Below are positions 1-64,000 of a stretch of 64,000 nucleotides of DNA, piece by piece. Each line of letters starts with the position of its first letter. Positions within the stretch are counted from its first letter, which is position 1. The position numbers were made by a program, and so were the translations under genes. The notes beneath the pieces were generated by a model, which was not told the DNA's origin, did no database searches, and worked only from the letters and a program-made list of their open reading frames with translations. This DNA is from Candidatus Nanohaloarchaea archaeon (GTDB taxonomy: Archaea; Nanohalarchaeota; Nanosalinia; Nanosalinales; Nanosalinaceae): NCBI GenBank assembly GCA_042218075.1, contig JBDGRK010000022.1, positions 1 to 64,000 of the forward strand. The letters run 5' to 3'.

Positions 1-2024
1 TCGTAGGTGCTGCTGTCCGATGCTTTCCCGTTTGACTGCGATTGAACCCTGTCTTTGCCGGGAGCATTGACGTTTACCGCGGTCCAGTAGTTCTTCCACT
101 TGAGGTAGTCGTAATCCTTCTCCAGCTTTGCACCTCCAAGGCTGTACGCGTCATTGTTGTGCTTTGTAGGATAGTAGACAGTGTTTCCGGACTCGTCAGT
201 GTCTTTAGTGTTCGGGTAGTTGGTCTCGGAAACAGTCTTACTTGTATCCGCAAAATTATCCTCCACGCCGTGGAGATTGCTGTGCCTCGTAAGAGCATTA
301 GGAACGTCCCATCCTTTCATATCCCCGTCTCTTCCCCTGTCATTGTCCCAGTACTTAGTCGTCTTCTCTGCCGTCACTCCGTTAGTCACCGATGGAACCA
401 TCTTCTCCGGCACATAGTACTGGACAACCGGAAGTTTCACATGACTTAACTGCGAGTTAACGAAACCAGAATTCTGGTAATCCTCTTGATTCTTGCAGTA
501 TTCAGAGGCCAGTTCTTTCTGCAACTGGTTCCTCGTGTCGCCATTCTTGGCAAATTCAGTTCTGTCCCCTCCACTGTTCAACTTGCAGTAGAAAACGCTG
601 GGCTTCCAGGGATTTACATAACTTGGATAATCCTGGACATTTTTGTACGAGCAATCTGTCCCCTCAGGCGATTCACCGCCGCTCTGCGTTTTTCCGTAGT
701 AAACCTTCTTTTTATCTCCTAGACCTCCCACAAGTGCTTTCGGACAGGTATTCGATTTTACATCTACCGTCCTGTCAGGTGTGTCGCCCTTGAGTTTGCC
801 GTTTACTCTCATTCTTGCGACTAAATCCATCTTCTTATCTTTTTTGAAAGTGTGACTTAATGTTAGTTTACAGTACTGGCCATCTATAGTTGTTCCAGTA
901 TTACCTTCACATCCCTTAGCATCCAGACTTTTGCCTACATTATTCTCAGGTTCCAGAGAAATCTCTACATTTGAGGGATTACTGCTAATTGGCCTGAATA
1001 TAACCTGATATTCGACCTTTTCTCCTTTCATAGGCTCTCTAGTGAAGCTACCCCATGAGCCTTTAACTTCTAGTTTTACAGTAGAAGAAGTGATTCTATC
1101 CCATTTTCCACTGTCAGAGTCAGCAGGTACCACGCACCTGAAAGTGCCGGTATTTGTTTTTACAGAAGCTCCAGCCTTTGAACCACGACAGATATGAAAT
1201 TTGTTAGGTCCGACCAGAATCTGTCCATCAGGCCTGTAAGCTCCATCAGTGTGAACCGGGGTGAAGCTTGATGGCGAGTATCCTATTTTCTTGCCGGGAG
1301 TCCGTAAGTTCTTGTCATAGGAACCGAAGTCTAATTCTTTAACCTCTAAAGGATTTCCATTAGACGGTAGAGAACCGGAAACTGTACTTATAACACCGCC
1401 ATCAGTAATTTTATCCAGATTGTCATTCTGTCCAAGGACTACCCCATTAGCAACAGAATAACTACTTACATCATTTCCATTCAAATCTAATACTCCATCT
1501 TTCTCCGAAATCAGAAGTCTTGGTTCATCACCAGAAGCACTATCCACTCCTGTACCCCTCCAATCCCCATCATTTGTTAAAAAGAAGTGTAGAAGTCTCT
1601 TATTTTTGTTGTAATTCATGGAAACAACCAGATACTTTCCTTCATTAGGTTTCATCGATTCCGGCTTCACGTTGAATTCATGTTCCGCGACCTTGTGTCC
1701 ACTTACGTCCTCATAGACGGTCAGATCGTTTGAACCCGTACTGCAGGCAAAAGTAGCCGGTATGCCAGGAGATCCAGTTTGGGAAAAGCTCTTGAACTTT
1801 CCACCACATGCCTCTGCAGTATACGTAATCGTTTTACATGCAGTTCCGTCTTTCCTAAAGCAATCCATCTGTAATGATATTGTGCTTCCATAATTTACCC
1901 TCTGGTCCGCCTGGAGATTGAAATCGTTGCTTTTATGCAGCGCAGTACCAATAGAAACAAGAGTTATCAACAACACAAGAACTACAGTAGCCTTTACTAC
2001 AGTAGCCTTTCCACGATACTCCAT
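1..2024 (-). CDS. Large secreted/surface protein, Cys-containing, runs off the window edge (>670 aa)
   Basis: Not in the ORF track because no stop is in the window. Manual translation from ATG 2024 gives MEYRGKATVVKATVVLVLLITLVSIGTA (signal peptide), then a G/S/T/N/K-rich region with paired Cys, open to position 3. Confidence 0.85.
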   Translation of the reverse strand, partial: MEYRGKATVVKATVVLVLLITLVSIGTALHKSNDFNLQADQRVNYGSTISLQMDCFRKDGTACKTITYTAEACGGKFKSFSQTGSPGIPATFACSTGSNDLTVYEDVSGHKVAEHEFNVKPESMKPNEGKYLVVSMNYNKNKRLLHFFLTNDGDWRGTGVDSASGDEPRLLISEKDGVLDLNGNDVSSYSVANGVVLGQNDNLDKITDGGVISTVSGSLPSNGNPLEVKELDFGSYDKNLRTPGKKIGYSPSSFTPVHTDGAYRPDGQILVGPNKFHICRGSKAGASVKTNTGTFRCVVPADSDSGKWDRITSSTVKLEVKGSWGSFTREPMKGEKVEYQVIFRPISSNPSNVEISLEPENNVGKSLDAKGCEGNTGTTIDGQYCKLTLSHTFKKDKKMDLVARMRVNGKLKGDTPDRTVDVKSNTCPKALVGGLGDKKKVYYGKTQSGGESPEGTDCSYKNVQDYPSYVNPWKPSVFYCKLNSGGDRTEFAKNGDTRNQLQKELASEYCKNQEDYQNSGFVNSQLSHVKLPVVQYYVPEKMVPSVTNGVTAEKTTKYWDNDRGRDGDMKGWDVPNALTRHSNLHGVEDNFADTSKTVSETNYPNTKDTDESGNTVYYPTKHNNDAYSLGGAKLEKDYDYLKWKNYWTAVNVNAPGKDRVQSQSNGKASDSSTY
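1981..2010. repeat. Perfect 15-bp tandem duplication (ACTACAGTAGCCTTT x2)
   Basis: Read directly; encodes KATVV-KATVV in the signal peptide. Confidence 0.95.
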
Positions 2025-2100
2025 ATACCATCTTGTAAAAACTCGCAATATAAATATGGGTGATAAAGGGATTCGAGGCACTATTCAATTAATATAACTG

Positions 2101-2128
2101 ACTACCTCGGAATCCTCCAGAGCAGTTC
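2101..2128. repeat. Degenerate copy of the DUF1512 gene 3' end (partner at 4432-4459)
   Basis: actacctcggaatcctccagagcagttc vs actacctcggaatcttccagatcagttc, 26/28 identical. Confidence 0.85.
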
Positions 2129-2198
2129 TTTATTGATCTATCCGACCTGTAAGTCCAGCGGATATTGCTCGATTATAAAGCTTTGAGAAGCAGTTATC

Positions 2199-2606
2199 TC
2201 AATTCTCTTCAAGATATTCCAGAATTTTTTGCCTGAACCGCTCAAAATCTTCAAGCTGATCCAGCTTGCCGTAAACTTCTTCATCCTTAATTTCTCCATA
2301 CCTGTGCACCAGGACATTCCTGAAAGCCTTCATGTCTTTCAGTTTCTCTCCCGTTTCCTCATCGAAAATATCAGCCTCGATTAGCTTGTCAAAAATGCTT
2401 TCCTCATCTTCAGGAGCTCCAAGACCTTCCTGCTTCAGAATCAATGAGGAAATATCCACAACTGTTTCAATCGAAAGATGAAGAAGTCTCTCATACTTCC
2501 GTCTTCTCTCCTTATAGGCTTCAAGAGACTTCGGTAAATCTTCACCGAGTTCATCCAGATACTGGTCCATCTGGTCGAGCTTGATCAAAATTCTCTCTTC
2601 ATCCAT
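2199..2606 (-). CDS. HEPN (DUF86/HepT-like) RNase toxin
   Basis: RNVLVHRY (Rx4H plus adjacent Tyr); overlaps the upstream MNT gene. Confidence 0.9.
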   Translation of the reverse strand: MDEERILIKLDQMDQYLDELGEDLPKSLEAYKERRRKYERLLHLSIETVVDISSLILKQEGLGAPEDEESIFDKLIEADIFDEETGEKLKDMKAFRNVLVHRYGEIKDEEVYGKLDQLEDFERFRQKILEYLEEN

Positions 2607-2949
2607 GGGCCTTCACACCTTCAAGGTATTCCCTGTAAAGAGGCTCGAAATCCTCGTATCTTCTTACAAAATCGATAGTCACATCGTAAAACCTTTCCTC
2701 ATCCATGCAGTAGAAAAGCTCTCCCTCCTCAAGCACTCTCTTCCTCACGTACATTGGTAGATCCGAAAACCTCTGGATGTCGAAAACTCCAGGGGCTTCT
2801 CTAACTATCTCCTCCACTCCAGAGTCTGAAAAAACAGCTATATCAATATCGTTGAAATCTTCTCCCCGGGCATAACTGCCATAAAACATCGCTGCATAGG
2901 CTCCAGATTCTTTGAGTATTTCCTCCAATTTTTCAAATTTATCTTCCAT
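2599..2949 (-). CDS. Minimal nucleotidyltransferase (MNT/MntA-like) antitoxin
   Basis: YGSYARGEDFNDIDIAV (GS...DxD). Confidence 0.9.
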   Translation of the reverse strand: MEDKFEKLEEILKESGAYAAMFYGSYARGEDFNDIDIAVFSDSGVEEIVREAPGVFDIQRFSDLPMYVRKRVLEEGELFYCMDEERFYDVTIDFVRRYEDFEPLYREYLEGVKAHG

Positions 2950-3049
2950 AATAGCAGTTTAGCTTGAAAGGTTAAAGTCTCTTTTGCCAAATTACCTGAT
3001 CGAGGAAATTCAAAGACACTTCAGCAACCGAATCCCAAAATTTATATTA

Positions 3050-3070
3050 TTACGAGTATATTACTCGTAA
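3050..3070. promoter_or_regulatory. Palindromic operator between the TATA box and start of the ATPase gene
   Basis: TTACGAGTA-tat-TACTCGTAA, directly after TTTATA (3041) and 2 nt before ATG 3073. Confidence 0.7.
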
Positions 3071-3072
3071 GT

Positions 3073-4425
3073 ATGACCTCAAGGTTCATAGACAGGCAAG
3101 AAGAACTGGACTTTCTGGAAAAGCGGATAGATTCAGAAAGTTTCGAGCTGATACTTATCTACGGCAGGAGAAGAGTGGGCAAGACAGAGCTTGTGAAAGA
3201 GGCTGTAAAGGATCAAGATCACATCTACCACCTTGTGGTAGAGGAAGAGGGAAGCAAGCAGCTGGAGAGCCTCGTTGAAGATGTTTCCAGAGATGACAGC
3301 TTCAGGCCGGATATTGATGAATGGGAAGGTTTCTTCAGATACTTCAGCTCAGATTTCCAGCAGACCACACTGGTGGTAGACGAATTCCCGAGACTTGTTG
3401 AGGAAGATGATTCAATACCTTCAAGATTCCAGAAGTTCGTGGACGAATACCTGAAAGATTCAGAAAACACACTGATACTCACAGGATCCTCCATAGGAAT
3501 GATGGAAGAGCTGATGAGTTACGAAAATCCGCTCTACGGAAGAAGAACCGGACAGATAGACCTCAAACCCTTCGGTTTCAGACAGGCCAGGAAAATGCTG
3601 TCCGGCGCCATAGAGCAGAAGATAAAATACTACAGCATCTTTGGAGGCACACCATTCTACCTCAACCAGGTTGAACCGGATAAAAACCTGAAGGAAAATA
3701 TCAGGGATCAAATCTGTGACAACAACTCCATACTCAACCAGGAACCAAGGATGCTTGTGAGGGAAGAATTCAGGAAACCAAACCGCTACCTTTCGATAAT
3801 GGAGTCAGTCGCAGAAGGAAGAACCACACCCAAGCAAATTTCAGATGACACGAATATTCCACTCCAGAGCATCTCCAAGTATCTAAACCAGCTCAAAAAC
3901 ATCAGGTTACTGGAGCACGAGAAACCTGTTACGGAGAGGAATAAAAGATCCAGGAACGGTATCTACCGTATCAAAGACAACTTCTTCAGCTTCTGGTTCA
4001 GGTATATTTACCCTCATATTTCCGATGTAATAGAAGACCCGGATAAATTCGTAGAGACAGGTATCTCAGGACTCAACAGCTTTTGCGGCGAGAAATTTGA
4101 ACAGGTCTGCAGGGAACTTATCAGGAGCAAAGATTACCCAAAAACAGGCAGATGGTGGTACAGGGAGGAAGAAATAGATATAGTTGGACTAAATGAAAAG
4201 AGATCGAAGATTCTGCTAGGTGAAGCCAAGTGGAGAAAAGAGAAGACAGGTATCAAGACTTACCACAAACTGAAAGAAAAGTCAGAGAAAGTTAGATGGA
4301 AAAACGAAGAGAGACAGGAAAAATATGCACTTTTCTCCAGATCCGGATTCACTGAAGAGCTGAGAGAAAAAGAAGGGGATAACCTCGAACTATACGACCC
4401 TAGTAGGCTAAAGAAGAATTTCTAG
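3073..4425 (+). CDS. Archaeal ATPase with wHTH and DUF234/PD-(D/E)xK nuclease-like C-terminus
   Basis: YGRRRVGKT Walker A, VVDEFP Walker B, LTGSS, GGTPFYL, EIDIV...GEAKW. Confidence 0.88.
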   Translation: MTSRFIDRQEELDFLEKRIDSESFELILIYGRRRVGKTELVKEAVKDQDHIYHLVVEEEGSKQLESLVEDVSRDDSFRPDIDEWEGFFRYFSSDFQQTTLVVDEFPRLVEEDDSIPSRFQKFVDEYLKDSENTLILTGSSIGMMEELMSYENPLYGRRTGQIDLKPFGFRQARKMLSGAIEQKIKYYSIFGGTPFYLNQVEPDKNLKENIRDQICDNNSILNQEPRMLVREEFRKPNRYLSIMESVAEGRTTPKQISDDTNIPLQSISKYLNQLKNIRLLEHEKPVTERNKRSRNGIYRIKDNFFSFWFRYIYPHISDVIEDPDKFVETGISGLNSFCGEKFEQVCRELIRSKDYPKTGRWWYREEEIDIVGLNEKRSKILLGEAKWRKEKTGIKTYHKLKEKSEKVRWKNEERQEKYALFSRSGFTEELREKEGDNLELYDPSRLKKNF

Positions 4426-4432
4426 ATAGAAA

Positions 4433-5728
4433 CTACCTCGGAATCTTCCAGATCAGTTCGTCCTTCATCTTCCTGAGCTCGGACTGGTCTCCTCCAGCGG
4501 GCATCGCTCCCATCAGTCCCATGTAGGAAACCTCTTCCTCCTCCTGTTCCTCGTACTCCTCCCAGTACTTCCTCAGGCGGTTGTGTACCCCGGATACTGA
4601 TTCACGTGTGTCGCCGGCACCGCAGGTGTTGCCGACTCCCACAACAGCCACTTCTCCATCGAACTCTCCCACAATCTCGTTCACTTTCTCGATAGCGGGC
4701 TTGTGGGCCTCGTAAATCTCCTTCTTCATCGGTTTCGAGGCTTCTGGCGGGGACTGCTTTACAACTATCCCTTCGAGCGGAATATCGTGCTCCACCGCTA
4801 CATCTTCAATCTTCGACTTCTCAACTCCGGGTCCTCCCATCATCACTCCGACTCCCTCGGAGACCGAACCCGTCTCCTCGCCTTCAAACTTGGCCGCTGC
4901 ATCCACCGTAATTATTGCATCGAGATTATTGTTTTCAGCCAGCTCCTCCAGCGCCTCACCGTACTTTCCTAGTCTGGCGCCAGGACCGCTCGACTTCAAT
5001 ACGTGGATTTCCTGGTCTCCGAGCTCTTCCTCAGAGTGGACAATGTCCTCCGCGACTTCATCAAGTTCCTCCTCTTCGCTTTCAATCATCTTCGCCGCGA
5101 CAAGAGGCCCTATAGTATCGCCTATCGGCGCCTGGTCGACGAAAGCTCTTGTCGCCTCCTTCTGGGATTCCGCTACCTCGCGGTAGATAGGCATCATCAT
5201 CTGCACCATCTGCACAAGGTAGATCATCTTGGTCTTCTTGATAAGCTGGCGGAAGTGGCGTGTTACCTTGTAGATCTGGTGGGTTCCCATCACGCCCTTG
5301 AAAGCCATGTTGAGATCCGCCTTCTTCTCCTCGTCCTCCGAGTTAGCGGCCTGTTCTATAAACCGGTCAAACTTCTGCTCAGAAGTATCCAGAACATTCT
5401 CCAGCTTTCCCACGAGACCTGCCGGATCAATCCCTGTTGGCTGGGAAAACTTGAAGTCTCTCAGGCTCTCGAACTTTTCAGATGTTCTCTGGTCCATGCC
5501 TTCCTCTAGCTGGTCCTTGAAAAGTGCCTCGGTATCGTTCCTGTAGGCCTCCAGGTCCGCAAGAGTAGAACGGAGTTTCCGGTCTGTCTGCCAGATCATC
5601 AGCTTCGGGAAGAACAGCAGAAGCGCGGGCAGCACCAGGAACGAAAGTATCTGCACAACCATAAATACCTGCTGGAGAAGGCCATCACCTCCCATAGCGA
5701 AAAGACCTGGTAGAGCCATGTCGAACAC
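4433..5728 (-). CDS. DUF1512 family membrane-anchored protein
   Basis: N-terminal TM; PIGDTIGPLVA, VDAAAKFEGEETG, GVGNTCG motifs. Confidence 0.75.
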   Translation of the reverse strand: MFDMALPGLFAMGGDGLLQQVFMVVQILSFLVLPALLLFFPKLMIWQTDRKLRSTLADLEAYRNDTEALFKDQLEEGMDQRTSEKFESLRDFKFSQPTGIDPAGLVGKLENVLDTSEQKFDRFIEQAANSEDEEKKADLNMAFKGVMGTHQIYKVTRHFRQLIKKTKMIYLVQMVQMMMPIYREVAESQKEATRAFVDQAPIGDTIGPLVAAKMIESEEEELDEVAEDIVHSEEELGDQEIHVLKSSGPGARLGKYGEALEELAENNNLDAIITVDAAAKFEGEETGSVSEGVGVMMGGPGVEKSKIEDVAVEHDIPLEGIVVKQSPPEASKPMKKEIYEAHKPAIEKVNEIVGEFDGEVAVVGVGNTCGAGDTRESVSGVHNRLRKYWEEYEEQEEEEVSYMGLMGAMPAGGDQSELRKMKDELIWKIPR

Positions 5729-5805
5729 TGGAATGTGAAGCTTTATAACTCCGGGACACTGCAGATTGAATCGGCTATACTGCGCTAAAACAGTTATAAG
5801 AGAGT

Positions 5806-6366
5806 TTAACTGTCAGATTTGATCTCTCCCAGTATTGCCTCGATTTTCTCGCGGGAAGGATTCGCCTCCATCAGTGTCTCGAAAGTCTTTTCGGGGAGCA
5901 GATTCTCAATCACCCGCTTCTGATCCATCGATACCCCTCTCCCGTCAGGTTCACGCATCGAGTGGAATAGAATTGCGGCGGCGTGGCTCTGGTTTATAGA
6001 AGAGTAACTCCCGGTATCTACATGGACAACCGCATCACAGAGTTCAAGTTCACCAGAACTCAGGCCCGAGCTCTCCCTGCCTATCATGACAGAGGTGTTC
6101 TCCCTGGATTCGAAATCTGAGACTTCAGGACCTCTTCCCGGCTTCGTCCCGACCACGTAATCAAGATCCTCAACGGCTTCCTCAACCGAGTCAAATATCT
6201 CTGCCTCGCGCAACTTACGCTGGGCGTTTGAAGCGGTCTGCCTCGCCTCAGAGAGGTTAAAACCGGGATTGACCATCCTCAGATCAAATCCAAAATTCGC
6301 TGCAAGTCTCGCAATAAATCCAGTGTTTTCAGGTATCTCAGGCTCTACGATAATCGCCTTCTTCAT
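5806..6366 (-). CDS. trmJ: SPOUT tRNA methyltransferase (TrmJ/TrmH family)
   Basis: PENTGFIAR, GRESSGLS, YSSINQSHA. Confidence 0.8.
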   Translation of the reverse strand: MKKAIIVEPEIPENTGFIARLAANFGFDLRMVNPGFNLSEARQTASNAQRKLREAEIFDSVEEAVEDLDYVVGTKPGRGPEVSDFESRENTSVMIGRESSGLSSGELELCDAVVHVDTGSYSSINQSHAAAILFHSMREPDGRGVSMDQKRVIENLLPEKTFETLMEANPSREKIEAILGEIKSDS

Positions 6367-6391
6367 GCAAAAACTTCACCATTGATTTAAT

Positions 6392-7075
6392 CTAGTTGCC
6401 GAAGCTGAAACTTCCCGCTTCAACCTTTCCAACCTTTCCATCCAGCCTCACCGTTTTATTCCCGGGCAGTATCTGGATGTCGCCCTTGAAACCGGTTATC
6501 CTGACAGTTCTGGAACCGTTCCTCAGCCTGGTCGTGGTTCCCTCGGAGACGAACCTGGCCCTTGCATCCCTGAAAGTCAGTGATTTCGCGAACGCATCCT
6601 CAACGGTAATCAGGGATGTCTCAGTCTCGAAGCTTATTCTTGCGTTTTCAGAAAGGTTCACACCCGAGGTAGTCACACCTGCGATGCTTCCCCGTATCCT
6701 GGTAACGTTCGACGGCCTTATGCTTCCCCTGAAACCGTAAAGTTTGATGTCGATGTCGGAGTCCACCCTTCCTGCCCCAAGCTCAAGCTCTGTCAGGTTA
6801 GAGGGAGTCACCGATGCATGCCTGAGCCTCAAAGTCTCATCCCGTAGCTCTCCTGCTTGTATCTCCGCCTCGAAGCTGCTGGTTGGCTCTGGAGGAGATA
6901 AAAGTGCGTTCCTCAATGCGCTCACAGGATTCTTTGCTACAGAAGAAATGCCAAGCCCGGAACTCATGCTCCTTCCGTTCGCCAGCTTGGCGTCCTGAAG
7001 GTCGCCGCCCGAGGTCGAAACAGAGAGAGCCGTCAGGGTAACCAAGACCGCGGCAAGGATTTTCCCGTCCAGCAT
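6392..7075 (-). CDS. Hypothetical secreted/anchored beta-rich protein
   Basis: N-terminal hydrophobic segment; alternating beta pattern. Confidence 0.7.
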   Translation of the reverse strand: MLDGKILAAVLVTLTALSVSTSGGDLQDAKLANGRSMSSGLGISSVAKNPVSALRNALLSPPEPTSSFEAEIQAGELRDETLRLRHASVTPSNLTELELGAGRVDSDIDIKLYGFRGSIRPSNVTRIRGSIAGVTTSGVNLSENARISFETETSLITVEDAFAKSLTFRDARARFVSEGTTTRLRNGSRTVRITGFKGDIQILPGNKTVRLDGKVGKVEAGSFSFGN

Positions 7076-7117
7076 ACCCCAAAATGAGACTTTGATCGAT
7101 TTAAAACCACAAGGTTG

Positions 7118-7567
7118 TCATTCTCCATCATCCAGTCTGTCCACAATTACTTGCTTCGTCGACTCTTCGTCTTCAGAACCGTTCCTCCTCCATCTGAACT
7201 CCCTCAGCTTGATCTCCTCTTTCAACCTGGAGTAAGCAGCTTTCAGCGGCATCATCAGCATCTTCACAGCGCTGAAGGGAACAGAGATGATCTTCTCCAG
7301 AAGGTAAAAAGCCGAGGCCAGGAACGCGTACACCATGTATAGAGTCGCGCCCAGGAATGCGTAGGTCAGCATCTGGTTGAACGAAAACTGGTAGGAGAAG
7401 ACCTGGGACAGAGCCGCGTAGAAGCCGGCCGAAAGCACCGATACCGTAATTGTCTCGAAAACCATCTTCATTATCTTGAAAGCGACCACGAATACCAGCA
7501 CCAGTAGAACAAGAAGGATTACAGTGGCGAACTGTTCCGGTACCTGCGAAATTAGAGGAAGGTTCAA
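7118..7567 (-). CDS. Hypothetical membrane protein (about 3 TM)
   Basis: Three hydrophobic segments; overlaps the upstream stop. Confidence 0.75.
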   Translation of the reverse strand: MNLPLISQVPEQFATVILLVLLVLVFVVAFKIMKMVFETITVSVLSAGFYAALSQVFSYQFSFNQMLTYAFLGATLYMVYAFLASAFYLLEKIISVPFSAVKMLMMPLKAAYSRLKEEIKLREFRWRRNGSEDEESTKQVIVDRLDDGE

Positions 7568-10281
7568 CCTCCAAGCACCCCGTAGAGAGGATCTCCCTCT
7601 TCAGGTATGTAACTTGTGTAGATTACAAAGCCCACGACAATCAGGACGAATACCACAAGCACTATAGGCAGGAGCATCCCTCCTGAATTACTGTTAGTTG
7701 AAGTAGTTCCGGTTCTTGTGGAGCTAAAGTTGTCCTGCTGGCCTCCAACCGAGCCGGGTTGCTGGGAGCTGGCCTGGCTCTCCAGCGTCGCGATGTCTCC
7801 CTGTATCTCGCTGTAAAGCTCCTGCGCCTTCCCGTAGTTTCCTGCCTGGTAGGCGTTTTCCATCTCGTCAATCTTCGGCCCGAGCTGGTTCAGGGTTGAC
7901 TGGTATGCTGGATCGTTTATCCTGGTCTGCAGAGAGTTAACCGTCTGTCTCAGGGATCCCGCCTCTTCGGTAAGCACCGGGATTGTTTCAGCCTGGACAT
8001 CAACCGTCTGAGAGCTGTTTTCTCCCGATGAAGAGGCAGTAACCGTCATTGTTCCGCTGCCGGATACCTGGCTGAACTCCACTGAAAAGGTCTCAGTGCC
8101 TCCCGATGGTATGGATTTGCTTGTCGAAGCCACGTTAAAGTCGGAGCTGCTGAACTCAACCTCCTGAATCTCAGTGTTCCCGGTGTTTTCCAGCTCAATC
8201 TCCTCCATTTTAGTTTCACCTTCCGGCACCACCCCCAGGTCAACAGTCGAATTAATGTCGAAACTTAGGCTGGATGCCTCAAAGTTCGCATCAAGCTCTA
8301 ATGGAACGGAGATTCCAGCAAGATCCGCGCTTCCCGTGAAGTGACCCGGGGAAAATCCTGTGTAATTTACTGTAAAGGTCTCCTCCCTCTTAGAATCATT
8401 CATCTCGACCGAGGCCGGATCAAAAACGACGTAGCTCGATATATTGCCGGAAGCAGTCGGGTCAAAAGTTTCAGAATCACCATCGTTCCTGAAGTACCTG
8501 ATCGTCATGAACTTCTGCACTGAACCAGAGCTGGAGGTTGAAGCGTTGAGACCGTTGTCAACGCATACATCATCGCCCCTGTAATCGCACTCCGGCGCGT
8601 TGAGATCGATGTCCACTGTCTGGTTGTAGTCGGAGTCAGCGTCCATCAGCTTGACCTCCCCCGAATAATCCTCCACCTCAGGCACATCGAACTCTATTGA
8701 AACGTTTCCATCCTCGTTGCCTGAGAGATCTGCATCAGTCCCGTTGCTCACGCTTGTGAAGTTCTCTATATCACCTGAAACCTCGTGCTCTAGTGTAAGA
8801 GTGGAGGAGAGCAGATTTTCAACGCTCAGGTTGTAGGTCTGGTTGCCTACCCTCTCAATATCCGTGGAGAAGTCGTCAGCTTCAAAGGTCTGATCCACAT
8901 CAGTCAGGTTGAACTCGTAGCTGTCAACCTTGGTTTCATCGAACAGGTTGGTGGTGTTCACCTCCACGTTGTAAATTCCCGAATCAGCGCCCGATGATAT
9001 GTCGATCTCGTTCTCGTAGTAGCCGTTTGAAGTATCCCTGTTCATGTCAGAGAGGTTGAAACTTGTCAGCTTGTCTCCATCGTCCTCCTCGGTGATATTG
9101 ATGGTGGAGTTCAGCCTCTTGCTCTCCAGGAGATCCGGCGTGAAGTACTTCCTGAACTCTATTCTTACATCGTAGCTACCTGGACTGGTCTTTGAATTGC
9201 TGACATAACGAGTCTTGAAGCTCCTGTAGCTCACGTTGTATTTCTCAGTTGTTGTCAGTGATCCGTCCGTGGCGTTGAAAAAGATCTGGAACTTCTTGTC
9301 GTATTTCGAGGTATTTATGTCCGGTACGGTGACTGTACCGTTGTAGAGGCCATTCTGCTTGCTCATCTTGTCCGATACGTTGTCGACCCAGCTACCGCCG
9401 CTGGAGTTCCAGAGCCTGAGAGTCAGGTTGGCCGAACTCGCACTTCCGCCTGTGACGTTCAGGCTTGCATCTATAGTCGTTCCTCTCTGGCATTCCCTGA
9501 AGAAGGACTCATTGTTGCAGCCAGAGCTCGCGTTCAGGTTTGAAATCTTTGATCCCAGGGATTTCTTGGTCTCAACCACCTCTGAAAGTGAGCCGTAACT
9601 GTCGTTGTATCCCAGGTTGGTTGAATTGGTGGCGTTGAACTGGAAGACGTAGGAGCTGCCATATGCCAGGTCGAAAGTGACATCGTTGTTCTCGTACTTC
9701 TGGCCGCTCTTCAACGTATCTTTTACACTAGAAGTCCAGCTGCCATTAGTTACATAGAAATCGACCTCGGCCTGGTCCTCGAAAGTATCGTTCCATTCAT
9801 CTGTCACGTTGAGCTTTATATCAAAGCTCCTGTCGGGATTGACCTTCCCGCTGACCTCCGAAGTCCAGTTAACAGTCATGTTCCCAAAGTTCAACACCTG
9901 TGACTCCTGGTCGATAACTCCCCCGCTCGCGGAGCTATCAAATAGCTGGTACGTGACATTCGCACCCTCCGTTTCATTAACCACTATATCCGCGTAATAA
10001 TAGCTATCCGCAAGGTGAGACATTCTTTCCCTGCCAGTCGATCCATTATACTTGAAGTACATGTCAGTGTCGGCTTCATCATCCAGACGCGAACTGTTTA
10101 CAGGATCCCCATCCGTATCGCTAAGGTTTACAACTTTCACGGAGCTTGTGGCGTTCGAAACATTAAGCTGGTTAAAGGGTTCGTCCAGCGTCTTCACGTT
10201 CCACTCCGCGGACGAAAATCCTGTGAACAACACAGTTGAAAACAGAAAAAGAGCTAGAGCTTTTCTCCTTAAATCACGCAT
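7564..10281 (-). CDS. Large cell-surface glycoprotein (Ig-like domains, C-terminal TM anchor)
   Basis: Signal MRDLRRKALALFLF...FSSA, roughly 40 N-x-S/T sequons, S/T linker, C-terminal TM; ATG 10281 preferred over the track's TTG 10356. Confidence 0.85.
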   Translation of the reverse strand: MRDLRRKALALFLFSTVLFTGFSSAEWNVKTLDEPFNQLNVSNATSSVKVVNLSDTDGDPVNSSRLDDEADTDMYFKYNGSTGRERMSHLADSYYYADIVVNETEGANVTYQLFDSSASGGVIDQESQVLNFGNMTVNWTSEVSGKVNPDRSFDIKLNVTDEWNDTFEDQAEVDFYVTNGSWTSSVKDTLKSGQKYENNDVTFDLAYGSSYVFQFNATNSTNLGYNDSYGSLSEVVETKKSLGSKISNLNASSGCNNESFFRECQRGTTIDASLNVTGGSASSANLTLRLWNSSGGSWVDNVSDKMSKQNGLYNGTVTVPDINTSKYDKKFQIFFNATDGSLTTTEKYNVSYRSFKTRYVSNSKTSPGSYDVRIEFRKYFTPDLLESKRLNSTINITEEDDGDKLTSFNLSDMNRDTSNGYYENEIDISSGADSGIYNVEVNTTNLFDETKVDSYEFNLTDVDQTFEADDFSTDIERVGNQTYNLSVENLLSSTLTLEHEVSGDIENFTSVSNGTDADLSGNEDGNVSIEFDVPEVEDYSGEVKLMDADSDYNQTVDIDLNAPECDYRGDDVCVDNGLNASTSSSGSVQKFMTIRYFRNDGDSETFDPTASGNISSYVVFDPASVEMNDSKREETFTVNYTGFSPGHFTGSADLAGISVPLELDANFEASSLSFDINSTVDLGVVPEGETKMEEIELENTGNTEIQEVEFSSSDFNVASTSKSIPSGGTETFSVEFSQVSGSGTMTVTASSSGENSSQTVDVQAETIPVLTEEAGSLRQTVNSLQTRINDPAYQSTLNQLGPKIDEMENAYQAGNYGKAQELYSEIQGDIATLESQASSQQPGSVGGQQDNFSSTRTGTTSTNSNSGGMLLPIVLVVFVLIVVGFVIYTSYIPEEGDPLYGVLGG

Positions 10282-10312
10282 ACTAGCAAGTTTGAGAGGA
10301 GAGTTAAAAAAT

Positions 10313-10837
10313 CTACTTATATTCGGCCAGGTAGAGAGTCTCAAACCAGAGCTCAACTCTTTCTACAACATCAAGTTCAAACTTCTGCTTCAGTTGCGCC
10401 GTATCGGAGCGAGAGCTAACCAATATCATTGCCTTTCCACCATCCTTGAGATAAGAGTCAACCTCCTCCAGAAAACTCTCCGCCAACTCCACGCCTGTCT
10501 CACCTCCTCTCCACATTTCCCCGCCTTCCATTGAAACCTCTCCGGGAAGATATGGAGGGTTGAAAACGATCAGGTCGAATTCCGCATCCACGTGCTCGAA
10601 AAGATCGGACTTAAAGACATCAATTCCCAGGCCTCTCCTCTCCGACTTTCTACTTACCTCTTCAACCGCCTCCTGATTTATATCGACTGCAGTGACTTCA
10701 GCTGCCTTCTCCGCCATCTCCAGTGCCAGAATCCCGCTACCTGTACCCATATCCAGCACTTCTTTATCCTCCAATTCAAGATTTTCAAGATACTGCTTCA
10801 GGAAGTAAGAATCCTCCCTCGGAGGATATACGCTCAT
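10313..10837 (-). CDS. HemK2/Mtq2-family methyltransferase (release-factor Gln methylase-like)
   Basis: VYPPREDS, LDMGTGSG, FNPPY. Confidence 0.85.
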   Translation of the reverse strand: MSVYPPREDSYFLKQYLENLELEDKEVLDMGTGSGILALEMAEKAAEVTAVDINQEAVEEVSRKSERRGLGIDVFKSDLFEHVDAEFDLIVFNPPYLPGEVSMEGGEMWRGGETGVELAESFLEEVDSYLKDGGKAMILVSSRSDTAQLKQKFELDVVERVELWFETLYLAEYK

Positions 10838-12417
10838 CCGGAAATCTTCTTCACAAACTCGAGGTAGAGCGGATTTGGGTCAACGAACTCCGACCTGAAC
10901 TCGGGATGGGCCTGCGTACCCACAAAGAAAGGATGATCAGGAATTTCGAGGTATTCTGCCAGCTTGCCTGCCTTGGATGTACCGGAAATCCTGATACCGT
11001 TCTGTTCCAGCTGGTCATGATACGCGGGATTTATCTCGTAACGGTGCCTGTGCCTCTCTGAAACCTCCGAGCAACCGTATATCTCTTCTACATATCCCTC
11101 CACTTCTGCCGTGTAGCTCCCAAGCCTCATAGTTCCTCCCATCTGCTCTATATCCTTCTGCTCCGGCATCTCCGCCACAACCATATGCTCCTCGCCGTCC
11201 TCGAATTCTTCGGACGCCGCATCTAGACCAAGCACATTTCTTGAAAACTCGACTACCATAAGCTGCATGCCGTAGCAGAGACCTAGTATCGGTATACGGT
11301 TTTTTCTGCAGTACTCTACAACATCTATCTTCCCTTCAATACCTCTCGAACCAAACCCTCCGGGAATTATCACCCCGTCGTAATCCTCTGCTACAGAGGC
11401 ATCAATCTCCTCGGTACTCAGGTGATCTATTTCGATCGGACCACCAACTTCAGCACCAGCATGTTTCAGCGCCTCTTCAATCGAAACGTAGGAGTCATCC
11501 ATTGCAGTGTACTTGCCGCATATCGCTACTTTTGCGATCGACTCTCCCTCAAGGTTTTCCACCCGCTTCTTCCATTCCTCCAGTCCCTGACTCTGATCCG
11601 GTAGAGCCATTTTCTCAGAGATTATTTCCCCAACGTTCTGGTCTTCAAACAGCATGGGCAGCCTGTAGACATGCTCAATATTCGGATCTGAAATCACCGC
11701 ATTTCTATCAACGTCGCAGAAAAGTGAAATCTTCTCCGTCACGCTATCAGTAAGTGGATCATCAGCTCTTCCGACTATCATATCAGGAGCCAGCCCTGTT
11801 TCCCTCAAAGCCTTAACTGAGTGCTGTGTAGGCTTGGTTTTCTGCTCTCCGGTAGTTTCAAGGTAAGGAACAAGTGTGGTGTGGATCAGGAATGTGTCTT
11901 CCTCGGGAAGCTCCGATCTTATCTGCCTTGCCGCCTCCAGGTAAAACTGGTTTTCCATGTCCCCCACAGTACCCCCGATTTCCACCGCTATAATATCCGC
12001 ATCCTCATCTTCCGCGGCTTCCCTCCACTCTTTCTTTATCTCATCTGTAACGTGGGGAACCATCTGTACCGTTTTCCCCAGGTATTCTCCATCCCTCTCC
12101 TTATCTATCACGTTCTGGAAAATCTTACCAGAGGTCAGGTTCCAGTCACCCCTACCTTGAACGCCCAGGAAACGCTCGTAGTGTCCGAAATCCATGTCAA
12201 CTTCCGTTCCATCTTCAAGCACGAATACCTCCCCGTGTTCGTGAGGATTCATCGTGCCAGGGTCGACGTTGAGGTAGCCGTCACACTTCACCGGAACTAT
12301 CTTCTGATCTCTCATCTGGAGAAGCTTGGAGACCGATGCAGATACCAGCCCCTTACCAAGGCCGGAGAGAACACCCCCGGTAACAAACATCCATTTCAGC
12401 TGTTTATCTTCAGGCAC
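10834..12417 (-). CDS. pyrG: CTP synthase
   Basis: GGVLSGLGKG, NVDPGTM, GLCYGMQ, ERHRHRYE, QAHPEF. Confidence 0.97.
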   Translation of the reverse strand: MPEDKQLKWMFVTGGVLSGLGKGLVSASVSKLLQMRDQKIVPVKCDGYLNVDPGTMNPHEHGEVFVLEDGTEVDMDFGHYERFLGVQGRGDWNLTSGKIFQNVIDKERDGEYLGKTVQMVPHVTDEIKKEWREAAEDEDADIIAVEIGGTVGDMENQFYLEAARQIRSELPEEDTFLIHTTLVPYLETTGEQKTKPTQHSVKALRETGLAPDMIVGRADDPLTDSVTEKISLFCDVDRNAVISDPNIEHVYRLPMLFEDQNVGEIISEKMALPDQSQGLEEWKKRVENLEGESIAKVAICGKYTAMDDSYVSIEEALKHAGAEVGGPIEIDHLSTEEIDASVAEDYDGVIIPGGFGSRGIEGKIDVVEYCRKNRIPILGLCYGMQLMVVEFSRNVLGLDAASEEFEDGEEHMVVAEMPEQKDIEQMGGTMRLGSYTAEVEGYVEEIYGCSEVSERHRHRYEINPAYHDQLEQNGIRISGTSKAGKLAEYLEIPDHPFFVGTQAHPEFRSEFVDPNPLYLEFVKKISG

Positions 12418-12540
12418 TTCATAACTCCCCTTTCACCCGGTGAAAAACGGTTTTGACCTGTAAAACTCTCTCCCCCTCGAAATCTTGAAACGCTCCTCAT
12501 AACAAAAAAAGATCAACTGGTAATAAATATACTTCGATTC

Positions 12541-13320
12541 TCATCCAACAAACTCCGCAATATCCCTGAACTCTATCACTTCAAGTTCATTAACTCTTCT
12601 CTCTGAATGAGGAAGATCGTCTCTTACCTTTTTGGCCTCTTCCTTCCCCATTTCAAGGATATGTCTTGCATCCACGAAAGCATTCCTGACCTTCTTCCTT
12701 TGCTGCGTGAAAAGGGCCTTCACGATCCTGAAGAAGCGTTCCTCATCCTCCACTCCATGTCTATCTCTATTCGGGTAGAGTTTCAGGATCGCGGCATCGA
12801 CCTCTGGTTCCGGATAGAAAGACGATTTTGGGACTTTCTGCAGCTTCACAGGGATGAAGTAGTAGCTCATCCTGACGCTCATCTCTGAATACTTTCCCGA
12901 CCCAGGCTCTGCCACAATCTTATCCGCCAGTTCCTCCTGGACTATAAGCGAGCTCTGAATCTGGGCCTCTCCCAGCCTCTGGAGTATATCACCTGATAGC
13001 TGGAAGGGTATGTTGGAGATGCACCTCTCGTATCCCTTCATTTCCAGGTCAAGAAAGTCCTGTTTCAGTACTTCAGCCTCAGGAAATTCTTTCTCAAGAT
13101 GGTTTGCCATAGTGGTATCTTTCTCCACTACCGTCAGATCCGCTGTTTTTTCTAGTATCTCCAAGGTTATCGATCCAGTACCCCCGCCTATCTCCAGGAC
13201 GTGTTTTCCGTCGGCCTCTCCAGACTCCACCAGGGCCTGAATCACCGCCTCCGACTCCAGGAAATGCTGTCCTTCAGTCGGTTTTATCCCCAATTCATCG
13301 AGTTTTTGCCGAATTTTCAT
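12541..13320 (-). CDS. rsmA: 16S rRNA m6,6A dimethyltransferase (KsgA/Dim1)
   Basis: GQHFL, EIGGGTG, SNIPF, FYPEPEVD, RKKVRN. Confidence 0.92.
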   Translation of the reverse strand: MKIRQKLDELGIKPTEGQHFLESEAVIQALVESGEADGKHVLEIGGGTGSITLEILEKTADLTVVEKDTTMANHLEKEFPEAEVLKQDFLDLEMKGYERCISNIPFQLSGDILQRLGEAQIQSSLIVQEELADKIVAEPGSGKYSEMSVRMSYYFIPVKLQKVPKSSFYPEPEVDAAILKLYPNRDRHGVEDEERFFRIVKALFTQQRKKVRNAFVDARHILEMGKEEAKKVRDDLPHSERRVNELEVIEFRDIAEFVG

Positions 13321-13359
13321 ATTATCTTTTTGCCAGGTAAATGTTTTCAACCAGACCTG

Positions 13360-13387
13360 CCGTTACATTCTTAAGCGTTTGTAACGG
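13360..13387. promoter_or_regulatory. Inverted-repeat operator flanking the TATA box of the TA operon
   Basis: CCGTTACA-ttcttaagcgtt-TGTAACGG upstream of the RHH antitoxin. Confidence 0.7.
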
Positions 13388-13403
13388 TAACCTCGGTGTG
13401 GCT

Positions 13404-13697
13404 ATGGAAACTGTAACAGCCAGGATACCAGAGGAACAGAAAAAACTGCTGGATAAAATTGGGGACGAAGAAGGTCTAGCGCAGTCAGAGGTTTTGAGAA
13501 AGATAATAAGCAAAGGCACTGATGACTGGCGTCGGGAGAGAGCTATAAAGATGCTCGAAGATGGTTCTATAACTCTCAGGAAGGCGGCCGATTTCGCCGG
13601 AACATCCTACCTTGAAATGCTTGAACTGGCCTCGGATAAAGGTATTGAAACCGGTTACGACTTAGAAGAATTTGAGAAAGATATGGAATGGCTGTAG
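13404..13697 (+). CDS. RHH + UPF0175 family antitoxin
   Basis: METVTARIP...SEVLR (RHH); ITLRKAADFAG. Confidence 0.8.
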   Translation: METVTARIPEEQKKLLDKIGDEEGLAQSEVLRKIISKGTDDWRRERAIKMLEDGSITLRKAADFAGTSYLEMLELASDKGIETGYDLEEFEKDMEWL

Positions 13698-14176
13698 TAG
13701 ATTCCTCCGCAATAATACCTCTTGCCAGATCTGGAAACCTCTATCTCCTAGAGGAATTATTTGGAACCGTTTACACTGTTGAGAAAGTAAGAGATGAAAC
13801 AGTTCAGCAGGGAAAAAGAGGGTCTTCAACGATTAATGGAGCCTTCGGAGAATTGATAAGAGTGGAAGAACCGGATAGCGAAGAGGAGAAGATTCCGGAA
13901 CTTGAAAATGTAGGCAAGGTTGATGCAAGAATAATTCTGCTGGCTGAGGAGAGAGAAGAAATTCTGTTGGCGAATGACAGGGCTCTGATAAAAGTGGCGA
14001 GAGCTAGAGGTGTAGAATCAATCTGGCCGACCACTGTAGTTATGAAGTCAGTAAAGAGAGGGGTGATTCAATCCGAAGAGGGAAAGTCTGCTATCCGACA
14101 GATGGTATCGGAAGGAATGAACCTTTCAACAGTTATTTACGATCGAGTCATCAGGAAAATAGAAAGCTATGATTAG
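13688..14176 (+). CDS. PIN-domain toxin (DUF3368-like)
   Basis: VVDSSAII, VRDE, VDARII, LANDR; overlaps the antitoxin. Confidence 0.8.
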   Translation: MAVVDSSAIIPLARSGNLYLLEELFGTVYTVEKVRDETVQQGKRGSSTINGAFGELIRVEEPDSEEEKIPELENVGKVDARIILLAEEREEILLANDRALIKVARARGVESIWPTTVVMKSVKRGVIQSEEGKSAIRQMVSEGMNLSTVIYDRVIRKIESYD

Positions 14177-14706
14177 GTGAAAAGTCTTCGTTTGGTTTCT
14201 CCCCTTAACTCGTTCATGATTCTCTCTCGGATGAGTTTCTCCGGGTCCGGAAGACTTGAGACTCTTTCTTTGATGTCCCCGTAGCTCTCAAACTCGCCTT
14301 CGTCCCTTGCATCGAGCAATTTCTGCATGTGCTTGTTTCCCACCCCGGGAAGAAGTTCGAATGCGTGTCTCCTGGGTGTTACCGGCGTGGCCTCGTTGAA
14401 GAACTCCACGAACCTGTCCTCCCGCTCCTTCACAAGCGCGTCCAGCACGTATTTGAGTTCGCTCTGCGCCGAGCCTGTAAGCTGGTCGAATTCCAGTTTG
14501 GTCTTGATGTACTTTACCTTCTCCCTATCTCCCTCTCCTATATAGAGTTCTTCTCCTCCCTTGGGATGCTCGTTCTCCCGCATAACTACCTCTAGAAGGT
14601 TGAAGTTCTCCGTTCCTATTCCCTGCGCAACGGGTTCATCTTTCTCTTCGGCTCTCCCGTGCTCAAGGAAGTCAAGCACTTTGATGTTATCGTCTTTATC
14701 TGACAT
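14173..14706 (-). CDS. DUF655 putative RNA-binding protein
   Basis: VLDFLEHG, FFNEATP, HAFELLPGVG; conserved position after rpoF. Confidence 0.9.
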   Translation of the reverse strand: MSDKDDNIKVLDFLEHGRAEEKDEPVAQGIGTENFNLLEVVMRENEHPKGGEELYIGEGDREKVKYIKTKLEFDQLTGSAQSELKYVLDALVKEREDRFVEFFNEATPVTPRRHAFELLPGVGNKHMQKLLDARDEGEFESYGDIKERVSSLPDPEKLIRERIMNELRGETKRRLFT

Positions 14707-14761
14707 ATTATCGACCAGAGCTATGATTAATCAGCGTTTGCAGAAGTTAAAAGTCTGTCGA

Positions 14762-15091
14762 TCAGGTTTCAATCGATCTGCAGATTTCGAGTATTTCCTC
14801 GATCTCGGAGTCTTCCAGCTTGACTCTTTCCTTTGAGAAGACTGCCATCACCGTCGATTCATGCTCAGGTACTACTTCCAGAAGTTTGTAGATGTGCTTC
14901 TCTTTCAGTGAATCGATCTCTGAAAACTCTTCCCTTAATTCTTCAAGAGTGTCAACATCTTCGATCTTGGTGTGCCGGGTGAGGTTTTCAAGAGCAATCT
15001 TCTGCTCATGGCTTAGCTTTTCTTCATCCTTCTTTTCAAGTGCTTCCAGAGCTTCTACAGGGTAGACTTGCTCCTCATCTACTACTTCCAT
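14762..15091 (-). CDS. rpoF: RNA polymerase subunit F (Rpo4)
   Basis: LSHEQKIALE, KLLEVVP; rpl21e-rpoF-DUF655 synteny. Confidence 0.85.
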   Translation of the reverse strand: MEVVDEEQVYPVEALEALEKKDEEKLSHEQKIALENLTRHTKIEDVDTLEELREEFSEIDSLKEKHIYKLLEVVPEHESTVMAVFSKERVKLEDSEIEEILEICRSIET

Positions 15092-15381
15092 CACTGGTCC
15101 ACCTTCATGAGATGAATCGGCTTTATGTAAAGCGTTTTATCCTTCCCCTTGTCATTTAACTCAACCTCGTAGGCATCTCCTCTCTCGCCCACGACTTGAA
15201 CTGTCCTCCCATGGTATCTCATGTGGATTCTTCCCTCGGGAACAGAAGGATTGATCTTTATCTTAGCCTTTTCTCCTTCCTCGAATTGCTTGAAATGGTC
15301 GTTCACCGTTGGTTTTTCCCGAGAATCCTTTGATAGAGTCTTTCTGGCTCCCTGCTGTGCACCGCTTGACTTCTGCGCCAT
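15091..15381 (-). CDS. rpl21e: 50S ribosomal protein L21e
   Basis: INPSVPEGRIHMRYHGRT, KPIHL. Confidence 0.93.
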   Translation of the reverse strand: MAQKSSGAQQGARKTLSKDSREKPTVNDHFKQFEEGEKAKIKINPSVPEGRIHMRYHGRTVQVVGERGDAYEVELNDKGKDKTLYIKPIHLMKVDQ

Positions 15382-15456
15382 TTTATCCAAACACCTTATA
15401 ACCGGTTAAACGGTAGAAATCTTTTTAACTCCACAGAGACTTGCCGAGATTATTAG

Positions 15457-16002
15457 TTGTGTCTATATGTTAACAACAAATTCTACTTCAGACTCCATCC
15501 AACAGGAGTTGAAGGATTGGAGGTTAAAGAGAGTTCGTATAAATTAGGTTCTGAGGTGCCAGAAAATCCAGGAGAAGGAGTTTCAGATTATGAGAGATCA
15601 CACGATCTAAATAGTGTGCATCCGGTCTGGGAAGCGGATTCACAGGATAGAGAAAACCCGATCAGCTACCTGCTGGACAGGCAGGAGCCTGAAAAGCCAG
15701 TTATACTTGGAGAATACCTACTTGAAGGAGAACTGGGAAGATTTGATTCGAACGTGGTGGCAGGAATACAATTGCTGGCTGAATAAACTGTAGAAGAAGT
15801 GCAAAAATATGTGAGGGTTGAAACATTTAATACAAATCTACAGGATAACGACAATTTCGAAGAAGTAAGGGATTTTGAGGCGGTTATAGAAGATAATTTG
15901 GATGATACGGAATGCGATGTATGGAGAAACTCACAGACTGAGGGAGAATACATAGAGTTTTTCCCGAATCAAGAGAATACAGAAGCCGCAACAGGAGATT
16001 GA
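15457..16002 (+). pseudogene. AT-rich acidic ORFan split by one in-frame TAA
   Basis: ORFs 15457-15786 and 15799-16002 share a frame: ...LLAE*TVEEVQKY... Confidence 0.55.
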
Positions 16003-17232
16003 TTACTTCTCTATCTCAATAACATCCAGCTCTACGCATTCCGCCTCACATCCCAGGATTCCGGCGACGCTCGGCTGCGTCCTTCCTTCATCGCCGTGGA
16101 TAAGCTCCTTTATGTAGGTCCCAGCCTCCGCTTTCACTTCAAGCTCGATTATATCGCTATCCAGCTTTTCAGCCTCTACCGAATAAACTTGCCTCTCCCT
16201 TGTCTTGTCGGCTCTCCTGTGCTTTACCCTGTCTGGCGTGTCCTGCTCCACTTCTCCAACAATCTGATTCAGCTCCTCCAGTTCATCCTCATCCACATCT
16301 GCTGACAGCTCTATCTCCGCCCTATAAGTCTTGTCAGCGTGCTTCTGTTTGATCTCCTCCACCTCGTCCTTATCAGCGAACCTCAGGTTGAAGATCTCAA
16401 CTTTATCACCTTCGTTCACCTCTTCCTGAAGCGAATCAAGATCAAGCTCGCGGTTCAGCGGCTCCTTTAATTCGAGTATAAACTCCCTCTTGCCTAGACA
16501 TTTAGCATTCACATCCTCTCTGCCTCCGCCGTGGAACTTGGCCTCTATAGCCTTCGATTCACGCTTGAAAGGCTCCTGTATCTCCTCCTGTACAGAGGTC
16601 TGGTACTGCTTGCCTGTCCAGTCGCACTCGTCGCACCCGTCTCCTCTGCAGTTCCTGCAATGCCATTCCGTCTGCGGTATCTGCCTCGAATACTTGTTGT
16701 ACTGGCCGTAGATCAACAGGGAATTCACCTGTAGCTCAACTCTATCCTTGGACTCTTCCATCTCAATTACTGCGTTAATGTCCGGCCTCTTGAAGTCAAC
16801 CTCCAGATCAAGCTCTTGCTCTATCCTCTTTCCAATCAGCCGGGAAAGCTCAGTCTTTACCGGCTCAACCCATTCAAGACCGTAATCCTCCCAGAGTTCT
16901 TCCTCTGCTTCAATCACACTGTTTGGCGGCCTTATTCCAATCAGGAAAGTATCAAGCTCATAGCGCTCGAAAGAATTATCCACTAGCTCAATCCAGTGAT
17001 CCATCTTGTCAAAAACGTTCTGGCATACCCAGCAGCTTCCTCCAGGTTCAGCATCTTCCGGAATGTTCTCTCTTACAAAAGAATCCTCCTCGAGTTCATC
17101 AATTTCCCTGCAGATAGCGCCTCTCTCGTAATTTTCGAGCCCATGACCCAGCTTGGCGAACTGCCTCCCGAGGCAGTGTTCACACAGATTCTCTTCCAGC
17201 AGCGCGTCTCTTTTCTCCTCTACGGAAAGCAT
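16003..17232 (-). CDS. pus10: tRNA pseudouridine(54/55) synthase Pus10
   Basis: CEHCLGRQF, HGGGREDV, AGTYIKELIHGD. Confidence 0.93.
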   Translation of the reverse strand: MLSVEEKRDALLEENLCEHCLGRQFAKLGHGLENYERGAICREIDELEEDSFVRENIPEDAEPGGSCWVCQNVFDKMDHWIELVDNSFERYELDTFLIGIRPPNSVIEAEEELWEDYGLEWVEPVKTELSRLIGKRIEQELDLEVDFKRPDINAVIEMEESKDRVELQVNSLLIYGQYNKYSRQIPQTEWHCRNCRGDGCDECDWTGKQYQTSVQEEIQEPFKRESKAIEAKFHGGGREDVNAKCLGKREFILELKEPLNRELDLDSLQEEVNEGDKVEIFNLRFADKDEVEEIKQKHADKTYRAEIELSADVDEDELEELNQIVGEVEQDTPDRVKHRRADKTRERQVYSVEAEKLDSDIIELEVKAEAGTYIKELIHGDEGRTQPSVAGILGCEAECVELDVIEIEK

Positions 17233-17284
17233 ATCAGAATGATCGGATGGAAGCTTTAAAGAGATGATCTGGGAAGAGGAATTT

Positions 17285-18589
17285 ATGAAAAACGTAGTGT
17301 TCATAGTGACCGATGCGATGAGGAGAGACAGGGTAGGAGCCTACAATAATGAAGTAGACTTCACCGGCTCGATCGATAAATTCGCGGAAGAGGCCACGAT
17401 CTTCGAGGATGCTGTCTCAAATTCTTCCTGGACCCTGCCCTCTCACGCATCCTTCTTCACCGGAATTTATCCGTGGGAGCATTACGCTACGCAGAGAAAC
17501 CTGGAACTCAAAGTCGAGAAAGATACACTGGCTGAAAGATTCTCTGAAGAGGGATACAAAACCTACTGCTACTCTATAAACGGTTTTCTGAGGCCGCATT
17601 CAGGTCTTCTGAAAGGTTTCGATCGGTGGGGGAGCTTCAAGATCAGCGACAGGTTCTCCACTCTAGTGAAACTGAAGGCAAAAGCGGAAAAGTGGCTGGC
17701 GAGCGACGATAGCTGGCTGAAGAAGAAGCTGATGAGCATCGGGGACTACTTCTACCATTATAAGCAGGGAGAGATGCGGGAGACTGAGAAGATAATGGAA
17801 GAGGCGAGGAGAACTGTTACAGGATCGGACAACTTCTTCCTCTTCATGAACCTGATGGATCCTCACGTCCCTTACTTTCCGCCTGAAGAGTACAGGAAAA
17901 AGCACTCAGGGCCTGAGCCTTCTCAAATATGCCAGGACAATTCAGAGTACTATTCGGGAAAGAAAGAAGCCGATTTCAATGAGATATCAAGAATATATAA
18001 CGCCTCAATCGACTACATGGACGACCAGATTGGAGAATTCTTTGATTTCCTGAAGAAGCAGGACATCTGGGATGATACCGTTATAGTACTTGTATCAGAC
18101 CATGGCCAGCTACTCGGTGAGGAAGGCCACTACGGCCACCAGTACAGCGTCCACGAGAAGCTAGTGCAGGTCCCTCTGATAGTTAAGGGCGCAGGCAGAG
18201 ACGTTTTGGAAGAACAGGTGGAGCTGAGAGAGCTCTACGATTTGATACAGGGATGGGCCGGTTTGGCAGAGAAGGAAACGCCCGGTACAGAGATCGCGAA
18301 GGGAGGATACGAATTTCCCGACATGATGAGGCAGAGAATACCTGAAGACAGGATAGAAGAGCTTTACCGGAGGCACACATTCGCAAGAAAGAGCGACCAC
18401 AAAGTCGTGAGATCGGAGACCGAGAAAGGAGAAGTTGAGCGGAGGGAGATCAAGCTGGAAGAAGGAGACAAAGACTTCAGCGATCTGAGGGATGAGGTCC
18501 CCGAATTCGAAACTCAGGGAAATGGCGAAAAGCTGCACGATAAAGATGAAGAAGTCAAGAAGAAGCTGAGAGACCTGGGTTACGGCTAG
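17285..18589 (+). CDS. Sulfatase-like alkaline-phosphatase-superfamily hydrolase
   Basis: DAMRRD, WTLPSHASFFTG, DPHVPY, SDHG, LRDLGY. Confidence 0.85.
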   Translation: MKNVVFIVTDAMRRDRVGAYNNEVDFTGSIDKFAEEATIFEDAVSNSSWTLPSHASFFTGIYPWEHYATQRNLELKVEKDTLAERFSEEGYKTYCYSINGFLRPHSGLLKGFDRWGSFKISDRFSTLVKLKAKAEKWLASDDSWLKKKLMSIGDYFYHYKQGEMRETEKIMEEARRTVTGSDNFFLFMNLMDPHVPYFPPEEYRKKHSGPEPSQICQDNSEYYSGKKEADFNEISRIYNASIDYMDDQIGEFFDFLKKQDIWDDTVIVLVSDHGQLLGEEGHYGHQYSVHEKLVQVPLIVKGAGRDVLEEQVELRELYDLIQGWAGLAEKETPGTEIAKGGYEFPDMMRQRIPEDRIEELYRRHTFARKSDHKVVRSETEKGEVERREIKLEEGDKDFSDLRDEVPEFETQGNGEKLHDKDEEVKKKLRDLGYG

Positions 18590-19122
18590 AGCTCGAATTC
18601 CTCCTCGCTTACAGCTTTCAAATCACCGGATAATTCAAGTAACCGTGCCCTGATCGTTCTCTCCCGGACTTCGGCTTCCATCATAGTCGGATCTGACTTG
18701 GTTGCCGAACCTCCACCAACTCCTGTGCAGCTTCCAGGATTCAGCAGAATCGTATCTCCACTCCTGAAAATCTCCTCCCGGTGGGTATGGCCGTGGAGAA
18801 GAACATCAACCTCCATCTTGTTTCTGGCGATTTCCAGCAGGGTGTCATGATCGCCTCTCGGATGGATTCCGGTCCCGTGATATACACCGAACTCTAATCC
18901 ATCGATTTGGAACTTCTCTGATGTGGATAGATCAAACCTCTCACAGTTTCCTTTTACCGCTACAAAGTCATCGAAGCTTTCTTCCAGCTCATAGTAAATC
19001 TCTTTCGAAACTATATCTCCGCAATGTACAGCTTTATCCGCCTTGTCCGCTCTCTCAAGCAATCTCTGCGGTATCTCGGGAGCTCTATTCGGCACATGGG
19101 AATCGGAAAGGATCGCAATCAT
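18586..19122 (-). CDS. YfcE/Vps29-family metallophosphoesterase
   Basis: SDSH, HCGD, GNCE, GHTH, NPGS. Confidence 0.9.
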   Translation of the reverse strand: MIAILSDSHVPNRAPEIPQRLLERADKADKAVHCGDIVSKEIYYELEESFDDFVAVKGNCERFDLSTSEKFQIDGLEFGVYHGTGIHPRGDHDTLLEIARNKMEVDVLLHGHTHREEIFRSGDTILLNPGSCTGVGGGSATKSDPTMMEAEVRERTIRARLLELSGDLKAVSEEEFEL

Positions 19123-19234
19123 GTACTCTAGATTGGGAAGTAGATCTTTTTATCCTGTCTGAATTTATTTAAAGCAGGACTTGGAATTCTCAGGTGCGGG
19201 GGTAAGAGGGGAGTCCGGACCGGAATCTCCAGAA

Positions 19235-19540
19235 ATGAAACTTCACGAGAAAATCTACAGGAAATCGTTGATAGCGCTTCTAGGGTTTACAAGACTCCTC
19301 TCGAAGGCTGATTTCAGTGTTCCCAGCAAGTGGCTTGCTGTTTTTGAGAATATAAGGATTTCCTCGGATATTCTCTACGTTAAGCTGAGTTCTATAGATG
19401 AGGAAGCGGAGGAAAAAATCCTGAGAAAGGAAGATATAATTGCGAAGAAGCTTGGCCAGGACAAGTTCTACAGCCTGGAAGAGCTTGAACATATCAAGGA
19501 CAACCGGGAGGACGTGGAGATTCAGATCCCCAAGTTCTGA
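19235..19540 (+). CDS. Hypothetical protein
   Basis: Fills the gap between convergent genes; no motif recognised. Confidence 0.55.
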   Translation: MKLHEKIYRKSLIALLGFTRLLSKADFSVPSKWLAVFENIRISSDILYVKLSSIDEEAEEKILRKEDIIAKKLGQDKFYSLEELEHIKDNREDVEIQIPKF

Positions 19541-20811
19541 AGCATATCCTGCATGTTGCCTCTCTTCATCGAACCCTTGTCAAACTTGTCCATCATGTTC
19601 TTGGTCTGCCTGTAGTGCTTGATGAGCTCTCTGACCTCGCTCCTTGATGTACCAGAACCTCTAGCTATCCTTTCAGCCCTTGACCTGTCGACGATTGAAG
19701 GATCTTTTTTCTCCTCCAGATTCATAGAATCGATTATCAGAGAGTATTTCTCTATCTTTCCCTCGGTAAGGTCACGGATATTGTCAGGTACCTGGCCGCC
19801 GAAAGGCATCTGCTGCACGACCTCCTCCATCATGCCTGCATCGGTTACACTTTCCATCTGCTGCCTGAAATCCTCCAGCGTGAATTCTCCCTCTAGAAGT
19901 TCCTCCGGGTCCGTATCCATCTGCTCAACCTTCTCAAGAAGGGACTCCAGATCAGGCTGACCTAATATGTCCGAGACAAACTCAACCGGATCATACAGCT
20001 CAAGATCCTCCATCTTCTCTCCTGTACCTATAAACCTGACATTCGATCCAGAGTGCTCGCAGGCAACCAGGGCTCCTCCACCCTTCGCTGATGAATCCAT
20101 CTTGGTAACTATGACCCCGGTTATCCCGACCGCCTCTTCAAAGTTCTCAGCTTGATCACCCGCTGACTGGCCTATATCCGCCGGCATAACCAGGTACTTT
20201 TCATCGGGCTCCATCACTTTCTCAATATCCTCCAGCTCCTCTCTTAGCTTATCATCCAGTGAGTCCCGACCAGCGGAGTCCACAATCGTGATATCCGTTT
20301 CAAGCCTTTCAATCCCATTTTCCACCACTCTGACCGGATCCTCCGCGTCTTTCTCGCCGTAGAACTCGGCCTCTACCTTCTCCGCAACCTGTTCCAGTTG
20401 ATCGTAGGCCGCGGGACGGTCAGTATCGGCGCAGATCACCCCGACCTTCATCCCTCTCTTCCGGTAGTAGTCCGCGAGTTTGCCTGTAGTAGTTGTCTTG
20501 CCGGAACCGAAAAGACCAAGCAGAAGAATGCTCTTGGACTCTACCTCTACCTCTGCCTCCTCTCCAAGTAATCCCTCAAGCTTTGAGTATACTATCTCAA
20601 GCACATGTTCCTTCCTGGAGAGTCCGGAAGGGAGTTCATCATTCAGAGCCTCTTTCCTTATATCATCCGACAGATCCGATACAAGCGAGACATCCACGTC
20701 AGCCTTTATCAGGTCTCTCTGTATATCCCTCACTAGCTGTTCGACAGCCTCTTCATCGGCCACTCCACGGGACGAGAATTTCTGGACGGACTCCTTTATT
20801 TTGTCAAACAT
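19522..20811 (-). CDS. srp54: Signal recognition particle protein Srp54
   Basis: GLFGSGKTTT, DTDRPAA, DSAGR, TKMD, RIARGSG M-domain. Confidence 0.96.
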   Translation of the reverse strand: MFDKIKESVQKFSSRGVADEEAVEQLVRDIQRDLIKADVDVSLVSDLSDDIRKEALNDELPSGLSRKEHVLEIVYSKLEGLLGEEAEVEVESKSILLLGLFGSGKTTTTGKLADYYRKRGMKVGVICADTDRPAAYDQLEQVAEKVEAEFYGEKDAEDPVRVVENGIERLETDITIVDSAGRDSLDDKLREELEDIEKVMEPDEKYLVMPADIGQSAGDQAENFEEAVGITGVIVTKMDSSAKGGGALVACEHSGSNVRFIGTGEKMEDLELYDPVEFVSDILGQPDLESLLEKVEQMDTDPEELLEGEFTLEDFRQQMESVTDAGMMEEVVQQMPFGGQVPDNIRDLTEGKIEKYSLIIDSMNLEEKKDPSIVDRSRAERIARGSGTSRSEVRELIKHYRQTKNMMDKFDKGSMKRGNMQDMLQNLGI

Positions 20812-20848
20812 GTGATCCAATACGGCCACAAGGTTTAATGGGTTTGTC

Positions 20849-21187
20849 TCACCCTCCTATGTTCCAGTAATTGAATATAAACATGGATACCGCGGAACCA
20901 AGAAAGGCTACACCTATGGATTTCATCGTTGCCGCGAACGCGGTGTCACCCTGGAAACTCATGTAGATGAAAGAAAGCATGAAAGAGATAAGAAACCCCA
21001 TGAAAGGGTTTTTTAGCGCCCCAAGAGATTTCCACAGCCCTATGCCAGACATCAGACTACCCAGAATAACTCCCGAGAAAACAGTGACTATCACCCCTGA
21101 AACAAGACCCGATTCCATATAAGATAGATAACCTATTAAGCCCGAGAGAGATGCCAGAAATATAATTTTGAACCATGCCTGATCCAT
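20849..21187 (-). CDS. Hypothetical membrane protein (about 4 TM)
   Basis: Hydrophobic throughout; ATG 21187. Confidence 0.7.
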   Translation of the reverse strand: MDQAWFKIIFLASLSGLIGYLSYMESGLVSGVIVTVFSGVILGSLMSGIGLWKSLGALKNPFMGFLISFMLSFIYMSFQGDTAFAATMKSIGVAFLGSAVSMFIFNYWNIGG

Positions 21188-21239
21188 GGGAGAGGTTTCA
21201 GCTTCGAAAATATAAGAGTTTGACCAGCAGCCTAGAACT

Positions 21240-22031
21240 ATGGAATTCTCCCTCAGAAATATTGAAGGAACCAATATGCATTACGGAGAGGAAGGGAAAG
21301 ACTCCGAGCTGCAGCTTGTTTTCTGCCCCGGAGGATTCAACCCTGAAATCTGGAGACACCAGCTCAAATACTTTTCAAAGAAGTGTAAGACTGTAGGCTT
21401 TGGAACCACGAGAAGCGAGAACAGCTACAGCGGAGAGAAAGAGGCTTTGAGATCGATTCTGGACCAGGAACACATCGATAATGCGGTACTGGTCTCCAAC
21501 CTCCTGGGAAATCCGCTGATCCAGTCCTTCGAGGACAGGCAAGATGTAAAAACCACTGTTCTATCAGGACCCCTTAGCCGGGGATTGAAACTGGAGAAAA
21601 GCTTCTACAATCTCACGTGGCGGATCGCGAAAAGAAAGCCGAAAATAATGAAGAAGATATTCTTCTCACCGGAATGCGATTACAGCTCGCTGAAAAGCTT
21701 TGCCGAAAAAGTCGATCCTCCTTCCCACGAAAGCTTCCTGGAATACGCAGAAAAAGATGTAAGGAGGCCTGTCAAAATCTCACTGGTCATACATGCTGAA
21801 GACGACAGATTCTCAAGCATGGAGAACGCCCGTAACCTGAATTCGAGACTCAGCGTGATAAGAAGGGCGGGAAGCTTCTGCTTCTACGAGAAGCCTCAGG
21901 AGTTTAACAAGGCGCTGAGCGACTACCTGGAGATAGTCAGGCAGGAAATAAGGAAGCAGGAAATCTTCAAGTCCTCGGAGAAAAACCGTTCACTGGAAGA
22001 GTTCGGCAGGGAGGTGAAAACGGGCAAATGA
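21240..22031 (+). CDS. Alpha/beta-hydrolase fold protein, catalytic Ser/His apparently lost
   Basis: LVFCPGG...WRHQ, VLVSNLLG (for GxSxG), VIHAEDD, AGSF...EKPQEFN. Confidence 0.75.
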   Translation: MEFSLRNIEGTNMHYGEEGKDSELQLVFCPGGFNPEIWRHQLKYFSKKCKTVGFGTTRSENSYSGEKEALRSILDQEHIDNAVLVSNLLGNPLIQSFEDRQDVKTTVLSGPLSRGLKLEKSFYNLTWRIAKRKPKIMKKIFFSPECDYSSLKSFAEKVDPPSHESFLEYAEKDVRRPVKISLVIHAEDDRFSSMENARNLNSRLSVIRRAGSFCFYEKPQEFNKALSDYLEIVRQEIRKQEIFKSSEKNRSLEEFGREVKTGK

Positions 22032-22549
22032 TCGCGGGACTGATGCTTTCGGATTCAGAGAAGGAAGATTCACAGCTCGCCCTCCTCGGAGATGAAACAG
22101 ATTCTCTGTCCCTGAAAGATACAGGTAGGATAGTAGATGAAATCTCAGGGAGAGAGGTAGAGGTTCTGGCAGTTAACTGCGGCACCGAGCTGAATGCCGG
22201 TGAGCTGACGGAGGATGAGGAAGAATTGAAGGAAGCTGGTTACGCCTTCACCCCTTCACACACTGAAAAGAAAAAAGTTGAGAGGCTCCGCGCGATAGAG
22301 AGGTCTCTCAAGCATCTCATGGATAAGCCAACTGAACTTATCAGGTTTGATCCCGCCATAACATCGGAAAAACTGGCGCTGGATTCGGATGATTCCCTGG
22401 AATCACTTGGAGTTGACGCATCTGATATTTCGAGCTCAAAACAGTTCGATGCCGTGCTTGGAGCTATAACAGCAAGATTCTACTCACAGAACCACTACAG
22501 CGATGAAGGACTCATAGTGCCGGAGAAGCTGGAAAATGGAAAAACTTAA
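22028..22549 (+). CDS. DUF429-like (RNase H fold) protein, degenerate
   Basis: Spacing of AGLMLS, LAVNCG, IRFDP and FDAVLGAITA matches DUF429 motifs. Confidence 0.6.
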   Translation: MIAGLMLSDSEKEDSQLALLGDETDSLSLKDTGRIVDEISGREVEVLAVNCGTELNAGELTEDEEELKEAGYAFTPSHTEKKKVERLRAIERSLKHLMDKPTELIRFDPAITSEKLALDSDDSLESLGVDASDISSSKQFDAVLGAITARFYSQNHYSDEGLIVPEKLENGKT

Positions 22550-22590
22550 AAGAGTTTTACGATCAACAGGTAAATACAGGTAGATAGGAC

Positions 22591-22932
22591 ATGGGAATGG
22601 AAAAGTTTTACAGCGCGGTAAGGAAGAAGTTCGGCCTGGAGAAGGCCCAGCTCAAAGATGAATTAAAAGAAGAAGTCACCGATGAATTAAGGAGAGAGTT
22701 CGCGGAGGAGATATCCTACATAGAGGCACAGATGAAGGAATACGAACAGTTCGTTGCTGAGGTAAACCACCTGATGTCGAAGATGAGGAAGGACAGGATA
22801 AGATCCTCTGAAACAAGCAGAGACATCAAGATGGACGATTTCGATGACGACCTTGAACCGCTGAAGGCAAAGCTCCAGAAGCTTGAGGAATCCATGCAGA
22901 AAAGGCTGGACGAGCAGAAGGCCTACAGCTGA
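22591..22932 (+). CDS. Hypothetical coiled-coil protein
   Basis: Heptad-rich E/K sequence. Confidence 0.7.
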   Translation: MGMEKFYSAVRKKFGLEKAQLKDELKEEVTDELRREFAEEISYIEAQMKEYEQFVAEVNHLMSKMRKDRIRSSETSRDIKMDDFDDDLEPLKAKLQKLEESMQKRLDEQKAYS

Positions 22933-22963
22933 GAGGTCAATTCAACTGAGGAATCAGTTTAAT

Positions 22964-24139
22964 ATGTCTAAGGCCGAAAATATAATACCAACACTTGAAG
23001 AAACAGTTGAAAAAGAAGAATATGACAGAGCTTCAAGATTTCTTGCTCAGATCTCCAGAAATATTGATTCATACGATTTCAGTGAACTCGAATATAGAAG
23101 GATAGAAAACTGTGCAGAGGAACTATCTGAGAGAGTTATCGAAGACGCTAAAGTAATGCTTGAGAAAGAGAAAAACCTATATGGAAATAAGGCATTCTGC
23201 CTCCAGGTCGAGGATACAGTTACCGATCTGGAAATCTCGGAAGAATTTCTGGATCAGGAGGCGATTGAAGATCTGAGGAAACTGAAGGAATCTGCTTATG
23301 AAAAGGCTGCAGATTACAATCTTGAAGAGGCTGTAGAAACATTCGAGAGAGGCCTAAAGAATCCTTCTAATGCATCCTGCTTCACTGGCAGCTGGGACCT
23401 TCTTAAGAATGCGGAAGATTACGCTGAACTAATAGATAGAGATTACAGCCGTAGAATAGAGCAGATTAAAGAAGAAGTTAGTGAGAACGCTCCAGAGTTT
23501 ATTTACAGACATATGCTACGTAATTTAAATGCAAGAGTTTTCGAGAGCGAGGATTTCGGAGTTGAAAGCTCCCAACTAGATACCAGCCGACTGATGCTGG
23601 CTGAAAGCTATGTAGAGGATCTTGAGGAAATGCTGGAATACCGGGGAGATGATAATCTTGAATCTATAGAAGGTTTTCAGATTTCAGAAGTTTCAGATGA
23701 AGCCGGGCAAGTTTTCTGGAACCTTGTGAGTCTAGTCGAAGAAAGACCCTTTGAAACTGAGGAAGCACTAAAATATCTGAAAAAATTCGGAGAAAAAACA
23801 GGTTTTTACAATTCAGGTACCGAGGACGCTCTTGAAAGAGCTGAAAAGATTCAGAACCTACATAATGCAGTTAATATGGCCGAAGAAGAAATAGAACAGA
23901 TTTTTAGAAAGCTTGATATTAAAGAAAAATACGAACCGGGAGATGACATAGGTTTACCTGAAGCTTTAATGCTTCCTTCAGAATTGACTCTAAATAATTC
24001 CTTGGAGTGGGCGGAAGATCTAATTTTAGAGGCTGAAGAAGAGATTTCAGAGGAAAATAGAAGTGAAAAAGAAGATGAATACAGAGATAGAATAATTGAA
24101 ATTAGAGATAAATTATCAAGTCTGGAAAGATTGATTTGA
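22964..24139 (+). CDS. Hypothetical very acidic all-helical protein (AT-rich ORFan)
   Basis: Long ORF with A/T-ending codons. Confidence 0.75.
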   Translation: MSKAENIIPTLEETVEKEEYDRASRFLAQISRNIDSYDFSELEYRRIENCAEELSERVIEDAKVMLEKEKNLYGNKAFCLQVEDTVTDLEISEEFLDQEAIEDLRKLKESAYEKAADYNLEEAVETFERGLKNPSNASCFTGSWDLLKNAEDYAELIDRDYSRRIEQIKEEVSENAPEFIYRHMLRNLNARVFESEDFGVESSQLDTSRLMLAESYVEDLEEMLEYRGDDNLESIEGFQISEVSDEAGQVFWNLVSLVEERPFETEEALKYLKKFGEKTGFYNSGTEDALERAEKIQNLHNAVNMAEEEIEQIFRKLDIKEKYEPGDDIGLPEALMLPSELTLNNSLEWAEDLILEAEEEISEENRSEKEDEYRDRIIEIRDKLSSLERLI

Positions 24140-24173
24140 GAATTTTTGATCTACATAAATTGCATTTATTTTG

Positions 24174-25064
24174 CTAATCCAGAATTCTTTCAATAAATTC
24201 TTCCATGTCAAACTCCTCTATATCCCCGTAATCCTGTCCTGTACCTAAGAAGGCGACAGGCTTTCCACTCTTCTCCGCAATCGAGATTATCGCCCCTCCC
24301 TCTTCATCGACATCCATCTTCGTGACTATTATGGCATCGAACATTCCCTCATAGGCTTCCGCCTGTTCTATAACGTCGTTACCCGAGAGAGCATCAACAA
24401 TCAGAAAAGTAATGTCAGGTTCATTAACCCTGATCATCTTCTCAAGTTCATTCATCAGGTTGTCGTCCGAATGAGATCTGCCTGCCGTATCAACGATAGT
24501 CACCGCATCTTCATTACCAGCCTTCTCAACCGCATCATAAGCTACAGCCGCGGGATCAGACTCGTACTCGTGAGATATAACATCGACTCCCAGATTTTCC
24601 CCGTGCTTCTCCAGCTGTTCTATCGAAGCCGCTCTAAAGGTATCTCCAGCCCCGAGAACCACATCTCTACCTCCTTCCTCCATCATTTTTGAAAGCTTGG
24701 AAGCTGTTGTAGTCTTTCCAGACCCGTTGAACCCTACAAGGAAAACCACCGGCGGATCTCCGGCATCCTCCAGCTCTTTCTCAAGTTCAAAATCATCGTC
24801 AAGAACCTCCAGGAGCACTTCTCTAACAGCTTCATCCACTTTCTCTCCAACCTTCATTCTGCCGGCTTTCTCTCCCACGAGATCCTCTTTCAAGCGCTCC
24901 TCCATCCGGTCAACCACTTCTAGAGAGACATTGCTCTGGAGAAGCTCAAGCCTCATATCGTCCAGCAGAGGATCTATATCCTTCTCCTCGATCTCCTTCT
25001 CCGCGACTTTGGACTTCACGCTGTCGGAAAAATCCTTCACCGACTCTTTCACTCCTTCAAACAT
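24174..25064 (-). CDS. ftsY: SRP receptor FtsY
   Basis: GFNGSGKTTT, DTFRAAS, DTAGR, TKMD, GTGQ. Confidence 0.96.
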   Translation of the reverse strand: MFEGVKESVKDFSDSVKSKVAEKEIEEKDIDPLLDDMRLELLQSNVSLEVVDRMEERLKEDLVGEKAGRMKVGEKVDEAVREVLLEVLDDDFELEKELEDAGDPPVVFLVGFNGSGKTTTASKLSKMMEEGGRDVVLGAGDTFRAASIEQLEKHGENLGVDVISHEYESDPAAVAYDAVEKAGNEDAVTIVDTAGRSHSDDNLMNELEKMIRVNEPDITFLIVDALSGNDVIEQAEAYEGMFDAIIVTKMDVDEEGGAIISIAEKSGKPVAFLGTGQDYGDIEEFDMEEFIERILD

Positions 25065-25104
25065 GGAAGAAACAATCCCGGAGAAGCTTTAACAATACAG
25101 CAGG

Positions 25105-26961
25105 TCAGGTATAATCTTCCAGCTCCTCGCCTAGAATCTCCGAAATCCTGGCGCCATCCGCTTCAATCCTCTGCTGGAGAACACCCATTAGAGGCCCCCT
25201 GGCTCGCTCGCCCTGCTCTTCTACCATCTCCTGTTTCTCATCCAGAACATTTCTGACCTCCTCTCTTATCTCATCATCGGACATCTTCCCCTCGACAACT
25301 TCCTCAATCGCTTCCCCTGCGGATGAACCCTCAGCTATGCCAATGATGACCTCTTCAATATCTCCCTTTGAAATCTCACCGGACTCAAACGCCTCGAACA
25401 GCCTTCTGAAATCCTCTTCACCAACCCGAGAGACATCCACTCCCTCGGATTCAAGCCCTGAAACTGTGTTGGTCAGCACGTTCGCAACAACCCTTGAATC
25501 CGCAACCTGCTTAAGCTGCTCGAACAGCAGAAGTCTCTCGCTGTTGACAATCTGGGAGGCGAGTTCATCTCCGATTTCGTCTGAATACATCTGCTCTCTC
25601 TCCTCCAGCGTTGGAGGAATATTCTGATCTATCTCGCGAACCCTATCCTCTTTCACCCTGACAGGCGTGATATCGGTCTCGGGATACATTCTCGCCGCTC
25701 CTGGAAGAGGCCTTGAATAGCTCGTGTTGAAGTCCTGCTCCGCGTTCCTGGTCTCCTCCGGAACTTCTCCCCTGTAAAGCTTCTCCGCTCTATCCCTGAC
25801 CTCCTTTCCAGCATTCCTCGCCTCTTCTGAATCGCCTGCAATTATCGCCAGAACATCTCCATCTTTCCTGTCAAAGATATCTGAAAGATTCTCAAACTCT
25901 TCCTCCAGGCCGTATCCTTCAATATCTTCATCAGTGTGAATTATTCCTCTAGGGCCCTGGCTCTTGGCGTAGTCGACCAGTTCCTTTGCAATATATCTTT
26001 CACCGGAGATCTCCCGCTTCATCTTTCCACTCATGCCCGGAAGTTTCAGGCAGTAAACCGCTCCATCGTTTTCCAGCACCGCGGACACTATATCGTTTTC
26101 AGTTCCCTCGAAAACGTGCGTTACATTATCGGCCTCGATCTCCGCATCAGGGAGTTCTTCACCCAGCCTGACAAGATTCTTCTGTCTCTCCACCTCAAGC
26201 CTGATCAGTTCATCAATGTTTCCAACGTCCTGGAAGCCCTTGATCTCAACTCTAGCGCCTTCCTTAATCGAAACGTTGACATCCTGTCTAATGGTTCCGA
26301 GACCCCGCCTTGCCTTTCCGGTGGACCGCAGAAGCATGCCTATCCTCTCGGCGACCTCTCTCGCGTGATCAGGATCCCTGATAGATGCATCGGTTCCAAC
26401 CTCGATCAGAGGCACACCAAGCCTGTTCAGATCGTAAACCGCCCTCTCGGAGTCTCTTTCGTGGATACCTGCGGACTCCTCCTCTAGCTCTATATCCTCT
26501 ATATCCACCTTACCAGAATCAGTTTCAAGCTGTCCATCAAGGCCGACCATCGCGGTCCTCTGGAAACCGGAAGTGTTCGAGCCGTCGATAACCATCTTCC
26601 TCATCACCTGTATCTCCTCAGGGATTTCAGCTCCAACCATCCTGGCAAATGTCAGAGCAATCTCCAGTGCCTCATCGTCCAGTTGATGAGGAGGCTCCTC
26701 ATCCAGCTCCACCAGGCAGTTGTTTCTGGCGTAGTAATTGTATACGTATTTCCTCTGCTTCTGCTCTTCCTTCTCTGCGGCCTCGTCTTTCCCGCCTGAC
26801 TCCCCCTCTACCGCGCTTAGAAATCGCTCTACTCTTGAATCCGGGGCCTCATCCTCCAGGTCGACAGGGCATTGGCAGAAAAGTTTTGTATCAGTAGCGA
26901 GCTGCTGGTGCAGCTCCAGACCACATTTGAATCCAAGTTCATCGTAATCAATCTTCGACAA
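25105..26961 (-). CDS. gatE: Glu-tRNA(Gln) amidotransferase subunit E
   Basis: GLELHQQL, DGSNTSGFQRT, GTIRQDVN, RMYPETD. Confidence 0.97.
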   Translation of the reverse strand: MSKIDYDELGFKCGLELHQQLATDTKLFCQCPVDLEDEAPDSRVERFLSAVEGESGGKDEAAEKEEQKQRKYVYNYYARNNCLVELDEEPPHQLDDEALEIALTFARMVGAEIPEEIQVMRKMVIDGSNTSGFQRTAMVGLDGQLETDSGKVDIEDIELEEESAGIHERDSERAVYDLNRLGVPLIEVGTDASIRDPDHAREVAERIGMLLRSTGKARRGLGTIRQDVNVSIKEGARVEIKGFQDVGNIDELIRLEVERQKNLVRLGEELPDAEIEADNVTHVFEGTENDIVSAVLENDGAVYCLKLPGMSGKMKREISGERYIAKELVDYAKSQGPRGIIHTDEDIEGYGLEEEFENLSDIFDRKDGDVLAIIAGDSEEARNAGKEVRDRAEKLYRGEVPEETRNAEQDFNTSYSRPLPGAARMYPETDITPVRVKEDRVREIDQNIPPTLEEREQMYSDEIGDELASQIVNSERLLLFEQLKQVADSRVVANVLTNTVSGLESEGVDVSRVGEEDFRRLFEAFESGEISKGDIEEVIIGIAEGSSAGEAIEEVVEGKMSDDEIREEVRNVLDEKQEMVEEQGERARGPLMGVLQQRIEADGARISEILGEELEDYT

Positions 26962-27487
26962 CCTTCTTCACCTCCTGCTCCAGTTCTTCCATAGTGATTC
27001 CATCGTTTGCAACTATTTTATCGCTTAAGGCCATCAACTTTCCGACCCCGTTCTCTATCTCCCTCAGGTCCCGCTCATGGAAACTCTGTCCTTTAACATC
27101 TTCATCCCTCTGTCTTTCCTCGCGTCTCTCCCTTCTGGTTCCGCGGGAAGCCCAAACTGCCAGAACATCTATCTCCTCTGAGGTCTCCTGCTCGAACCTC
27201 TGCTTTTCACTCCATCCCCTCATCCCGGTTATGACAACTTTTTCCTTCTCGTCCAGTATCTCTTCCAGGTAGGGCATCGATAGCTGTGCTATAGCATCCG
27301 TGCCGTGTTCATCTCTCATAGAGTTCACGAAATCTCCCTCCTTGCCCGATGCTACACCCCTTTTGTCCATCTCGATTCTAACTACCTCTCCCATGTCAAG
27401 CACAGTGTATCCTTCCTCTTCGAGTATCTCCGCCACAGTAGTCTTCCCGGACAGAGGCATGCCAGTGACCGCTAGGATTTCAGGAAT
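26948..27487 (-). CDS. Archaeal dephospho-CoA-kinase-like P-loop kinase (probable ATT start)
   Basis: EILAVTGMPLSGKTT, MGEVVR, ERDLREI; the track's ATG 27460 lies inside the P-loop. Confidence 0.8.
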   Translation of the reverse strand: MPEILAVTGMPLSGKTTVAEILEEEGYTVLDMGEVVRIEMDKRGVASGKEGDFVNSMRDEHGTDAIAQLSMPYLEEILDEKEKVVITGMRGWSEKQRFEQETSEEIDVLAVWASRGTRRERREERQRDEDVKGQSFHERDLREIENGVGKLMALSDKIVANDGITMEELEQEVKKVVED

Positions 27488-27756
27488 CCGAACACACCTC
27501 CTTTTTTACCGTTCTCCATCTTTATCTTCCTCCTGATAACATTCTTGGCAACCTGGTACTTGGTGAAGTCGTCGATATCCCCTACATTAACTCCTGCCTC
27601 GTTTATGATTCTCTCTGGATTATCCAGCTCCACATCGTGGGAATAGCCCTCGCAGAGAGCGAACTCTTTCAGAATATTTTCCAGCCTGGAAAAATTGTCC
27701 GCCTCCAGGAATTTCTTCGCCTTCCTGTCGAACTCGTCAAGCTCCTTCTCACTCAT
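27472..27756 (-). CDS. Hypothetical protein
   Basis: Overlaps gatD and the kinase gene within the operon. Confidence 0.7.
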   Translation of the reverse strand: MSEKELDEFDRKAKKFLEADNFSRLENILKEFALCEGYSHDVELDNPERIINEAGVNVGDIDDFTKYQVAKNVIRRKIKMENGKKGGVFGFLKS

Positions 27757-29053
27757 TATACAAGGACCTTCCGCTTATCTCTCCATTCACGTTTTTCCTG
27801 AAAAGCTGTTCCGCATCCTCAAGCGAATCCGCCTGTCCGAGGCTCCACATCAGCTTCACGTAGGTCAGCTCTGGATGCATATCCTCGGATCCTATCACAC
27901 CTCTTTCCTTCACCTTTCTCTGGTTCGCGTAAACATCCATGTCAACCCTGCCATTAATACAGTTGGAGGACATCACCACAACAGCATCCTCGGCCAGTTC
28001 TTCCAGTTTTTCTTGAATCTCAATGTGATTTTCGGTCTCTTCATCAAACGCGCTTATCGGCATATGGCCGAGTCCTGTCCCCTCTATCACAACTCCATCG
28101 TAATCCTGTTCAATCAGGAACTCTATCTCCTCCGGATCGATGCCCGGCCTCACCTTCAAAAATCCAACATTTTCATTTAGATCGAAGCTTGGTTCGTAAT
28201 CCTTTTCCTCTGATTGTTCATCGTATTTAATCTCACCTGTCTGGTAATCCACAGTCCCCACTTCGCCTGTGTTTATCGCTTCAAAAGCATCCCTCCTTGA
28301 GGTATGCATCTTCCTTGTCTTTGCACCGTCGAGTATAGCGCATTCATCGTCGCTCGAAGATCTGTGCATGCAGACTCCGATTCCCTGGAAGCCAGTCTCC
28401 GATAGAAACTTCGCCGCGCAGTAGACGTTCATTCTTGCGTCGCTGCTGGGCCTGTCGCTCGATCTCTGTGCACCTACCAGCAAAACACCTGTATCTATAC
28501 CCTTCAACATCAGGTTGAGGGCGGCAGCTGTATCGCTTAATGTATCGGTGCCGTGACCCACAATTATTCCATCATATTCGTGCCTGACCTCATCGATCTT
28601 CCTCGCAATTCCCTGCCAGTGGGCCGGTTCCATGTCCTCCGACATTATCTCTCCGACGTAGACATCTGAGTGAATATTTACTTCTTCCGCGACCTCCGGG
28701 TACATGCTGACAGTCTCCTCCTGCTCGAAGGCAGCTTTTACCCCTCCCTTCTCGTAGTCAACCCTCGAACCGATTGTACCTCCAGTGTGGATTACCAGTA
28801 TGTCGGCTTTGTCCTCATTATGCTGGATTCCTCCACTTTGCTCTTCTGAATCCTGCTTCTTCTTCTCGACCAGCTCGATGCTTTCCATTTCAACACCGAT
28901 ATTGTACCCGTTTTCCAGCTTGAGCACTATTTTCCCCGGATCTCCGCTCTCCGGCTTCGGCATCAATCTTCCCTCTCTGCCATCAACCCTAACCCGGTCT
29001 CCAACTTCAATCCCCTTCTCATCCAGTTCTTCCAATAAATGCTCAGAATACAT
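27749..29053 (-). CDS. gatD: Glu-tRNA(Gln) amidotransferase subunit D
   Basis: KLENGYNIG, TGGTI, HGTDT, QRSSDRPSSD, RKMHTSRRDAF. Confidence 0.97.
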   Translation of the reverse strand: MYSEHLLEELDEKGIEVGDRVRVDGREGRLMPKPESGDPGKIVLKLENGYNIGVEMESIELVEKKKQDSEEQSGGIQHNEDKADILVIHTGGTIGSRVDYEKGGVKAAFEQEETVSMYPEVAEEVNIHSDVYVGEIMSEDMEPAHWQGIARKIDEVRHEYDGIIVGHGTDTLSDTAAALNLMLKGIDTGVLLVGAQRSSDRPSSDARMNVYCAAKFLSETGFQGIGVCMHRSSSDDECAILDGAKTRKMHTSRRDAFEAINTGEVGTVDYQTGEIKYDEQSEEKDYEPSFDLNENVGFLKVRPGIDPEEIEFLIEQDYDGVVIEGTGLGHMPISAFDEETENHIEIQEKLEELAEDAVVVMSSNCINGRVDMDVYANQRKVKERGVIGSEDMHPELTYVKLMWSLGQADSLEDAEQLFRKNVNGEISGRSLYNE

Positions 29054-29091
29054 ACCTCAGATCGGAACTTTAAAGCTTAATAATCAAATGG

Positions 29092-29811
29092 CTACCGGAA
29101 ATTCCGGACGTCAACCTTAAGGAAATCTGCGCCAGTTGGAAGCCGGAAGAACACATCGTAGGTAAACCCGTAGTCGCTTTCTACCACCGCCTTCACTTCG
29201 CCTGTTCCTATGTAGTCCCCGAACTCAGCTGTAGTATAACCCACACCTTCAGAAGAGTTGGGTTCGCTGTTCAGCTCAACTGTCAGGTTTGCACTCAGGT
29301 TCCTGCTCTCATCCTTGAACTGGTACATTGTGAGGAGCTCCGAGGTTGATATATTCGTGTAGTTGCCCGGGCCACCCAGATCTTTTATGCATGCCTTGAT
29401 ATGCTCATTCTCCATCATGTAGCAGTCTGTACTGTCTATAGTTGCGTTGGAAACTGTGACGTTCGAGCTCGAGCTAAGAATCACGTCACCGCTTACAGAA
29501 GCTGTCTGTGGCGATATAACGTTGGCAGAGGTTTCAAGCTCATAGACGAGCGAGTCAGTGCTGTTATCAAAGTAAATCTCGCCCCTGTCAAAGCTGTGCG
29601 TCAACTGCCTGGTTGAACCCTCTCCCTCGGCAATCACTGACTCTACATCATTATCCAGCTCCTGCATGAACTGCTGGGCCTGGCGGACAGAAGCCGCGTC
29701 CTGCATATTTTCAATTACAGGAGTACCGGCAGTCAAAGCCACGGAAATAGCGGTCACAGTAACTCCCACGTAGATTGCGGCGGTCGCTACCTGTGAGATT
29801 CCCTTGCCCAT
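29092..29811 (-). CDS. Type IV pilin-like protein (class III signal peptide)
   Basis: MGKG|ISQVATAAIYVGVTVTAISVAL. Confidence 0.8.
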   Translation of the reverse strand: MGKGISQVATAAIYVGVTVTAISVALTAGTPVIENMQDAASVRQAQQFMQELDNDVESVIAEGEGSTRQLTHSFDRGEIYFDNSTDSLVYELETSANVISPQTASVSGDVILSSSSNVTVSNATIDSTDCYMMENEHIKACIKDLGGPGNYTNISTSELLTMYQFKDESRNLSANLTVELNSEPNSSEGVGYTTAEFGDYIGTGEVKAVVESDYGFTYDVFFRLPTGADFLKVDVRNFR

Positions 29812-29842
29812 GGAACAATTTACTCGGTAGCTGCCTTAAATG

Positions 29843-30388
29843 TTACCTGACCACGTAATCCTCCCAGTTCTGGTTGCTGTTGTTCAGTCTAGTGTATGTG
29901 ACCAGTGTCGGCCCGTCAGCCCCGAAGCTTTCGTTTATGTTTAGCTCTGAGACGGTAAGGTTGTACTCCCTGTACGAACTGGAAATGCTTATCTTCGTAT
30001 TCTCCAGGGATGCCAGGGTCTTGGTGTGCTTCTCATCTCCCTCGAAAGTGAAATCAATAGAGTTAGGCCGGTAGTTGATGAAAAGCGCCTGACCCCTTTC
30101 AGGAAGTATAAGGGCCTGGAAACCGCTGTAATCAAGCCCCTTTCTCGCGGAAGTGGTGTTCACAAACCTGTTGTAGAGGTAGACACTGTGCTTGATTTTC
30201 TCAGTCGAGTAGTTTTCCTTGATCTGGTTGTTGTAGACCTCCTGCTGGTTGGTGAGTATGTTCTGGTAGTAGTTTTTCACAGAGTTATCCTGGCTGTACT
30301 CCGGGCCCTGGAAGCTGAAGACGATCAGTAGAAGCAGGGAGCTGAATACTATAGCTCCGACCGAGAAAGACTGTCCTTTTATTGCCAT
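29843..30388 (-). CDS. Type IV pilin-like protein
   Basis: MAIKG|QSFSVGAIVFSSLLLLIVF. Confidence 0.75.
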   Translation of the reverse strand: MAIKGQSFSVGAIVFSSLLLLIVFSFQGPEYSQDNSVKNYYQNILTNQQEVYNNQIKENYSTEKIKHSVYLYNRFVNTTSARKGLDYSGFQALILPERGQALFINYRPNSIDFTFEGDEKHTKTLASLENTKISISSSYREYNLTVSELNINESFGADGPTLVTYTRLNNSNQNWEDYVVR

Positions 30389-30969
30389 ATGCGGGCCTTC
30401 ACCTCTCTGGTGTTGTTTCCGTCATCTGTAACGTAGTTAACAGTGAAAACTTCCTGGTTCTTCGTTGATATGGAGCCCCAGCCGGGATACTCCACCGCCT
30501 CCAGGTGTGCTTCCACCGTACCTGAAAAGTTTAGCGAACCTGAACCTGAAACCGACCTGTGCAGGTATCCGTTTTTGCTATAGCTGTCGATGATCGTGGA
30601 ATTCTGGAAGTCCGCAGAGAATCCTGAGTTCGAGTCTATCCACAGCATTATATCCTTGTAACCGCCATTATCCAGCGAAAAGCTTTCATTTCCGTCGATA
30701 TCGGAGCTGACAACTACAGAATTATTGACCTGGCGGACGGAGACGTTGTAGCCGGTACTCAGTCTGTCTTCGAGCTGTGTCTCTATCTCTGAGCTGTTAT
30801 GGCTGAGATTGTCCCTCTGGTCTATCCTGTCCATCTTCTGCCTCAGATCTCCTGTCCTTATACCGGATTCGTTGTTCACCTGGGGGAAGACGAAAAGCAC
30901 CACGCCCAGAACCAGTGAAGAAGCTATGATCGCCTCGAGAGTGTGTATGAATCCCTTACTTACTCCCAT
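30379..30969 (-). CDS. Type IV pilin-like protein
   Basis: MGVSKG|FIHTLEAIIASSLVLGVVLF. Confidence 0.8.
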   Translation of the reverse strand: MGVSKGFIHTLEAIIASSLVLGVVLFVFPQVNNESGIRTGDLRQKMDRIDQRDNLSHNSSEIETQLEDRLSTGYNVSVRQVNNSVVVSSDIDGNESFSLDNGGYKDIMLWIDSNSGFSADFQNSTIIDSYSKNGYLHRSVSGSGSLNFSGTVEAHLEAVEYPGWGSISTKNQEVFTVNYVTDDGNNTREVKARIWQ

Positions 30970-32147
30970 ATGACCACCCTTCCCTCAACTTCCTCCAGCT
31001 CCCCATCATCTCTAAGCAGGTTGTGCGTGAAGGTCTCGACGGCGGTAGATTTGAGAGGTACGTTCTCTCCCACGGACAGAATCCTGTGGCTCCCGGTAGA
31101 GTTCTCAACGTTCATCGTGACGTTGAATCCGTAGCTGCCCGCATTCAACTTGTTCTCCAGCTCCGAGCCGGTCAGGTTTTCCATGTCTTCGGCCTCGCTC
31201 TCTGATGTGGCCTCGATCAGCCTCTCCATCTGGATGTATCGATCTCCATCTGCGTAATTCTCTATCCTTTTTTCCCCGAATGAGCTGTCTTTCTCGTGCA
31301 GCATAACCCTTGTCCTGTTGGATTCTACGTCGAGCTTCACCGTTTTATTGTCCGGGCGGGATACGTTGACAGTCATGTTTCCAGTGAAAGTTATTCCCAG
31401 GCTCGAGTTTGCAACTGTAAACCCCTGTGTTTCCCCCTGCTTTACAGTTCCATTCTGGTTCAGGTCTATCCTGTTGTCAGTGGCGTACCAGTAAAGCGTG
31501 GAGAAGTTTGCAGTCTTGAAGACCGGGTCGTCAGCCCTGAGGATGAACTCCCTCGACTCGTTGTAGACCGTGAGGTTTCCCCCGGTGGTCTCGTGGAACA
31601 CTTTGGTCTGCCTGAAACTGGTTGAGCTTGAGAACTCCGCTTCCTCGTTCAGCAGCTCCTCACCATCTATCCTCATGGACGTGAGTCCCGGATTCTCAAC
31701 CTTCAGTGAGATATTGCTGTTATTTATCCAGCTGTTGTTCGAGGACAGGTCGGTAGAAAGGTTAGAAGAAACGTTAAGGGATGAGTATGTAGCGTTGAAG
31801 CTGTTATTCCCGGTATCGAAGACGGTTGCAAACCTGTCATCCGAGAAGTTGAAGTGGGAGGGATTCGTGGCCGTGCCGTTTTTACTTGACAGGTTCCTGT
31901 AGTAGTATTCCCTGTCCAGAGGTATATTCGCGATGGATGAATTTGTCCTTGACACTACCTGAGTCCTGACAGCTGTACTGGTAACTTCATCAATAACATT
32001 ATCCTCGATCTCTGAAACTTTATCCTCGATGTCCTGCCTCTGGTCGAGGAAGTCTGAGCTATTAAGTACGATAATCGAGGATAGCATCGTGGTGATGAAT
32101 AGAGCGAATCCTATCGACCAGTCTATGTTTATTGCCTGTCCCTTCAT
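30960..32147 (-). CDS. Large type IV pilin-like protein, sequon-rich
   Basis: MKG|QAINIDWSIGFALFITTML; many N-x-S/T. Confidence 0.78.
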   Translation of the reverse strand: MKGQAINIDWSIGFALFITTMLSSIIVLNSSDFLDQRQDIEDKVSEIEDNVIDEVTSTAVRTQVVSRTNSSIANIPLDREYYYRNLSSKNGTATNPSHFNFSDDRFATVFDTGNNSFNATYSSLNVSSNLSTDLSSNNSWINNSNISLKVENPGLTSMRIDGEELLNEEAEFSSSTSFRQTKVFHETTGGNLTVYNESREFILRADDPVFKTANFSTLYWYATDNRIDLNQNGTVKQGETQGFTVANSSLGITFTGNMTVNVSRPDNKTVKLDVESNRTRVMLHEKDSSFGEKRIENYADGDRYIQMERLIEATSESEAEDMENLTGSELENKLNAGSYGFNVTMNVENSTGSHRILSVGENVPLKSTAVETFTHNLLRDDGELEEVEGRVVIWE

Positions 32148-33094
32148 CTCACTACCCTGATCTTGGCCTTATTGTCGCCAGTTTTCTCCACCTCGAAGTC
32201 GTACCTGCCCGGGAGAACGTCAACTTCCGAGCTCAGATTGTAATCCGGGTCATACCTTACTCTCACTGTCGCCTCATCGGGCATCAGGAATCCAAAGCTA
32301 GGCTCTATATTCGATACAAAATTATCATTTCTTATCGTTGTCTCCTGGTCATCGATCTCGAAGTAGTCTCCCTTAGTGAAAGGTAAAAGGAATGATGCAG
32401 ATTTCCGCTTTGTGCTCATCTGGAGAAGATTATTGTCGCTGATATTTCTGCCGGCACTCAGGAAGTCTTTCTTCACGATACCTGCTACGTATCCGTCTCC
32501 CTGTGCAACCAGGTAAGGATAACTGGATGAACTGAAGCTTTCGTTTCCGTAGACCCGCTCACCGGAGAAATACACCTCATCTGATGATGTGTGGTTGAAC
32601 TCTAGCTGGAGTGAAACGTTTTCCGGTCTAGAAATACTTCCGCATACCAGCCTGTCGAAAACATTAGTATCCGCGGCATGAAGGTTTACTTTCGGAGAGG
32701 ATTCATCCACGGGCGATACCGAGAAAAGGGCCGTCTCATTACTCTTGCATGCTCCTAGAGGCGACGTCAATCTAGTCTTCATCTTCCCTGTACATACTTT
32801 CAGGTTGTAGGCACCGGTGAAGGAGAGGTGAGCCTTCCTGTTCCTTCCGGATATGTAGAAACCCACGTTCTTCGAGCATTCTCCGCTGGTAACCTCAACC
32901 GGGTCCTCCAGCCCTGATACACATACATTTTCGCTGTACTGGTTAAGGTCGCCAGGATGGCTGTACTCCTTCGAGGGATCCGAGAGCGATATTACAGGTT
33001 CAGCATCACCACAGCTCGAGTCAATATTAGAACTGATGTCGGCCTGTGCAAAAGGCACCATTAACAGAAGAGAGAGCAGGTAGAGCCTTTTCAT
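32144..33094 (-). CDS. Secreted Cys/His-repeat protein heading the pilin operon
   Basis: Sec signal MKRLYLLSLLLMVPFAQA; three C..S..H..(Y/F)..C repeats. Confidence 0.75.
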   Translation of the reverse strand: MKRLYLLSLLLMVPFAQADISSNIDSSCGDAEPVISLSDPSKEYSHPGDLNQYSENVCVSGLEDPVEVTSGECSKNVGFYISGRNRKAHLSFTGAYNLKVCTGKMKTRLTSPLGACKSNETALFSVSPVDESSPKVNLHAADTNVFDRLVCGSISRPENVSLQLEFNHTSSDEVYFSGERVYGNESFSSSSYPYLVAQGDGYVAGIVKKDFLSAGRNISDNNLLQMSTKRKSASFLLPFTKGDYFEIDDQETTIRNDNFVSNIEPSFGFLMPDEATVRVRYDPDYNLSSEVDVLPGRYDFEVEKTGDNKAKIRVVR

Positions 33095-33177
33095 CTCCTG
33101 TAAATTTTATGCTCTCTGCTGTTATTAAACCTGATCTAGGCCGGTAGTTTAAAATAGGTAGACGCCAATTAATTAGC

Positions 33178-33393
33178 ATGGCGTTCATTGGACTTAACGA
33201 AGCCCTTCTGATAGGCGCAGTACTGCTGGCTCTTGTTCTAGGACCGAAAAAACTACCGGAACTTGCCAGGAGTCTTGGAGAATCCAAGAAGGAGTTCAAG
33301 AAGTCGATGAAGGAAGCGGATGAGGCAGTGGAAGACATGAAGCCCGATGCAGAAGGAGAGATGGAAGAAGTCGAAGAAATGAAGGATGAATAA
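33178..33393 (+). CDS. tatA: Twin-arginine translocase TatA
   Basis: LGPKKLPELARSLG. Confidence 0.92.
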   Translation: MAFIGLNEALLIGAVLLALVLGPKKLPELARSLGESKKEFKKSMKEADEAVEDMKPDAEGEMEEVEEMKDE

Positions 33394-33407
33394 GCCCGGG
33401 TAAAAAG

Positions 33408-34094
33408 ATGGAAACTCTGGAAGACCATGTGAGGGCCCTGAAAAAGAGGTTGACCTTTATTATTTTGGCCTTCACCGCTGCAACTGCGATAACGTTCTAC
33501 TATTCTCAGGACATACTTGTGTGGGTCCAGAACGACCTGAATTTTACACTGAACGCTCTGCACGCCTACGAGGCTTTCTACACCCAGATAATGATTGCGA
33601 TGCTGGGCGGTTTCCTGATTTCCCTTCCCTTCAACGTTTACCAGGTGCTACAGTTCCTTAAACCGGGACTGAGGAAGAAAGAGTACAGGACCATCAGAAA
33701 CTTTCTTCCTTTCTCGATAATACTTTTCCTGGGAGGAGCCGCATTCGCCTACAATTACGTTGTGAAACTCAGCCTGGCCTTTTTCTCGAGGACCACGGCG
33801 GCTGCCGGAGTCGAGGCGATTTGGGGGCTACAGAACACTATAGGCTTCGCTCTCAAGCTTTCAGCCTTTACAGGAATAATATTCCAGCTGCCTATCGTGG
33901 CTCTGGTACTTTCCAGGGCAGGTGTTATAGACAGCGAAATAATGGAAGAATACAGGGCATACTTCATCGTGGCTATTCTCATCGTCTCTGCGGTCGCGAC
34001 TCCCCCCGACATCATAACCCAGCTTCTTATTACAGGCCCAGTTATAGGCCTCTACCAGCTTAGCATTTTTCTCGTCAGAAAATTCGAATCCTAG
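33408..34094 (+). CDS. tatC: Twin-arginine translocase TatC
   Basis: LEDHVRALKKR, FLKPGL, FQLP, TPPD. Confidence 0.92.
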   Translation: METLEDHVRALKKRLTFIILAFTAATAITFYYSQDILVWVQNDLNFTLNALHAYEAFYTQIMIAMLGGFLISLPFNVYQVLQFLKPGLRKKEYRTIRNFLPFSIILFLGGAAFAYNYVVKLSLAFFSRTTAAAGVEAIWGLQNTIGFALKLSAFTGIIFQLPIVALVLSRAGVIDSEIMEEYRAYFIVAILIVSAVATPPDIITQLLITGPVIGLYQLSIFLVRKFES

Positions 34095-34153
34095 TAATAG
34101 TCGGTTTTTAAAGTTAACCTCCGCATTTTTACTTATGGAACGTGATAAAATAG

Positions 34154-35473
34154 ATGAAAGTTTACACACTAGGCGGCTACGAAGAAGTTGGCCGCAACAT
34201 GACGGCTGTTGAAGCCCACGGCCAGACTGTTATCTTCGACATGGGCTTCGAGATGGAAGAAGTCATCAACGCTGATGGCGAAATCAACGAAATGACGACA
34301 AATGAAACCCTTGAAACCGGAGCGATTCCGGAAGACGAAGTTCTCTACGAAAACGATGAGGACGTCCGGGCCATCGTAATCGGGCACGGGCACCTCGACC
34401 ACGTTGGAGCGATTCCAAAACTTGCGGGAGCATACGACTGTCCTATAGTCTGTACGCCCTACACGAAGAAGATCGTGGAGAAACAGCTGGAGGATGATCG
34501 AAAAAACATCCAGAACCCGATAATCGCTGTTGAAAAGGGAGAAGAATACTCGATCTCCGACCAGCTCGATCTTGAATTTATCCACGTCAACCACTCGATC
34601 CCGCAGGCCACACTTTCCTGGCTGAAAACGCCGGAAGGAGGAGTTATCTACGGGAACGACATGAAGATTGATAGATCGCCCGTGATAGAAGAGACAACAG
34701 ACATAGAAAAGATGAAGCAGGCTGGCAGAGAGGGTATCAAGTGCATGATCCCCGGAACCACTAGAGTAGAAGACGAGGGAAGGTGCAGATCCGAGCGATC
34801 GGTCGAGGTGGAACTCGAAGATGTGCTTAACTCCTGCTACGAGGCAGGAGGCGCAGTCATCATGAGTACCTTCTCCTCGCAGATCTCCAGGCTGAACTCG
34901 ATAATCGAGGCCAACAACGGAAGAAGAAAGATAGCCTTTGTCGGAAGATCACTCAAGGAGTACACGAAGGCGGCTGAAGAACTTGATCTGATCGATCTCT
35001 CGAAGGTTGAAGTCGTATCCTACTACGACGAGTGCGAGGAACTCATGGATCGCGTTTCCGGTGAGAAAGAGGAATGGCTTGTAGTCGCGACAGGAAACCA
35101 GGGAGAACCCGGAGCCCAGCTGGACAAGATTGCGTCACAGGAGTATCCCTTCAGGTTTGAGGAGGGCGATCACGTGATCTTTTCATCCCAGACAATTCCA
35201 ACACCACTGACGCAGGCCAACCGCTACACCCTGGAGAAAAAGCTGAAGGAGCAGGGCGTAAGATTGTACAAGGACGTCCACACCTCGGGACACGCAAAGA
35301 GGGAAGATCACAGGGACTTCATCCAGATGCTAGACCCCGAGAACATCGTTCCTTCACACGGAGATATCCAGAAACTGGGAGCCTACGTGGAGCTTGCAAG
35401 AGAGGAAGGTTACTCGCTGGAGGAAGATGTTTTCATAGGGGAGAACGGAAGAGTCATCGAGATTGATCAGTAG
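34154..35473 (+). CDS. rnj: Ribonuclease J (beta-CASP)
   Basis: GGYEEVGRNM, HGHLDHVG, HSIP, HTSGH, PSHG. Confidence 0.93.
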   Translation: MKVYTLGGYEEVGRNMTAVEAHGQTVIFDMGFEMEEVINADGEINEMTTNETLETGAIPEDEVLYENDEDVRAIVIGHGHLDHVGAIPKLAGAYDCPIVCTPYTKKIVEKQLEDDRKNIQNPIIAVEKGEEYSISDQLDLEFIHVNHSIPQATLSWLKTPEGGVIYGNDMKIDRSPVIEETTDIEKMKQAGREGIKCMIPGTTRVEDEGRCRSERSVEVELEDVLNSCYEAGGAVIMSTFSSQISRLNSIIEANNGRRKIAFVGRSLKEYTKAAEELDLIDLSKVEVVSYYDECEELMDRVSGEKEEWLVVATGNQGEPGAQLDKIASQEYPFRFEEGDHVIFSSQTIPTPLTQANRYTLEKKLKEQGVRLYKDVHTSGHAKREDHRDFIQMLDPENIVPSHGDIQKLGAYVELAREEGYSLEEDVFIGENGRVIEIDQ

Positions 35474-35834
35474 CTCTCCACCTCTAGCTCTTCTATTTTC
35501 TCGAAGTGGGTGTCTCGCGTTACAAGGGTGCGGTTTCGGTTGAAAGCTGTGCACCGATAAGTATATTGATCTGTCCGATCATTTCCCCATTTTTCTTGAG
35601 TTTTCTATAGATTTTGGAAGCTTTCTGAACATCCCTCTGATTTAGTTCTACAAGCGTATTTTCCAGGAGTTTTTCCTCATCAAACCTGGCGAGCTTGTTC
35701 AACTCATAGAAGCATAATATACTGCTTATCACTCTATCTGCGTTCTTCCACTTTCTAACAGCTATTTCTTTGCCTTCAAATAAATCTATAAGAAAGCTGC
35801 TATCGGCTAAGTAGCTCCTCTCTTTCTTCATCAA
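35467..35834 (-). pseudogene. VapC PIN toxin, frameshifted
   Basis: ADSSFLID...; after ILIGA the natural tail TAFNRNRTLVTRDTHFEKIEELEVESY* is in another frame (1-nt deletion near 35551). Confidence 0.8.
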
Positions 35835-36030
35835 TAAAATCTTCTTCCCTTCTCATTTTTATTAAATCTTCCACCGTAATGTCGATTTCTTCCCCTATTA
35901 TATTTTCGAATCCCCTGACTTCATCTTCTGTAATTTCCATCACCACGTCCGAGAAGCTCTTGCCGTTATCTTTCAGAGCTTTCAGTCTCTGGTACGCCTC
36001 CTCCCTCAGGGATATGGTCTTGGAAGCCAT
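35800..36030 (-). CDS. VapB antitoxin (DUF217-like)
   Basis: KTISLREEAYQRLKALK...SFSDVV. Confidence 0.85.
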   Translation of the reverse strand: MASKTISLREEAYQRLKALKDNGKSFSDVVMEITEDEVRGFENIIGEEIDITVEDLIKMRREEDFIDEEREELLSR

Positions 36031-36064
36031 GATCTGTGTATGTGTACCAATACTTATACTATTT

Positions 36065-36538
36065 TTATCCCGTCCGATTAAAATAAAACCTGTCTCCCTC
36101 CTCTATACCGTTTCTATCGGTAAAGTTCTGGTTGACCTCCAGGACGTACTTCGCGGGTCCTCCTATGTATCTTGTCAACTCTGAATCCGGGGTTCCCGGC
36201 TCCGGGTAGGCCTTCATTACATCCATGACAGTGTTGTTGGAGGCGATGTATACAATATCCAGGGGAATGTAGGTGCTTTTCATCCAGAAAGCCCTGATCT
36301 GCTCGTCATCGAAGATAAACAGCATCCCGTAGTTCTCTGCCAGTTTGGAGCGGTTCATCAACCCTTCTCTCTTTTCCTTAGTAGTTTCAGCCAGCTCCAG
36401 TTCCAATTCTCCAATCCTTTCTCCATCGCTCAAGAAGTATCCTGTAGCCTCCAACTCTCCCTGAGAAAAAGAGGCCGACACCGCCACCACGACAGCTAGA
36501 ATAACAGTAAAAATTGCTACAAGGTTCTGCTCTTCCAT
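36065..36538 (-). CDS. DUF192 family exported protein
   Basis: REGLMNR, GMLFIF, FWMKSTYIPLDI, YVLEVN. Confidence 0.9.
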   Translation of the reverse strand: MEEQNLVAIFTVILAVVVAVSASFSQGELEATGYFLSDGERIGELELELAETTKEKREGLMNRSKLAENYGMLFIFDDEQIRAFWMKSTYIPLDIVYIASNNTVMDVMKAYPEPGTPDSELTRYIGGPAKYVLEVNQNFTDRNGIEEGDRFYFNRTG

Positions 36539-36630
36539 CAGTACCGCCTCCAGAAATAGATTATAATGCTTATCAGCGAGATTATGAGGGCTTCCCTGAA
36601 ACCGACGGGTAGAGGTATTGGAATTATCAC
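36538..36630 (-). CDS. Possible 30-aa membrane microprotein
   Basis: GTG...MIIPIPLPVGFREALIISLISIIIYFWRRY*, TGATG-coupled to DUF192. Confidence 0.45.
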   Translation of the reverse strand: MIIPIPLPVGFREALIISLISIIIYFWRRY

Positions 36631-36682
36631 AGATGATTATTGCTGGACATGATATTTAGAGCTTGCGCGTTGAATTCACTAC

Positions 36683-38365
36683 ATGGAGCTTGAAGAACTC
36701 GCAAGGAAGTACGCGCTTAGGAACGCAGTGGAGCACGGGGGAGAATCGGATCCGGGCGCGGTGATTGGAAAGATAATGGCGGAAGAAGACTTCGACCCCG
36801 GAGAAGTACAGGAAATCGCAGGAAAAATCTGTGGGGAGATCAACTCGATGAGCCAGAAAGAGCAGGCGAAAGAGCTTGAGAAATACGAGTTCGAGAAGGA
36901 AGAGGAGGAGCACGATCCCATCCCGGACCTGAAGGATGCGGAGCAGGCAGAAGCCGTGGTGAGGTTCGCGCCGAATCCAAATGGGGCGCCACACATAGGC
37001 CACGCGAGAGGAATGATCATCAACGGCGAGCTGAAGCAGAAGTACGATGGAGAACTGATCCTTCGGTTCGACGACACTGATCCCCGGACGAAGAGACCTC
37101 TGAAGAACGAAGAATACGATGCATACCGGATGATAGAGGAGGATTACCGCTGGCTTGGATACGAGCCCGATCGAGTGGTAAAGAGCTCGGAAAGATTCGA
37201 TATTTACATTGAATACGCGGAAGATCTGATTGAGAAGGAAAAGGCATACGTCTGCTTCTGCGACCAGGAGAAAGCCTCGGAGCTGAGATCAAAGGGAGAA
37301 GCCTGTCCACACAGAGATCAGTCTGAGGAGGAAACGATTGAGAGCTGGGAAGAGATGAGAGAAGGAGAAATTGCTGAGGGAGAGGCAGTCCTAAAGATCA
37401 AGACGGATCTCGACCACAAGAATCCCGCGATTAGAGACTTTGTCGCGTTCCGGATTATAGAAGATCCTGATCACCCTATTACAGGCGATAAGTACCGGGT
37501 CTGGCCGATGCTTGACTTCCAGGGAGCCATAGAGGACCAGGAGCTTGGAACCACCCACATCGTTAGGGGAAAGGAACTGAGAGCCTCTACAAAGAGGCAG
37601 AAGTATATCTACGACTACTTCGGCTGGGATTATCCCGAGGTAAAGTACTGGGGAAAAGTCCAGATTTCCGGCTTCAATACGCCTGTAAGCGGCTCAGAGC
37701 TGAAGGAGATGATCGAGTCGGGAGAGCTTGAAGGATGGAATGATGTGAGAGCTCCCACACTCAAAGCGCTGAAGAAGAGAGGTTTCAGACCCGAGGCGAT
37801 CCGCAACTTCTTCTCTAAGATGGGAGTTACTGAAAACGATATCGATGCCTCGGTCGAAAATCTTGAATCCGAGAATAGAAATATTGTTGAAGAGAAAGCC
37901 GACAGGTACTTTTTCGTCCGAAATCCGGTTGAACTGGAGATTGAAGGCGTCCCAGAAAAAGCTGAGCCAGAGATGCCGCTGCACCCCGACTATCCGGAAA
38001 GAGGCACTAGATCGCCTGAACTGGAGAGAGATGGAGAAACCGCCAGAGTTTTAATCGAGAAGGAAGACCTGGAAGAAGGTTTCCTGAGATTGAAGGGATT
38101 CTGCAACATTGAAATTACCGATCCAGATGAAGGAAAAACAGAGTTTGTCGAAGGAGATCACACGGTAGCGGTTGAGAGAGACGCTCCTATCATCCACTGG
38201 ACACCGACTCTTGGAGAAGAAGCCACCGTCAAGATGCCTAATGGAACCAATTACCAGGGAATCCTTGAGCAGAACGAGATAGAGGTCGATCAAGTGGTCC
38301 AGTTCGAGAGGTTCGGATTTGTCAGGAAGGATGCGGACGGTAAATTCTACTACGCACATGAGTGA
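36683..38365 (+). CDS. gltX: Glutamyl-tRNA synthetase (archaeal, likely non-discriminating given gatDE)
   Basis: RFAPNPNGAPHIGH, RFDDTDP, VQFERFGF. Confidence 0.96.
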   Translation: MELEELARKYALRNAVEHGGESDPGAVIGKIMAEEDFDPGEVQEIAGKICGEINSMSQKEQAKELEKYEFEKEEEEHDPIPDLKDAEQAEAVVRFAPNPNGAPHIGHARGMIINGELKQKYDGELILRFDDTDPRTKRPLKNEEYDAYRMIEEDYRWLGYEPDRVVKSSERFDIYIEYAEDLIEKEKAYVCFCDQEKASELRSKGEACPHRDQSEEETIESWEEMREGEIAEGEAVLKIKTDLDHKNPAIRDFVAFRIIEDPDHPITGDKYRVWPMLDFQGAIEDQELGTTHIVRGKELRASTKRQKYIYDYFGWDYPEVKYWGKVQISGFNTPVSGSELKEMIESGELEGWNDVRAPTLKALKKRGFRPEAIRNFFSKMGVTENDIDASVENLESENRNIVEEKADRYFFVRNPVELEIEGVPEKAEPEMPLHPDYPERGTRSPELERDGETARVLIEKEDLEEGFLRLKGFCNIEITDPDEGKTEFVEGDHTVAVERDAPIIHWTPTLGEEATVKMPNGTNYQGILEQNEIEVDQVVQFERFGFVRKDADGKFYYAHE

Positions 38366-38370
38366 AAGGT

Positions 38371-38520
38371 TGGGAAGGCCGGGGATCGAACCCGGGACCT
38401 CTGCGTAGCTCATTTCTGCACCAAACTTCGGATGGGATTTTTAATCATCGAGTCTCCCGACTCTCATCGCTCATACAGCAAGTATGAGCGCAGCGCTCTA
38501 TCCGACTGAGCTACCTTCCC
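38371..38520 (-). tRNA. tRNA with CAT anticodon (probably elongator Met) and a 76-nt intron at 37/38 (38407-38482)
   Basis: Full cloverleaf GGGAAGG/CCTTCCC, CTGCG/CGCAG, TTCGATC; BHB helix CTCA/TGAG with 3-nt bulges; no encoded CCA. Ile2 not formally excluded. Confidence 0.92.
38407..38482 (-). ncRNA. Intron-encoded, circularly permuted box C/D guide RNA candidate targeting C34 of the host tRNA
   Basis: Guide GTATGAGCG, box D ATGA, stem GAGTC-GGGA-GACTC, box C ATGATTA, 10-nt spacer, D' CCGA. Confidence 0.7.
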
Positions 38521-38625
38521 GCACAACTGCCAAACGAAGCAGTTGGCAATTCTTCCAATACAACTTACCGGAAGCGATGCGGCGTCAGCCGCATGGCTTA
38601 TTGCGTGCCCACTCAGCGTAACGAG
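38521..38625 (-). other. Structured inter-tRNA spacer (multi-hairpin)
   Basis: ATGCGGC/GCCGCAT, CTTCCGGTA/TATTGGAAG and CAACTGC/GCAGTTG stems; G-U pairs favour the minus strand. Confidence 0.6.
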
Positions 38626-38791
38626 TGGGTTCGCCCGGATTTGAACCGGGGATCTCCGCCACTCCGACCGCGAAGCTGATCCTCTATTCGTCGAAACTCT
38701 CAGGTTCTTCGAGTTTCTCAGCCTCACATCTCGCCGACGGCGAGAAGTTCGGGTGTCAAGGCGGTGTCATAACCAGCTAGACCACGAACCC
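38626..38791 (-). tRNA. tRNA-Val(GAC) with a 92-nt intron at 37/38 (38662-38753)
   Basis: GGGTTCG/CGAACCC, CCGCC/GGCGG, TTCAAAT; BHB helix TTGA/TCGG with bulges CA|C and AG|T. Confidence 0.92.
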
Positions 38792-38876
38792 CAACCGACT
38801 TAAGACTGGTGTTTCCGGATTTTCGAGTTAGGCTTAAATAATTGGGAATCAATGGTTTATTGTGGAGGACAGTTTG

Positions 38877-39026
38877 ATGGTTTCATGCGAGAACTGTGGA
38901 AGAGACCTGAACGTTGACAAGGTTGAAAAACCAGAGGTTGACTGGGTTAAGGTTGTCTGCAGCGAATGCGGAGAAGTGAAGAATATCTCAATGGTCAGGC
39001 TGTCCGCTAATGCGAGGACGAAATAA
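38877..39026 (+). CDS. 49-aa zinc-finger microprotein (two CxxCG)
   Basis: MVSCENCGRDL...VVCSECGEVKN; GGAGG upstream; below the track cutoff. Confidence 0.75.
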   Translation: MVSCENCGRDLNVDKVEKPEVDWVKVVCSECGEVKNISMVRLSANARTK

Positions 39027-39077
39027 TCTGTATTCAAAGTTGTTTTAAATTTAGCAGTGGAGTTCTTATTTGATAAC

Positions 39078-39611
39078 ATGGTAAACAAGTGGCAGGACTA
39101 CGAGACAGGTCCGAACCCTCCAGAGGAAATCTACGCAGTGGTTGAAAATCCTGAAGGAACGCAGAATAAGTACGAATATGATAAGGAGAAGGAGTCAGTT
39201 GTTCTGGATCGTGTTCTATACGCTTCTATAAACTATCCGGGCGACTACGGCTTCATCCCGAGAGCATACTACGAGGACGGGGATCCAATGGACATCCTTG
39301 TGCTGACAACTCATTCCACCTTCCCCGGCTGCGTGATAGAGGTCAGGCCTGTCGGAATTCTCTACATGGACGATGACGGAGAGCAGGACGACAACATCAT
39401 CGCGGTTCCGACGGAAGATCCGAGGTGGAACAATATCCAGGATCTTGATGATGTGAACGAACACAGAAAGAAGGAAATCGCCGAGTTCTTCCGGACCTAC
39501 AAGAACCTGGAGCCGAATAAAGAAGTCGAGATCGAGGGATGGGGAGGAAAGGAAGAGGCCCATGAAGCCATCGAGAGAAGCCAGGAGCTGTACAGGGAGG
39601 AATTCTATTAA
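39078..39611 (+). CDS. ppa: Inorganic pyrophosphatase (family I)
   Basis: NKYEYD, YPGDYGF, DGDPMD, FFRTYK. Confidence 0.95.
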   Translation: MVNKWQDYETGPNPPEEIYAVVENPEGTQNKYEYDKEKESVVLDRVLYASINYPGDYGFIPRAYYEDGDPMDILVLTTHSTFPGCVIEVRPVGILYMDDDGEQDDNIIAVPTEDPRWNNIQDLDDVNEHRKKEIAEFFRTYKNLEPNKEVEIEGWGGKEEAHEAIERSQELYREEFY

Positions 39612-40015
39612 TGTTCAGTATAGACTATGATGAACTTTCAGACGAGACCCTGAGTTTTGCCCGAGAGCTTCATCGATACTCGACTGAAGCCGCAAATTTG
39701 CTTGAAGAGAGCGGGGAAAGTGATCCAGAATACAATCCACTCAAAAAGGCCAGAAATCTCCTTAAACAGGATGCGGGAGAGTTTTTCGGACAACCAGGAG
39801 ATGAGACAGTTGCAGAAATGCTGGTCGATGACCCGGATGAACTACTTGGATACTACCGGGAATTGGAGGAAGATATAGAGTACATTAAAAATTCTGGATC
39901 AGGATATGAACCTCCTTCAGCTGTAGAGTCCTCAGTCGAAAGGAGGCTTGAAGCCCTCGCGGAAATGACTTTCAACCTTGTTCAGACTCAGGGAATCTCA
40001 GCTACCGGTGCTTGA
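39611..40015 (+). CDS. Hypothetical acidic protein
   Basis: TAATG coupling to ppa. Confidence 0.7.
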   Translation: MFSIDYDELSDETLSFARELHRYSTEAANLLEESGESDPEYNPLKKARNLLKQDAGEFFGQPGDETVAEMLVDDPDELLGYYRELEEDIEYIKNSGSGYEPPSAVESSVERRLEALAEMTFNLVQTQGISATGA

Positions 40016-40804
40016 GTACCTTCCCAGGCCAAACCTCCAGAACCTGTAACTTATGTAGAAGAATAGAGGTCCGGCGAGAGGAAGAATGACCTGCCAGAGC
40101 TCCTGACCTTCTTTACCTAGGATGAAGGAGGCAGGAAAAATTGTTGCGAATGCGAGCGGAACAAGGGTTACGAGAAGGGCCTGTACCGCTATACCGAAAA
40201 TCTCGAACGGATATTTTCTGAAGTTGCTCATCCTGAAGAGCAGCCAGACCGCACTTCTCGAGGTTCCGGTCCAGAACGCGGTAGAGGAGAACAGAAGATA
40301 AATCGATCCCATGATCAGAATCCCACTCCCCAACGATAGACCTGCGTAGATAAGTTTTATGAGTCCAACTTCAAGTCCAAGCTGAAGTGAAGCGTAGATA
40401 ACGAGTGCGATGTTTGCGATGATCTTGGGCAGGTTGCTGTCCCTTATGTTATCCGCGTAAACCTGGAAGAGAGGATCAAGAGGTCTTACCAGGAAGCGAT
40501 CGAAGTCTCCCGTCAGGATGTAGTCTTCTCCGATCCGGGTGGCATTATATAGGAAAACATTGTGAGTGAAGACGACCACACCACCGAATCCGGAAAGGAA
40601 GAGCATCTCATTGAAGCTCCAGCCGTTCAGCGATTCTATCTGGGTGAAGACCAGTGTCAGGAAGATCAGAGATACTGACACACTCGTCAGGTGAGCAGTA
40701 GTACCGAGAAGGAAGTCTTTCTTGTAGACCAGTCGAGATTTCCAGTACTGCCTGAAGTAGAGCCAGTAGATACCTACATACTTACCGATCTCCTCTCTAT
40801 TCAT
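39998..40804 (-). CDS. ABC-2 type permease (DUF990-like)
   Basis: GWSFNEM, GDFDRFLVRP, YPFEIF, YSSTGS. Confidence 0.88.
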   Translation of the reverse strand: MNREEIGKYVGIYWLYFRQYWKSRLVYKKDFLLGTTAHLTSVSVSLIFLTLVFTQIESLNGWSFNEMLFLSGFGGVVVFTHNVFLYNATRIGEDYILTGDFDRFLVRPLDPLFQVYADNIRDSNLPKIIANIALVIYASLQLGLEVGLIKLIYAGLSLGSGILIMGSIYLLFSSTAFWTGTSRSAVWLLFRMSNFRKYPFEIFGIAVQALLVTLVPLAFATIFPASFILGKEGQELWQVILPLAGPLFFYISYRFWRFGLGRYSSTGS

Positions 40805-40807
40805 ACA

Positions 40808-41587
40808 TCAACCACCCTGCACCGTCAGTTTCTTCTTGGCTTTTTTCCAGAGAACCTGGCTGAACAAGAGCAGGAAACCAATCCAGAATAGCTGGATCGC
40901 AAACACGGATAGAACGCCCTGAGAACTTCCTAAATAAATGGAGATAGGTGCGTCAACTAGAGAGGGAAAAGGAGTCAACCGGAAAAAACGGACAATATTT
41001 TCCGGTATCAGGTAGAGGGGTATCATCGCACCTGATAATAAAGCTGTAACCATAAACCTGATCATCCTCAGGCTGTTGCCTATCTTGGTCCAGAAAACCA
41101 GCATCGAGGTGGTGTAGGAGAGTAGTATCACGAGGTTGAGGCTCAGAAATACAGAAAGAAAGAACATTAACCCCGAAGAGGGGAGGCCGATGCCGAGCAC
41201 TAGAATAGCCGCAGTGACTGCAGGAATCCCTCTAGTCACGATCTTGAAACTGGACTTCCCGAGCTGGTAGAAGTAGAGCTGCAAACCAAGCGAGGCCGGC
41301 TTCTTCAGCTCATTCACTATAGTTCCCTTCCTGACTCTTTCACCAACCCAGGATTCAATATCCGCGGAAGTTGAACTGTTGATGACCTGCGCCAGCGCTA
41401 CATAGGCAATGATAGAGGAGAAAGGCTGGGCTAGCTCCCCTGAAGCTGCTATAGCCCTCCATACATAGTAGAAAAGAACAAGCGAGATGAAGGTCGCGAA
41501 GACACCGGAGACAGCGTTAGCCCTGTACTGGAGGCCTTCCCGCAGTCCGACTCTGAAAAATGAGAGGTACTTTAGGGGTTTCATCAC
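40808..41587 (-). CDS. ABC-2 type permease (DUF990-like)
   Basis: QYRAN, GTIVNELKKP, LSGAMIPL, VQGG. Confidence 0.88.
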   Translation of the reverse strand: MMKPLKYLSFFRVGLREGLQYRANAVSGVFATFISLVLFYYVWRAIAASGELAQPFSSIIAYVALAQVINSSTSADIESWVGERVRKGTIVNELKKPASLGLQLYFYQLGKSSFKIVTRGIPAVTAAILVLGIGLPSSGLMFFLSVFLSLNLVILLSYTTSMLVFWTKIGNSLRMIRFMVTALLSGAMIPLYLIPENIVRFFRLTPFPSLVDAPISIYLGSSQGVLSVFAIQLFWIGFLLLFSQVLWKKAKKKLTVQGG

Positions 41588-42564
41588 AGACCCTCGTTGT
41601 AGATGTGCTTTACCACTGCCTCAATGTCCGGCTCCTTTATCTGGAAATCTATCACATCGTATTCTTCCAGGACCTCCCTCATCAGCTCTGAGGCGGAGAT
41701 CTTTTCGCGATCGAAGACTATCTCTATCCTGGCATCCTCCTTCTCGACCTTTTCGATTCCATCCATCTCCAGATCGAAATCCTCTCCATTCCTGACATCC
41801 AGTATCAGCCTCCTGGAAGTGAACCGATTCACAAGTGCATCCAGCTCTCCATCGTATATCTTCTCCCCCTGGTCGAGAACCACGATCCTATCGCACAGGT
41901 CCTCGATATCATCTATGTCGTGGGTGGTCAGCATCACCGTGATATCCTTCTCCTGGTTCATCTTCCGTATGAAGTCCCTTATCCTCTCCTTCACCGCGAC
42001 ATCGAGACCGATCGTGGGTTCATCAAGATAGGCGATCTTGGGATGGTGGAGAAACGCGGCCGCAAGCTCGCATCTCATCTTCTGCCCCAGGCTCAGCTTT
42101 CTCACCGGCTGGTCCCAGAAATCCGAAAGCTGGAGAACCTCGTCGAACTCGTCAATCCTCTGCTCGTAATCCTCATCCTCAACCTCGTATATCTCTTTCA
42201 GGAGCTTGAACGATTCCCTTACAGGTAGATCCCACCACAGCTGGGTCTTCTGGCCGAAAACCACGCCGATATTCATCGCGTTCTTCTTCCTCTGTTTGTT
42301 AGGATCCCTGCCGTCGACCTCGATTCTTCCAGAACTCGGCTCGAGAATACCTGTAAGCATCTTGACCGTCGTGGACTTTCCCGCACCGTTAGCACCGATG
42401 TAGCCGATCATCTCTCCCTCCTCTATCTCAAAGTCAAGATCTTCAACTGCTTGAACCTCCTCGTATTCCCTCGAGATGAAGGACTTCAGGTATCCTCTAA
42501 TTCCCTCCCCTCTCTGGTAGATTCGGAAAGTCTTATCCAGGTTTTCAGCTTCAATTAAGCTCAT
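41584..42564 (-). CDS. ABC transporter ATP-binding protein
   Basis: GANGAGKST, LSLGQ, LDEPTIGLD, TTH. Confidence 0.95.
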   Translation of the reverse strand: MSLIEAENLDKTFRIYQRGEGIRGYLKSFISREYEEVQAVEDLDFEIEEGEMIGYIGANGAGKSTTVKMLTGILEPSSGRIEVDGRDPNKQRKKNAMNIGVVFGQKTQLWWDLPVRESFKLLKEIYEVEDEDYEQRIDEFDEVLQLSDFWDQPVRKLSLGQKMRCELAAAFLHHPKIAYLDEPTIGLDVAVKERIRDFIRKMNQEKDITVMLTTHDIDDIEDLCDRIVVLDQGEKIYDGELDALVNRFTSRRLILDVRNGEDFDLEMDGIEKVEKEDARIEIVFDREKISASELMREVLEEYDVIDFQIKEPDIEAVVKHIYNEGL

Positions 42565-42589
42565 AAAGATTTAGCAAAAACAGAGCTTT

Positions 42590-42895
42590 TTAGTGGTACT
42601 CGTAGACTTCATCTTCCAGTTCCTTAAGTAAACTATCTAAGGCATCGCCTTCTCCGAAAAACTCGAATTTTTTATCTCTGTAGAAAGCGTAGAAAGTTCC
42701 CTCTTCAGATCTATATCTATAGAAATCAACATCAGCTTCATTAAGATCCCTGAGTTTCACATCAATTTCTATCTCATTAGGTTCAATCTCATCTATATCG
42801 TAATTAACAATTAGGAGATTCATCAAGTCATCCAGTCCATCAGTTCCTATTTCGACTGAAACATGGTAATAGTCATCTCCAACTCTAATGCTCAT
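42590..42895 (-). CDS. Hypothetical acidic protein (AT-rich)
   Basis: ATGA coupling to XPB. Confidence 0.65.
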   Translation of the reverse strand: MSIRVGDDYYHVSVEIGTDGLDDLMNLLIVNYDIDEIEPNEIEIDVKLRDLNEADVDFYRYRSEEGTFYAFYRDKKFEFFGEGDALDSLLKELEDEVYEYH

Positions 42896-44529
42896 TCTTC
42901 CACCGTAACTGGAACACCCTTCTCCTTAAGGTGCTCGACCTGTCTCTTCACGAAATCCTCCTCATTGGAGCCTTTGGTTGCGACGATGTAGACCTGCGCA
43001 TCACCGAAAGGCCTCATCACCCTCCCGGCTCTCTGGGTCGCCTGCCTCCTGGATCCTCCCTGTCCCGAGGCGATTATGCCGACTTCAGCGTCGGGAAGGT
43101 CAAGTCCCTCATCTCCGATCCTGGAGACGATTATCGTGTCCTGCTCTCCCTGCCTGAACTTCTCGAAGTAATCCTCCCTTTCCTCGAAATCTGTCTCGCC
43201 AGATACGAAAGGAAGGTCGAACTCCTCCGAGAGCTGCTCCCCTTGATCCAGCCAGTCGCAGAAGATGATAGTCTTCTCTTCCTCGTGTTTCTCCAGTATC
43301 GACTCGATCTCAGGGATCTTCGCCGGATTTTTTGAGGCTATTATTGCCTTCTTGAAGCCCGATGCCTCGTTGTACTTGTTCCTGTAGAAGTCGCTCTCCC
43401 ATTCAACCAGCTGGATCTCCACGTCCGGCTTCAGAACGTACTCCTGGTTGAAGAAGCGGGCCCAGTCTCCTCCTATCTCCTGGCCTATCAGCGCGAAAAT
43501 CTCCTTCTCCTTGTTGTCCTCCCTCACAGGCGAGGCGGAAAGACCTACCCTTCTAGTCGACTGGAGGTTCGCAGTTTTTGAGAACAGCGAGCTCGGGATG
43601 TGGTGGACCTCGTCGTAGATTATCAGCCCCCACTCCCTCCTGAATAGCGAGGTCTTCTCTCCCGCCATGTGGTACGTCGCTATAGTCACATCCTTCATGT
43701 TCTTCTCGTCGCCGTGGAACTCGCCGATCTGGTCCTCAGTTAGAGTTGTCTTGTCCAGTAGTTCGCGCCTCCACTGTCCCACTAGAGATCTCTGCGGCAC
43801 AAGTATCAGGGTTGGAGAATCGATCCTCGCCATCAACCCGATCGCGGTTACTGTCTTTCCTGAACCTGCGGGGTTTGCAAGCACCGCGGCCTTCTTCTCA
43901 TGCGCCCGATCCACGTATTCCTCCTGGTAGTCCCTCAGATCCACTTTGAGATCCGCTCCTATACTCCTGTCGACATCCCTGAACCTGGAGTTGTCCTCCA
44001 CGGGATAGCCCTTTTTCAGCAGTACTTCCTTGATCTTGGCTCTGGACTTAGCTCCCATCGCGATCCTTGACTTGGTGTCTGAGAGATCCACTGCCAGGTT
44101 TTCTCTTACGTCTTCGATACCTCTCGCCCACTCCATCCTCTCCGGGTCAGAGGAGACCAGAGAGTGATAAGTTCCCTCATGTTCAATTGAGAAAACTTCC
44201 TGCCTCTCGTAGGTCCTCTCGAGCCAGTTCAGGAAGTTCGGATAGTTGCCGAGTATTCGAGTATATATTTCCTTCATCTCCTCCAGGGAGAGGTCGGAGT
44301 TCCATACATCCATTTGTTTGACGCGGAACTTGTAGTGGTCGCCGGAAGAGGTGTCGAGGTGCGCTATCCCCGACATCTCGCTCAGCGTCTCCTCGTCCGG
44401 GTTCGTCAGAATTATCTCGCGCTGGGGTTCGAAGAATACAGCTCTCTCATCTTCAATTTCGTTCTCCAGCTCATTTATCCTTTCAATCAGTTCTTCCTTC
44501 GGCATCGATTCAAGATCTTCCTCGGGCAT
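42892..44529 (-). CDS. XPB/Rad25-family SF2 helicase
   Basis: LRDYQ, PAGSGKT, DEVH, SASPVRED, QRAGRVMR. Confidence 0.92.
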   Translation of the reverse strand: MPEEDLESMPKEELIERINELENEIEDERAVFFEPQREIILTNPDEETLSEMSGIAHLDTSSGDHYKFRVKQMDVWNSDLSLEEMKEIYTRILGNYPNFLNWLERTYERQEVFSIEHEGTYHSLVSSDPERMEWARGIEDVRENLAVDLSDTKSRIAMGAKSRAKIKEVLLKKGYPVEDNSRFRDVDRSIGADLKVDLRDYQEEYVDRAHEKKAAVLANPAGSGKTVTAIGLMARIDSPTLILVPQRSLVGQWRRELLDKTTLTEDQIGEFHGDEKNMKDVTIATYHMAGEKTSLFRREWGLIIYDEVHHIPSSLFSKTANLQSTRRVGLSASPVREDNKEKEIFALIGQEIGGDWARFFNQEYVLKPDVEIQLVEWESDFYRNKYNEASGFKKAIIASKNPAKIPEIESILEKHEEEKTIIFCDWLDQGEQLSEEFDLPFVSGETDFEEREDYFEKFRQGEQDTIIVSRIGDEGLDLPDAEVGIIASGQGGSRRQATQRAGRVMRPFGDAQVYIVATKGSNEEDFVKRQVEHLKEKGVPVTVEE

Positions 44530-44531
44530 GC

Positions 44532-44575
44532 CACTCCTGTTGTAGGACAAATCTTAAATTGTTGGATTCAGAGAA
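44532..44575. repeat. XPB promoter/leader region with a degenerate direct copy at 45399-45442
   Basis: 33/44 ungapped identity by hand, core aaatc(t/c)taaattgttg...agagaa. Confidence 0.65.
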
Positions 44576-44615
44576 CTCTGGCATCCATCTGAGAATAATC
44601 AGTTAAAAATCCCTT

Positions 44616-44953
44616 CTACTCATTCATTCCTTGGATGTAATCCTGAACTGCGTTCACAACTTGGTCATCTCTTCCAGTCTAGCACCAAGTTTCTTATCGA
44701 TTATATCGTTGTCAGAAAGACTGGCGAAGATATCGCTCAAATCCTCTCCCCTTGGCATGTTTTCCGCCGCAGGGATATTATTCCCAATATCGATCGAGGC
44801 CTCCACAGCTTCCTGCAGAGAATGTTTTACTGCCTGTCTACGCTCAAAAGAATCATTAAATTCCTCTTTTCCAGCATTATCTACCTTCGAAAGATATGAA
44901 AGCTGTTCGTTGATTATATCAATCTTTCTTTCCACAACATCACGATCTATCAT
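44616..44953 (-). pseudogene. HEPN (DUF86) toxin with an internal deletion removing the Rx4H motif
   Basis: MIDRDVVERKI...LEEMTK then stop; tail VNAVQDYIQGMNE* in another frame. Confidence 0.75.
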
Positions 44954-45344
44954 GCCCTAACCGACCTCCTCAGTCGATTATAATCATCAAAGAAATGTTT
45001 GTAATCATCATACCGGCGGTAAACATTAGTTTCAAAATTCACCCTTTCTCTCTCATCATCGACGTAAACAGGCTCTCCATTGCTTATCACCTGGTGCTGG
45101 AAGACGACATCAGAATCATTCAGCACCGATAGATCAACTTCCTTGTCAATCAGTTTCTCAAGCTCTATAAAAATACGGCTGAGCTGGCGGGGCTTCAGGC
45201 TTTCCTCAACAAAAATAGCAATATCAAGATCGCTACCCTCGTGACCGGTTCCCTTCAGGAGAGAACATGGGCGTAAGCCAACAGTACTTCATCGTATTCA
45301 CTCATGATGCGGGAAATATTTTCTCTCAGGTTTTCCAGATTCAT
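44950..45344 (-). pseudogene. MNT antitoxin frameshifted in the GS motif
   Basis: ...LAYAH CAT-GT-TCT (one G missing from GGT), then SLLKGTGHEGSDLDIAIFV...VRA* in the shifted frame. Confidence 0.85.
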
Positions 45345-45492
45345 ACTATAGCTTAGCTCCAGAAATATAAAAGAATGAAACCAATCTCTCCGGTAAGTCA
45401 TTACTGCTATAGCAGAAATCCTAAATTGTTGAGTCAAGAGAATCTCCGGAGGTTCCGTTACTGATTTATATTCTGGAGTTCAATTCTACTTC

Positions 45493-45753
45493 ATGGCTGA
45501 AACTGTTGGAAAAGAGACCGAAGTTACTGATGAAGGCGAAATGAGCGGCCCCAGGATAGAGGGTAAAAGGGTTAGAGTTAGCGACATTGCGGTCCGCTAC
45601 AGGAGAGGTGAGAGCCCGGAAGAGATAGCGGAGAGATTTCCCGGTCTTGAGCTTTCCGAGGTGCATTCAGCGCTCTCCTACTATCACAGTCACAGGGAAG
45701 AGGTGGAGAAGGAGATTGATAGAAGGGAGCATAAATTTGAGAAATACAGTTAA
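45493..45753 (+). CDS. DUF433 antitoxin
   Basis: GPRIEGKRVRV, SPEEIAERFP, ALSYY. Confidence 0.88.
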   Translation: MAETVGKETEVTDEGEMSGPRIEGKRVRVSDIAVRYRRGESPEEIAERFPGLELSEVHSALSYYHSHREEVEKEIDRREHKFEKYS

Positions 45754-45762
45754 GTGGTGGTT

Positions 45763-46080
45763 ATGGATTTTCTGCTTGATCACCACATCGACCCTGCTGT
45801 CGCTGAAGGCTTGAAATCCAGGGGTCAAAGGGCAAAGACTCTCTGGGATGAAGATCTACACGAGAATGGTGACGTGGATTTAGTGGATTACGCGAATGAG
45901 AGAAATATGATTCTCGTAACCAACGATGACGATTTTCTTACAATAATAGACTCAGGCAGAAAGCATTCAGGTATAGTATTCATAACAGAGCAGCAGATGC
46001 CTGTCGGAGAAATGATAAGAGGAATAATATCGGAGACAAGAAAGTGGGAAAAACCTGACGGCAGCATAGCCTTCGTCTGA
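45763..46080 (+). CDS. DUF5615 PIN-like toxin
   Basis: FLLDHHI, GDVDL, LVTNDDDF, HSGIV. Confidence 0.85.
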   Translation: MDFLLDHHIDPAVAEGLKSRGQRAKTLWDEDLHENGDVDLVDYANERNMILVTNDDDFLTIIDSGRKHSGIVFITEQQMPVGEMIRGIISETRKWEKPDGSIAFV

Positions 46081-46092
46081 CTGGCTGCGGAA

Positions 46093-46356
46093 CTACCTGC
46101 TTTCTAATTTTTCGATTATTTTCTCTCCCTTTCCAGTTCTCCTGTAAAGTCTTCCATGCTTGTCGTCAGGGTTCAGGAGCTCGACCATGTTTTTCTCCCT
46201 GAGTTCGTTCAGGGCTCGGCTGACGTGAGACTGGTGCATGCCAGTGATCTTCGCGATTTCGCTGGGCATCAACTCTTCCTCGAGAGATCCAAGGGCTTTC
46301 CTCCTCTGTTCCGATCTCTTCACAAAAGAAACGTCGCTCCATTCTATATCTTCCAT
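46093..46356 (-). CDS. Winged-helix transcription regulator
   Basis: PSEIAKITG..SHVSRALNEL..GRLYRRTGKG. Confidence 0.85.
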   Translation of the reverse strand: MEDIEWSDVSFVKRSEQRRKALGSLEEELMPSEIAKITGMHQSHVSRALNELREKNMVELLNPDDKHGRLYRRTGKGEKIIEKLESR

Positions 46357-46465
46357 GCCGGGAAATTAGTTACCTGTCTTGACTTGGAATTCTACCAGAA
46401 AGCTACCATTTTCATACCAGAATCCTCGAATCCAGATTCATTAAGATTCAGGAGAAGTTGACGAT

Positions 46466-47062
46466 ATGAAGTCAAAACTTGTGAAGCTGCTTTCAGGGCT
46501 TGAAGATTTCCAGGATCCGAAGGCTTCGCTGGAGCAGTACATGACCCCGCCGGAGTTAGCTGCAGATATTCTCCACTCTGCGGAAATGCAGGAAGATGTT
46601 GGCGCAGGCAAGAAAGTAGTGGATCTCGGATCGGGAACAGGTATATTTGCCATAGGAGCTGCTCTTCTCGGATCGGAAGTTGTCGCGGTGGAAAAAGACG
46701 AGGAAGCTCTGGAAACCGCGGAGAAAAATGCAGGAAAGCTGGAAGTCAGGGATAGAATTGAGTTCAGACATGAGGAAGTTGCTGAACTGAAGGGCGATTT
46801 CGACACCTGCCTGATGAATCCTCCTTTTTCTGTGCATTCTGAAGAAGAAATAAAGTTCTTTGAGAAGGCTCTCGAGGTTTCTAGCGTCATTTATTCGATT
46901 GTGTACGAGGAAAGATTGAGTGAGGTTAGAGACCGGGTAGAGCGATCAGATTTCTCGATAGTGGAGCAACAATCTTACAGTATCGAACTACCTCCTACAC
47001 ACGGTTTCCATACCGAGGAAGCTCATGAAGCTGAACTGTGTGTTATAGTTGCCAGAAAGTAA
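46466..47062 (+). CDS. METTL5-family N6-adenine RNA methyltransferase
   Basis: LEQYMTP, DLGSGTG, MNPPF. Confidence 0.88.
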   Translation: MKSKLVKLLSGLEDFQDPKASLEQYMTPPELAADILHSAEMQEDVGAGKKVVDLGSGTGIFAIGAALLGSEVVAVEKDEEALETAEKNAGKLEVRDRIEFRHEEVAELKGDFDTCLMNPPFSVHSEEEIKFFEKALEVSSVIYSIVYEERLSEVRDRVERSDFSIVEQQSYSIELPPTHGFHTEEAHEAELCVIVARK

Positions 47063-47117
47063 AGGAGGAAAGTGAAACAAAAAAGTTTCCCAACAATCTA
47101 CAGTTAAAGTGTAATTT

Positions 47118-47360
47118 ATGGAGCTTGAAGCTGTTGAAAAGGATGGAAGAATGATCATAGATGTCAGGCAAAACCATACTATCGCCAACCTCGTGAGAAA
47201 GGCGGTATGGGAGAACGGTGGAGAAGCAGCCTACGACAAAGGTCACCCTCTGGGCGGAGAGTCAAGCCTGATCGTAGAGTCGGAAGAACCGAAAGAAGTT
47301 CTCAAGGATGCGGTGGAAACCGCGAGAGAGTGGATGGAAGAAGTAGAGGCGCAACTTTGA
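47118..47360 (+). CDS. rpoL: RNA polymerase subunit L (Rpo11)
   Basis: HTIANL, AAYDKGHPL. Confidence 0.85.
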   Translation: MELEAVEKDGRMIIDVRQNHTIANLVRKAVWENGGEAAYDKGHPLGGESSLIVESEEPKEVLKDAVETAREWMEEVEAQL

Positions 47361-47399
47361 TGTATACATATGAAATACCCTGAATTCTAATATCCGGAT

Positions 47400-47966
47400 A
47401 TGAAGGAAGGCGCAAGAATACTCGGGATTGACGATTCTCCTTTCGATCATTCCGACGAGAGAAGCTTTCTTACCGGGGTGGTCTACAGGGGAACAGAGTT
47501 AGTGGAGGATATCAAAAAGGTGGATATAAGGGTGGATGGAGAGAACGCTACAGGGAAAATCATGGGTCTACACGACAGCTGCAATAATCCGGGGCAGATT
47601 ACTGCTATATTGCTTGACGGCGTGAGTTTCGCTGGTTTCAACGTTGTCGACCTTGATAGAACTGCTGAAGAAGCAGGTAAGCCTGTTATCTCAGTTACTC
47701 CCAACGAACCTGACAGGAAACGTTTCAGGCAGGCGATGGAAAATTCTGGTAACACGGACGAGAACTTTGGTAAGCTGCCTGAGTATTCGGAGCTGGAAAT
47801 GAAGGATGGCACTGTATATGTCCAGTATTCAGGCTGCAGCTTTCCAGAAGCAGAGGATATAATCAGATCATCCACTATCTACGGACTTGTCCCGGAACCG
47901 ATCAGGGTAGCGGACATGATAGGCTCCGCATTCCGAGAGTTTGAAACAGTTAAAAAAGAAGAGTGA
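47400..47966 (+). CDS. DUF99 (endonuclease V-like) protein
   Basis: GIDDSPF, DGVSFAGFNVVD, PEPIRVA. Confidence 0.88.
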   Translation: MKEGARILGIDDSPFDHSDERSFLTGVVYRGTELVEDIKKVDIRVDGENATGKIMGLHDSCNNPGQITAILLDGVSFAGFNVVDLDRTAEEAGKPVISVTPNEPDRKRFRQAMENSGNTDENFGKLPEYSELEMKDGTVYVQYSGCSFPEAEDIIRSSTIYGLVPEPIRVADMIGSAFREFETVKKEE

Positions 47967-47978
47967 GGTAACCTGCGT

Positions 47979-48509
47979 ATGGATTTGGAGAAAAGATGGA
48001 GAGAATTGAGAGATTCAAGGTCTTTCGAGGAATTCTACTTTTTCTCCATAGCGCTGATACTGGCCTTCGGAGTCCTGAGTACGACCGGAGAACTCATGAA
48101 AACTGAGAGACCGGTAGTTACAGTCACCTCCTGTTCGATGTACCCGGAATACGGGATAGGCGATATCATACTGGTAAAGGGGGAAAAATTCGAAAACTAT
48201 AATGTAGGCGACGTTGTAGTATACGATGCGAATTCTGATTCGGTAAACATCCCGATCATTCACAGGGTTGTGAAGAAAAACAGCAGCGCACTGGAGACCA
48301 AAGGCGACAACACTAGAGGCCAACACGAGTTCGAGAAACGAGTGACCAGAGAACAGATATTCGGCGAAGCAGTTTTCTCCCTTCCCAAAGTCGGAGCCGT
48401 GAAATTACTGGCTATGGATCTAGTCGGATTCGGCGGACAGAATATCGGAGGAGGGCCAAACTTTCCCGTAGGTATGGAGAACACTTATTTCTGCAGCAGG
48501 GTGAGATGA
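47979..48509 (+). CDS. Signal peptidase I (Sec11 type)
   Basis: SCSMYP, IIHRV, TKGDN. Confidence 0.88.
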   Translation: MDLEKRWRELRDSRSFEEFYFFSIALILAFGVLSTTGELMKTERPVVTVTSCSMYPEYGIGDIILVKGEKFENYNVGDVVVYDANSDSVNIPIIHRVVKKNSSALETKGDNTRGQHEFEKRVTREQIFGEAVFSLPKVGAVKLLAMDLVGFGGQNIGGGPNFPVGMENTYFCSRVR

Positions 48510-48552
48510 GGGTTACACTATATAAAAGTTCTTCAACTTATACGAACGCTAT

Positions 48553-48903
48553 ATGGAGTTCTGTGATGACTGCGGCGGGATGCTGGTTTCCGAGAAACAG
48601 GATGGAGAATCAAAAATGAAGTGCAGAAGCTGCGGGGAGTACGAGGAAGAAGTTGATGCCGAAGAAATGAAGGTAACAGAGGAAAAGGAGGAGGATCCCA
48701 TGGACCGACTTAACGTATCTTCCGAGGAGGACCAGGAAACTACCCGCCCTACCACAATGAAGGAGTGCCCCTCATGTTCTGAGGAGAAGGAGGACGAGAA
48801 AGAACACGAATGGTGGATGGAGCAGACAAGATCCAGCGACGAGCCACCGACAAGGTTCTACGAGTGCACCGAGTGCGGTAACGTTCACAAGGAATACGAC
48901 TGA
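48553..48903 (+). CDS. tfs: Transcription cleavage factor TFS
   Basis: FCDDCG, QTRSSDEPPTRFYECTECG. Confidence 0.93.
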   Translation: MEFCDDCGGMLVSEKQDGESKMKCRSCGEYEEEVDAEEMKVTEEKEEDPMDRLNVSSEEDQETTRPTTMKECPSCSEEKEDEKEHEWWMEQTRSSDEPPTRFYECTECGNVHKEYD

Positions 48904-48966
48904 TAAAATTTAAAGGATAATATAAAGTTAAAAACTTCTTTAAATCTCTATCTTTAGTTTTTTAAC

Positions 48967-49302
48967 ATGGATAGAATAGATTTAGTGATAGATGAAGATG
49001 TAAAGAAATCAATAAAGGTTAAACTGAATTCAAGAGGTATAAAGACTGAAAGATTGAAAAAGAGCCTGACCGACCGGAAGGTGATTTTAGAAGCACGAGA
49101 AAGAGATGCACCGATATTAACCCGGAATCAGGAGGATTTTATTCATCTCAATGAAGAAATAAGTCACAGCGGAATACTTATTGACAAATTCATGAATAAG
49201 AGAGGTTCAAAGAAAGTAGCGGAAACCGTACAGCAAGTTTTAGAAGAAAACAAGGAGAAAATAGAAGATAGGGTCTGGTTTGTCTCAAACTTTTATCCTT
49301 GA
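48967..49302 (+). CDS. DUF5615 PIN-like toxin
   Basis: VIDEDV, LTDRKV, ILTRNQEDF, HSGIL. Confidence 0.75.
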   Translation: MDRIDLVIDEDVKKSIKVKLNSRGIKTERLKKSLTDRKVILEARERDAPILTRNQEDFIHLNEEISHSGILIDKFMNKRGSKKVAETVQQVLEENKEKIEDRVWFVSNFYP

Positions 49303-49518
49303 GCCCGGCCTTGAAAACTGGCTCGCCTCACAAGAATAGTTTAGAGCAGCCTCCACATCACAAGTAGAAATCGAAGGTAGCTGGTTTACAATCTGTTCTT
49401 TTTTCATTCCCTCATCATAAAGTTCGAAGATAGCCTCCACAGATACTCTAGTGTCTTTTACTCTTGGCTTACCTCCTATCACTCCCTCAGTCCTTACAAT
49501 TTTAGATTCTTCTACCAT
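49285..49518 (-). CDS. DUF433 antitoxin (convergent with DUF5615)
   Basis: GGKPRVKDTRVSV, DVEAALNY. Confidence 0.85.
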   Translation of the reverse strand: MVEESKIVRTEGVIGGKPRVKDTRVSVEAIFELYDEGMKKEQIVNQLPSISTCDVEAALNYSCEASQFSRPGSRIKV

Positions 49519-49578
49519 AGATTTCTATTTAGAATAAATTTATTTAAAAATATCTGAAATCTATCCCAGAATTTAACA

Positions 49579-50151
49579 TTATTCTATCTCAATTTTCTCT
49601 TCTTCCCCGATCTCATCGGCTATAGCGTAAATAGAAGCCTCAAGTCTTGAAAGTCGATCCTTTAAGACTTCTTTTTCATCTTCAAACGTCCTTTTGTCCA
49701 GCTTCTTCTCGAAGTCGTACTCACTGTTGTTGCTGTGAACCATGAACCTGTTCTCCAGCTCATCGATTCTATCGGCCAACTTCTCTTCCACCGTTGAAAT
49801 CCCATCCTCATTTTCCTCAATCTCTCTATCAAGCCTCTTCATAGTCTCAACTAAAGTCTCAGACTGCTCCTTAATCGTCTTATCAGTTTCCTCAAGCCTT
49901 TCCTCCAGAGACTCGATCCTCAGCGAAAGCTGTTTCCTCGTATCCTCCGACTCCACCTGTTGCTCGATTATTTTCTTGAGGCGATCAACCTCGTCCGCCT
50001 GGAATTCGAGCTCTTCCCTCATTATCCTGTCGTACTCGTCAAGGAAATCCTGTAGGGCAGAATCTACAGCATCAAGATGAGATTCCAGCTGGTCGATCCT
50101 GGCTTCCAGGCCCTCGATCTGCTGAGCAGACTTCTTACCCAGTATATCCAT
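49579..50151 (-). CDS. Hypothetical long coiled-coil protein
   Basis: Continuous heptads. Confidence 0.75.
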   Translation of the reverse strand: MDILGKKSAQQIEGLEARIDQLESHLDAVDSALQDFLDEYDRIMREELEFQADEVDRLKKIIEQQVESEDTRKQLSLRIESLEERLEETDKTIKEQSETLVETMKRLDREIEENEDGISTVEEKLADRIDELENRFMVHSNNSEYDFEKKLDKRTFEDEKEVLKDRLSRLEASIYAIADEIGEEEKIEIE

Positions 50152-50229
50152 GTTTAGAAACTGTACAGAGATACATTTCAAACCCGAGGGCCGGATAGAG
50201 TTAAAACATTTAATTACCTGAATCGGATT

Positions 50230-50562
50230 ATGCCAGAGCAGAGACAGAGGAGAGCGCCAGCGGAACCCAAGGATATAGAGCAGATAGACCCACAGAGGGA
50301 TATAAGAGTAAGGATAGTGGGAACCGTTATCTCGAAAGGAGAGGAGTCGGTAACCCTGGACGACGGCACGGGATCGACTGAGGTATTCATGCAGGAGGAA
50401 GAGCTGGAAGAAGTCGAAGAGGGGGAGAGAATAAGAGTTCTCGGCAGGATTCTGCCCACTCCTGACAGTTTCGAGGTCCAGGCCGAGATAGTACAGGACC
50501 TGGCCTCTGTAGATATGGAAACCTACGACACAGTTAAAAAAATTGTTAACACCTCAGAATAA
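50230..50562 (+). CDS. OB-fold protein, RPA small-subunit-like
   Basis: RVRIVGTV, LDDGTG, RVLG, AEIVQDL. Confidence 0.75.
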   Translation: MPEQRQRRAPAEPKDIEQIDPQRDIRVRIVGTVISKGEESVTLDDGTGSTEVFMQEEELEEVEEGERIRVLGRILPTPDSFEVQAEIVQDLASVDMETYDTVKKIVNTSE

Positions 50563-50567
50563 TAACG

Positions 50568-51329
50568 GTGAGCAAAGTGTTCGAAGCTGAACTGGAGGAA
50601 GTAGGACTTGTCAAGGATTCGATGAAAACCATATCCGACCTAATTTCAGAGGGTCTCTTCCAGCTGAAAGAGGACGGGATACATTTGATCGCGGCGGATC
50701 CCGCGATGGTGGCGCTTGTTGACTTCAAGATTGAAGAGGATGTTTTCGAGGAATACGAACTGGACGGGGAATCGAAGGTAGGTCTCAACCTTGAGAACCT
50801 GTATTCGATACTCAGGAGAGCTAACTCGTCTGACACACTCACTTTTGAGGTAGATGAAGACGAATCAAAATTCAACATAAGAATGGAGAATTCATCCACA
50901 AGAAACTTTTCACTCCCGATACTCAACCTCTCAGAGGACGATATACCGTCCACAGACCAGCTCGACTTTACCGTAACCGCCGACATGGAGACATCGGTTC
51001 TTGAATCCGCGATAAAGGATGCGATGGTAGTCGGAGACTCAGTCACCATCTCCTCGGATGGATCAGAGATCAGGATCGAATCAGAGGGAGACCAGAGCAA
51101 CGTTGACTTCACAATACAGAAGGGAGCTGATGGGCTGATGGAGATTGATGGAGATGAAGCAAGCTCAATGTTCTCCCTGGACTACCTCAACTCGATTACA
51201 GGAGCAAAGAAGCTCAGCGACACGGTCGAGATGAGGCTGGGACAGGACTTCCCGATGAGACTCAACTTTGAAGTCCCGGATAAAGCGAGGCTGAGCTTCG
51301 TTCTAGCGCCCAGGATTGAGGAGGAGTAA
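50568..51329 (+). CDS. pcn: DNA sliding clamp PCNA
   Basis: AADPAMVALV, FSLDYL, FVLAPRIE. Confidence 0.95.
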   Translation: MSKVFEAELEEVGLVKDSMKTISDLISEGLFQLKEDGIHLIAADPAMVALVDFKIEEDVFEEYELDGESKVGLNLENLYSILRRANSSDTLTFEVDEDESKFNIRMENSSTRNFSLPILNLSEDDIPSTDQLDFTVTADMETSVLESAIKDAMVVGDSVTISSDGSEIRIESEGDQSNVDFTIQKGADGLMEIDGDEASSMFSLDYLNSITGAKKLSDTVEMRLGQDFPMRLNFEVPDKARLSFVLAPRIEEE

Positions 51330-51330
51330 T

Positions 51331-51756
51331 GTGTTCGATGAATTAATTGGCCTTTTTGAGAACTATGAATTCCAGAGCCGGACCGAATTTAATCACGTGA
51401 GATCTAAATTAGGAGACCCAGAGAAATACGGTCCCGCTATAAAAGCCCTGATTTATGCAGAGGAAAATGTAATGAATACGGTAGAGTTGAGAAATGTTCT
51501 GGAGGAAAATGGAGAAAGACCTTTCGGATACGATACAGGAATAATGCAAGAAATTTACGGATATCTTGAAAGAATTGGTTTAATAGAAGAAATCAATCCA
51601 GAAAATTCAAGCAATCAAGTTGGCTGGAAGACGGAATATCCTCTAGAAGGGGACTGGCAAACTTTCAAAGAATTTCTTGATGAAGATGGGATAGAACACC
51701 TGAGTGCTCCTGTAGAATTTGGATCCAGTGCTGGTCGCGGAAGACGAGGTTACTGA
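51331..51756 (+). CDS. Hypothetical protein, possibly winged-helix (AT-rich)
   Basis: GTG start after GAGGAG; YLERIGLIEE. Confidence 0.6.
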   Translation: MFDELIGLFENYEFQSRTEFNHVRSKLGDPEKYGPAIKALIYAEENVMNTVELRNVLEENGERPFGYDTGIMQEIYGYLERIGLIEEINPENSSNQVGWKTEYPLEGDWQTFKEFLDEDGIEHLSAPVEFGSSAGRGRRGY

Positions 51757-51785
51757 TATAACTTCAGAACCTGAATACTCAATTA

Positions 51786-52157
51786 ATGAGCAAGAAAGAT
51801 TATCCTGAACTTTCCGAAGAAGAATACCGAGTTCTGAGGGAGAGAGGTACGGAGCCGAGGGGAAGCGGAGAGTACCTGGATAAGGATGAAGATGGCTTCT
51901 ACTGCTGCAAGGCTTGTGAACAAAGAATTTTTGACTCGGAAACCAAGTTCGATTCCGGGTCAGGCTGGCCTTCCTTCTACGATGCTATCGAGGGATCGGT
52001 TGAGTTCCGGGAGGATGATCGACACGGGATGGACCGCACGGAGGTAATCTGTTCTCAATGCGGGTCTCATTTGGGCCATGTATTCAATGACGGACCTGAA
52101 CCTACAGGGAAACGGTTCTGTATCAATTCAGTGGCTCTGGACTTCGAGGAAGACTGA
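51786..52157 (+). CDS. msrB: Peptide-methionine (R)-S-oxide reductase
   Basis: [24 protein letters not shown]. Confidence 0.96.
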
Positions 52158-52195
52158 AGATTATTCTTTTACAGTTTCTCACAATACTTGGATAC

Positions 52196-53572
52196 ATGGG
52201 GGAGGAAGGGGAAAAGCCGCAGGACTGGAAGATAAGGCAGTACTACCAGCAGGATGAGCTGGTGGAAAAGATACTCGCTATGGCGGAGTACCGAGAAGTC
52301 GCACCGACCTATCCGGAGGGTTACGGCAAAAGACCTGACGCTATAAACTTTCCTGGAGACTTTGAACAACTTGTTGAGAACGGCGCTGTTGCCTTCCATT
52401 TTTCCGTGGAGAAGTGGAGAAATCCTCTACTAATAGACGAGGTGAGCGATCTAGACAACCTTAGAGAAGGGTGGGACCTCGTGATCGATATAGACTGTGA
52501 CTACGATTTTGAGCTGGCAAAGGATACCGCCAATCTTGTAATCGAAGAGCTGAGACAGCACGGTATTGAAAATATTGGTATCAAGTTCTCCGGAAACAGA
52601 GGCTTCCATATAGGTATAAGGGGTGAAGCCTTCCCCCAGAAAATATCAGGAAAGGATTTCTCGGAACTCTATCCACGCCTTCCGAGAGGCATAGTGAGCT
52701 ACCTGAGAGAACAGCTTAGGGATGAGATGGTGAATCTGGTTGAAAAATATGGGCTGGAGGATGAGATGGAAACAGGGGAGGGAAGAGATCCCTACCAGGT
52801 TTCAGACCTTGAGAACGACTGGGGCCAGAGACACCTTTTCAGGATGCCTTACTCCCTGCATGATGGCAGCTGGCTGGTTTCAGTACCCCTGGATGAGGAT
52901 GAAATAGAGGGATTCGAGAAGCAGGATGCAGAAATGGATCAGGTCGATTTCGATAACGATTTTCTGAAAGATTACAAGGGAGGAGAGGCATCGAACCTGG
53001 CGATCCAGGCGATGGATTTTATTGAAAGGAAACAGGAGGAAAGGATAGAGCAAAGGATAGAAAGACAGGAGAAGGACTTTGATAGACCTGATGAAGCCAT
53101 TCCCGAAAAATATTTTCCTCCCACGATAAACAATATTCTGGAAGGTCTGGAGGATGGCAGGAAGCGCGGACTGTTTATCCTAATCAACTTTCTGAGGTGT
53201 GTTGGATATTCCTGGGAGCAGATTGAGGCGAAGATATGGGAGTGGAATGAAAGGAATGAAGAGGCGCTTGGAGACACTTACGTGAAGACACAGCTGAGGT
53301 GGCACAGGGAGAGGGATGAGGAGGTTCCTCCACCGAATTATGACTCCGATGGCTACTATAGAGACATGCAGGTTTACGAGGGAGATCACCTGGAAGAGAA
53401 GGTTTCAAACCCTGTGAGCTACGCCTTCAGGCAGGCAAAGAAGCAGGATTCCGGGGAGGAGGATGAGGAAGTCATGGAGTGCCCTCATTGTGGAAAAGAG
53501 TACAAGATGGAGAGTTACTACAGGAAGCACGTCCAGAAGTGCCGTGAAGATGAGAAGGTCAGAAAGCTCTGA
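52196..53572 (+). CDS. Fused DNA primase (PriS catalytic + PriL/PriX-like domain) with C-terminal zinc finger
   Basis: DLVIDID, SGNRGFH, RMPYSLH, FPPTI, DGRKR, WEWN, CPHC-x12-H-x3-C. Confidence 0.9.
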   Translation: MGEEGEKPQDWKIRQYYQQDELVEKILAMAEYREVAPTYPEGYGKRPDAINFPGDFEQLVENGAVAFHFSVEKWRNPLLIDEVSDLDNLREGWDLVIDIDCDYDFELAKDTANLVIEELRQHGIENIGIKFSGNRGFHIGIRGEAFPQKISGKDFSELYPRLPRGIVSYLREQLRDEMVNLVEKYGLEDEMETGEGRDPYQVSDLENDWGQRHLFRMPYSLHDGSWLVSVPLDEDEIEGFEKQDAEMDQVDFDNDFLKDYKGGEASNLAIQAMDFIERKQEERIEQRIERQEKDFDRPDEAIPEKYFPPTINNILEGLEDGRKRGLFILINFLRCVGYSWEQIEAKIWEWNERNEEALGDTYVKTQLRWHRERDEEVPPPNYDSDGYYRDMQVYEGDHLEEKVSNPVSYAFRQAKKQDSGEEDEEVMECPHCGKEYKMESYYRKHVQKCREDEKVRKL

Positions 53573-53610
53573 CCGTCACGATAAAAAGTTTTCACCGCGA
53601 CCGATTCAAT

Positions 53611-54213
53611 GTGGAAGGGGAGACACTTACTTTCAGTCAACTGAGAAAGATCGAGAAAACTGAAAAGAGACAGGAAGAGCTATCAGAACTTGATTCTGAC
53701 TTTCTGCTGAGGGCTTCGCGCTACCTTGATAGAAAGAAGGATGCAGGGGATCAGAGAGAGTACCGTAACGCTAAAAGAGTGCTGGAGAAGATCATAGGCC
53801 TGAGACAGGATAAAATAGTAAAGAACGCAAAGCTGGCGGTGAAGTCAGGCTTAAAGGCGTCTAGCCTTGAAATGTTGCCCAGGGAGCAGGAGTTTTACAG
53901 GGAGGTAAAGAAGAAGTTCTCAGCTTACTCGGAGAAGATTGAAGAAGTTATAGAGCAGAGTCCGGAAGAGGTTGAGGTTCCCGAGACTGATGAGGAAGCT
54001 GAAGATGAAACTGGTCTGGATGAGGATAAAGAAGATGAAGAGGATAGAAGAGAAGGATACGAGAGAGTGAAAGTAGTCTCCCAAATACCGGAGTTCATGG
54101 GAACCGATCTCGAATCCTATGGTCCTTTTGAAGAAGGTGAAAAAGTCGAGGTACCGGAGGAAAACGCGGAGATACTTGTGAACAGGGGTAGCGCGGAGAT
54201 GATAGGTGGTTGA
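53611..54213 (+). CDS. GINS subunit (Gins51/Gins15 type)
   Basis: RQDKIV, PEFMGTDLESYGPF, NAEILV; primase-GINS synteny. Confidence 0.88.
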   Translation: MEGETLTFSQLRKIEKTEKRQEELSELDSDFLLRASRYLDRKKDAGDQREYRNAKRVLEKIIGLRQDKIVKNAKLAVKSGLKASSLEMLPREQEFYREVKKKFSAYSEKIEEVIEQSPEEVEVPETDEEAEDETGLDEDKEDEEDRREGYERVKVVSQIPEFMGTDLESYGPFEEGEKVEVPEENAEILVNRGSAEMIGG

Positions 54214-54214
54214 G

Positions 54215-54850
54215 ATGGTAAAAGTTTTCTCTCTAGGAGGCTCATTAATTAGAGAAAATCTCGATGATATAGAAAAATTAGGAGAGGCACTGGACTACGA
54301 AGAGCAGATAGTGGTGGTTACCGGGGCAGGAGACCTGAACGAGCACCAGGGAGCGGTCAGGGGACAGGCTAACAAGGGGATGCAGGACCTTGTGGGAATA
54401 AAGGCGACAAGGCTGAACGCCCAGACACTGATACCAGTGATTGAAGCATACCCTTCAATCCCCGAAACTCCCGAAGAGGTACAGGAGGCGTCTGAGTCAG
54501 GTAAAGATATAGTAATGGGAGGCCTTACTCCCGGTTACTCGACCGATGCAGTGGCTGCCACGGTCGCAGAGTTACTGGATGCAGATCTCTACATCGCAAC
54601 AACTGTCGACGCTGTCTACGATCCACATCCGGAAGATGCCGATGCTGAAAAACTGGAGGAAGTCGGTACCGAAAAACTCAGGGAACTGGTCGGAGACGAT
54701 CACAGACCCGGTAGCTACGAGCTGATTGACTCGACCGCGCTCAACCTGATAGAGAGATCGGGGATAGAAACAAAACTGTTCAGGGGTAGTATTGAGAATC
54801 TTGAAAACGTGGCAAAGGCTGAAGGCACGCACATAAGGACAGATGAATGA
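54215..54850 (+). CDS. pyrH: UMP kinase
   Basis: SLGGS, DLVGIKATRLNA, PGYSTDAVAA, VDAVY. Confidence 0.88.
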   Translation: MVKVFSLGGSLIRENLDDIEKLGEALDYEEQIVVVTGAGDLNEHQGAVRGQANKGMQDLVGIKATRLNAQTLIPVIEAYPSIPETPEEVQEASESGKDIVMGGLTPGYSTDAVAATVAELLDADLYIATTVDAVYDPHPEDADAEKLEEVGTEKLRELVGDDHRPGSYELIDSTALNLIERSGIETKLFRGSIENLENVAKAEGTHIRTDE

Positions 54851-54895
54851 AGCCTGAACCAGTGCTTTTAAAGTTTAACCGCCGCTTTTGTTGAC

Positions 54896-55198
54896 ATGGT
54901 AAAGATACCAAAAGAACAGAACCGTTACTGCCCTCACTGCGACACTCATACCGAGCAGACTGTAAAGGAAGTGACAAGCAGACCTGCAGGAGCATTCAAG
55001 AAGAAGGACAGGAAGAGGCAGAGAAAGGTAGACAAAGGGTATGGATCGTTCCCGTACGAGAACCCGGCGATCCGCTCCAGAGGAAGAAAGAATCCCACCT
55101 CGGAGAAGAAAGACCTGCAGTTTACCTGTAAGGAATGCGGGAAGAGCCACAAGCCAAAAAAACCGATCAGGACCTCCAAGCTGGAGATAGAGAGGTAA
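54896..55198 (+). CDS. rpl44e: 50S ribosomal protein L44e
   Basis: YCPHCDTHT, CKECGK. Confidence 0.93.
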   Translation: MVKIPKEQNRYCPHCDTHTEQTVKEVTSRPAGAFKKKDRKRQRKVDKGYGSFPYENPAIRSRGRKNPTSEKKDLQFTCKECGKSHKPKKPIRTSKLEIER

Positions 55199-55204
55199 AA
55201 TAAT

Positions 55205-55378
55205 ATGGCACAGAACTTCCTGGAAGTGGAGTGCGGAGAATGCGGAAACGCACAGCATATCTTCTCGAGAGCCTCAAACAGGGTTGAGTGCCTAGTATGC
55301 GGAGAGGAATTAGCATCACCCACAGGCGGAAGGGCAGAAGTAAAGGCGGAAGTAGTTGAAGAACTCCAGGTTGAGTAG
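55205..55378 (+). CDS. rps27e: 30S ribosomal protein S27e
   Basis: FLEVECGECGNAQHIFSRA...CLVCG...PTGGRA; below the track cutoff. Confidence 0.93.
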   Translation: MAQNFLEVECGECGNAQHIFSRASNRVECLVCGEELASPTGGRAEVKAEVVEELQVE

Positions 55379-55418
55379 ACAGCTCCAGCTTATAAAATTG
55401 ATTTTCTAAACTGAACCC

Positions 55419-56171
55419 ATGAAATGGTACAAGAATCGGCCGGATTTAGGAGACTACGTGGTCGTAACCATAACTGATGTGGACCAGAACTCTGTATACG
55501 CTGAGCTTGATGAATATGACGGTATAAGCGGTTTAATTCATATTTCAGAGATTGCAAGGGACTGGGTCCAGGACGCCTCCGATGAGATAGAGGAAAGTGA
55601 AAAGACCGTTGTCCAGGTGATTGAAGACGAGGGAGACACAATGGATCTCTCGCTGAAGAGAGTGAATGAGAAGCAGAAGCGTGAGACTATGGAGAAGTGG
55701 AACAAGGAGCAGAAAGCAGAAGAATTCCTTGAAGACTTGTCAGAGAAATCGGGAGAGGATAAGGAAGACCTCTACGAGAAAGTGGTATTTCCTCTCCAGA
55801 AGGAATTCGGAACTTCCTTTCACGGCTTCGAGCTTGCAGTAGGAAAGAAGGAAAAGATGGAGGAGATGTTCGGTGAGGAGATCGCCGGGGCGCTTGCAGA
55901 AGTCGCCGAAGAAAACATTAATCTGAGGCAGGAGAAACTTGAGGTTGAGATAGAAGTCGAGTACCCTCAGGGAGATGGCATAGACAGAATTAGGGACACT
56001 TTCAAGGATATGGAGGCAGTGGAAGTGAAATACGTCTCCGCACCAAAGTATGCGATTACTGCCTGGGGAAGAAACCAGGAACTGGCGAAAAAGAGGATGG
56101 ACAGGGCAGTGGAAGAGTTCCGCGAAAAAGCAGGTGAACTGGGCGGGGATTTCGAGTTTTCAAAGGCGTAG
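55419..56171 (+). CDS. eif2a: Translation initiation factor aIF2 alpha
   Basis: S1 domain GLIHISEI, DLSLKRV, SAPKY. Confidence 0.92.
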   Translation: MKWYKNRPDLGDYVVVTITDVDQNSVYAELDEYDGISGLIHISEIARDWVQDASDEIEESEKTVVQVIEDEGDTMDLSLKRVNEKQKRETMEKWNKEQKAEEFLEDLSEKSGEDKEDLYEKVVFPLQKEFGTSFHGFELAVGKKEKMEEMFGEEIAGALAEVAEENINLRQEKLEVEIEVEYPQGDGIDRIRDTFKDMEAVEVKYVSAPKYAITAWGRNQELAKKRMDRAVEEFREKAGELGGDFEFSKA

Positions 56172-56174
56172 AAA

Positions 56175-56324
56175 ATGATTAGAAGATGTCATAACTGCGG
56201 AAGCTATACTCTTAAAAAAGAGCACTGTAATTCTTCGACATCTGAAGCGAGACCTCCAAAGTTCTCTTTCCCTGATCACTATGGGGATTACAGGAGGAAA
56301 ACAAAGAGAGAGGCAGAGGAATAA
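56175..56324 (+). CDS. nop10: H/ACA RNP protein Nop10
   Basis: CHNCGSYTL...PPKFSFPDHYGDYRR; below the track cutoff. Confidence 0.9.
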   Translation: MIRRCHNCGSYTLKKEHCNSSTSEARPPKFSFPDHYGDYRRKTKREAEE

Positions 56325-56363
56325 AAAAAGATAAGCTGATAAGTTGGAATAAGGGGCGATTCA

Positions 56364-57125
56364 ATGACAACCGTGGTAGAGATGAACGAAGAATTCGAGG
56401 TAGAAAATCCTGTTTTTGTGGAAGGACTGGCAGGTATAGGTCACATAGGCAAGACCACTGTGAGTTACCTGGTGGATCATCTTGGAGCAGAGAAGATAGG
56501 AGAGCTTTATTCCCACCATTTTCCACCCTACACCATAGTAAACGATGACAGAACCGTCGATCTCCTGAAAAACAACATCTACGAGATACAGAGGGAAGGC
56601 AATCGGGACATAGTTTTCATAGAGGGGAACGCACAGGCTTCAACTCCCGAGGGTCATTACGAGGTCGCAGAAAAGATAATGGAACTTATAGATGAGGTAG
56701 ACGCCTCCGAGGTCGTGACAATCGGCGGATACGGAACAGGAGACGTTGTAGAGGATCCCTCGGTATTCGGAGCTATAACCTCTCCGAAAATTAGAGATCA
56801 GTACGAAGAAATCGGGATAGACTTCGAACACGATGTAGGACAGATTGTCGGTGCTTCCGGTCTTCTACTGGGACTGAGCCAGGAGAACCAGTACCCGGGA
56901 ACATGCCTGCTGGGAGAGACACCGGGATTCCTTTTGAGCGATCCAAAGGCCACGGAGGCGGTACTGAAAGTGATGGAGAAAATGCTGAACCTTGATCTTG
57001 ACTACACGGATCTAGATGAGAAAGTGGAGGAATCACAGCAGGTACTTAAAAAGCTTCAGAACCTTCAGCAACAACAGGGCCAGGACCAGGATCAGCAACA
57101 GCAGGATCTTGGCTACATCGGTTAG
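56364..57125 (+). CDS. PAC2-family proteasome assembly chaperone
   Basis: EGLAGIGHIG, TIGGY, GASGLLL, DPKA, C-terminal GYIG. Confidence 0.9.
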   Translation: MTTVVEMNEEFEVENPVFVEGLAGIGHIGKTTVSYLVDHLGAEKIGELYSHHFPPYTIVNDDRTVDLLKNNIYEIQREGNRDIVFIEGNAQASTPEGHYEVAEKIMELIDEVDASEVVTIGGYGTGDVVEDPSVFGAITSPKIRDQYEEIGIDFEHDVGQIVGASGLLLGLSQENQYPGTCLLGETPGFLLSDPKATEAVLKVMEKMLNLDLDYTDLDEKVEESQQVLKKLQNLQQQQGQDQDQQQQDLGYIG

Positions 57126-57176
57126 TCGAAAATCGAAAGATTTTCTCGAATCCGAAAATCACGAGGTGATTATCGA

Positions 57177-57338
57177 ATGGAATACACGAGATACGAGAGA
57201 GCCAGAATACTGGGAGCGAGAACCCTCCAACTTGCACAGGGAGCTCCCGCTTTCGTTGAGGAGCAGGAAACCGAGTCTCCGCTTGAACTGGCGAAGAAAG
57301 AGATGGAGGAAGGCAAACTCCCGATCACAGTGAAGTGA
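57177..57338 (+). CDS. rpoK: RNA polymerase subunit K (Rpo6)
   Basis: TRYERARILGARTLQLAQGAP; SD GAGGTGA; below the track cutoff. Confidence 0.95.
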   Translation: MEYTRYERARILGARTLQLAQGAPAFVEEQETESPLELAKKEMEEGKLPITVK

Positions 57339-57381
57339 TTTACTCCAACCAGATTTAAACGAGAGGATTCAATCTTTCTGC

Positions 57382-58509
57382 ATGAGAGTTAAATCGATAA
57401 GGCTGAGGGAGATCATAGATTCAAGGACCAAACCCACTGTAGAGGCGGAAGTAAACGGGGAATTGGGAAAAGCACCTTCAGGAGCTTCCACTGGAAGGCA
57501 CGAGGCGGAGGCGTTTGTTCCGAAGAACCTGGATTCAATCCAGGATAGATTGAGGAATCTGGAGGGAAGAGACCTGACCCAGGAAGAGTTCGACCAGGAA
57601 CTGAGGGATATTGACGGTAATGAAAAGTTCTCCAAAATAGGATCGGTTGCAGTTGCCTCAAGCTTCGCTTTCAAGAACGCTTCAGGATTCGACCACTCGA
57701 AGAAGTTTCCTCTTCCCCTGAGCAATATTATAGGCGGGGGAGAGCACGGAGGCAACACCAGCATACAGGAGTTTCTCGTGCTGCCGGTGAACGCTGAAAG
57801 CTTTCCCGAGGCAGTCAGGACGAACACCGCGATCTACCAGGAGCTGAAGCAAAGGTACAGTCAGAAAGTGAAAGGAATAAACGATGAAGGCGCACTTATA
57901 ACCTCCATGGATGATGAGCAGACCCTTAAAGCCCTGAAGAAAGTCGCTGACGGTCATAAAGCCAGGATAGGCCTGGACATCGCTGCTTCAGAATTCTTCC
58001 AGGAAGAAACAGGTAAATACCACCTGAACTCAATAGGAGAAGAATTCGAGCCTGAAGGGCAGCTTGATTTCGTGGAAAAACTGATACAGAGATTCGATCT
58101 TGTCTACGTGGAGGATCCATTCCATGAAGATGATTTCCGGAATCACGCCAGGCTGAGGAGTAAGCACCCCGAAGTCCTTGTAACCGGCGACGATCTTTTT
58201 GTGACGCAGGAAGAAAGGCTGAAGGAGGGGATAGAGAACAGATCCGGTAACTCGCTGATCGTAAAGCCGAACCAGGTCGGCACTGTTAGCGATGCGAGGG
58301 AGACGGTGGAACTGGCGAAGGAAAACGATTACACTCCCGTAATATCTCACAGATCTGGAGAGACATGCGACCACACTATCTCGGACCTGGCACTTGAGTG
58401 GGAGTGTCCGATAATCAAGGCAGGTATAGCCGACATCAGGATCGCGAAGCTGAACCGCCTTACCAGTCTCTGGGACAGGATTAACGAACCGAAGATGAAC
58501 AACTTCTGA
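57382..58509 (+). CDS. eno: Enolase (short form)
   Basis: PSGASTG, IQEF, VEDPF, GDDL, KPNQVG, SHRSGET. Confidence 0.93.
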   Translation: MRVKSIRLREIIDSRTKPTVEAEVNGELGKAPSGASTGRHEAEAFVPKNLDSIQDRLRNLEGRDLTQEEFDQELRDIDGNEKFSKIGSVAVASSFAFKNASGFDHSKKFPLPLSNIIGGGEHGGNTSIQEFLVLPVNAESFPEAVRTNTAIYQELKQRYSQKVKGINDEGALITSMDDEQTLKALKKVADGHKARIGLDIAASEFFQEETGKYHLNSIGEEFEPEGQLDFVEKLIQRFDLVYVEDPFHEDDFRNHARLRSKHPEVLVTGDDLFVTQEERLKEGIENRSGNSLIVKPNQVGTVSDARETVELAKENDYTPVISHRSGETCDHTISDLALEWECPIIKAGIADIRIAKLNRLTSLWDRINEPKMNNF

Positions 58510-58540
58510 ATTTTTTAACCTTTGCATAAGTTTTAGACAT

Positions 58541-58972
58541 ATGGGTTCCGAAGTGGTTGGATCAAAAAACAATCCGATTATCGACAAGTTTGATCTTGAA
58601 GTTGATGAAGATGAGGCTGATGATGATGAGCCAGCTGCTGAAGTGAGAGATGAAGTAGAAAGTTTTGTTAACCAAATAGAGGAAGAATTATTTGATGATG
58701 AAGTAGAAATTTTGGAAAAAGGAAATCAAAATTTTACACATTATAGAATCAATAAACCGTCATCAGGACTCTATGAATGCATAAGGGATATTTACGAAAG
58801 ATTCTTCGAGAAAGACAAGGAAGCCGACTATCTATCTTTGAAGGTTAACTACTTCGAAGGTGATAAAAGCGTAATGATGACCATGACCCTGGTATATCAG
58901 AATGATCTGGAATGGAGTCAAAAGGGAGATATAAGACAGATAGCAACGAATTATTTCGAGAACACTGATTGA
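58541..58972 (+). CDS. Hypothetical acidic protein (AT-rich ORFan)
   Basis: ORF between eno and rps2. Confidence 0.65.
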   Translation: MGSEVVGSKNNPIIDKFDLEVDEDEADDDEPAAEVRDEVESFVNQIEEELFDDEVEILEKGNQNFTHYRINKPSSGLYECIRDIYERFFEKDKEADYLSLKVNYFEGDKSVMMTMTLVYQNDLEWSQKGDIRQIATNYFENTD

Positions 58973-59037
58973 TACCTAGATTTCGATCGCCCTTAAACTA
59001 TAGACCTTATTTAATATTTGCTCTGGAACACCTCTCT

Positions 59038-59646
59038 ATGACTGATGAAGAACTTTTGATCGACCGGGAAGAGTATCTCTCGCATGGAGCACATATTGGA
59101 ACCCAGGCGAAGCACAGCGACATGGAAAAATACATCTTTCACGTCAAAAAGAACCAGCTGGCGGTACTGGATCTTAACCAGACAGACGATAGGGTAAGAA
59201 GTGCCGCGAAGTTCCTGGCGAACTACGATTCTGAAGAGATACTCGTGGTTGGAAGAAAGGATGCTGCCAGAAAACCAATCAAGGCTTTCTCGGAAGAGCT
59301 TGAAACCCGGCTAATTGCGGGAAGATTTATGCCCGGAACACTGACCAATCCACAGTCGGACGATTTTATTGAGCCCGAGGTCGTGATCGTGACCGATCCG
59401 GAGGAAGACGCGCAGGCCATAGATGAGGCTGTAGACGCCCGTATTCCGGTACTGGCGATAGCAGACTCAGGAAACAGTTTGCAGGATGTCGATCTTGCAA
59501 TTCCTGCAAACAACAAGGCGGAAAACTCTTTGGGGATAATCTACTACCTGCTAGCGCAGCAGATTAAAGATGAGAAAGGAGAGAATTTCACAGCCGAAAA
59601 GTCGAAATTCCGGCCTGAACCGGACGATGAAAGCGAGGAAGAATGA
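59038..59646 (+). CDS. rps2: 30S ribosomal protein S2
   Basis: GAHIGT, GRFMPGTLTNP, PANNK. Confidence 0.95.
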   Translation: MTDEELLIDREEYLSHGAHIGTQAKHSDMEKYIFHVKKNQLAVLDLNQTDDRVRSAAKFLANYDSEEILVVGRKDAARKPIKAFSEELETRLIAGRFMPGTLTNPQSDDFIEPEVVIVTDPEEDAQAIDEAVDARIPVLAIADSGNSLQDVDLAIPANNKAENSLGIIYYLLAQQIKDEKGENFTAEKSKFRPEPDDESEEE

Positions 59647-60185
59647 CGGAATTTCTAGTGATAGTAGGCGCCTCCAGGGATGGCAGAAAGACTGTTCACG
59701 CGGCAGAATTCCTCAGGCAAATTCTAACCGAAAAGGGAGAGAAGGTAGAGTTCTTCGATCTGAAAAAGAAACAAATACCCTTCCTCAACTCAAGAACATA
59801 TACAGATCCGGGAGAAGCACCTGAAAACGCACAGCTTCTATCAGAAAAAGTCAAAGAGGCGGATTGCGTAGTGATAGTGACACCGGAGTATAACCACTCG
59901 ATACCGGGGGTTCTAAAGAACGCTATAGATCATCTGTACCCAGAGTACGACGACAAGCCTTTCGCATACGTTACTACTTCCGCGGGAGGTTTCGGGGGTG
60001 TAAGAGGTCTATCCCACCTCCACGACATCACCATAGCTATCGGTGGACATCCGGGTCCGAGCCTGAACGTATCCAGGATAGGCGAAGTGTTCGGTGAAGA
60101 AGGAGAACTAAAGGATGAAGACTACAGGGAGAGATTCAAGGATTTTGTCGATAAAATGAAAGAGCACGCCGAGAAAATGGACTAG
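59643..60185 (+). CDS. NAD(P)H-dependent FMN reductase
   Basis: GASRDGR, TPEYNHSIPGVLKNAID, GGVRG. Confidence 0.92.
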   Translation: MTEFLVIVGASRDGRKTVHAAEFLRQILTEKGEKVEFFDLKKKQIPFLNSRTYTDPGEAPENAQLLSEKVKEADCVVIVTPEYNHSIPGVLKNAIDHLYPEYDDKPFAYVTTSAGGFGGVRGLSHLHDITIAIGGHPGPSLNVSRIGEVFGEEGELKDEDYRERFKDFVDKMKEHAEKMD

Positions 60186-60328
60186 CGGGATAGTAAGGTC
60201 TTTACATCTTTCTGATTCCATGGAGACCGGGATGAGGGCCAGTGACCTAACGATAAGGAGAAACAGCAAACTCCAGCACCAGACAGGTTAACATTTAAAG
60301 AGAGCAGAGACAATCTACAACTGAAAAG

Positions 60329-60925
60329 ATGTTCGGCTTCGGCGGAGACGAGAAAGACAAACTGGAAGAGAACATGAAGGAGATCAAAGACCTGATAGAG
60401 AGCCATGGAGAAAACGATGAGAAGGATGAAAAGATAGAAGAATCGGGGCAGGAGTTAGAAGAAGGGCAGAAGAAAGATTTTGCGGCTGAATCACTGGATA
60501 TTGATACAGGAGAACAGCAGGATTCCGGACAGGCTACCGGCTCGAAAATGCCGGGTCCGGATGAAGAGGTACAGGATGGGCAGTTCCGGTTTGATCAGAC
60601 AGGTGAAAATAATGAACAGGAGCATCAAAAAAGATCGAATCCGAGATCGGGTTTGAGGGACAAAGTACCTGAACCGCCGGAGACCAAGAAGCTTAACGTA
60701 CCTGAAATCGATAAGGGACCGCTTTTTATCAGGAAGGGAAAGTTCAGGTCCGCCAAGCAGATGATTGACGAGATGCAGTATCTATCCAGTGAGATAGAGC
60801 AGGTCATGAACCAGCTAGAGGCCGGTATTGAGGAGGACAGAAATATGGAGAGCGATGCGAGAGAACTTCTCCAGAGGCTGGAAAGCGACAGGGGGGAAAT
60901 AAAGGACATAATATCGCAGAAGTGA
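60329..60925 (+). CDS. Hypothetical protein (acidic disordered middle, PLFI motif, coiled coil)
   Basis: ORF with typical codon usage. Confidence 0.75.
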   Translation: MFGFGGDEKDKLEENMKEIKDLIESHGENDEKDEKIEESGQELEEGQKKDFAAESLDIDTGEQQDSGQATGSKMPGPDEEVQDGQFRFDQTGENNEQEHQKRSNPRSGLRDKVPEPPETKKLNVPEIDKGPLFIRKGKFRSAKQMIDEMQYLSSEIEQVMNQLEAGIEEDRNMESDARELLQRLESDRGEIKDIISQK

Positions 60926-60931
60926 TTTGAT

Positions 60932-61159
60932 ATGGATAGAAAAGAGATTCTGGAGTACCTGGAGCAGTACCGGGATGCGCATTCTTCCAAGAAACTTCTA
61001 AAGCTCCTGAAAGCAGAGCTCGTTAAAGAGATGGAACAGATGGAGGTTTCAACGGACAAGCACAGGCACGACCTAAACCTGTTGATCAGGGACCTGGAGG
61101 AAGAACTGGACTACATAGAGTCGGAGAAACTTTCACAGTTCGACCCCGAGCAACAGTAG
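60932..61159 (+). CDS. Hypothetical protein
   Basis: Short helical ORF in operon. Confidence 0.65.
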   Translation: MDRKEILEYLEQYRDAHSSKKLLKLLKAELVKEMEQMEVSTDKHRHDLNLLIRDLEEELDYIESEKLSQFDPEQQ

Positions 61160-61168
61160 TTCTGGAAC

Positions 61169-61807
61169 ATGAGCAGAGTTGCCTTCATTCTACCCGGATA
61201 CCTCTCATCCACAGATGAAGAAAACTACCAGAGAGTCGCCGAAATTTACAGGCAATCAAGTTTCCAAGTGGAGAAGCTCGATATAGAATGGGAGAAAGAC
61301 TTCTGGAATAACTGCAATAAGGTCAAGAATTTAATCGAAAAAAGAAGGGAGGAGTATGATTCTCCCGAAACCCATTTCTTCGGCCATTCATGGGGCTCCG
61401 CGGTACTTTTGACTATCTCACCTAATTTCAATCCGAAGACCCAGGTGCTTGCCTCACTTTCACCAGATTTCAAGGAAGACGACGAGCACTATTTCTATCT
61501 CTGGAAGAAGCTGGCACCGGTCTTTCAAATCTTGCTGAGCCCTTTCTACGATATTCCGGAAGAACTGGATGAAAGACCCTCACTGGAAGAAAAAGGAGAC
61601 AAGATCGAAAGCGATCTATACCTCATCTATGGTGAAAGAGAATACAATGGATTTATGGATATAAGTTCTCTCGGAATGGGTGGAAAAATAACCGAGAACA
61701 GGAGGCAAATATTGGACTGTGAAGAAATTATTGTGAAGGGAGCGACTCACTCGATGACATCGGATCACTATATTGAGCAAATAGAAGAGATTGTAGCAAA
61801 ACTGTAA
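61169..61807 (+). CDS. Alpha/beta hydrolase
   Basis: ILPGY, GHSWG nucleophile, YGERE, GATH. Confidence 0.8.
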   Translation: MSRVAFILPGYLSSTDEENYQRVAEIYRQSSFQVEKLDIEWEKDFWNNCNKVKNLIEKRREEYDSPETHFFGHSWGSAVLLTISPNFNPKTQVLASLSPDFKEDDEHYFYLWKKLAPVFQILLSPFYDIPEELDERPSLEEKGDKIESDLYLIYGEREYNGFMDISSLGMGGKITENRRQILDCEEIIVKGATHSMTSDHYIEQIEEIVAKL

Positions 61808-61849
61808 ACAGGCTCGCTTGGTATAAAAAAGTTCTTTCCCTCTTGTATG

Positions 61850-61884
61850 CACAGGCCTTGATGATCAAGGTTTTGTGAAAGGTG
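61850..61884 (+). promoter_or_regulatory. Structured rpl7ae leader: hairpin vs K-turn overlapping the SD
   Basis: CACAGGCCTTGA-TGA-TCAAGGTTTTGTG hairpin; alternative CCTT-GA...TGT-GA-AAGG; SD AAGGTG. Confidence 0.55.
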
Positions 61885-61893
61885 TTAACAAAG

Positions 61894-62268
61894 ATGGCAT
61901 ACCAGAAATTTGAAGCTTCGGATTCGCTCGCGGAAAAAACCTACAACGCTATTGAGGATGCTGACGATACGGGCAAGGTCGTCATCGGTACTAACGAAGT
62001 GACAAAGGCTATAGAGAGGAATGAGGCAGAACTTGTGGTTATCGCCTCCGATGTATCGCCTGAAGAGATAGTCATGCACCTTCCCGCTCTCGCCGAGGAG
62101 AAAGACATAGCATATACCTTCGTCCCGGACAAGGAAGAGCTAGGTCTGGCAGCAGGAATTAACGTACAGAGCGCTGCTGTAGCGATAACTTCGGTTGGAA
62201 ACGCGGAAGACGATATCGACGATATCAAGCTAAAAACAAGGGAACTCCTGGACAAGGACGAAGAATAG
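61894..62268 (+). CDS. rpl7ae: 50S ribosomal protein L7Ae
   Basis: GTNEVTKAIER, DVSPEEIVMHLP, ELGLAAG. Confidence 0.96.
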   Translation: MAYQKFEASDSLAEKTYNAIEDADDTGKVVIGTNEVTKAIERNEAELVVIASDVSPEEIVMHLPALAEEKDIAYTFVPDKEELGLAAGINVQSAAVAITSVGNAEDDIDDIKLKTRELLDKDEE

Positions 62269-62281
62269 GTGATCGTCTAGA

Positions 62282-62458
62282 ATGGTTGCTGCCAAGGTGG
62301 TTGAAGTTATTGGAGAGCAGGGACATCGGGGAGTTAGAAAAGTTCGCTGCAGGATCCTGGAGGGAAGCGAGGAAGGAAAGATTCTTGTGAGAAACGCCAG
62401 GGGACCTATAAGAGAGGATGACGTGGTCCACATAAAGGAGACCGAGATGGAAGGGTGA
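62282..62458 (+). CDS. rps28e: 30S ribosomal protein S28e
   Basis: AKVVEVIG...VRCRILEG...RNARGPIREDD; below the track cutoff. Confidence 0.92.
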   Translation: MVAAKVVEVIGEQGHRGVRKVRCRILEGSEEGKILVRNARGPIREDDVVHIKETEMEG

Positions 62459-62464
62459 TCGAGA

Positions 62465-62614
62465 ATGGAGTGTGAATACTGCGGAGAAGAACTCGATAAG
62501 ACGAAGGGAAAGATGGTTGTTCTCTCTTCAGGAGAAAAACTACATTTCTGCTCCGGGAAATGCGAGAAGAACTGGAGGAAGAACAGGAGCCACGACTACC
62601 AGAATAAGGAGTGA
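62465..62614 (+). CDS. rpl24e: 50S ribosomal protein L24e
   Basis: CEYCG...GKMVV...FCSGKCEKN; below the track cutoff. Confidence 0.9.
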   Translation: MECEYCGEELDKTKGKMVVLSSGEKLHFCSGKCEKNWRKNRSHDYQNKE

Positions 62615-62678
62615 TGCCTGAATTTCATCCTTCTATATTTAACTTTCATCTACCTATATCCAGTAAAGGTGAGAAGAA

Positions 62679-64000
62679 ATGCCCCGCCAGCCGATTCTGT
62701 CAGTCCTGGGTCATGTGGATACCGGAAAAACGACGTTATTAGACTCTATCAGGGAATCAAGGATAACCGAGGGCGAGGAAGGCGGTATCACGCAGATGAT
62801 AGGTGCGACAGAGGTTCCTCTCGAGACCGTGGAGGAAGTATGCGGAGATCTACTCGAGCAACTTGACACCAAAATCTCCATACCTGGCCTCCTTTTCATA
62901 GACACTCCTGGTCACGCAGCTTTCTCCTCTCTCAGGAAGAGAGGAGGCTCGATATCAGATATCGCAGTGCTTGTAATTGGTATTACAGAGGGAATACAGC
63001 CACAGACACAGGAAGCACTGAACATTCTGCAGGAATCTGATACACCGTTCGTCATCGCATTAAACAAGATCGACACTCTGCACGGCTGGAGCTCCAATCA
63101 CCAGCTATTCTCTAGGAACATAAGAGAGCAGAACGAAAGGAACAGGAACGCACTGGACGATAGCATCTACGAGCTTATGAGCGATCTTCACGAAGAAGTG
63201 GGGGTAACCGCTGACCGTTTCGACAGGATCGACGATTTCAGGAAGAAGGTGGCCATTATTCCGACCTCCGCAAAGACTGGTGAAGGCATACCTGAACTGC
63301 TGATGGTCGTGACAGGTCTCGCACAGAACTACCTTGAGGAGAACCTGGAGATCCACGAGGGTATGGGAAGAGGAACTATCCTGGAAACCTCCGAGGAGAA
63401 AGGACTAGGAACCACTATTGATGTAATTCACTACGACGGGACGATTGAAAAGGAAGATACCCTTGTTTTCGGAACGGCCCAGGGAGTAAAAACTACAGAG
63501 ATTAGGGCTTTGATGGAGCCCAGACCCCTGGAGGAAATAAGACTTGATGAAAAATACGAGAGAGTGGAGAAACTGGAGCCGGCATCCGGTGTGAAGATAG
63601 CGGCCAATGATCTGGAGGGAGCTATTGCAGGAGCACCTGTCAGGACTGTTTCAGGCCAGGATTCGGATGAAGCCGAGAGAGAGGTAAAGGAAGAGCTGCA
63701 CTCTGTAGAATTCGAGACTCAAAATGAAGGAGTGGCAGTAAAGGCCAATTCACTCGGATCTCTTGAAGCGGTGATGAGAGAGCTTGAAGAAATCAGCGCC
63801 AAGAAGGCTGAAGTCGGCAAGATTACAAAATCAGATATAATAGAGGTAGAACAGGAGAAACCTGAATACAGGGCGATACTGGCCTTCAATACTAAAGTGA
63901 CGGATCAGGCGAGAGAAATTGCAAGGAAGAAAGAAGTGAAGATCTTCCAGAGCAAGGTTATCTACGAGATTGTGGAGAGCTACGAGGACTGGAAAAAAGA
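62679..64000 (+). CDS. infB: Translation initiation factor aIF5B (IF2), truncated by the window edge
   Basis: MPRQPILSVLGHVDTGKTTLLD, GGITQ, DTPGH, NKID, SAKTG. Confidence 0.95.
   Translation, partial: MPRQPILSVLGHVDTGKTTLLDSIRESRITEGEEGGITQMIGATEVPLETVEEVCGDLLEQLDTKISIPGLLFIDTPGHAAFSSLRKRGGSISDIAVLVIGITEGIQPQTQEALNILQESDTPFVIALNKIDTLHGWSSNHQLFSRNIREQNERNRNALDDSIYELMSDLHEEVGVTADRFDRIDDFRKKVAIIPTSAKTGEGIPELLMVVTGLAQNYLEENLEIHEGMGRGTILETSEEKGLGTTIDVIHYDGTIEKEDTLVFGTAQGVKTTEIRALMEPRPLEEIRLDEKYERVEKLEPASGVKIAANDLEGAIAGAPVRTVSGQDSDEAEREVKEELHSVEFETQNEGVAVKANSLGSLEAVMRELEEISAKKAEVGKITKSDIIEVEQEKPEYRAILAFNTKVTDQAREIARKKEVKIFQSKVIYEIVESYEDWKK

What the first reader, a model, noticed from the sequence alone, without database searches (positions are those of the whole stretch)
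38407..38482. tRNA-CAT intron is a circularly permuted box C/D guide aimed at its own wobble C34
Seen (minus strand): GTATGAGCG (38476-38468) is perfectly complementary to C30-A37 plus the first intron base. It is followed by ATGA (box D variant), a 5-bp GAGTC/GACTC stem with a GGGA tetraloop, a GAT bulge and box C ATGATTA. The D-box C>A and C-box G>T changes are compensatory, preserving the K-turn pair. The 5th nt upstream of box D pairs exactly with C34. A 10-nt spacer (AAAATCCCAT) and CCGA (D') follow. Box D precedes box C, and the only C'-like candidate (ATGAGCT, weak) is at the intron 3' end. Established: the N+5 rule, circularisation of excised archaeal introns, the self-guiding euryarchaeal tRNA-Trp intron, and Cm34 in elongator tRNA-Met; to my recollection a tRNA-Met intron guide was also proposed in Nanoarchaeum. 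Inference: the two-motif guide is completed only by splicing and circularisation. The 9-bp guide/anticodon hairpin also competes with the BHB, which could couple modification to splicing.
Basis: partly seen in the sequence, partly recalled or inferred. Interest (0 to 1): 0.88.

Follow-up and report, generated by a model that had tools for sequence, protein, structure and literature searches.

The report
Self-targeting methylation guide in tRNA-Met intron
The intron of this nanohaloarchaeal methionine tRNA carries a small, single-kink-turn guide RNA aimed at the tRNA's own wobble cytidine, a design conserved in related tiny archaea and already glimpsed in Nanoarchaeum, so it is real but not unprecedented.

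Summary
The core observation is real. The minus-strand tRNA-Met(CAU) gene (38520-38371) has a 76-nt intron. A 9-nt stretch of it is complementary to C30-A37 plus intron base 1. AUGA follows, then a 5-bp hairpin, a GAU bulge and GA-UUA. This is a K-turn of box D/box C type that puts C34 at the fifth position upstream of the D-like box.

- **Conservation:** the design is kept in 32 of 33 relatives of the same order in which the gene was located, with compensatory changes in the hairpin stem.
- **Second case:** it recurs in 6 of 6 tRNA-Trp introns examined, again aimed at C34.
- **Wider spread:** it is found in 46 of 401 genomes of another DPANN phylum.
- **Machinery:** fibrillarin, Nop5, L7Ae, EndA and RtcB are all encoded.

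CCGA is not conserved, and ATGAGCT is the bulge-helix-bulge strand. Many orthologous introns are too short for a second K-turn, so nothing needs circularisation to be complete.

Best reading: a single-K-turn box C/D-type guide for Cm34, of the same kind as the Nanoarchaeum equitans tRNA-Met intron RNA (Randau 2012). No RNA or methylation data could be obtained.

The parts
38371..38520 (-). Elongator tRNA-Met(CAU) gene: 5' exon 38520-38483, intron 38482-38407, 3' exon 38406-38371
   Evidence: Rfam RF00005 at 55.3 bits; aragorn -i; sequence. It is read as the elongator for four reasons. A separate initiator-like CAT tRNA lies at C10:60703. A tRNA-Ile(UAU) is present. TiaS_FLD was not found in the 92%-complete genome. 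The acceptor stem starts GGGAAGG; that this does not look like an initiator is my reading from recalled tRNA features.
38486..38486 (-). C34, the wobble cytidine and predicted 2'-O-methylation target
   Evidence: Pairs with G38472, the fifth nt upstream of the D-like box.
38468..38476 (-). Guide GUAUGAGCG, complementary to C30-A37 plus intron nt 1
   Evidence: The core UGAGC is kept in the 29 genes scored, and G007, G025 and G034 keep it too. G028 has UGAGU. G038 has no guide.
38464..38467 (-). D-like box AUGA (non-bulged strand of the K-turn; GA = 2n,1n)
   Evidence: AUGA in 19 and CUGA in 10 of 29 orthologues.
38450..38463 (-). C-stem hairpin GAGUC-GGGA-GACUC
   Evidence: Closing pairs are kept in 29/29, 29/29, 28/29, 25/29 and 25/29 orthologues, with 12 different closing triplets. 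Two of three pairs have changes on both sides and 100% of cells pair, against 24-44% when slid.
38442..38449 (-). Bulge GAU (38449-47), tandem GA (38446-45) and UUA (38444-42); together the C-like box AUGAUUA (38448-42)
   Evidence: The bulge is GAU in 27 and AAU in 2 of 29. The U.U at 3b.3n is present in 29/29.
38413..38441 (-). Variable tail.
   Evidence: The tail is not conserved in sequence or length (17-84 nt) among orthologues. ATGGGATTTT has 2 exact hits in the genome, one of them itself, against 2.1 expected.
38407..38412 (-). BHB strand: UGAG (38412-09) pairs with C32-A35; the bulge C,U|A38 carries the 3' splice site
   Evidence: Read. UGAG or a G.U-compatible variant sits at this place in 26 of 29 orthologues (AGAG, CGAG and AGGG in the other 3) (last columns).
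61936..62211 (+). L7Ae gene (trans factor expected to bind the K-turn)
   Evidence: PF01248 at 100 bits. Fibrillarin is at C4 and Nop5 at C7, both elsewhere in the genome.

Best explanation
The intron is a minimal box C/D-type methylation guide with a single K-turn.

L7Ae binds the K-turn made by AUGA, the closed C-stem, and GAU-GA-UUA. Nop5 and fibrillarin then assemble on it. The 7-9 nt just upstream of the D-like box pair with the anticodon loop of the same tRNA-Met, so that C34 lies at N+5 and is 2'-O-methylated (Cm34).

In the precursor the guide and target form a hairpin that excludes the bulge-helix-bulge fold. The RNA must therefore switch to the BHB fold before EndA can cut and RtcB can join the exons and circularise the intron.

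Shown here:
- the motif and its geometry;
- its conservation and the covariation in the stem;
- the same design in tRNA-Trp;
- the presence of the protein genes.

Inferred:
- protein binding and methylation;
- action in cis on the precursor, which is likely because guides in the other phylum are only 5-7 bp;
- how one K-turn satisfies a Nop5 dimer, for example by two introns per dimer.
For: **Geometry.** The guide, boxes, bulge and N+5 placement are at the stated coordinates.

**Conservation in the order (Nanohaloarchaea by record titles).**
- Among 40 relatives searched, the tRNA-Met gene was located in 33.
- 32 of these carry guide plus K-turn: 28 complete genes, and G007 (cut by a contig end), G025, G034 and G028.
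- N+5 is G opposite C34 in all 29 complete genes scored, the window's own included, with 7-13 contiguous pairs.

**C-stem.** It covaries.

**Hairpin size.** It takes inserts of 14-172 nt without loss of the boxes.

**tRNA-Trp.** In 6 of 6 genes (own plus 5 relatives) the same guide/[A/C]UGA/hairpin/GAUGA design points at C34.

**Internal control.** Only the Met and Trp introns of this genome have it.

**Machinery.** Fibrillarin, Nop5 and L7Ae, and RtcB and EndA.

**Another phylum.** 46 of 401 genomes match the strict pattern, against 0 of 401 for the reversed-pattern control. This count includes G041 itself and one unpublished genome, G364. The introns there are 39-66 nt.

**Literature.**
- The 66-nt N. 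equitans tRNA-Met intron is a stable, abundant RNA proposed to be a C/D box sRNA (PMC3491384, passages).
- Cm34 of haloarchaeal tRNA-Met is made by a box C/D RNP (table in PMC4033218).
Against: - There are no RNA, L7Ae-binding or methylation data; no RNA run was listed.
- Only one K-turn is present. From recall (Tran et al. 2003, not read here), efficient archaeal methylation needs both C/D and C'/D' motifs.
- Both boxes depart from the RUGAUGA/CUGA consensus.
- The 4b.4n position is C:C in 10 of 29 orthologues.
- The guide helix cannot be tested by covariation, because the anticodon loop is invariant: 6 of 7 pairs never vary.
- One relative, G038, has a 16-nt intron with no guide.
- In 7 relatives the gene was not located.
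- Guides in the other phylum are short, 5-7 bp.
Confidence: 0.72

Rival explanations
1. The intron is a circularly permuted two-motif guide. Its second motif (CCGA plus ATGAGCT) and second guide (AAAATCCCAT) become functional only after excision and circularisation.
For: - Excised archaeal tRNA introns are circularised (PMC7714728 and PMC3326292, passages), and RtcB is present.
- A truly permuted C/D sRNA that needs circularisation is reported in N. equitans: sRNA24 (PMC3491384).
- The letters are present in the window.
Against: - CCGA-like boxes occur at that place in only 4 of 29 orthologues, and in 0 of the 4 others of the same genus.
- ATGAGCT is explained by the BHB.
- 8 of 29 tails are 25 nt or shorter, and whole introns of 39-69 nt keep the first motif only.
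- ATGGGATTTT has no hit above chance: 2 found against 2.1 expected.
- rRNA could not be searched, because none is in the assembly.
Confidence: 0.06
2. The K-turn hairpin is an L7Ae-binding or folding element. The anticodon-complementary stretch only masks the anticodon loop or times splicing, and no methylation is guided.
For: - The guide hairpin is in the predicted minimum-energy fold of 25 of 29 precursors.
- The BHB-enforced fold is 2.2-15.6 kcal/mol less stable in all 29.
- There is only one K-turn.
- GA-flanked hairpin modules without C/D boxes sit in many other introns of this genome.
Against: - Masking does not require the fixed register. C34 lies at exactly N+5 in the 29 complete Met genes scored (window's own included), in 31 of 31 parsed genes of the other phylum, and in 6 of 6 Trp introns.
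- The U.U pair and the AUGAU core are conserved beyond what a bare K-turn needs.
- Met and Trp are the tRNAs known to carry guide-made Cm34 (PMC7994747 and PMC4033218 passages).
Confidence: 0.15
3. Chance resemblance with no function.
For: The boxes are short and degenerate.
Against: Conservation across an order and in a second phylum, stem covariation, and zero hits for the reversed pattern.
Confidence: 0.02

Closest known systems
Nanoarchaeum equitans elongator tRNA-Met intron RNA (Randau 2012, PMC3491384; passages and figure legend read)
   Same: - It lies in the tRNA-Met intron.
- It has one box D and one box C with a hairpin, and is a stable RNA proposed as a C/D box sRNA.
- A genome of about 0.5 Mb in the other-phylum sample (G101, L080) has a 66-nt intron with CUGA, a short hairpin, GAUGAU, a six-G.C hairpin and a G at intron position 30. 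This fits that paper's description. Its guide also puts C34 at N+5. I did not establish what G101 is.
   Different: - The paper's main text names no target: 'C34', 'wobble' and 'anticodon' occur 0 times. Its supplements could not be opened.
- The window's intron has AUGA/AUGAUUA instead of CUGA, lacks the extra G.C hairpin, and comes from a halophilic lineage.
Euryarchaeal tRNA-Trp intron box C/D guide (Clouet d'Orval 2001; Singh 2004; known here only through passages in PMC7994747, PMC4033218 and PMC3326292)
   Same: An intron-encoded guide that targets C34 of its own tRNA by the N+5 rule. The guide pairing is incompatible with the BHB. The excised intron is circular and stable in Haloferax.
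   Different: The classical intron guides two sites (C34 and U39). From recall, it has both C/D and C'/D' motifs. Here there is one K-turn and one guide. In the nanohaloarchaeal Trp introns the complement to 38-42 is kept, but no D box follows it in 5 of 6.
Haloferax volcanii sR-tMet (Joardar 2011; only its citation and table entry in PMC4033218 seen; details recalled)
   Same: A box C/D RNP makes Cm34 of elongator tRNA-Met. The substrate is the intron-containing precursor (from the cited paper's title). That tRNA also has a 75-nt intron (PMC7714728).
   Different: sR-tMet is a separate, trans-acting gene. Here the guide sits in the intron itself. Whether the Haloferax intron holds a relic K-turn was not checked.
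Engineered half-mer box C/D RNAs used for RNP structures (recalled: Ye 2009; Xue 2010; not read here)
   Same: One K-turn plus one guide.
   Different: Those are laboratory constructs. This would be a natural, conserved one with the stem closed by a loop.
Human SNORD97/SCARNA97 (PMC6601510; abstract in the search listing)
   Same: Guide-RNA-directed Cm34 of elongator tRNA-Met(CAU).
   Different: Trans-acting canonical snoRNAs; eukaryotic.

Membership tests
Archaeal box C/D guide sRNA | K-turn from a C-type and a D-type box: tandem G.A/A.G, 3-nt bulge, U.U, adjoining canonical stem | tested here: met
   AUGA / 5-bp stem / GAU-GA-UUA. Bulge, GA and U.U are kept in 29/29, and the stem covaries. 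This is at the sequence level only; folding into a K-turn was not tested.
Archaeal box C/D guide sRNA | Box sequences RUGAUGA and CUGA | tested here: inconclusive
   AUGAUUA (G6>U) and AUGA (C1>A). 10 of 29 orthologues have CUGA with AUGAUC[U/C/A]. The consensus is from recall; internal C'/D' boxes are known to be looser.
Archaeal box C/D guide sRNA | Guide directly upstream of box D/D', with the target nucleotide opposite the fifth nt | tested here: met
   G38472 pairs with C34. The same holds in the 29 complete orthologous genes scored (the window's own included), in 31/31 of the other phylum, and in 6/6 Trp introns.
Archaeal box C/D guide sRNA | Two motifs (C/D and C'/D') about 12 nt apart in one RNA | tested here: not met
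   There is no conserved second motif. Introns of 39-69 nt have no room for one. So it works like a box C/D guide but is not a canonical member.
Archaeal box C/D guide sRNA | L7Ae, Nop5 and fibrillarin encoded | tested here: met
   all above the Pfam cut-offs.
Archaeal box C/D guide sRNA | L7Ae binding and guide-dependent 2'-O-methylation | not testable with these tools
Intron-encoded tRNA self-guide (tRNA-Trp type / N. equitans tRNA-Met type) | Guide lies in a BHB intron at 37/38 of the tRNA it targets | tested here: met
Intron-encoded tRNA self-guide (tRNA-Trp type / N. equitans tRNA-Met type) | Second guide for position 39 with its own D box (Trp type) | tested here: not met
   I saw no complement to 38-43 when reading the Met tail (not scored by a script), and no conserved D box follows the C-like box.
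Intron-encoded tRNA self-guide (tRNA-Trp type / N. equitans tRNA-Met type) | Excised intron accumulates as a stable (circular) RNA | not testable with these tools
   One search listed no RNA holder.
Circularly permuted C/D sRNA (N. equitans sRNA24 type) | Correct box order and a complete guide arise only in the circle | tested here: not met
   The K-turn and its upstream guide are complete in the linear precursor. The junction-spanning elements are not conserved.

The most novel reading that the evidence does not exclude
DPANN archaea (Nanohaloarchaea and the phylum that holds Woesearchaeota-labelled genomes) use a natural half-mer box C/D RNP: one K-turn, one 5-9 nt guide, box D before box C. 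It acts in cis inside pre-tRNA-Met and pre-tRNA-Trp.

The guide hairpin is more stable than the BHB. Methylation of C34, or release of the RNP, would therefore be the step that licenses splicing. That would make it a built-in modification-before-splicing checkpoint. It would also show that a single K-turn suffices for site-specific fibrillarin action.
Probability: 0.3. Interest if true: 0.72.

Novelty: new member of a known kind. Interest (0 to 1): 0.55.

Why it matters
It gives a sequence-level rationale for why elongator tRNA-Met keeps a long intron in very small archaeal genomes: the intron carries the guide for the tRNA's own wobble methylation.

It also assigns a target, C34, to the class of RNA first seen in N. 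equitans. The held main text of that paper names no target.

It further offers dozens of natural single-K-turn guides, with hairpins from 8 to 172 nt. These can be used to test whether box C/D RNPs really need two motifs, and whether modification and splicing are coupled through two exclusive folds.

Tried and rejected
- **RNA evidence.** The look-up of sequencing runs listed no RNA holder for 38300-38900.
- **Rfam.** Only the two tRNAs pass. At the E-value threshold nothing matches the intron. A 21-bit sR2 hit at 16237-16293 lies in what reads as acidic coding sequence and was dropped.
- **Second target.** ATGGGATTTT occurs at chance level. rRNA genes are not in the assembly.
- **First motif scan.** One search was too loose (183 hits) and was replaced.
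- **Bracket error.** One search used brackets I had misplaced by two columns. It is void and was replaced. MAFFT splits the stem, so only the three closing pairs were counted there; deeper pairs come from my box-anchored script.
- **Loop-to-tail pairing (GGGA with UCCC, 38458-55 with 38437-34).** By my reading of the sequences printed (not scored), it is kept in some close relatives but not in G012, G021 or G017. I treat it as unproven.
- **Stand-alone half-mers.** I found none with these boxes in the genome. The scan would miss 3-bp stems and large inserts, such as the Trp intron.
- **tRNA-Ile2 reading of the CAU tRNA.** Rejected.
- **Papers.** PMC92551 (Clouet d'Orval 2001) is not held. Searches for nanohaloarchaeal tRNA-intron guides and for tRNA-Met intron guides returned only Randau 2012 as a direct precedent.

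Full report
**What is there.** On the minus strand the window holds two adjacent intron-bearing tRNA genes (Rfam tRNA at 55.3 and 50.7 bits).

The finding concerns tRNA-Met(CAU) at 38520-38371. Its 76-nt intron (38482-38407) sits at the canonical 37/38 site. Read 5' to 3', the intron holds:
- a 6-nt spacer;
- GUAUGAGCG (38476-68);
- AUGA (38467-64);
- a GAGUC-GGGA-GACUC hairpin (38463-50);
- GAU (38449-47), GA (38446-45) and UUA (38444-42);
- a 29-nt tail;
- UGAG-CU (38412-07).

**The K-turn and the guide.** The arrangement is NNGA / Watson-Crick stem closed by a loop / 3-nt bulge / GA / U. This is the topology of a K-turn whose canonical stem is capped. AUGA is the non-bulged (box D-type) strand and AUGAUUA the bulged (box C-type) strand, with a U.U pair next to the tandem G.A pairs.

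The 9 nt upstream of AUGA are the exact complement of C30-A37 plus the first intron base. The fifth nt upstream (G38472) faces C34.

Its UGAG pairs with C32-A35. The bulges U36,A37|C and C,U|A38 carry the splice sites, and UUGCUG/CAGAAA forms the outer helix. Together these make a standard hBHBh' motif (read).

**Is it more than chance?**
- Within this genome, looked for intron stretches complementary to the anticodon region covering nt 34. Met (9 nt) and Trp (7 nt) stand out, and only they are followed by AUGA at the N+5 distance. The six other genes giving any match had 5-6 nt.
- A strict scan for the box/stem/box motif found 6 sites in 1.10 Mb. Only this one lies outside long ORFs or a probable start codon.

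**The organism and its machinery.** The genome has 1.10 Mb in 40 contigs, 46.9% G+C and 92% completeness.

A pattern scan of named genomes returned mostly Candidatus Nanohaloarchaea, Nanosalina and Nanohalobium records with near-identical genes. The lineage is therefore nanohaloarchaeal (DPANN).

Fibrillarin, Nop5 and L7Ae are encoded; L7Ae lies in the window at 61936-62211. So are the splicing endonuclease and RtcB.

The tRNA is the elongator for three reasons:
- an initiator-like CAT tRNA lies elsewhere;
- AUA is served by a tRNA-Ile(UAU);
- TiaS was not found, although the genome is incomplete.

**Orthologues.** BLAST of the gene against 40 relatives of the same order, in five families, located the tRNA-Met gene in 33.
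- 28 are complete genes. Together with the window's own they give 29 sequences.
- All 29 have [U/G][A/G]UGAGC-N-[A/C]UGA, a hairpin, [G/A]AU-GA-U[U/C]N, and C34 at N+5, with 7-13 contiguous pairs.
- One search added G007 (cut by a contig end), G025, G034 and G028, all with guide and K-turn.
- One search also added G038, whose intron is only 16 nt and has no guide. That is the one exception.
- In 7 relatives (G006, G010, G011, G013, G015, G016, G036) the gene was not located. The weak hits there were other tRNAs.

The hairpin ranges from 14 to 172 nt, while the closing pairs stay paired: 29, 29, 28, 25 and 25 of 29 for pairs -1 to -5. They use 12 different closing triplets, and pairing drops when the partner is slid.

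On a MAFFT alignment of 11 short orthologues, the named structure pairs in 100% of 108 cells, against 24-44% when slid. Two of the three stem pairs change on both sides (one search is void because I misplaced the brackets).

The guide helix itself cannot covary, because the anticodon loop is fixed: 6 of 7 pairs never vary.

**An independent second case.** The genome's tRNA-Trp intron (170 nt), and those of five relatives, show the same design. It reads GGAGU-N-[A/C]UGA, a stem that may branch into two hairpins, then GAUGA. C34 is again at N+5, in 6 of 6.

They also keep a complement to the last intron bases plus positions 38-42. This is the place of the classical U39 guide. But no D box follows it in 5 of 6.

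**A second phylum.** Two further hits, a Woesearchaeota-labelled MAG and an uncultured archaeon, are real tRNA-Met genes. Their introns of 44 and 54 nt (lengths) run guide, D box, hairpin, C box, and then the 9-13 remaining nt that include the BHB strand.

Sampling 401 genomes of the first one's phylum with a strict pattern gave 46 matches, against 0 for the reversed pattern. One of the 46, G364, is unpublished.

In 31 parsed loci the introns are 39-66 nt where the 3' exon could be placed (26 of 31). Guides are often only 5-7 bp. This favours action within the same molecule.

**What fails.** The proposed second motif is not conserved.
- A D-like tetramer 8-14 nt after the C-like box occurs in 4 of 29, the window included, and in 0 of the 4 other genomes of the same genus.
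- Tails are 17-84 nt, and 8 of 29 are 25 nt or shorter.
- The proposed second target has no match above chance. rRNA could not be searched because it is missing from the assembly.
- The claimed compensatory pair holds as A:U in 19 of 29 but is C:C in 10. It is mixed in the other phylum.

'Circularly permuted' is an acceptable description of the topology: it is a terminal C/D half with its stem closed and its spacer opened. But it equals the normal D'-then-C' order, and nothing needs circularisation to be complete.

**Two exclusive folds.** The predicted minimum-energy fold of the window's precursor is -56.7 kcal/mol. It contains the 9-bp guide/anticodon hairpin and the C-stem. Enforcing the anticodon stem and the BHB helix costs 5.6 kcal/mol.

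Across orthologues the guide hairpin is in the minimum-energy fold in 25 of 29. The BHB fold is always less stable, by 2.2-15.6 kcal/mol. These are nearest-neighbour estimates for naked RNA, not measurements.

**Comparison with what is known.** Randau (2012) reported a stable, abundant RNA from the 66-nt N. equitans elongator tRNA-Met intron. It has a consensus box D, a box C with a U-to-G change at position 30, and a six-G.C hairpin, and was proposed as a C/D box sRNA.
- The held main text never mentions C34, wobble or anticodon.
- One sampled genome, G101, has an intron fitting that description. There too the guide puts C34 at N+5.

The classical tRNA-Trp intron and the Haloferax trans guide sR-tMet are the other near neighbours (passages). 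The window's element is thus a nanohaloarchaeal member of an already glimpsed class. It fails the two-motif criterion of canonical box C/D sRNAs, but it works like one on every testable count.

The best explanation is a single-K-turn, intron-encoded guide for Cm34 of elongator tRNA-Met, with confidence 0.72.

Interest is moderate. The natural half-mer design, its breadth in DPANN archaea and the fold competition are worth an experiment. The kind of element is not new.

Noticed in passing
window 38626-38791 (-): Neighbouring tRNA with a roughly 92-nt intron at 37/38. By eye it is tRNA-Val(GAC); aragorn mislabels it Ser(gga). The Val-Met pair is kept in most relatives: tRNA-Val(gac) stands next to Met in 18 of the 29 orthologous loci (L005-L033; own locus L004 shows the mislabelled Ser(gga)), with or without an intron. 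Its intron holds CUGA / GAAACUC..GAGUUUC / GA, a GA-flanked hairpin without a C-type box.
   Followed up: partly
whole genome G000: Most tRNA genes carry long introns. aragorn -i calls an intron in 27-28 of 36-37 tRNAs depending on settings, with lengths up to 226 nt. Several calls are clearly imperfect, so the true set needs a BHB-aware finder.
   Followed up: partly
G000 C10:87932, C10:102671, C13:14690, C23:87231, C23:110171, C37:2313 and C40:45939; the C23:7032 copy seen by eye; further copies outside called tRNAs (e.g. C10:114085, C10:88352, C19:2620, C15:64928): A repeated 21-nt hairpin module of the type GAGAAGAUC-UCU-GAUCUUCGA. It has compensatory A:U/G:C changes in the stem and GA..GA flanks (tandem sheared pairs possible). 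It sits in at least 8 tRNA introns (7; an eighth, Arg at C23:7032, seen by eye). It also sits inside the enlarged Met/Trp K-turn hairpins of several relatives. Function is unknown: possibly a second L7Ae site or k-junction, or a mobile intron module.
   Followed up: partly
L016, L017, L019, L021, L022, L053, L055, L057 (tRNA-Met introns of relatives): In one subclade the loop of the K-turn hairpin holds UUCUGGA, and the tail after the C-like box holds UCCAGAA. This is a conserved 7-8 bp loop-to-tail complement (a pseudoknot) at the place where a second guide duplex would lie.
   Followed up: no
L061-L066 (tRNA-Trp genes): Trp introns keep CGGAU[A/C]U, complementary to the last two intron bases plus positions 38-42. 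This is the classical U39 guide position. In 5 of 6, however, [G/C]GCC of a hairpin follows instead of a D box.
   Followed up: partly
L024-L029, L033 (family f3 tRNA-Met introns): A conserved YUGNGAY element about 14-17 nt after the C-like box, and a CCAACAAAC stretch. f3 may keep a second box D-like element that f1 lacks.
   Followed up: no
L112 (G038:C1): One relative has a tRNA-Met with only a 16-nt intron and no guide or K-turn, although congeners G032 and G034 have them. This is either a recent loss or a guide supplied in trans.
   Followed up: no
G000 C40:52022-52209 (-); whole genome: tRNA-Ile(UAU) with a 115-nt intron is present, and TiaS_FLD was not found. AUA may therefore be read without agmatidine, as I recall for N. 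equitans.
   Followed up: partly
whole genome G000: No SSU or LSU rRNA gene is in the assembly.
   Followed up: yes
L039 3960-4020: The Woesearchaeota-labelled tRNA-Met seems to have a second intron in the D-arm region. This is why aragorn missed it.
   Followed up: no

Follow-up and report, generated by a model that had tools for sequence, protein, structure and literature searches.

The 92-nt intron of the tRNA-Val(GAC) gene is probably a diverged member of a class of modular introns now spread among the tRNA genes of its archaeal family, an element that, judging from its sequence, would have been gained, would be spliced out and would not guide 2'-O-methylation. The part of this reading that we hold with high confidence is that the intron is a copy from a family of hairpin modules and not a guide.

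A canonical intron in the tRNA-Val(GAC) gene

Within the window (the whole 64,000-nt stretch of DNA that was analyzed), the gene has the following parts:

38626..38791, minus strand: tRNA-Val(GAC) gene (Rfam tRNA, 50.7 bits, E = 6.3e-8)
38791..38754 and 38661..38626, minus strand: exon 1 and exon 2 of tRNA-Val(GAC) (placed by intron-less orthologues, 94-100% identity)
38662..38753, minus strand: intron of tRNA-Val(GAC), 92 nt, at the canonical 37/38 site (placed by sequence, orthologues and joining DNA contigs)

The insertion sits in the anticodon loop, at the A37/U38 boundary, and measures 92 nt by sequence and 92-94 nt in the Rfam alignment. Its removal restores a standard tRNA, as judged by the Rfam alignment and by intron-less Val(GAC) orthologues, whose exon ends are identical and thus define the same exon junction. 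Moreover, position 38661 is joined directly to 38754 in metagenome DNA contigs of other community members. Among the sequencing runs listed as containing the region, labelled as salt-lake metagenome or, in one case, bearing no organism label, there was no RNA run, and the four that were aligned consist of DNA contigs. The Rfam tRNA alignment, the intron-less orthologues and the joining contigs together bear out the claim, made in the original prediction, of a 92-nt tRNA-Val intron. Detection by ARAGORN depended on its settings: zero tRNAs were reported in the window by default, while with -i the Val gene was recovered but mislabelled as Ser(gga) i(36,92). With introns allowed, ARAGORN mislabels several genes, and boundaries were rechecked by hand and with a T-arm/acceptor script.

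A BHB motif can be drawn by hand from the Val sequence (RNAfold does not model BHB motifs). Its 4-bp central helix consists of U32.G, U33.G, G34-C and A35-U and uses the final intron bases, ending in GGUCGGAG; the bulges are of 3 nt each (C36, A37 and C(i1) on the 5' side, and A, G and U38 on the 3' side), and the outer helix is CCG/CGG. The genome encodes the splicing endonuclease EndA (PF01974, 94.6 bits) and the ligase RtcB (535.6 bits). With its canonical position, a BHB that can be drawn and the enzymes encoded, the Val intron appears to be a member of the archaeal BHB tRNA intron class. The splicing endonuclease would cut the intron out, and RtcB would then join the two tRNA-Val exons.

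Internal anatomy of the Val intron

The intron comprises two hairpins, the segment between them and a 3' part:

38730..38744, minus strand: hairpin 1, CUCGCC GUC GGCGAG, intron nt 10-24 (MFE and centroid folds)
38722..38729, minus strand: AUGUGAGG, the predicted guide, intron nt 25-32 (aligns with the family-wide AGAUG..GG block)
38718..38721, minus strand: CUGA, the predicted box D, intron nt 33-36 (module alignment)
38693..38717, minus strand: hairpin 2, GAAACUC at nt 37-43 and GAGUUUC at nt 55-61 (perfect 7 bp by script)
38685..38692, minus strand: GAC (nt 62-64) and GAAUA (nt 65-69) (its leading GA corresponds to the 3' flank that hairpin 2 has in the family)
38662..38684, minus strand: 3' part of the intron (MFE and centroid folds, orthologue comparison)

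The motifs from which a guide-box D-hairpin-box C architecture had been proposed (CTGA, the 7-bp GAAACTC/GAGTTTC stem, GAC and GAATA) are all present on the minus strand, at the places given for them. Hairpin 1 is the counterpart of the hairpin 1 that varies and covaries among paralogous introns. Hairpin 2 is the family's GAAR..YUUC hairpin, here with an 11-nt loop that encloses a second CUGA (nt 51-54), and the GAC bulge plus GA that follows it is what had been read as a degenerate box C'.

An alternative GCTGA/TCAGC pairing had been named as a caveat; it is real, and RNAfold prefers it in the MFE structure. In that fold (-36.9 kcal/mol, z = -2.8) GUGAGGCUGA pairs with UCAGCUUCGC, the favored GGCUGA/UCAGCU pairing is extended to 10 bp, and the AUGUGAGG region is taken up by intron nt 75-84. 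UCAGCUUCGC, at 38670-38679, can thereby pair with both the predicted guide and CUGA. The BHB strand is the last 9 nt of the intron (38662-38670). The extra 3' segment is missing in the shorter Val orthologues L002-L005.

A recurrent two-hairpin module in tRNA introns of this genome

The genome (1.10 Mb, 46.9% GC) holds about 38 candidate tRNA genes, roughly two thirds of which bear 40-245-nt insertions built from a few recurring structured modules, according to an approximate, eye-checked census that combined ARAGORN with introns and a T-arm/acceptor scan. Its size and base composition are compatible with a nanohaloarchaeon; the 560-aa product of a neighboring gene matched only Halobacteriales, at 38-49% identity. 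The module to which the Val intron belongs starts with a variable hairpin 1, often of the form ..YUUCUC-loop-GAGAUG.., and continues with a G-rich strand, about 3 unpaired nt, GA, a 7-bp hairpin 2 (GAAR-NNN/NNN-YUUC, loop usually UCU) and a further GA. It is present in at least 11 tRNA introns, namely those of Ser(GGA), Leu(GAG), Thr(GGU), Ala(GGC), Pro(UGG), Asn, Trp, Arg(UCG), a second Ser, a second Leu and Val. GAAR..YUUC hairpins occur one to four per intron. The Trp, Ala and Ser genes are also followed downstream by repeated tRNA 3' ends, each with a module before it.

We aligned 18 modules, among them copies from 11 of this genome's tRNA species and from 5 Val orthologues. The motif A-GAA..UUC-G is invariant or nearly so throughout. 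On the 5' side of the stem, the adjoining A is nearly invariant and is preceded by G in 12/18 modules; on the 3' side, the G that follows the stem is invariant and the next base is A in 14/18. The three basal pairs of the stem are invariant, and compensatory changes are seen in 4/7 pairs. The Val hairpin, a member of this covarying family, is more than a chance match.

This alignment gives another identity to each element of the proposed guide. What had been called the guide is the linker together with the 3' side of hairpin 1, which is conserved; the box D consists of the last linker bases and the 5' GA flank of hairpin 2; and the GA with which the GAC bulge opens is the family's 3' GA flank. 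As an antisense element the guide does not hold up, since it aligns with the AGAUG..GG 3' side of hairpin 1, a block that lies upstream of the module in the Val, Thr and Ser introns alike and is thus common to introns of tRNAs with other anticodons. The Val copy is atypical in its long hairpin 2 loop, in its extra 3' segment and in an MFE fold that gives the linker region other pairing partners. It is also the only one of the 18 in which another GA follows three bases beyond the stem, and it is this second GA that makes the C'-like register of the original prediction possible.

Other recurring modules make up the interval between the Val gene and its neighbor in the cluster:

38521..38625, minus strand: spacer between tRNA-Val and tRNA-CAT (built of other recurring modules)

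The spacer reads stem, GUUACGCU loop, stem, ACGCAA, hairpin, and also contains a CAACUG..CAGUUG hairpin; modules of these types are found in other introns as well. In DNA contigs of other community members, 38520 is joined to 38624-38626 without the spacer.

The Val intron is very probably not a methylation guide

The pairing register proposed for the guide holds as drawn: N+1 to N+3 pair with C30, C31 and U32, N+4 forms G.U33 and N+5 forms U.G34. The pairing of the intron with its own anticodon arm thus amounts to three Watson-Crick and two wobble pairs, where an archaeal C/D guide has some 10-12 nt of complementarity to its target. Matches as good were found in shuffled introns, the very comparison that had been set as a test: using the Val intron minus its BHB-forming 3' end, 109/1000 dinucleotide shuffles equaled or bettered its duplex energy with its own anticodon stem-loop, and 509/1000 equaled or exceeded its run of Watson-Crick and G-U pairs with the same target.

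The other proposed target fared no better. AUGUGAGG is the exact complement of CCUCACAU, which requires a tRNA-Val(CAC). By itself, the presence beside a CUGA of an 8-mer exactly complementary to a Val(CAC)-type loop is unlikely (by a rough estimate, a few per thousand). Comparison with the genome's own Val genes, however, did not turn up that target: a tRNA-Val(CAC) gene was not found in this 92%-complete assembly, the sole other Val gene has the anticodon UAC, and UAC is likewise the anticodon of the second Val gene in 6/6 single-contig relatives (G012, G027, G033, G034, G039 and G046).

Nor did a conserved antisense pattern emerge among Val orthologues. The seven Val introns of this type (the one studied here and those of six relatives) carry four versions of the 8-mer, namely AUGUGAGG in this genome and G010, AUGCCAGG in G043, AUAGGAGG in G008 and AUUCGAGG in G049, G047 and G046, and the anticodon arm is identical in all of them; the 8-mer thus differs in 5/6 orthologous introns, against an invariant target. 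In the G049 intron, it forms the 3' strand of a perfect 8-bp hairpin.

The boxes of a C/D RNA were also sought. No UGAUGA or RUGAUGA within one mismatch occurs anywhere in the 92-nt intron, and no CUGA lies near its 3' end, CUGA being present at nt 33 and 51 only. A search of 20 intron-bearing loci against Rfam returned zero C/D families at E <= 1; tRNA and three chance-level matches were the only hits. A D'/C' drawing of CUGA, stem, GAC and GA yields G.A and A.G plus one A-U pair, with a C' that reads GAAUA, in a register found in 1/18 modules. The downstream UGAUAGG, considered as a box C', was rejected, since most copies show it to consist of the 3' strand of the BHB and exon bases 38-40. 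With no box C or C' within one mismatch, pairing at the level of shuffles and a variable 8-mer, the claim that the intron is a present or recent anticodon-targeting guide is not supported. What stands of the proposed family spread among tRNA genes is the CUGA-hairpin-GA part, in the form of paralogous modules; its anticodon-targeting guide does not.

Guides elsewhere in the genome

A guide of the proposed kind is present in the neighboring gene:

38371..38520, minus strand: tRNA(CAU) gene, with a 76-nt intron at 38482..38407 (Rfam tRNA, 55.3 bits)

Its intron contains a conserved guide for C34, together with a kink-turn hairpin of the C'/D' type. The intron is kept in all 12 parsed tRNA-CAT orthologues, and UAUGAGC + N + AUGA, with N+5 = C34, is found in 12/12 of them, along with a covarying hairpin and a conserved GAUGAUUAAA; CGAUGA occurs twice in the tRNA(CAU) intron. 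The parse recovered 12/30 loci, the remaining 18 being left out, and by BLAST the entire 150 nt of the gene aligned at 69-80% identity in many more relatives. In 3/12 parsed orthologues, the module described above is nested inside the D'-C' hairpin of the CAT intron.

The Val intron shares with the tRNA(CAU) intron, 105 nt downstream, the order NUGA-hairpin-GAN-GA (AUGA-stem-GAU-GA in the CAU intron), and each is a long intron at the canonical site within a single tRNA cluster. By contrast, the Val intron lacks UAUGAGC-N-AUGA, the CGAUGA boxes and GAUGAUUAAA. The likeness on which the original prediction was built is therefore one of layout, NUGA-stem-GAN-GA, and extends neither to the conservation of the guide nor to the boxes. 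Because the CAT guide is kept in orthologues and the Val intron is patchy, we regard the former as a selected guide and the latter as gained and drifting.

Two canonical C/D sRNAs are also found in the genome, at C10:106459(+) and C19:3760(-), with zero in three shuffled genomes. Their AUGAUGA, CUGA, UGAUGA and CUGA boxes are perfect, their guides measure 12-13 nt, and a small hairpin lies between D' and C' in both. They provide an internal reference for guides in this genome, one that the Val intron does not match. In the genome's own tRNA-Trp intron, the module sits between AUGA and CUGAUGA, and CUGGAGUU+AUGA fits a C34 guide; boxes C and D of a complete C/D RNA could not be placed there by eye.

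The module across the archaeal family

Matches to R1, a covariance model of the linker and hairpin-2 region that is itself biased toward sense orientation and GA flanks, were found in 38/50 family genomes, which represent 18/21 genera. This genome has 16, and 11 of the 15 listed are in tRNA introns; the Val copy scores 29.1 bits (E = 7.7e-4). Taking the best locus per genome in other genomes gave 29 loci, of which 24 were placed (19 tRNA, 4 rRNA and 1 RNase P) and 5 others were left out. The 19 tRNA loci (19/29) are in introns at the canonical position, all sense, and cover at least 12 anticodons, with hosts that include Thr, Ser, Val, Gln (UUG, CUG), Arg (GCG, UCG, UCU, CCU and CCG as called), Gly, Ala and others. 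The 4/29 rRNA loci flank 16S rRNA, also sense, one of them about 45 nt upstream and three, in three genera, 63-105 nt downstream. At the remaining placed locus (1/29), in G048, the module lies within 100 nt inserted into a hairpin of an RNase P RNA. That RNase P RNA matches RF00373 over the full model length at E = 1.2e-9, with 39.4 bits, below the 84-bit threshold; with RF00373, an RNase P RNA was not found in the genome studied here.

Turnover at the Val(GAC) locus

The Val(GAC) gene could be parsed at 27/30 loci, including the one studied here, with L017, L026 and L028 left out. In 15/26 relatives, among them the same-genus G048, the gene has no intron. This intron type, 60-111 nt long, is present in 6/26, in 4/26 the 37/38 site is occupied instead by an unrelated intron, with a stem, a GUUACGCU loop and ACGCAA, and 1/26 has yet another type. 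Within the genus alone the locus ranges from no intron to introns of 60, 92 and about 110 nt. Similar introns in tRNA genes of different identity and a patchy presence among orthologous genes both mark a spread tRNA intron family; the mode of that spread is an inference.

A possible kink-turn-like junction and its candidate partner L7Ae

We tentatively read the module as a kink-turn-like three-way junction with k-junction topology and as a putative binder of L7Ae, a reading that draws on analogy with known structures and to which we give somewhat less than even odds. In a k-turn, a 3-nt bulge is followed by G.A and A.G pairs, and a k-junction carries a further helix on its non-bulged strand, as outlined in PMC5061560 and PMC10573300. 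In the module, hairpin 1 would take the place of the C helix and hairpin 2 that of the NC helix; the linker of about 3 nt would serve as the bulge and the two GAs as the sheared pairs, and the third arm would be the BHB-side helix, into which the strand after the 3' GA would run. The likeness lies in the linker of about 3 nt followed by GA, in the GAs that face each other across the helix end, and in a third helix that leaves from the non-bulged strand. By contrast with known kink-turns and k-junctions bound by an L7Ae-family protein, the outer G.A of the module is variable (12/18), and its putative NC helix is a long Watson-Crick hairpin.

A linker of about 3 nt between the G-rich helix strand and GA is seen in most copies. 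In a flank-blind search, 14/213 oriented GAAR..YUUC hairpins had GA on both sides, against about 0.8 expected. Both GAs were called by script in 17/29 best R1 loci, and in two more (L087 and L089) by eye, with a model that favors GA. The outer G of the putative kink-turn is present in 12/18 aligned modules and in 2/7 Val introns of this type.

The genome encodes Nop5 and fibrillarin, and a candidate binder lies in the window:

61882..62268, plus strand: L7Ae gene, candidate binder of kink-turn-like modules (PF01248, 100 bits; first Atlas match 0.98, to L7Ae clusters)

Archaeal RNase P RNA k-turns are described as bound by L7Ae, and the passages of PMC5539422 on its box C/D clients give a RUGAUGA plus CUGA consensus with a terminal kink-turn. 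The contexts in which the module is found (rRNA precursor, RNase P RNA, sRNA-like introns) are those classically served by L7Ae (PMC5539422), which supports the kink-turn reading. Putative L7Ae binding may keep the long excised segments compactly folded near the cleavage motif. A broader version of this reading, in which the GA-flanked two-hairpin module is a mobile kink-turn or k-junction cassette that would recruit L7Ae, and perhaps further C/D proteins, to tRNA introns, the 16S leader and trailer and RNase P RNA family-wide, is possible but doubtful.

Alternative readings of the intron and its module

A guiding role could be rescued if the Val intron were a half-mer box C'/D' guide, with AUGUGAGG as guide, CUGA as D' and GAAUA as C', directed at its own position 34 or at position 35 of tRNA-Val(CAC), and derived as a decaying or retargeted copy from the CAT guide. 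The layout does match that of the CAT intron, whose conserved guide sets N+5 on C34, both canonical C/D sRNAs also have a D'-C' hairpin, and L7Ae, Nop5 and fibrillarin are there to serve it; CUGA is exact, and AUGUGAGG is identical in the G010 orthologue and exactly complementary to CCUCACAU. Set against this are the missing UGAUGA and RUGAUGA (within one mismatch) and Rfam C/D matches (at E <= 1), own-arm pairing at shuffle level, a Val(CAC) gene that was not found where 6/6 relatives have UAC, an 8-mer that varies in 5/6 orthologous introns facing an invariant target, and the absence of the intron from 15/26 relatives. In addition, Thr and Ser introns likewise have the AGAUG..GG block ahead of the module, and the GA register is unique to the Val copy. 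We consider a half-mer guide very improbable.

For the module itself, the weightier alternative is a selfish or neutral palindromic insertion, REP- or MITE-like, that has no RNA role and persists where insertions are tolerated, so that long introns would simply be accumulations of hairpins. GAAR..YUUC hairpins are indeed in excess (104, versus about 50 in simulated genomes), and 42/104 lie outside the long ORFs that cover 88% of the DNA, some in intergenic arrays such as the one at window positions 57124-57159; this excess would suit a selfish palindrome and a protein site equally. The varying number of hairpins per intron and the patchy presence of introns would suit such an element, as would the nesting of the module in the CAT D'-C' hairpin in just 3/12 parsed orthologues, which looks like insertion, and the repeated tRNA 3' ends with their preceding modules. 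However, an invariant hairpin base and flanks beneath a covarying top, kept across 18/21 genera, is a pattern typical of a recognized site; the module is found at a comparable site downstream of 16S rRNA in three genera; and 24/24 placed copies are sense, albeit with a model biased toward sense. A purely palindromic insertion therefore seems to us an unlikely account, though not a negligible one. A palindrome acting at the DNA level, as a protein site or terminator, was ranked low, given oriented flanks that follow the transcribed strand in those same 24 copies, with the same bias of the model. Less probable than the insertion is a functional RNA element other than a kink-turn, for instance a hairpin by which the endonuclease, the ligase or some other processing factor would recognize, or be anchored on, BHB-flanked segments. 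It would fit the co-occurrence of the module with BHB-processed contexts (tRNA introns, 16S leader and trailer), and also the invariance of the inner A.G and of the GAA/UUC base alongside a variable outer G.A, the pair that a kink-turn most needs. But many orthologous tRNA genes splice or function without the module, and neither EndA nor RtcB of archaea is known to need a hairpin of this sort, which counts against it. Among these readings of the module, the kink-turn-like junction is the one that we prefer.

Relation to known systems and significance

The intron of Haloferax volcanii pre-tRNA-Trp holds a nested box C/D guide (Clouet d'Orval 2001, Singh 2004, as cited in PMC4090602), which is referred to as a unique example in the relevant part of PMC4090602. 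The Val intron resembles it in being a long 37/38 intron with CUGA by a helix and GA dinucleotides, in a genome that encodes the C/D proteins. It differs in having no box C or C', in an 8-nt "guide" that pairs at shuffle level and is not conserved, and in being absent from 15/26 orthologues. We do not class it as a Trp-type guide because, when the defining boxes and the guide were looked for, they were not found.

A closer parallel in some respects is offered by the Thermoproteales, in which intron transposition is presented as DNA-level intron gain by a mechanism given as unknown (PMC4090602). There as here, very similar introns occur in tRNA genes of different identity, gain has followed speciation, and the BHB is retained. 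Here, by contrast, the lineage is another one, whose small genomes come from hypersaline samples; its introns are modular and of greater length (57-190 nt), and most occupy the canonical site; and they share a GA-flanked hairpin that is also found beside 16S rRNA and in RNase P RNA. In the literature on tRNA introns of Nanohaloarchaea and DPANN, with subscription journals outside our coverage, we found no description of such modular introns.

We place the significance of these findings, which is moderate, in the family-wide modular introns and the kink-turn-like cassette and not in a Val methylation guide. The module-bearing introns provide a second, independent natural system, beside that of the Thermoproteales, for the gain, exchange and loss of archaeal tRNA introns. 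The Val locus is a good test case within it, since close relatives show three states, namely no intron, this intron and an unrelated intron. The module family also opens to study whether a protein-binding RNA module travels with introns. If the cassette reading were true, its spread would have filled most tRNA genes with long introns, and the Val intron would be a recently gained and already diverging copy.

The module beside 16S rRNA and in RNase P RNA

The GA-flanked two-hairpin module (hairpin 1, a linker of about 3 nt, GA, a 7-bp GAAR..YUUC hairpin 2, and GA) is also found outside tRNA genes. In four relatives it lies in the 16S rRNA flanks (loci L081, L077, L070, and L086), either approximately 45 nt before the rRNA or 63-105 nt after it, and in the related genome G048 it sits within a 100-nt insertion in the RNase P RNA (L083:1442-1853). 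In the genome under study (G000), one copy sits at a contig end (C10), and the sequence downstream of this copy is the same as that of the 16S-leader copy in G031.

G000:C10:114073-114107, module copy

The 7-bp GAAR..YUUC hairpins number 104 in the genome versus 44-55 in five simulated genomes. Forty-two of the 104 are outside long ORFs, which occupy 88% of the DNA, and the hairpins are often intergenic, in arrays of two or three, with an instance in the window:

57124-57159, minus strand, GAAR..YUUC hairpins

A second module and repeated tRNA 3' ends

A second recurring module consists of a covarying stem enclosing a GUUACGCU loop, followed by (A)ACGCAA and a hairpin. Introns in Thr(CGU), Ala(CGC), and Ile/Met(UAU-like) genes are formed from it, and in four other genomes it stands in place of the Val intron. 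It also occupies the Val-CAT spacer, where its stem draws on the tRNA's own 3' end.

38521-38625, minus strand, second module in the Val-CAT spacer
L011, L015, L016, L024, L045, L048, L050, L061, further loci of the second module

In metagenome DNA contigs (runs X1, X2, X6, and X10) a gap of 0-6 nt separates the CAT and Val tRNA genes, so other community members lack the 105-nt spacer that lies between positions 38520 and 38626 of the window.

Four tRNA genes (those for tRNA-Trp and Ala(CGC), and two for Ser) are followed by one to three repeats of the tRNA's final ~23 nt, comprising the 3' half of the T-arm and the acceptor. In front of every repeat stand ..AUUUGAUA.., the complement of T-loop sequence, and a hairpin flanked by GA. 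The repeats may be scars left by integration or insertion, or else 3' processing units of an unusual kind.

L060, G000:C23:109900-110100, tRNA 3'-end repeats
L061, C15:64850-65000, tRNA 3'-end repeats
L062, C10:88000-88420, tRNA 3'-end repeats
L063, C20:12860-13300, tRNA 3'-end repeats

Guide RNAs and probable guide introns

The genome encodes two box C/D sRNAs of the canonical type, in which every box is perfect and a small hairpin separates D' from C'. Its tRNA-Val(UAC) has a non-canonical D-loop intron of ~40 nt, likewise present in the same-genus relative G046 (L054). Several other tRNA genes (Ser, Leu) seem to contain two introns.

G000:C10:106459, plus strand, box C/D sRNA, 61 nt
G000:C19:3760, minus strand, box C/D sRNA, 60 nt
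G000:C10:37331-37444, minus strand, tRNA-Val(UAC)
Window 38371-38520, minus strand, tRNA(CAU), intron 38407-38482

Within the tRNA(CAU) intron, GUAUGAGCG is the complement of C30..A37 together with the first base of the intron. AUGA follows GUAUGAGCG, thus placing N+5, the guide position facing the modified base, opposite C34; a covarying hairpin and then GAUGAUUAAA lie 3' of AUGA. UAUGAGC+N+AUGA and GAUGAUUAAA are kept in all 12 parsed tRNA(CAU) orthologues, from several genera. It looks as though the intron carries a genuine guide for Cm34 of elongator tRNA-Met.

In three genera, the tRNA-CAT intron carries the two-hairpin module inside its D'-C' hairpin (L111 in G011, L116 in G008, and L118 in G012), and in the tRNA-Trp intron of the genome under study (L034) the module is placed between AUGA and CUGAUGA. 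The two-hairpin module appears to be a cassette inserted into guide introns that already existed.
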